From positions 1 to 12,111 of the forward strand of contig BTUM01000138.1 of the NCBI GenBank assembly GCA_045863235.1: 12,111 nt of DNA, given 5' to 3'. Positions 1 through 12,111 of the stretch are shown here, piece after piece. The translations under genes and the position numbers were made by a program. The stretch is from Candidatus Xenobia bacterium (GTDB taxonomy: Bacteria > Vulcanimicrobiota > Xenobia > Xenobiales > QWHO01). The notes beneath the pieces are model-generated. The model ran no database searches and was not told where the DNA came from. It saw only the letters and a list, made by a program, of their open reading frames with translations. Each line of letters starts with the position of its first letter. Position 1 is the stretch's first letter.

Positions 1-106
1 CATGATCCGCTTCCGAGCAGGATCACGACGAAAGCCTGTTCCCTGATCCATCCGAGGGCGGATCATGATCCGCTTCCGAGCAGGATCACGACGAAAGCCT
101 GTTCCC
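1..106. repeat. Direct repeat, 63 bp period, palindrome-rich (REP-like), truncated by the window start
   Basis: Identical 43-mer CATGATCCGCTTCCGAGCAGGATCACGACGAAAGCCTGTTCCC at 1-43 and 64-106. Three TGATCC...GGATCA hairpins (3-25, 44-65, 66-88). Perfect 16 bp palindrome GCGGATCATGATCCGC at 58-73. Confidence 0.85.
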
Positions 107-164
107 CCGAGAGCCGTGGGCGTCAGGGGGAGGAGCGGTCCGTCAGCCGGTTGAAGCTGGCGCG

Positions 165-500
165 GTGATCATCAAGGCCGGGTTTCTCTCCTCGATTCTG
201 CTCTACGGGGTGGTGGGCTGGCTCATCTCCAGCCAGGCCGCCGAGGCTTCCGGGCTGCCCGAGCAGACCCGTCACAGCTTGAGCCTGGCGCTGGGGGCCG
301 TGTTCGTCTTCCAGGCCATGTTCGCCGCCCTCTTCTTGCCGCGCCTGATGCGCAATCGGAGCAACCTGGCCCTGGTGCAGATGGCCGTTTACGAGGCCGG
401 CGCCCTGATGGGGCTGGTGCTCACTCTGCTCACGCACGATCCCATCTATACCGCCTACTTCGGCGTGCCCGCCTTCATCCTGATTCTGCTGACTCGCTAG
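165..500 (+). CDS. Small integral membrane hypothetical protein (111 aa, about 4 TM helices)
   Basis: Four hydrophobic stretches (AGFLSSILLYGVVGWLI, LSLALGAVFVFQAMFAALFL, LALVQMAVYEAGALMGLVLTLL, IYTAYFGVPAFILILL). GC3-rich codons, GTG start. Confidence 0.8.
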   Translation: MIIKAGFLSSILLYGVVGWLISSQAAEASGLPEQTRHSLSLALGAVFVFQAMFAALFLPRLMRNRSNLALVQMAVYEAGALMGLVLTLLTHDPIYTAYFGVPAFILILLTR

Positions 501-546
501 AGACGCACGGCGGACGCGACGAAGCGCGCCCCCGTGCGCTCTGGGA

Positions 547-1323
547 TCAGGCCTCCGGTACCGCCTCCACCGCCTGCTCGAGCAGGGTGCGCGGCACAGC
601 GCCGGTCCGATTCTCCATCACCTGCAGGCGCGAGCGAACCGACAGGTCGGTCTCGATCCACCAGCTTCCGAAGAAGACGCGGCTCTGGTCGGGAGAGAGC
701 CTCGGACCGAAGCGCATCTGTCCGTCGGGAGGCAACAGGGTCCTATCCTGGTGGGTGTCCAGGTCGCGCAGAAAGATGCCTCCGTGGCGGCAGTAAACGA
801 CCTGGCGGCCATCGGGCGAGAGGCTGAAGTCCTCGAACGCGCCCCGGGTCAGGTCCACCCCCTCGCCCGTGTCCGGGTCAAAGCGCAGCAATCCCTGGTC
901 GGTCAGCAGCACCAGCCCCGTGGGCGAGCTCTCCAGGGGACCAGCCAGCGGGGCGGGGACCTCCACCCGCTGGGCCCGCCCGCCCGGCTTCTTCAGGCGA
1001 AACAGCTCCCCCTCGCTGGTATAGAACAGCTCGCCCGAGGAGCCAAGCAGGAAGTCGTCCATCTCATCGCGGGTCCAGACCGTGCCCAGCTGGCCGGGTC
1101 GCTTCTCGATCAGCATCGAATCCATGCGAAAGAGCGGTGTGGCCGCGGCCGACCAGCCGGGCGAGCGCTCGTCGGCGGTCTGGTAGGTCGAGAGAGGCTG
1201 CAAGGAGTCGAAGCGGTCGTGGGCCGGGGTCTCGCCCTGACGGTAGCTTCCCAGGTAGACATCCCCGATGGGATTGTAGGGGTGTTGCTGGCGGGTGACC
1301 AGGATCGGGTAGACTGTGGACAT
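547..1323 (-). CDS. TolB-like / PD40 beta-propeller domain protein (258 aa)
   Basis: PD40-type motifs FSLSPDGRQVVY and PRLSPDQSRVFF in a beta-rich C-terminal half. Shine-Dalgarno GGAGGT 4 nt before the ATG. No clear signal peptide. Confidence 0.75.
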   Translation of the reverse strand: MSTVYPILVTRQQHPYNPIGDVYLGSYRQGETPAHDRFDSLQPLSTYQTADERSPGWSAAATPLFRMDSMLIEKRPGQLGTVWTRDEMDDFLLGSSGELFYTSEGELFRLKKPGGRAQRVEVPAPLAGPLESSPTGLVLLTDQGLLRFDPDTGEGVDLTRGAFEDFSLSPDGRQVVYCRHGGIFLRDLDTHQDRTLLPPDGQMRFGPRLSPDQSRVFFGSWWIETDLSVRSRLQVMENRTGAVPRTLLEQAVEAVPEA

Positions 1324-1394
1324 TCGTACCTCCGTTGGTTGGGATACGACCAGACTAGCTCGAAGGGGCAGCGCCCCTCTGTCTTGCAGGTTGC

Positions 1395-1445
1395 CGCAAA
1401 GTAGCCATTTTCTGAATTCTGTGTTGAATTTTTATGAACACGAGG
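1395..1445. promoter_or_regulatory. AT-rich divergent promoter/operator region
   Basis: Strongly AT-rich tract in a GC-rich window, between divergent starts at 1323 (-) and 1480 (+). TGAATT at 1413 and 1425, TGAAC at 1435. Inverted repeat AATTC-N6-GAATT at 1415-1430. Confidence 0.5.
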
Positions 1446-1479
1446 GGGCAGGTGCGACTCCAGCGAATCGAGCTGAGCT

Positions 1480-2274
1480 GTGGCCAGACGAGGACTCACG
1501 CTTCCCCAACTGGTGATGACCGTGGCTCTCTCCGCGGTCATCCTGCTCTTCGTCCTCACCCAGGCCCATCATCACCAGCATCCCGGCTCCCACTCGGGCT
1601 CGCAGGCCCTGCTCTGCCTGGTGGGGCTGGTGCTCGTGGCCCTCTTTCTGGCCGGGAAGGCCGCGCTGGCAGTCAGCAGAACCCGGGACCTCGAGCGCCT
1701 GGCAGGTTCGCTGGGAGCGAGCTTTCAGGCCGATCCGCGCGAGTCTCCCCTCTCCCCCGACGCTCAGGAGCTGCAGCTTTTCCGACTGGGCATTCTTCCC
1801 CGGCTGGAGAACCTCTTGAGCCTGAGTGCCACCTCGGACCCTGTCGTGAGTTGTTTTGATTATAGCTACGTCCTGCGCAACGAGCTCGGTCCCAACCCGC
1901 GGACAGGGGCTCCCGTCGATAACCGCCTGGCCCAGACTGTGGTGGCGCTACGCTGGAGCGGCACTCGCTGGCCGTCCCTGAAGGTGGCAGGGAGAGCCTG
2001 GCTGGGAGAGCCGGCCGGGTCACAAAAGGAAATCTCCCTGGAGGACGCACCCGACTTCAGTCGGCACTATCGGGTTTTCGCCGAGGATCAGGAACGCGCG
2101 CGCGAGGCCCTGTCGGCCGAGGCGCGGACCTTGCTCGAGCAGACCCCGGGCCTCACTGTCGAGGCGGGCGGAGACAGTTTGATCGTCTATCGGCCCTTCA
2201 AGCTCTGTCCCCCCGGCGAGGTCTCCGAGCTCATCCGCCTGGCAGAGCGCGTTGCGGCTGCTATGAAAGCCTGA
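1480..2274 (+). CDS. Membrane protein with a prepilin-like N-terminus, a second TM helix and a soluble C-terminal domain (264 aa)
   Basis: MARRG|LTLPQLVMTVALSAVILLFVL resembles the class III signal G|FTLIEL. It is followed by a His-rich linker HHHQHPGSH, a second hydrophobic helix ALLCLVGLVLVALFLAG and an alpha/beta domain. Confidence 0.75.
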   Translation: MARRGLTLPQLVMTVALSAVILLFVLTQAHHHQHPGSHSGSQALLCLVGLVLVALFLAGKAALAVSRTRDLERLAGSLGASFQADPRESPLSPDAQELQLFRLGILPRLENLLSLSATSDPVVSCFDYSYVLRNELGPNPRTGAPVDNRLAQTVVALRWSGTRWPSLKVAGRAWLGEPAGSQKEISLEDAPDFSRHYRVFAEDQERAREALSAEARTLLEQTPGLTVEAGGDSLIVYRPFKLCPPGEVSELIRLAERVAAAMKA

Positions 2275-2277
2275 GCC

Positions 2278-2748
2278 TCAGTCTTCGAAGGACGGCTCTG
2301 GGCGCGCTTCAATGGCGGCGATGTCGGCCAGGTCCTGGGGTCGCCCGACGGCCCGCTTGTTGCGCAGGAGGTCTTCACGGGCGATCAATGGGATGCTCAA
2401 GCCCGGCTCGATTTGAAAGCGTTTGGCGCGGCCATAGCAGGGGTCAAACTCCAGGCCCTTCAGCTCGGTCAGAAGGTCGACTCGATTGGGCTCGTAACCC
2501 AGCTGGATGATGGTATCAGGGCTCGCAAAATCTTGCACCGTCAGCCCCAGGTTTCCAAAGCCAAACTCCTGCAGGGCGCTGATGATTCGCTGACCGTTGC
2601 TGGGGGAGGCTCGAACCCAGATGTCGAGGTCCTTAGTATAGCGCGGCATCGCATAGACCGAGGTGGCGTAACCGCCGACCACCAGAAACTCGACCCCGTG
2701 CCTGTCCAGGCAGTCGAGCAGGTCGGCGAAGTCACGCCCCAGCTTCAT
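2278..2748 (-). CDS. Small nucleotidyltransferase (Pol-beta superfamily, DUF6036/AbiEii-like), 156 aa
   Basis: VEFLVVGGYA (GG motif), PRYTKDLDIWV (DxD), RVDLLT (third Asp) and C-terminal LLRNKRAVGRPQDLADI, the motif set typical of small stand-alone NTases. Confidence 0.85.
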   Translation of the reverse strand: MKLGRDFADLLDCLDRHGVEFLVVGGYATSVYAMPRYTKDLDIWVRASPSNGQRIISALQEFGFGNLGLTVQDFASPDTIIQLGYEPNRVDLLTELKGLEFDPCYGRAKRFQIEPGLSIPLIAREDLLRNKRAVGRPQDLADIAAIEARPEPSFED

Positions 2749-2965
2749 CCGAAAGACGGCCCACTCTGACGACTTTCTTGACCATCGGCTGATCGGGATC
2801 GCCGGTCCAGCTGGGAAACATCCGCCGCAGCTGCTCCACTTCCGCGAACGCCTCGGCCGGACTCAAGAGTTGGGGGGGCTCTTGGAGCTCGGAGAGGCGA
2901 CTGACCCGGGCCACGCGGGCGATTTGCCGTTCCACCCTGGATTCTTTCGACTCCTCGAGTGTCAT
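2732..2965 (-). CDS. Small partner protein of the nucleotidyltransferase (77 aa, putative antitoxin-like)
   Basis: C-terminal part of track ORF 2732..3121. The ATG at 2965 overlaps the upstream stop (ATGA, 2962-2965) and the ORF overlaps the NTase start by 17 nt. LSPAEAFAEVEQLRR...PMVKKVVRV resembles small proteins I recall upstream of such NTases. Alternative GTG start at 2935. Confidence 0.7.
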   Translation of the reverse strand: MTLEESKESRVERQIARVARVSRLSELQEPPQLLSPAEAFAEVEQLRRMFPSWTGDPDQPMVKKVVRVGRLSDEAGA

Positions 2966-3465
2966 CCCTGGGATTGAGGGCTCAGAAAGCCCTCCGCCCG
3001 AAGCCGGCTCACAAGCTCGGGCGGCTCGTCCTCGAGCCACTGGATGCAGCACTCCGGGTTGACCGCAAGGCCCACCTCGGCCAGCTCGAGCATCTCGGGG
3101 GCGATCCAGACAACCAGACACTCTTGGAGGCCCAGGTTAGGCAGGAAATCCACCCAGGTATCCCAGGGCGGGACGTTGTCGTCATCGAAGAACCCGTCCG
3201 TGCTGACCCTGGCGGCACCATCGAACAGGTTCTGATCCGGGAAGTAGAGCAACAACCTTCCCCCCTCCAGCCCCGAGGCGGGCGGCACATCTCGTCGCAA
3301 AGCGATGTGGCGGTTGGAAGCGACATTTCGTACGGTCTCGGCGCGATCACCGCACAGCAGGCCGGGCCGCAACCTGGGCCACCAGTACTGAGCTGCGGGG
3401 CGCCCGCTGCACCAGGCGATGGTCTCGCCCAGCCGCTTTCGGAAAGTCTCCCAGTCAAGCCCCAT
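2962..3465 (-). CDS. Hypothetical protein (167 aa)
   Basis: Globular-looking sequence with an acidic/aromatic motif (GRLLLYFPDQNLFDGAA...GFFDDDNVPPWDTWV...NPECCIQWL). Overlaps the glcF end by 11 nt and the downstream start by 4 nt. Confidence 0.8.
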   Translation of the reverse strand: MGLDWETFRKRLGETIAWCSGRPAAQYWWPRLRPGLLCGDRAETVRNVASNRHIALRRDVPPASGLEGGRLLLYFPDQNLFDGAARVSTDGFFDDDNVPPWDTWVDFLPNLGLQECLVVWIAPEMLELAEVGLAVNPECCIQWLEDEPPELVSRLRAEGFLSPQSQG

Positions 3466-4681
3466 AGGCCCGCGCCAACAACACCATGGGATGCTCGGCC
3501 TCCACGCGTGAACCGCGCAGTTTCAGCCCCTGGCGGATCTGCAGCAGGCAGCCCGGGTTGGCCACCCCCACCACCTCGGCCCCGGTGGACTCGATGGCAT
3601 CGAGCTTGTCGCCCAGCAGCTCGTCGGCCGTGGTCGGGTGGGTCAGATTGTAGACCCCGGCGCTGCCGCAGCAGCGGTCGGCCCGGGGCAGCTCGACGAA
3701 CTCGGCCGCCAGGCCGCGCATGATCTCGCGGGGAGGGGTCACCACCCCCTGGCCGTGGGCCAGGTGGCAGGCGTCGTGATAGGTGAAGCGTCCCGGCAAG
3801 GCTCGCGCAGGCCGCTGCCATCCCAGCTCGACGAGCAGCTCGTGCACGTCGCGCACCTTCAGTCCCTCGCAATGGTGCTTCATCGAGGCCCCGCACCCGG
3901 CCGAGTTGACGGCCACCAGCTCGCAGCCCCGGAAGGCCTTTCCCAGGCGAGCGGCCAGCTTGCGGGCCGTGGGCAGCTGGCCGGCGTGGGCGTGCAGGGC
4001 TCCGCAGCAGCCCTGCGAGGGGGGCACCACCACCGTGCAGCCGTTGCGCCGCAAGACCTCGACCGTGGCCCGGTTCTCCTCCACGAAGAGCACGTCCATC
4101 ACGCAGCCGAGCAGCATGCCCACCTTCACTCGCTCCGGACCGTAAGCAGGATGCTCGCCCGCCAGAGTGTCATACGAGCTCTGAAAGGGCATCGGCGGCA
4201 GCATGCCCTCGGCTTTCGCCAGGCGCAGGGCCCGCAACAGGCCGCTGGAGCGAACTGCCCACGCCAGGCCGCTCTTCTGGTAGAGCCACAGCAAGCGGGC
4301 CAGCACCCGCAGCCGTCCCGGTCCTTCGAACAGCTGGAAGGGGAGCTTCTGCCACCAGACCAGGCGACGGCGGGCCAGCTGATCGCGCCCGGCCTCGAGC
4401 AGCGAGCCATAATCCACCCCGGCCGGGCAGGCCGTGGTGCAGGCCAGGCAGCCCAGGCAGAAGTCGAGCTCTTGCGCGAGCACGCTCGAATCGATCCCCA
4501 TGTCGCCTTCCGAGACCGCCCGCATCAAAGCGATGCGACCTCGCGGCGAGGAGCGCTCGCGGCCGGTGAGCTGGTAGGTGGGGCAGGCGGGCAGGCACAT
4601 GCCGCAGCGCATGCAGTTGAGCAGCTCGTCGGGCGGGGGAGCATCTTGCGGCTGCCAGTTGCCCTCCGGGCGCAGGTTCAT
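3455..4681 (-). CDS. glcF: Glycolate oxidase iron-sulfur subunit (GlcF family Fe-S oxidoreductase)
   Basis: Two 4Fe-4S motifs (CMRCGMCLPACP, CLGCLACTTACP), SPRGRI motif, two CCG domains (GCCGALHAHAG, CCGSAGVY), YHDACHL and ANPGC. ATGA overlap with glcD. Confidence 0.93.
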   Translation of the reverse strand: MNLRPEGNWQPQDAPPPDELLNCMRCGMCLPACPTYQLTGRERSSPRGRIALMRAVSEGDMGIDSSVLAQELDFCLGCLACTTACPAGVDYGSLLEAGRDQLARRRLVWWQKLPFQLFEGPGRLRVLARLLWLYQKSGLAWAVRSSGLLRALRLAKAEGMLPPMPFQSSYDTLAGEHPAYGPERVKVGMLLGCVMDVLFVEENRATVEVLRRNGCTVVVPPSQGCCGALHAHAGQLPTARKLAARLGKAFRGCELVAVNSAGCGASMKHHCEGLKVRDVHELLVELGWQRPARALPGRFTYHDACHLAHGQGVVTPPREIMRGLAAEFVELPRADRCCGSAGVYNLTHPTTADELLGDKLDAIESTGAEVVGVANPGCLLQIRQGLKLRGSRVEAEHPMVLLARAYGA

Positions 4682-6084
4682 CGCACCGCCTCGCAGCGAG
4701 GGCGCGAGCTGAACATCTTGCCCGGGTTGAGCACCTGGCGCGGGTCCATCGACTCGCGAAAGCGGCGCATGGTCTCCAGGCCGTGCGGGCCCACCAGGCC
4801 CTCCATGAAGTCTTTCTTGAGCAGCCCCACCCCGTGCTCGCCCGTGATCGAGCCCCCCAGCTCCACGGCTTTCTCCACGATGCGCCGGAAGGCGCGGTGC
4901 ATGCGCTCCACCTCGTCCTGGTTGCGCTCGTCCATCAGGATAGTGGGGTGCAGATTGCCGTCGCCGGCGTGCCCGAACGTGCCGATCATGAGGTCTTCCT
5001 CGCGGGCCACCCGCTGCACGAACTCCACCATCTCCACCAGCCGGCTGCGCGGCACGCTGACGTCTTCGAGCACCGTGGTGGGGCGCAGGCGCGCCAGCGA
5101 GGGGAAGGCCAGACGGCGGGCCGAGGCCAGCTGCAGGGCCTCGGCCGGGGTGGCCGCCACCTGCACCGAGCGGGCCCCGTGCTTGCGTGCCAGCTCGGCC
5201 ATCTGCGCGCCTTCCTCCTCCACCACCGCCGGGTGGCCATCGGACTCCATCAGCAGCACCGCCTCGGCGTCGGTGGGCAGCCCGATGCTGGCCGCCTGCT
5301 CGACGCAGCGCAGGGTGACCTGGTCGAGGAACTCCAGCGTGGCCGGGATGATGCGGGCGGCGATGATGGCGGCCACGGTCTCGGCCGCCCCGGCCATGCG
5401 GTCATAGACCGCCAGCATGGTCTTCCTGGCTCTGGGCCTGGGCAGCAGGCGCACCAGGATCTTGGTGAACACCCCCAGCGTGCCCTCCGAGCCCACGAAC
5501 AGCTGGCGCAGGTTGTAGCCGGCTACGTCCTTGGCGTTCTTGCCCCCGGTCCACATGACCTCACCGGTGGGCAGCACGACCTCCAGGCCCATCACGTAGT
5601 CGCGGGTGACCCCGTACTTGAGCCCCCGCAGTCCGCCAGCGTTCTCGGCCACGTTACCGCCCAGCGTGCACACCTTCATGCTGCCCGGGTCGGGCGGGTA
5701 GAAAAGATCCACCGCTTCGACGGCGGCGTGCAGGTTGGCGGTGATCACGCCCGGCTCGACAGTGGCGGTAAGGTTCTCCTGGTCGATCTCGAGCACGCGG
5801 TTCATGGGCAGGGTGCACAGCACGACGCAATCGTCCACCGGCACCGCTCCCCCTGACAGGCCCGTGCCCGAGCCGCGGGGCACGACCTTGAAGCCCACCT
5901 CGTTGGCCAGGCGCAGCACTGCGGCCACGTGCTCGGTGCTGTGGGCCATCACCACGGCCTTGGGCTCGTGTCGCATCAGGGCGGTGCCGTCGTAGGCGTA
6001 GGCCAGGCATTCGTCGCGCTCGGTGATCAGGTTGGGGGGTCCCACCAGCTCGCGCAGGCGGTCGGTAACGGAGGAAGTGAGCAC
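4678..6084 (-). CDS. glcD: FAD-linked 2-hydroxy-acid oxidase subunit (GlcD, glycolate/D-lactate dehydrogenase family)
   Basis: PRGSGTGLSGGA, FYPPDPGS, TLGGNVAENAGG, GSEGTLG, GHAGDGNLHP, GEHGVG and LNPGK motifs of the FAD_binding_4 plus FAD-oxidase_C family. Adjacent to glcF. The exact substrate cannot be read from sequence. Confidence 0.93.
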   Translation of the reverse strand: MLTSSVTDRLRELVGPPNLITERDECLAYAYDGTALMRHEPKAVVMAHSTEHVAAVLRLANEVGFKVVPRGSGTGLSGGAVPVDDCVVLCTLPMNRVLEIDQENLTATVEPGVITANLHAAVEAVDLFYPPDPGSMKVCTLGGNVAENAGGLRGLKYGVTRDYVMGLEVVLPTGEVMWTGGKNAKDVAGYNLRQLFVGSEGTLGVFTKILVRLLPRPRARKTMLAVYDRMAGAAETVAAIIAARIIPATLEFLDQVTLRCVEQAASIGLPTDAEAVLLMESDGHPAVVEEEGAQMAELARKHGARSVQVAATPAEALQLASARRLAFPSLARLRPTTVLEDVSVPRSRLVEMVEFVQRVAREEDLMIGTFGHAGDGNLHPTILMDERNQDEVERMHRAFRRIVEKAVELGGSITGEHGVGLLKKDFMEGLVGPHGLETMRRFRESMDPRQVLNPGKMFSSRPRCEAVR

Positions 6085-6101
6085 GGGCCCAGGCTTCGCT
6101 A

Positions 6102-6158
6102 CCGGGAGGATTCTCCTCTCGGGTTGACCGGAGGGTGTTTGCGCGGTAAATCAAGACC
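6102..6158. promoter_or_regulatory. Compact divergent control region: inverted repeat plus a possible sigma70-type promoter for the 6159 gene
   Basis: Imperfect inverted repeat CCGGGAGGA-TTC-TCCTCTCGG at 6102-6122. TTGACC (6124-6129), 17 nt, then a weak -10 TAAATC (6147-6152) on the + strand. Confidence 0.35.
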
Positions 6159-7229
6159 ATGGCCCAGACCATCGAAGGCGGAGGAAGCTCCAGCGCACCC
6201 ACCCGGTCGACCGCTGCCAGGACCAGGTCCTCCCCGGCCCCGTCGACGGGCTCATCCACTCCATCGGGTTCTTCCAGCCCGACCGAGCGGCTGACCGAGG
6301 GTGTCAAGAAGCTGAACGAGCCGGCCTCGCGTCGTTTCACCGACCCGGAGACCAGGGTCGAGCCGGTGCCGCTGACCTCTCATGGCGAGCCTCCCGAGAT
6401 CGGTGCGACCGGAGTACTGAATGATACCGTGAAGATCGATACGGCTCCCCCACCCGTGGCCGAGCTGGATCCGGAGCAACAGAAGCTGCGCGAGGAGCTG
6501 GCTGCCAAGCTCGACAGCGACCCCGAGTTCCAGAAGCTGGCCGCGACCGACTCCGAGGCTGCGCTCGAGTTCTTGTTCGGCGAGGGGAATGAGAATGTCG
6601 ACCTGAGTGCTCTGGGCACGGATGCGCGAACCCGGATGGAGTTCGTGCTCGACTATACCTCCAGCGACCCCGAGAAGCCGGTTCACTTTGCCAAGGACTT
6701 CAATGACTCCGGATTCCACGAGGGTTTCCAGGATAGCCCCATCTGGGGGGCAGCCTCGGGAAACCAGGTCGGGCACTTTCTGACCGCGGTGGACATCGGG
6801 ATGGAGCACACTGGCGCCTACCCCAAACCGCTGGAGCTGGCGGCGGCCATCGGCCACGAGAAGTGGGGAGATGACCGGGGGGCCAATCCGGAGGTCTTCC
6901 AGGGATTGGCCGGCCTGAATCCCAAAGACCAGATGCTGTTCCAGTTGGGAGTGGGCGCCGTGCGCGATCCGGAGCGGACTCCGGCTGAGAAGTATGCCGC
7001 CGTGGCGGCCACGAGCCAGGCCATCCTGCCCGACTTGCCCGGCGAGCATTGGACTCCCAACGGCTGGGACCAGTTCTGGCGCCGGGGGAACAGTCAGCAA
7101 GACCTGCGCTTGACGACCTACGGGGTGGCCCTGGGCGAGATGATCAACGCCGGCGAGATCAAGACGACCGATGAGGTGGCCGCCTTCTTGCAGCAGAACC
7201 TCTCCTCCCAGGCCGAGCTGACCCCCTAG
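6159..7229 (+). CDS. Hypothetical protein with a disordered S/T/P-rich N-terminus and a putative toxin-like C-terminal domain (356 aa)
   Basis: Long ORF with good codon bias. The first ~100 aa are low-complexity. The C-terminal domain carries DSGFHEGFQD, NQVGHFLTAV, IGHEK and GNSQQDLRL. Function is inferred only. Confidence 0.8.
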   Translation: MAQTIEGGGSSSAPTRSTAARTRSSPAPSTGSSTPSGSSSPTERLTEGVKKLNEPASRRFTDPETRVEPVPLTSHGEPPEIGATGVLNDTVKIDTAPPPVAELDPEQQKLREELAAKLDSDPEFQKLAATDSEAALEFLFGEGNENVDLSALGTDARTRMEFVLDYTSSDPEKPVHFAKDFNDSGFHEGFQDSPIWGAASGNQVGHFLTAVDIGMEHTGAYPKPLELAAAIGHEKWGDDRGANPEVFQGLAGLNPKDQMLFQLGVGAVRDPERTPAEKYAAVAATSQAILPDLPGEHWTPNGWDQFWRRGNSQQDLRLTTYGVALGEMINAGEIKTTDEVAAFLQQNLSSQAELTP

Positions 7230-7231
7230 CC

Positions 7232-7627
7232 TTGGACCGGCTGCGCCAGGCTCAAAGGGCCCTCGAGGACCGCAGCACCTTTGCCGCCAATGAGGAGCTG
7301 GAGGTGGAGGTGGTCGAGCAGGGCCGCTCAGCCGTTTCCGAGCAGCTTCAACGCATCGCCGTGCTGTGGGATCAGGGCCGCCTGAGCCAGGATGCGCTCG
7401 GCGAACTGGCCGCGGAGGTTCTGGTCTACCTGAGCGAGCAGCGGGAGCAGTTCCTGGCCTGGCGCGCGGTGGGGGCGCCCGGCCGGGAGACCGACCTGGT
7501 GCTGGCCGGTCTGTCCCTGATGGAGGAGGCCGCTCTGGCTCTCGGGATGCATTCGTGGGAGGAGCTGAGAGCAGTGGTGGAGAGCGGGGAAGAGCAGTTT
7601 CGAAGGGCCCGGGCGGCTCTTGTCTAA
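7232..7627 (+). CDS. Acidic alpha-helical hypothetical protein (131 aa)
   Basis: TTG start 2 nt after the upstream stop. E/L/A-rich amphipathic helices, GC3-rich codons. Confidence 0.7.
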   Translation: MDRLRQAQRALEDRSTFAANEELEVEVVEQGRSAVSEQLQRIAVLWDQGRLSQDALGELAAEVLVYLSEQREQFLAWRAVGAPGRETDLVLAGLSLMEEAALALGMHSWEELRAVVESGEEQFRRARAALV

Positions 7628-7683
7628 TCGGAGCACGGCCCCTTTGGCAAGGTGCCAGTGCCGCCTGCCTCGAACCTCTCTCG

Positions 7684-8196
7684 ATGAGCCGGAGGATGTT
7701 CATCTGGGGGGTGGTGCTGTTCTCGTCGGGCCTGGCCATCTCGGCCAACTTTGGTTACGCGCGCGGCTACCTGGGCGTCATCGGTCTGATGTTGCTCATC
7801 GGATTCTGGCCCGAGGCTTTCCATCACGGTTACGGATGGGGCTGCTACGCTCCGGTCCTGGGGTTGCTTCTGGTTTCACAGTCGCTGGTGCCCCGGTTCC
7901 TGGAGGTCAGGGCGGAGGGGAAGGCCCGGATCTGTCAGGAGAATCTGGTGACTCTGGCTGACGCCCTTCGAGCGCAGGCCGCCAAACATGAGGGACGGTA
8001 TCCCCTCAAGCTCGAGCAACTGGTTCCTCATCCCCTGGAGAAGTTGCCGGTCTGTCCCCTGGAAGGTCCGGGCTACCAAGAGCTCTCGGTCATGACCGAG
8101 CATGGCTTCGTCCTGTGCTGCTCCGGAGAGCGGCACCGGCTGCCCGAGCTGGAGCGATTTCCGGTGGTGATGAGCAGGTTCCGCCCCTCGCCGTAG
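7684..8196 (+). CDS. Membrane-anchored pilin/pseudopilin (GspG-like) head-domain protein (170 aa)
   Basis: C-terminal part of track ORF 7366..8196, starting at ATG 7684. About 3 N-terminal hydrophobic segments, then LVPRFLEVRAEGKARICQENLVTLADAL...GRYPLKLEQLVP...KLPVCP...VLCCSGERH, the alpha1-C helix, YP and CP pattern of type IV pilin-like heads. Confidence 0.7.
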   Translation: MSRRMFIWGVVLFSSGLAISANFGYARGYLGVIGLMLLIGFWPEAFHHGYGWGCYAPVLGLLLVSQSLVPRFLEVRAEGKARICQENLVTLADALRAQAAKHEGRYPLKLEQLVPHPLEKLPVCPLEGPGYQELSVMTEHGFVLCCSGERHRLPELERFPVVMSRFRPSP

Positions 8197-8234
8197 CGCT
8201 CGAGGAACTTGAGCCGGGCACGGCCACGTGAGCA

Positions 8235-9158
8235 ATGAACAAACTCGAGAAGTTGATTGTCAAAGGTCTGGAGGCGCTCGAGAGCAGGGACTACCCGGTA
8301 GCAGCCCGAGCTGGACGGGAGTTGATCGAGCTCCGCCACAGCTATGGATTCGAGATCCTGGCCCGGTGTCACAGCGACCAGGGGCAGACCGACGAGGCAC
8401 TTCGGGTGCTGGATGAAGGTCTGCTCAGGGTTCCGGGCCACTGGCGACTCCTCGAGTTGAAAGCGACCGCCCTGTCGGACGGCGAGCGCTGGGAGGAAGC
8501 ATTGCCATTCTATCGGGCCGCTCTCGAGGCTGACAACGCTCGCCCCGAGAGCGTGAGATACAACCTCGGTCTTACCCTCCAGAGGATGGGACGCGCGGAA
8601 GAGGCCATCGAGCAATTCCGCCAGGCCGAGGAGGTCAGCGAGGCCTGCTCCGACCTGTGGGTGCTCATCAGGACCAGACAGATCGAAGCGGTTGCTCCGG
8701 CCGAGGCGCTGGCGCTGGCGGAGCGCACCGTGGCGGAGATGGAGTCCTCGGGGATGCTGGAGGGTCTGGGCCGGGTCAAGCGGAGTCTGGGCGGTGCCCT
8801 GGTGTCCATGGGGCAGCGCGAGAAGGCTCTGGAGCTGGCGCACAAAATGCTAAACCTCTGGGACGAGGATGCCTTCTGGATCCTCCGCGAGGCAGAAGAT
8901 CGACGTAGCGACAAGACCAGCTCCTATCGGGCCCTGTTTGAGGGGGTCTTCTACGACGGGCGGCCCTTCTATCGGACCTACAAGCTGGTGGCCGAGTCGC
9001 CGGACGACCTCCTGGAGGTGGCCCGTTCGGTCGAAAATCACGAATTGCGCGACAGCCTCAGGCTGGTGGAGATCCTCGAAGCGACCGAGACCGCGACCGG
9101 GCCCGGGTTGCCGCTCGGGGTGTACTGGCGCTCACCGTACTTCACCTCGAGCGCGTGA
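8235..9158 (+). CDS. Tetratricopeptide repeat protein (307 aa)
   Basis: TPR-pattern helices (LARCHSDQGQTDEALRVLDEGL, KATALSDGERWEEALPFYRAALEAD, YNLGLTLQRMGRAEEAIEQFRQA) plus a small C-terminal alpha/beta domain. Confidence 0.85.
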   Translation: MNKLEKLIVKGLEALESRDYPVAARAGRELIELRHSYGFEILARCHSDQGQTDEALRVLDEGLLRVPGHWRLLELKATALSDGERWEEALPFYRAALEADNARPESVRYNLGLTLQRMGRAEEAIEQFRQAEEVSEACSDLWVLIRTRQIEAVAPAEALALAERTVAEMESSGMLEGLGRVKRSLGGALVSMGQREKALELAHKMLNLWDEDAFWILREAEDRRSDKTSSYRALFEGVFYDGRPFYRTYKLVAESPDDLLEVARSVENHELRDSLRLVEILEATETATGPGLPLGVYWRSPYFTSSA

Positions 9159-9231
9159 CCTTGAGCCAAGCGGGACCACGAAGGGCCCCACCTTCGCGTG
9201 TCCCGAAGCTGTCCCAATGCGCACTTGAGCG

Positions 9232-10557
9232 TCAGCGCTCTCGCAGCGGTTGCTCGAGGAGCTCGGCCAGCGCCTTCTCCTGCTCGGCCAGGGTCTCGCC
9301 CTCCAGCACGATGCGCCAGCCGCGCTCGGTCTGTTGCACCGATTTCTGCAGCGCATAAGGGGTCAGAAGGCCGCGCTCGGAGGGCTTGATGAGGAAGATG
9401 ACCGCTCCCTCGAAGGACTGGTAGCGCTCCAGGGTCTCGGGAGAAGAGAGGGGGGTGGCGGCATGGATGGCGCGCATGGGGCCGAGCGCGGCCACGCGCT
9501 GCTGAAAGCCCCCTCGCTGGATCTCGTCGCTGTTGGCGATCAGCAGCACCCGCCGCAAGACCACGATGGGGTCGCGACCTGCTTCGGGGAAGGTGGCCGT
9601 GAACGCGGCCGTGGCCCGGGCTGCGAAGGCCTCGTCCAGGGGCTTGCGCTGCTCGAGATAGGGGAGCAAGAGCGGCAAGAGAGCCCTGGCAAAGCCGTCG
9701 ATGACGGGGTCGTTGTACCACTGTTCGGGGCCCGCCTGGCCGAACCAGCCGTTGCCCAGGGCGGTGGCCAGCCCCTCATTGAGCTGATCGTAGACGTCGC
9801 CAGGAAAGGCATTGCGAAGGGAGACTGCGGTCTGGGCCGAGCGATTGCTCCAGAGCGCGTGGCAGAGCTCGTGCACGATCACGCCGGCCGAGCCGAGCAC
9901 CGGCGCGCCCTGGGGGGCCTCCACCACCGACAGATAGCCGTCCGAGTGGCCAAAGGCCTCGATGCGCTCGCCCTCCTTGCGAGGAATGGGGGTGAGCGCC
10001 ACCACGAAGGCGTCCTCCTCTGGCCACTGGCTCTGGTAGAGGACGGCGATGGTGGCCAGGCACTCGGCAGCCCGCCGCTCGGCCAGTACCTGGCGCAGCT
10101 CGCTCAGCTGCTGCTCGAGACCGGCCGAGCAGGGCTCAAAGATCAGCCTCTCATAGAGCGGGGCGTAATGGCGCATGGCGTCAGCGAGGCGGGCGTGGTG
10201 CTCGGTGCTCAGCAGGGGGCGGGTCCTGCTCAGGAAGTCTTCCACGTCCCGGGCCTGCAGGCTGATCCCTTCCAGGACGTCCGACAGAGTGCGCTGTTTC
10301 TCGCCATCGCCTGGAAGGCGAAGCGTGTTCCAGGCTTCGTCTTGCAGCAGCCGCGCAAAGTCTTCGAGCAGGGCCTGGTCCTCTTTCGTGGGAGGCCTCA
10401 GCTCGCGGAAGACCCGGGCCAGTTGCCTGCTGTGGTGGGCCTCACCGCGCAGCGATTCGAGCAGGTAGAGGGTGCCGTGCACCGGGGTGGCCTCCACCCG
10501 GATCTCCCAGGCCCGGACGGGATGCATGAGCAGGACCAGGAGCAGACACCAGCGCAT
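9232..10557 (-). CDS. Secreted gluzincin-type zinc metallopeptidase-like protein (441 aa)
   Basis: Sec signal-like MRWCLLLVLLMHPVRA. HELCH (HExxH) at 9859-9873, followed after 27 residues by the Glu of NEGLATALG (third-ligand motif). Confidence 0.8.
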   Translation of the reverse strand: MRWCLLLVLLMHPVRAWEIRVEATPVHGTLYLLESLRGEAHHSRQLARVFRELRPPTKEDQALLEDFARLLQDEAWNTLRLPGDGEKQRTLSDVLEGISLQARDVEDFLSRTRPLLSTEHHARLADAMRHYAPLYERLIFEPCSAGLEQQLSELRQVLAERRAAECLATIAVLYQSQWPEEDAFVVALTPIPRKEGERIEAFGHSDGYLSVVEAPQGAPVLGSAGVIVHELCHALWSNRSAQTAVSLRNAFPGDVYDQLNEGLATALGNGWFGQAGPEQWYNDPVIDGFARALLPLLLPYLEQRKPLDEAFAARATAAFTATFPEAGRDPIVVLRRVLLIANSDEIQRGGFQQRVAALGPMRAIHAATPLSSPETLERYQSFEGAVIFLIKPSERGLLTPYALQKSVQQTERGWRIVLEGETLAEQEKALAELLEQPLRER

Positions 10558-10680
10558 GGGGGGCGGCTTCGCCGCCAGGTTGGGGATTCACTGCCCTGCC
10601 GACTGCGAGCTGGCCTTGCGAACCCGAAGTTGTGATCCCTCCTACCGGGATCCGGTTTCGAGCACGCCTGCCCGAGGAGT

Positions 10681-11079
10681 TCAACCTCGTCCCGTGGTGG
10701 CCCGGGCTCGTGCTTTCGGCGGTATCGTCTCTTGGTTCGATTTGACCTGGATCTGGAAGTGGCCCTTGCGGCTGAACAGGTCGAGCACGACGGCCAAGTA
10801 GAGCCAGCCCTCTGCCGTCCAGATATGAGTCAGGTCACCAACCCCGGCCTGGGCTCGAAAGCGCTTTCCGAATCTGAACCGGCGGTATCGTCTCTTTGTT
10901 CGATCTGACCTGGAACCCGGCTTTGGAAGTGGCCGTCAACCCGGCCTGGGCTCGAATGTGCTTTCGGAATTTGAACCGGCGGTATCGTCTCTTTGTTCGA
11001 TCCGCCCTGAGCCCGGCTCTAGAAGTGGCCGTCAACCCGGCCTGGGCTCGGAAGTGCTTTCGGAATTTGAACCGGCGGT
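10681..11079. repeat. Intergenic tandem array of structured 96-97 bp units (one degenerate, two full, one partial copy)
   Basis: Unit approx. CAACCCGGCCTGGGCTCGAATGTGCTTTCGGAATTTGAACCGGCGGTATCGTCTCTTTGTTCGATCTGACCTGGAACCCGGCTTTGGAAGTGGCCGT, starting at 10839, 10937 and 11033 (partial, to 11079). A deleted copy lies at about 10681-10764. The anchor GGCGGT is at 10718, 10881, 10978 and 11074. Confidence 0.92.
10765..10842 (-). pseudogene. Fragment of IS3-family transposase (rve/DDE core, first catalytic Asp region)
   Basis: The minus strand translates to [26 protein letters not shown], matching the IS3 OrfB consensus WxxDITYIxTxEGWLYLAxVxDLFSRK. Similarity stops abruptly on both sides where repeat units begin. 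No terminal inverted repeats. Confidence 0.88.
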
Positions 11080-11127
11080 GTGGCCGCGGGACGCTCCTGT
11101 CGAAAGCCGCTTTCTCAGCCGAGGCAT

Positions 11128-11760
11128 TTACCCCGGTTTGCGCACCTTGACCCGCACGCCGCCCAGCGTGACCGAGGCTTCCTCCACGGCGATCTGGACC
11201 GAGGGAGCCTGACTCAGGCGAGCCAGTCCGTCCCGGCGCACCGTCTCCAGGTCGGCTCGGGCCGTGTCGACTGCCTGCTTGAGAGGCCTGAGAGCCTCCT
11301 GGAGCTGGTTGCGCTCGGTGCGCAGAGCCTTGACCGCGGCGTGGTCGACCTGGAGCGGCAGAGCGACGTGGCGCATCAGCTTGAGATAGCCGAGCCACAG
11401 GCCGATACCCAGTAAGGCTCCCCCTCCGCCGCTCAGGCCCAGGTGGGGAGCGGCCAGAATGCCGCCGAGTGCGCCGGCGCAGAAGGTCAGGGGAGACAGG
11501 CGAACGTGGATCTGGCGCTTTTCGTTCCAAAGGCTGGAGCGCATCTGGTCCATGTTGGTGAAGGAGGTGCGCTTGAGGAAGGGCATGCCGAGCAGGCGCT
11601 CGGTGTCCTGGAGTCGAGCCTGATACGAGTCGTGCTGCGACTCGACGCGCTGCAGCCGGGCCTCGGCCTCGGTCAACTCGGGGCTGATGGCCTGGCCTTT
11701 GAACAGCACGTCACCGACGCTGGTGGCCGCCACGGGGAGAATGGTCATCGCGGTCAGCAT
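11128..11760 (-). CDS. Hypothetical protein with coiled coil, Gly-rich hydrophobic hairpin and second coiled coil (210 aa)
   Basis: C-terminal part of track ORF 11128..11943. AGGAG lies 8 nt upstream of ATG 11760 (alternative ATG at 11748). Hydrophobic segment LTFCAGALGGILAAPHLGLSGGGGALLGIGLWLGYL sits between heptad-rich helices. Confidence 0.8.
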   Translation of the reverse strand: MLTAMTILPVAATSVGDVLFKGQAISPELTEAEARLQRVESQHDSYQARLQDTERLLGMPFLKRTSFTNMDQMRSSLWNEKRQIHVRLSPLTFCAGALGGILAAPHLGLSGGGGALLGIGLWLGYLKLMRHVALPLQVDHAAVKALRTERNQLQEALRPLKQAVDTARADLETVRRDGLARLSQAPSVQIAVEEASVTLGGVRVKVRKPG

Positions 11761-11788
11761 ACCTCTTGCTCCTGAAGGAAATCTGACA

Positions 11789-11880
11789 GGGTGTTGCTGA
11801 CTACTGGGCAACACCCCGGGGTATGCACGCGTCCTGGCTCCCAGACTGGCATCCCAGGCAGACCTGACAACGCGTCGGGG
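11789..11880. other. Structured non-coding element (hairpin plus nested stem-loop), function unknown
   Basis: Perfect 9 bp stem GGGTGTTGC/GCAACACCC (11789-11816). Nested stems CCCCG/CGGGG (11814-18 with 11876-80), ACGCGT/ACGCGT (11827-32 with 11870-75) and CCTGG/CCAGG (11833-37 with 11854-58). Confidence 0.5.
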
Positions 11881-11897
11881 GCTACACAATAGATACT

Positions 11898-12111
11898 CAA
11901 TAGATTGCGGTGGGGGTCTTGTTGGGTGCAGACGCTTGATCAAACTGACGCGAGCTGGTGCAAAGGCGCGTGGAGACCATTGAAGACTCTTTCGGGAGGT
12001 TGTTCACGAGGGCACCCGTCTTGGTCACTCCGACGCGCTGGTTGTGGGTCAGGTCCCCGGGCCTGCGCCGGCAAGTCGGGTGCGCATGCGCGCCCCACTC
12101 GGTGGCGCAAC
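11898..12111 (+). mobile_element. Possible left non-coding end of an IS110-family element (bridge-RNA-like structured region), truncated by the window end
   Basis: No convincing ORF. Stems GGGTGC/GCACCC (11924-29 with 12012-17), ACGCG/CGCGT (11948-52 with 11967-71), CTCT-TTCG-GGAG (11987-98) and GGGTGCGC/GCGCGCCC (12078-95). The motif order ATAGATTG...AAACTGACGCG...GCGTGGAGA...GTTGTTCACGAGGGCA resembles IS110 leaders as I recall them. No transposase in the window. Confidence 0.4.

What the first reader, a model, noticed from the sequence alone, without database searches (positions are those of the whole stretch)
10759..10849. 74 bp piece of IS3 transposase catalytic core lodged between two repeat units, like a captured spacer
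Seen: intact junctions read GTGGCC-GT-CAACCC (10929-10942, 11025-11038). At the first junction it reads GTGGCC-[10765-10838]-CAACCC. The insert, read on the minus strand through to 10842, encodes [26 protein letters not shown] with no stop or frameshift. Established: this is the most conserved internal segment of IS3-family DDE transposases, and normal IS insertion or decay tends to leave ends and IRs, not an isolated internal piece. The insert interrupts the GGCCG/CGGCC hairpin, and GTCA/CAACC microhomology lies at its right boundary. Inference: either microhomology-mediated capture, or a non-CRISPR repeat array that acquires mobile-element fragments. A + strand transcript would be antisense to IS3 transposase mRNA. 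One insert alone cannot establish a system.
Basis: partly seen in the sequence, partly recalled or inferred. Interest (0 to 1): 0.8.

Follow-up and report, generated by a model that had tools for sequence, protein, structure and literature searches.

The report
Transposase gene scrap patched into repeat
A roughly 80-base internal scrap of a jumping-gene (IS3) transposase was copied into one unit of a non-coding tandem repeat by a short-homology repair or replication accident, so it is a mutational scar and not a CRISPR-like memory of invaders.

Summary
A 96/97-bp tandem array (10691-11079) has its first unit split at GTGGCC^GT^CAACCC by a piece that, on the minus strand, reads 29 codons of an IS3-family OrfB. 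Likeness to the nearest full IS3 (sister species G004, 83%) runs over 10764-10852. Only 'GT' of the unit was lost.

The orthologous arrays in two sister species are intact. Contigs of three runs from three studies bridge both junctions, so this is not a chimera. No other IS3 remnant lies in the window or the assembly. Of 32 core-to-core intervals in arrays of this repeat family in four genomes, one holds the piece. No cas or defence genes lie nearby.

Best reading (0.8): a single microhomology-guided patch insertion (SPDIR-like, template switch or Ku end-joining filler), probably neutral.

Open lead: other short internal gene pieces lie beside copies of this family (3 observed, 0.34 expected in a rough, post hoc screen), so the family may be a hotspot for such patches.

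The parts
10765..10838 (-). IS3-only part of the insert (74 nt). With the next part it encodes residues equivalent to OrfB 128-156 of the G004 IS3, including the first catalytic Asp region (GDLT).
   Evidence: 83% DNA identity to G004:C17 orfB, 24 of 29 residues identical. Unique in the assembly.
10839..10852 (.). Extended microhomology shared by the repeat unit (CAACCC-GGCCTGG) and IS3 (CCAGGCCTGGGTTG on the minus strand). This is the right-hand crossover zone. It carries one extra C relative to intact units.
   Evidence: An IS3-like contig of run X4 also matches the window up to 10852 and then diverges (record 27).
10763..10764 (.). Left crossover: a 2-nt overlap (GG on the minus strand) between IS3 ...CGCAAGG and unit ...GGCCAC.
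   Evidence: triple comparison of donor proxy, product and intact unit.
10691..10764 (+). Unit 0 of the array. It is degenerate: it lacks about 13 nt of the core's left part and about 6 nt further on, and it ends in GTGGCC.
10839..10934 (+). Unit 1 (96 nt).
10935..11031 (+). Unit 2 (97 nt). The intact junction hairpin GGCCG-TCAACC-CGGCC lies at 10931-10946.
11032..11079 (+). Unit 3, a half unit that ends the array.
10601..10690 (+). Second ectopic piece ('A'). It is a decayed internal fragment (about residues 482-517 of 581) of an AAA_16 P-loop ATPase gene whose intact copy is G000:C37:61309-63051(-). It abuts unit 0 at the same GT^CRACCC point. It is shared with G001 and absent in G003.
10920..10949 (+). 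Unit segment GCTTTGGAAGTGGCCGTCAACCCGGCCTGG (again at 11016-11045). It is about 94% identical over 31 aligned columns (one gap) to coding sequence of a histidine-motif membrane protein gene at G000:C26:76254-76284.
9232..10557 (-). Downstream neighbour: 441-aa protein with a hydrophobic N-terminus (by eye, no predictor run), no Pfam or PADLOC match. The array lies in its upstream region.
11128..11943 (-). Upstream neighbour: ORF of up to 271 aa (an ATG near 11748 looks the likelier start, by eye), with weak coiled-coil matches only.

Best explanation
This is a one-off illegitimate recombination scar. In the lineage of this species, after its split from sister species G003 and G001, a stretch of about 75-89 nt from the orfB gene of an IS3-family element was copied into the first unit of an intergenic 97-bp tandem repeat.

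The event started or ended where repeat and IS3 happen to be most alike: minus strand CCAGGCC-GGGTTG against CCAGGCCTGGGTTG, preceded by GAGCCC in both. It closed on a 2-nt overlap. Only 'GT' of the unit was replaced, so the repeat phase is kept. The site is the loop and 3' stem of a G+C-rich hairpin (GGCCG-TCAACC-CGGCC), a place where replication may stall and single strands may be exposed.

Shown: anatomy, junctions, polarity (derived state) and reality of the assembly. Inferred: the molecular route, and that the piece is neutral.
For: 1. Junctions. The triple comparison of donor proxy, product and intact unit shows 13 of 14 shared bases plus one gap at the right junction and 2 nt at the left. 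The best local alignment between the intact unit and the whole 1.6-kb G004 IS3, on either strand, is exactly this stretch.
2. Phase. Intact junctions read GTGGCC-GT-CAACCC. The split one reads GTGGCC-[74 nt]-CAACCCC.
3. Polarity. The orthologous arrays G003:C74 (4.5 units) and G001:C140 (1.5 units) have only GTGGCCGTCRACCC junctions.
4. Not an artefact. Logan contigs bridge both junctions: X1 record 4 (10402-10890, 7 differences, 2 gaps), X2 record 10 (10634-10904, 5 differences, 3 gaps), and X4 records 23 and 26 with no differences. These are three runs from three studies.
5. No other IS3 remnant. tblastn of G004 OrfA and OrfB finds only 10765-10851 in the window (next best E 0.49) and nothing else in the assembly at E <= 1e-3.
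6. Donor kind. G004:C17 carries a full IS3: orfA with HTH_Tnp_1 (4.1e-13) and an overlapping orfB with HTH_21 and rve (5.1e-25). It is the best match among 61 relatives and among 401 genomes of the phylum. IS3-like contigs about 95% identical over 56 nt occur in run X4 (record 27).
7. [quoted passage not shown]
8. Rarity. One of 32 core-to-core intervals in arrays of the family in G000-G003 holds the piece.
9. Ku is encoded in the genome (163.5 bits), so end joining is available.
Against: - The true donor is not in hand. The nearest full IS3 is only 83% identical, so the exact crossover points and the T-to-G difference in the Trp codon (QAW to QAG) cannot be assigned.
- A local score as high as the junction microhomology occurs somewhere in 55 of 300 shuffled units. 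The argument rests on its coincidence with the junction, not on its strength.
- The left junction has only 2 nt of overlap.
- A second gene piece (10601-10690) abuts the same point of the unit at the array edge. Other family copies have gene pieces beside them: 3 observed against 0.34 expected, P about 0.005, rough and post hoc. Both hint that the site is a recurrent target and not the place of a single accident.
- X1 and X2 show no listed difference within 10733-10904 but 5-7 differences in the 100-250 nt to the left (15 rows of that table were not shown). I cannot explain this.
Confidence: 0.8

Rival explanations
1. Recurrent hotspot or element-associated capture. The repeat family, or its hairpin junction, repeatedly provokes breaks or fork stalls that are mended by copying in short internal pieces of unrelated genes. 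The IS3 piece is then one of several such patches.
For: - Piece A (10601-10690, AAA_16 ATPase gene fragment) abuts the same GT^CRACCC point.
- The unit's junction segment itself is about 94% identical over 31 aligned columns to a coding gene on C26.
- Two other family loci carry abutting gene pieces. C48:7658-7699 is 95% identical over 42 nt to an asparaginase-like gene on C142, next to 64 nt that match C92 at 95%. C48:47336-47437 is 88% identical over 113 nt to a membrane-protein gene on C1.
- Rough screen: of 52 non-coding pieces with a coding look-alike, 3 lie within 200 nt of family copies against 0.34 expected (P about 0.005). Near 336 other high-copy non-coding repeats there are 3 against 1.99 expected (P 0.32).
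- Four of five pieces lie 5-27 nt to the 3' side of the core.
Against: - The test was made after the pattern was seen, on a home-made gene call, with three counts.
- The 10-unit (C97) and roughly 10-unit (C89) arrays hold no foreign piece.
- Three sister arrays (G001:C134, G001:C27, G003:C74) show no new ectopic low-copy match.
- The orientation of the pieces relative to the core is mixed.
- Piece A may be a left-flank relic and not an insertion.
Confidence: 0.12
2. Decay remnant. A whole IS3 once inserted in the array, and two later deletions removed both of its ends.
For: IS3 relatives exist in the genus. The 14-nt likeness could have driven one of the deletions.
Against: The flanks meet in register, with only 'GT' missing. 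The second deletion, guided by a 2-nt overlap, would have had to end at just that point of a 97-nt unit. There are no inverted repeats, no target duplication, no orfA and no other orfB sequence. Sister arrays show no IS.
Confidence: 0.05
3. Dedicated acquisition system. A non-CRISPR repeat array stores pieces of mobile elements as a memory or as antisense regulators.
For: A mobile-element piece sits between repeat sequences. Read in the orientation of the repeat core it is antisense to the transposase.
Against: - One of 32 intervals holds such a piece. The other pieces near family copies come from housekeeping-type genes and lie in mixed orientation.
- No repeat was duplicated at the insert.
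- No cas or defence gene is in the 12-kb contig.
- No promoter-like site was found.
- RNAalifold finds no conserved RNA fold in the family (energy -0.05, against a shuffle mean of -0.10), and there is no Rfam match.
- No IS3 of this kind is in the assembly to act on.
Confidence: 0.02
4. Assembly or library chimera.
For: The genome is a 166-contig draft of an uncultured organism, and tandem repeats are hard to assemble.
Against: Contigs of three runs from three studies bridge both junctions, two of them with strain-level differences in the flanks. The junction overlaps (14 nt with a gap, and 2 nt) are far shorter than an assembler's word; the 55-nt contig-end overlaps seen in this assembly suggest its word length.
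Confidence: 0.01

Closest known systems
[quoted passage not shown] Harms et al. 2016 is known to me only as cited in bioRxiv 10.1101/2023.11.22.568220, of which I read passages. bioRxiv 10.1101/2024.07.02.601687 was seen as a listing only.
   Same: A short ectopic patch within the 3 to about 100 bp range replaces a few recipient bases. One junction lies in an extended microhomology with a mismatch or gap, the other in a minimal one. The donor can come from inside or outside the genome. The standard way to show such an event is a triple alignment of recipient, mutant and donor, and that is possible here.
   Different: This case is a fixed natural variant in an uncultured bacterium, not a selected laboratory mutant. 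The donor is known only by proxy (83%). The single-strand annealing route is inferred and cannot be told from template switching or end joining.
Filler-DNA or templated-insertion repair of double-strand breaks (Ku/LigD end joining, microhomology-mediated end joining). The yeast and plant cases of mobile-element DNA captured at breaks are recalled, not read. PMC12426944 and bioRxiv 10.1101/2022.03.14.484287 were seen as listings and abstract starts only.
   Same: An unrelated DNA piece, here from a mobile element, fills a break with little loss of flanking sequence and with microhomology at the joints. The genome encodes Ku and reverse transcriptases (6 RVT_1 matches).
   Different: No break was observed. 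A 14-nt gapped homology at one side is longer than is usual for end joining.
CRISPR arrays and spacer acquisition
   Same: A piece of a mobile element lies between direct repeats.
   Different: The repeat unit is 97 bp. The piece splits a unit and adds no new repeat. The other inter-core sequences are themselves repeated. No cas genes are in the contig.
IS3-family insertion sequences (orfA and orfB with frameshift, DDE transposase). The nearest example is G004:C17 (locus L002).
   Same: The piece is homologous to OrfB residues 128-156, at the start of the rve catalytic core.
   Different: It has no ends, no orfA and no remaining catalytic core. It cannot be an element or encode a transposase.
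Interspersed and tandem extragenic repeats of bacteria (REP/BIME, ERIC, MITE-like elements; recalled)
   Same: The host repeat has a conserved core of about 45-55 nt. It occurs singly and in tandem in intergenic DNA, is restricted to one genus, and contains short palindromes.
   Different: Arrays are direct repeats with array-specific unit lengths (63-212 nt). No terminal inverted repeats, target duplications or associated transposase were identified. No conserved RNA fold was found.

Membership tests
SPDIR-type / microhomology-guided patch insertion | A short ectopic patch (about 3-100 bp) replaces a few recipient bases | tested here: met
   74 nt unique to IS3 (up to 89 nt with the shared stretch) replace 'GT'.
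SPDIR-type / microhomology-guided patch insertion | Microhomology or extended microhomology at both crossover sites | tested here: met
   Right: 13 of 14 bases plus one gap, and further GAGCCC. Left: 2 nt. The left one is minimal.
SPDIR-type / microhomology-guided patch insertion | Recipient (pre-event) state known | tested here: met
   Intact junctions in units 1/2 and 2/3, and in the G003 and G001 orthologues.
SPDIR-type / microhomology-guided patch insertion | Donor sequence identified | tested here: inconclusive
   Nearest full IS3 is 83% identical (G004). A metagenome contig is about 95% identical over 56 nt. No donor is in the assembly.
SPDIR-type / microhomology-guided patch insertion | Single-strand annealing at a replication fork as the route | not testable with these tools
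   Needs genetics or a reporter assay.
CRISPR array | Short repeats (about 23-50 bp; range recalled) that alternate with unique spacers of similar length | tested here: not met
   The unit is 96/97 bp. The sequence between cores is repeated in every array read.
CRISPR array | Each acquisition adds a repeat with the spacer | tested here: not met
   The piece splits one unit in register, and no unit is duplicated.
CRISPR array | cas genes nearby | tested here: not met
   Pfam on 13 window ORFs and the 31-residue piece, and PADLOC on the two neighbouring genes, gave none. Only the 12-kb contig was examined; the rest of the genome was not scanned for cas.
IS3-family insertion sequence (as an element) | orfA and orfB, complete DDE core, terminal inverted repeats, target duplication | tested here: not met
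   Only OrfB residues 128-156 are present, with nothing else at E below 0.49 in the window. Inverted repeats and target duplication were judged by inspection of the flanks, which are repeat units.
IS3-family transposase (homology of the piece) | Significant similarity to the rve core of IS3 OrfB | tested here: met
   tblastn E 1.35e-10, 24 of 29 residues; blastn 83% over 89 nt, E 2e-21. Pfam rve E 2.4e-5, below the cut-off because of length.
Structured RNA family (Rfam or new) | Conserved secondary structure with covariation | tested here: not met
   Rfam gave none at gathering score or at E <= 1. Single units fold with z-scores of -1.2, -1.8, +0.5 and +1.2. RNAalifold on 33 copies gave -0.05 and 0.0 kcal/mol, against a shuffle mean of -0.10.

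The most novel reading that the evidence does not exclude
The genus-specific repeat family (core ACCGGCGGTATCG-N4-TTTGTTCG) marks hotspots where short internal pieces of unrelated genes (31-113 nt) are copied in, mostly 5-27 nt to the 3' side of the core. Pieces seen so far come from the IS3 transposase, an AAA ATPase, an asparaginase-like gene and membrane-protein genes. This would be a bacterial counterpart of filler-DNA capture at fragile or mobile repeats, and a natural record of SPDIR-like events.
Probability: 0.15. Interest if true: 0.55.

Novelty: new member of a known kind. Interest (0 to 1): 0.3.

Why it matters
As it stands this is a clean natural example of a rare mutation class: a microhomology-guided insertion of an ectopic patch. 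The recipient state, the product and a donor relative can all be lined up, in an uncultured phylum (Eremiobacterota according to earlier unchecked notes).

It also serves as a caution. A mobile-element fragment between repeats is not by itself evidence of an adaptive memory.

If the hotspot lead held, the repeat family would give a way to read the rate and spectrum of such patch insertions in wild genomes. It would also show how short repeats and gene scraps come to build mosaic intergenic DNA.

Tried and rejected
- Donor in the own assembly. blastn of the insert, tblastn of the peptide, an rve profile search (only C119 at 27.5 bits and the piece itself, both below the cut-off) and tblastn of G004 OrfA/OrfB found none.
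- tRNA or tmRNA origin of the repeat: ARAGORN found 0 genes.
- Known RNA family: Rfam found 0 matches at gathering score for the whole window and 0 at E <= 1 for 10500-11200.
- Conserved RNA fold of the family: none.
- Promoter or terminator in 10400-11300: 0 and 0 found; shuffles give 0.1 and 1.0.
- The idea that the family's CGAACA-N2-TGCTCG box is this organism's LexA (SOS) box. The Gram-positive box consensus is recalled. No GAAC-N4-GTTC-like site was found in the roughly 400 nt upstream of three lexA-like genes and recA. Dropped.
- Defence context: PADLOC gave no match for the two neighbouring genes or for the C37 ATPase.
- Earlier notes of this scan: nothing near the finding or similar in sequence.
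- Foreign inserts in other arrays. Irregular intervals were read. C89 1015-1244 holds decayed copies of the same unit. C103 has a 212-nt unit present twice. G002:C22 and G002:C444 each contain a masked run of N and cannot be judged there. G001:C27, G002:C507 and G002:C85 were judged by spacing only (90-107 nt); G001:C27 was also searched against its own genome.
- A closer donor by scanning the large public collections (DNA search or the search for related loci on genome or metagenome contigs) was not tried.
- One literature search failed because the phrase was too long and was not repeated. So Harms et al. 2016 itself was not seen.

Full report
**What is there.** The window is one whole 12,111-bp contig (C138) of a 166-contig, 8.36-Mb draft genome. 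Earlier unchecked notes of this scan call the organism an uncultured Eremiobacterota.

Two minus-strand genes flank a 570-nt non-coding stretch: 9232-10557 (441 aa) and 11128-11943 (an ORF of up to 271 aa). Neither has a Pfam or PADLOC family. The stretch holds a direct tandem array. TRF reports 10843-11079 with period 96, 2.5 copies and 91% matches. The repeat finder gives spacings of 97 and 96 nt, and 163 nt across the first interval. I read the array as a degenerate unit 0 (10691-10764), unit 1 (10839-10934), unit 2 (10935-11031) and a half unit (11032-11079).

**The observation.**
- Intact junctions read GTGGCC-GT-CAACCC at 10929-10942 and 11025-11038.
- At the first junction, GTGGCC (10759-10764) is followed by 74 nt and then CAACCCC.
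- The minus strand reads [31 protein letters not shown].
- Pfam rve matches profile positions 9-36 of 102 at E 2.4e-5, below the curated cut-off as a 26-residue piece must be.
- An open frame of 29 codons is not informative at this G+C content.

**Where the piece comes from.** Nothing else in the assembly resembles it.
- blastn found only the piece itself; the next hit has E 0.03.
- tblastn of the peptide found only itself; the next hit has E 1.4.
- An rve profile search gave one other weak hit on C119, below the cut-off.

Among 61 relatives, the best match is in sister species G004, at 82% over all 78 nt. Among 401 genomes sampled from the phylum, G004 is again the best, at 83% over 89 nt; 6 of the 401 have any match at E <= 1e-6. 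At that G004 place lies a complete IS3-type element. Its orfA (140 aa) carries HTH_Tnp_1 (4.1e-13). It overlaps an orfB (329 aa) with HTH_21 and rve (5.1e-25). The window piece corresponds to OrfB residues 128-156, with 24 of 29 identical (E 1.35e-10). This is the start of the catalytic core and includes the first Asp.

**The junctions are the key result.** The DNA alignment with the G004 orfB does not stop at 10838. It runs over 10764-10852. On the minus strand:

| Sequence | Left part | Right part |
|---|---|---|
| Donor proxy (G004 IS3) | GGAGCCCGACCAGGCCTGGGTTGGCGAC | CGCAAGGTGGTG |
| Product (this window) | TCGAGCCC---AGGCCGGGGTTGGTGAC | CGCAAGGGCCACTTCC |
| Intact unit | TCGAGCCC---AGGCC-GGGTTGACGGCCACTTCC | (continuous with the left part) |

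The extra C of CAACCCC in the split unit sits inside this zone. At the other end the overlap is GG.

The best local alignment between the intact unit and the whole 1.6-kb IS3, on either strand, is this very stretch. A score that high occurs somewhere in 55 of 300 shuffled units, so the weight lies on its coincidence with the junction. The net change to the unit is that 'GT' is replaced, and the repeat phase is kept. The site lies in the hairpin GGCCG-TCAACC-CGGCC (10931-10946 in an intact junction).

**Polarity and reality.** The same intergenic array exists in two sister species.
- G003:C74 has 4.5 units with all junctions GTGGCCGTCRACCC.
- G001:C140 has 1.5 units, also intact.
- G002 and G004 have other sequence between the two genes.

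The piece is therefore a derived state of this lineage. Logan contigs of public runs bridge both junctions:
- X1 record 4: 489 nt, 10402-10890, 7 differences, 2 gaps.
- X2 record 10: 281 nt, 10634-10904, 5 differences, 3 gaps.
- X4 records 23 and 26: no differences.

These are three runs from three studies. One of them may be the source sample, but X1 and X2 differ from the window in the flanks. A chimera is thus excluded, and the piece is shared by diverged strains. X4 also holds IS3-like contigs. One of them (record 27) matches 10797-10852 with 3 differences and then runs on into sequence that translates as the upstream part of OrfB. This again places the end of IS3 likeness at 10852.

**No decayed IS around it.** tblastn of G004 OrfA and OrfB against the window gives nothing besides 10765-10851 (next best E 0.49). 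blastn of the 2-kb element gives nothing else below E 0.07. The flanks are repeat units. A whole IS followed by two deletions would have to end, on a 2-nt overlap, at just the base that restores the repeat register. I rate that at about 5%.

**Is it a system?** The repeat core belongs to a family restricted to this genus. The pattern ACCGGCGGTATCG-N4-TTTGTTCG, with up to 3 mismatches, occurs as follows:

| Genome | Matches | Reversed-pattern control |
|---|---|---|
| G000 | 34 | 1 |
| G001 | 10 | 1 |
| G002 | 19 | 1 |
| G003 | 13 | 0 |
| G004 | 1 | 0 |

The array DNA matched 4 of 46 genomes, all of this genus. Copies stand alone or in direct arrays with array-specific unit lengths of 63-212 nt.

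From the positions I count 32 core-to-core intervals under 260 nt: 17 in G000, 4 in G001, 8 in G002 and 3 in G003.
- One holds the IS3 piece.
- Two contain masked N runs.
- The irregular ones that I read hold decayed copies or a longer unit.
- Three arrays were judged by spacing alone.

In every array read, the sequence between cores is itself repeated, so there are no unique spacers. No unit was duplicated at the insert. No cas or defence gene is in the contig. No promoter-like or terminator-like site lies in 10400-11300. There is no Rfam match, and no conserved fold in 33 distinct copies on either strand. Both neighbouring genes are on the minus strand, where a transcript would be sense to the piece. 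A dedicated acquisition or antisense system is therefore close to refuted.

**Mechanism.** The pattern is a short ectopic patch, a few recipient bases replaced, a gapped extended microhomology at one joint and a minimal one at the other. [quoted passage not shown] Replicative template switching at a stalled fork, or capture of a DNA (or cDNA) fragment at a break, would leave the same scar. The genome encodes Ku and has six RVT_1 matches. I cannot separate these routes.

**What does not fit a pure one-off.** While checking the arrays for foreign sequence I found further gene scraps.
- **(A)** 10601-10690, directly left of unit 0, is a decayed internal piece of an AAA_16 P-loop ATPase gene. It corresponds to about residues 482-517 of 581. 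The intact copy is C37:61309-63051(-). The evidence is blastn 82% over 56 nt (E 3e-7), tblastn matches DxELAxRT..PSYRD.V..LPEEFNL, and Pfam AAA_16 at 1.2e-5, below its cut-off. G001 has the piece too, with other residues kept (ERAARTLVER..LPEELNLD). G003 has only GCCGT at that place. Its right end meets the unit at the same GT^CRACCC point, within a TCGAC overlap. Whether it was inserted there or G003 lost it is open.
- **(C)** The junction segment of each unit is about 94% identical over 31 aligned columns (one gap) to coding sequence of a membrane protein with histidine motifs on C26. The G004 orthologue of that gene is only 17 of 31 identical in this segment, against about 77% in the flanks. 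The direction of transfer is unclear.
- **(D, E)** Beside the family copy C48:7782-7831 lie 42 nt that are 95% identical to an asparaginase-like gene on C142, and an abutting 64 nt that are 95% identical to C92. The G003 orthologue lacks that segment.
- **(F)** Five nt after the copy C48:47283-47336 lie 113 nt that are 88% identical to a membrane-protein gene on C1.

**A rough screen for such pieces.** I ran a self-megablast and built a home-made gene mask from ORF length and codon-position G+C (6,915 ORFs, 86% coding).
- It finds 52 non-coding, low-copy pieces of 28-130 nt with a coding look-alike elsewhere, contig ends excluded.
- Three lie within 200 nt of family copies, against 0.34-0.37 expected (P about 0.005).
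- Near 336 other high-copy non-coding repeats there are 3, against 1.99 expected (P 0.32).

Against a hotspot:
- The test was post hoc, on three counts.
- The largest arrays (C97, C89) hold nothing foreign.
- Three sister arrays show no new ectopic match.
- Orientations are mixed.

I keep it as a lead at about 0.12-0.15.

**Verdict.** The 'captured spacer' reading is not supported. The feature is a natural member of a known class of rare mutations and is probably neutral. Interest is modest (0.3), carried mostly by the clean reconstruction and by the untested hint that this repeat family collects such patches.

Noticed in passing
window 10691-11079; G000 contigs C97:9-692, C89:800-1430, C103:6715-6982, and single copies on C5, C7, C39, C48, C52, C67 and others: A genus-restricted repeat family with a conserved core, roughly tCGAACAnnTGCTCG-T-rich-(G/A)(A/T)ACCGGCGGTATCG-N4-TTTGTTCGa. 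It has 34 pattern matches in G000 against 1 control, and is essentially missing from same-genus G004. Copies stand alone or in direct arrays with unit lengths of 63-212 nt. There is no Rfam match, no conserved RNA fold and no SOS-box link. Its function is unknown.
   Followed up: partly
window 10601-10690: A decayed internal fragment of about 90 nt of an AAA_16 ATPase gene (intact copy G000:C37:61309-63051, minus strand). It lies between the start of gene 9232-10557 and the array. It is shared with G001 and replaced by GCCGT in G003.
   Followed up: partly
window 10920-10949 and 11016-11045; G000:C26:76254-76284 (L055): The junction segment of the repeat unit is about 94% identical over 31 aligned columns to coding sequence (ARIALEVAAQPGLAGK) of a membrane protein with HxxxH-type motifs. 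By recall it looks CarF/TMEM189-like; this was not tested. The G003 copy of that gene stretch is 99% identical to G000 over 601 nt, much more than the 84-96% of the other loci compared.
   Followed up: partly
G000:C48:7658-7755 and C48:47336-47437 (L052 covers the first): Two further family copies have short internal gene pieces beside them: 42 nt from an asparaginase-like gene (C142), 64 nt that match C92, and 113 nt from a membrane-protein gene (C1).
   Followed up: partly
G000 genome-wide: A rough screen finds about 52 non-coding pieces of 28-130 nt with a coding look-alike elsewhere in the genome, in 49 distinct 1-kb bins. Some regions hold several; for example, in the unfiltered list, C24:81-84 kb holds three and C161:2.7-2.9 kb two. 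Mosaic intergenic DNA seems common in this genome.
   Followed up: partly
G000:C121:17925-18070 flank; G001:C27:35090-35143 flank: Other high-copy short repeat families are present. A unit of about 110 nt has more than 40 matches in G000. A unit of about 55 nt has about 30 matches in G001, many 98-100% identical.
   Followed up: no
window 10733-10904 against 10488-10732, in runs X1 and X2: The strain contigs show 5-7 differences in the 100-250 nt left of the insert. None is listed in the insert and the following unit (15 rows of that table were not shown). The array length also varies: X2 has a joint that skips 130 nt, G003 has 4.5 units and G001 has 1.5.
   Followed up: no
L002 (G004:C17) 2561-3076, minus strand: About 460 nt downstream of the G004 IS3 lies the cut end of another integrase or transposase-like ORF (...HSDRGSPMTA...YNNEHRH...). 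The donor-type IS therefore sits in a region rich in mobile elements.
   Followed up: no
G000:C1:322933-323115 upstream region: The second lexA-like gene has a GTGGACAAATGTCCAC palindrome, and a related CTGTCCAC, just upstream. This is a candidate operator unlike the Gram-positive type box.
   Followed up: no
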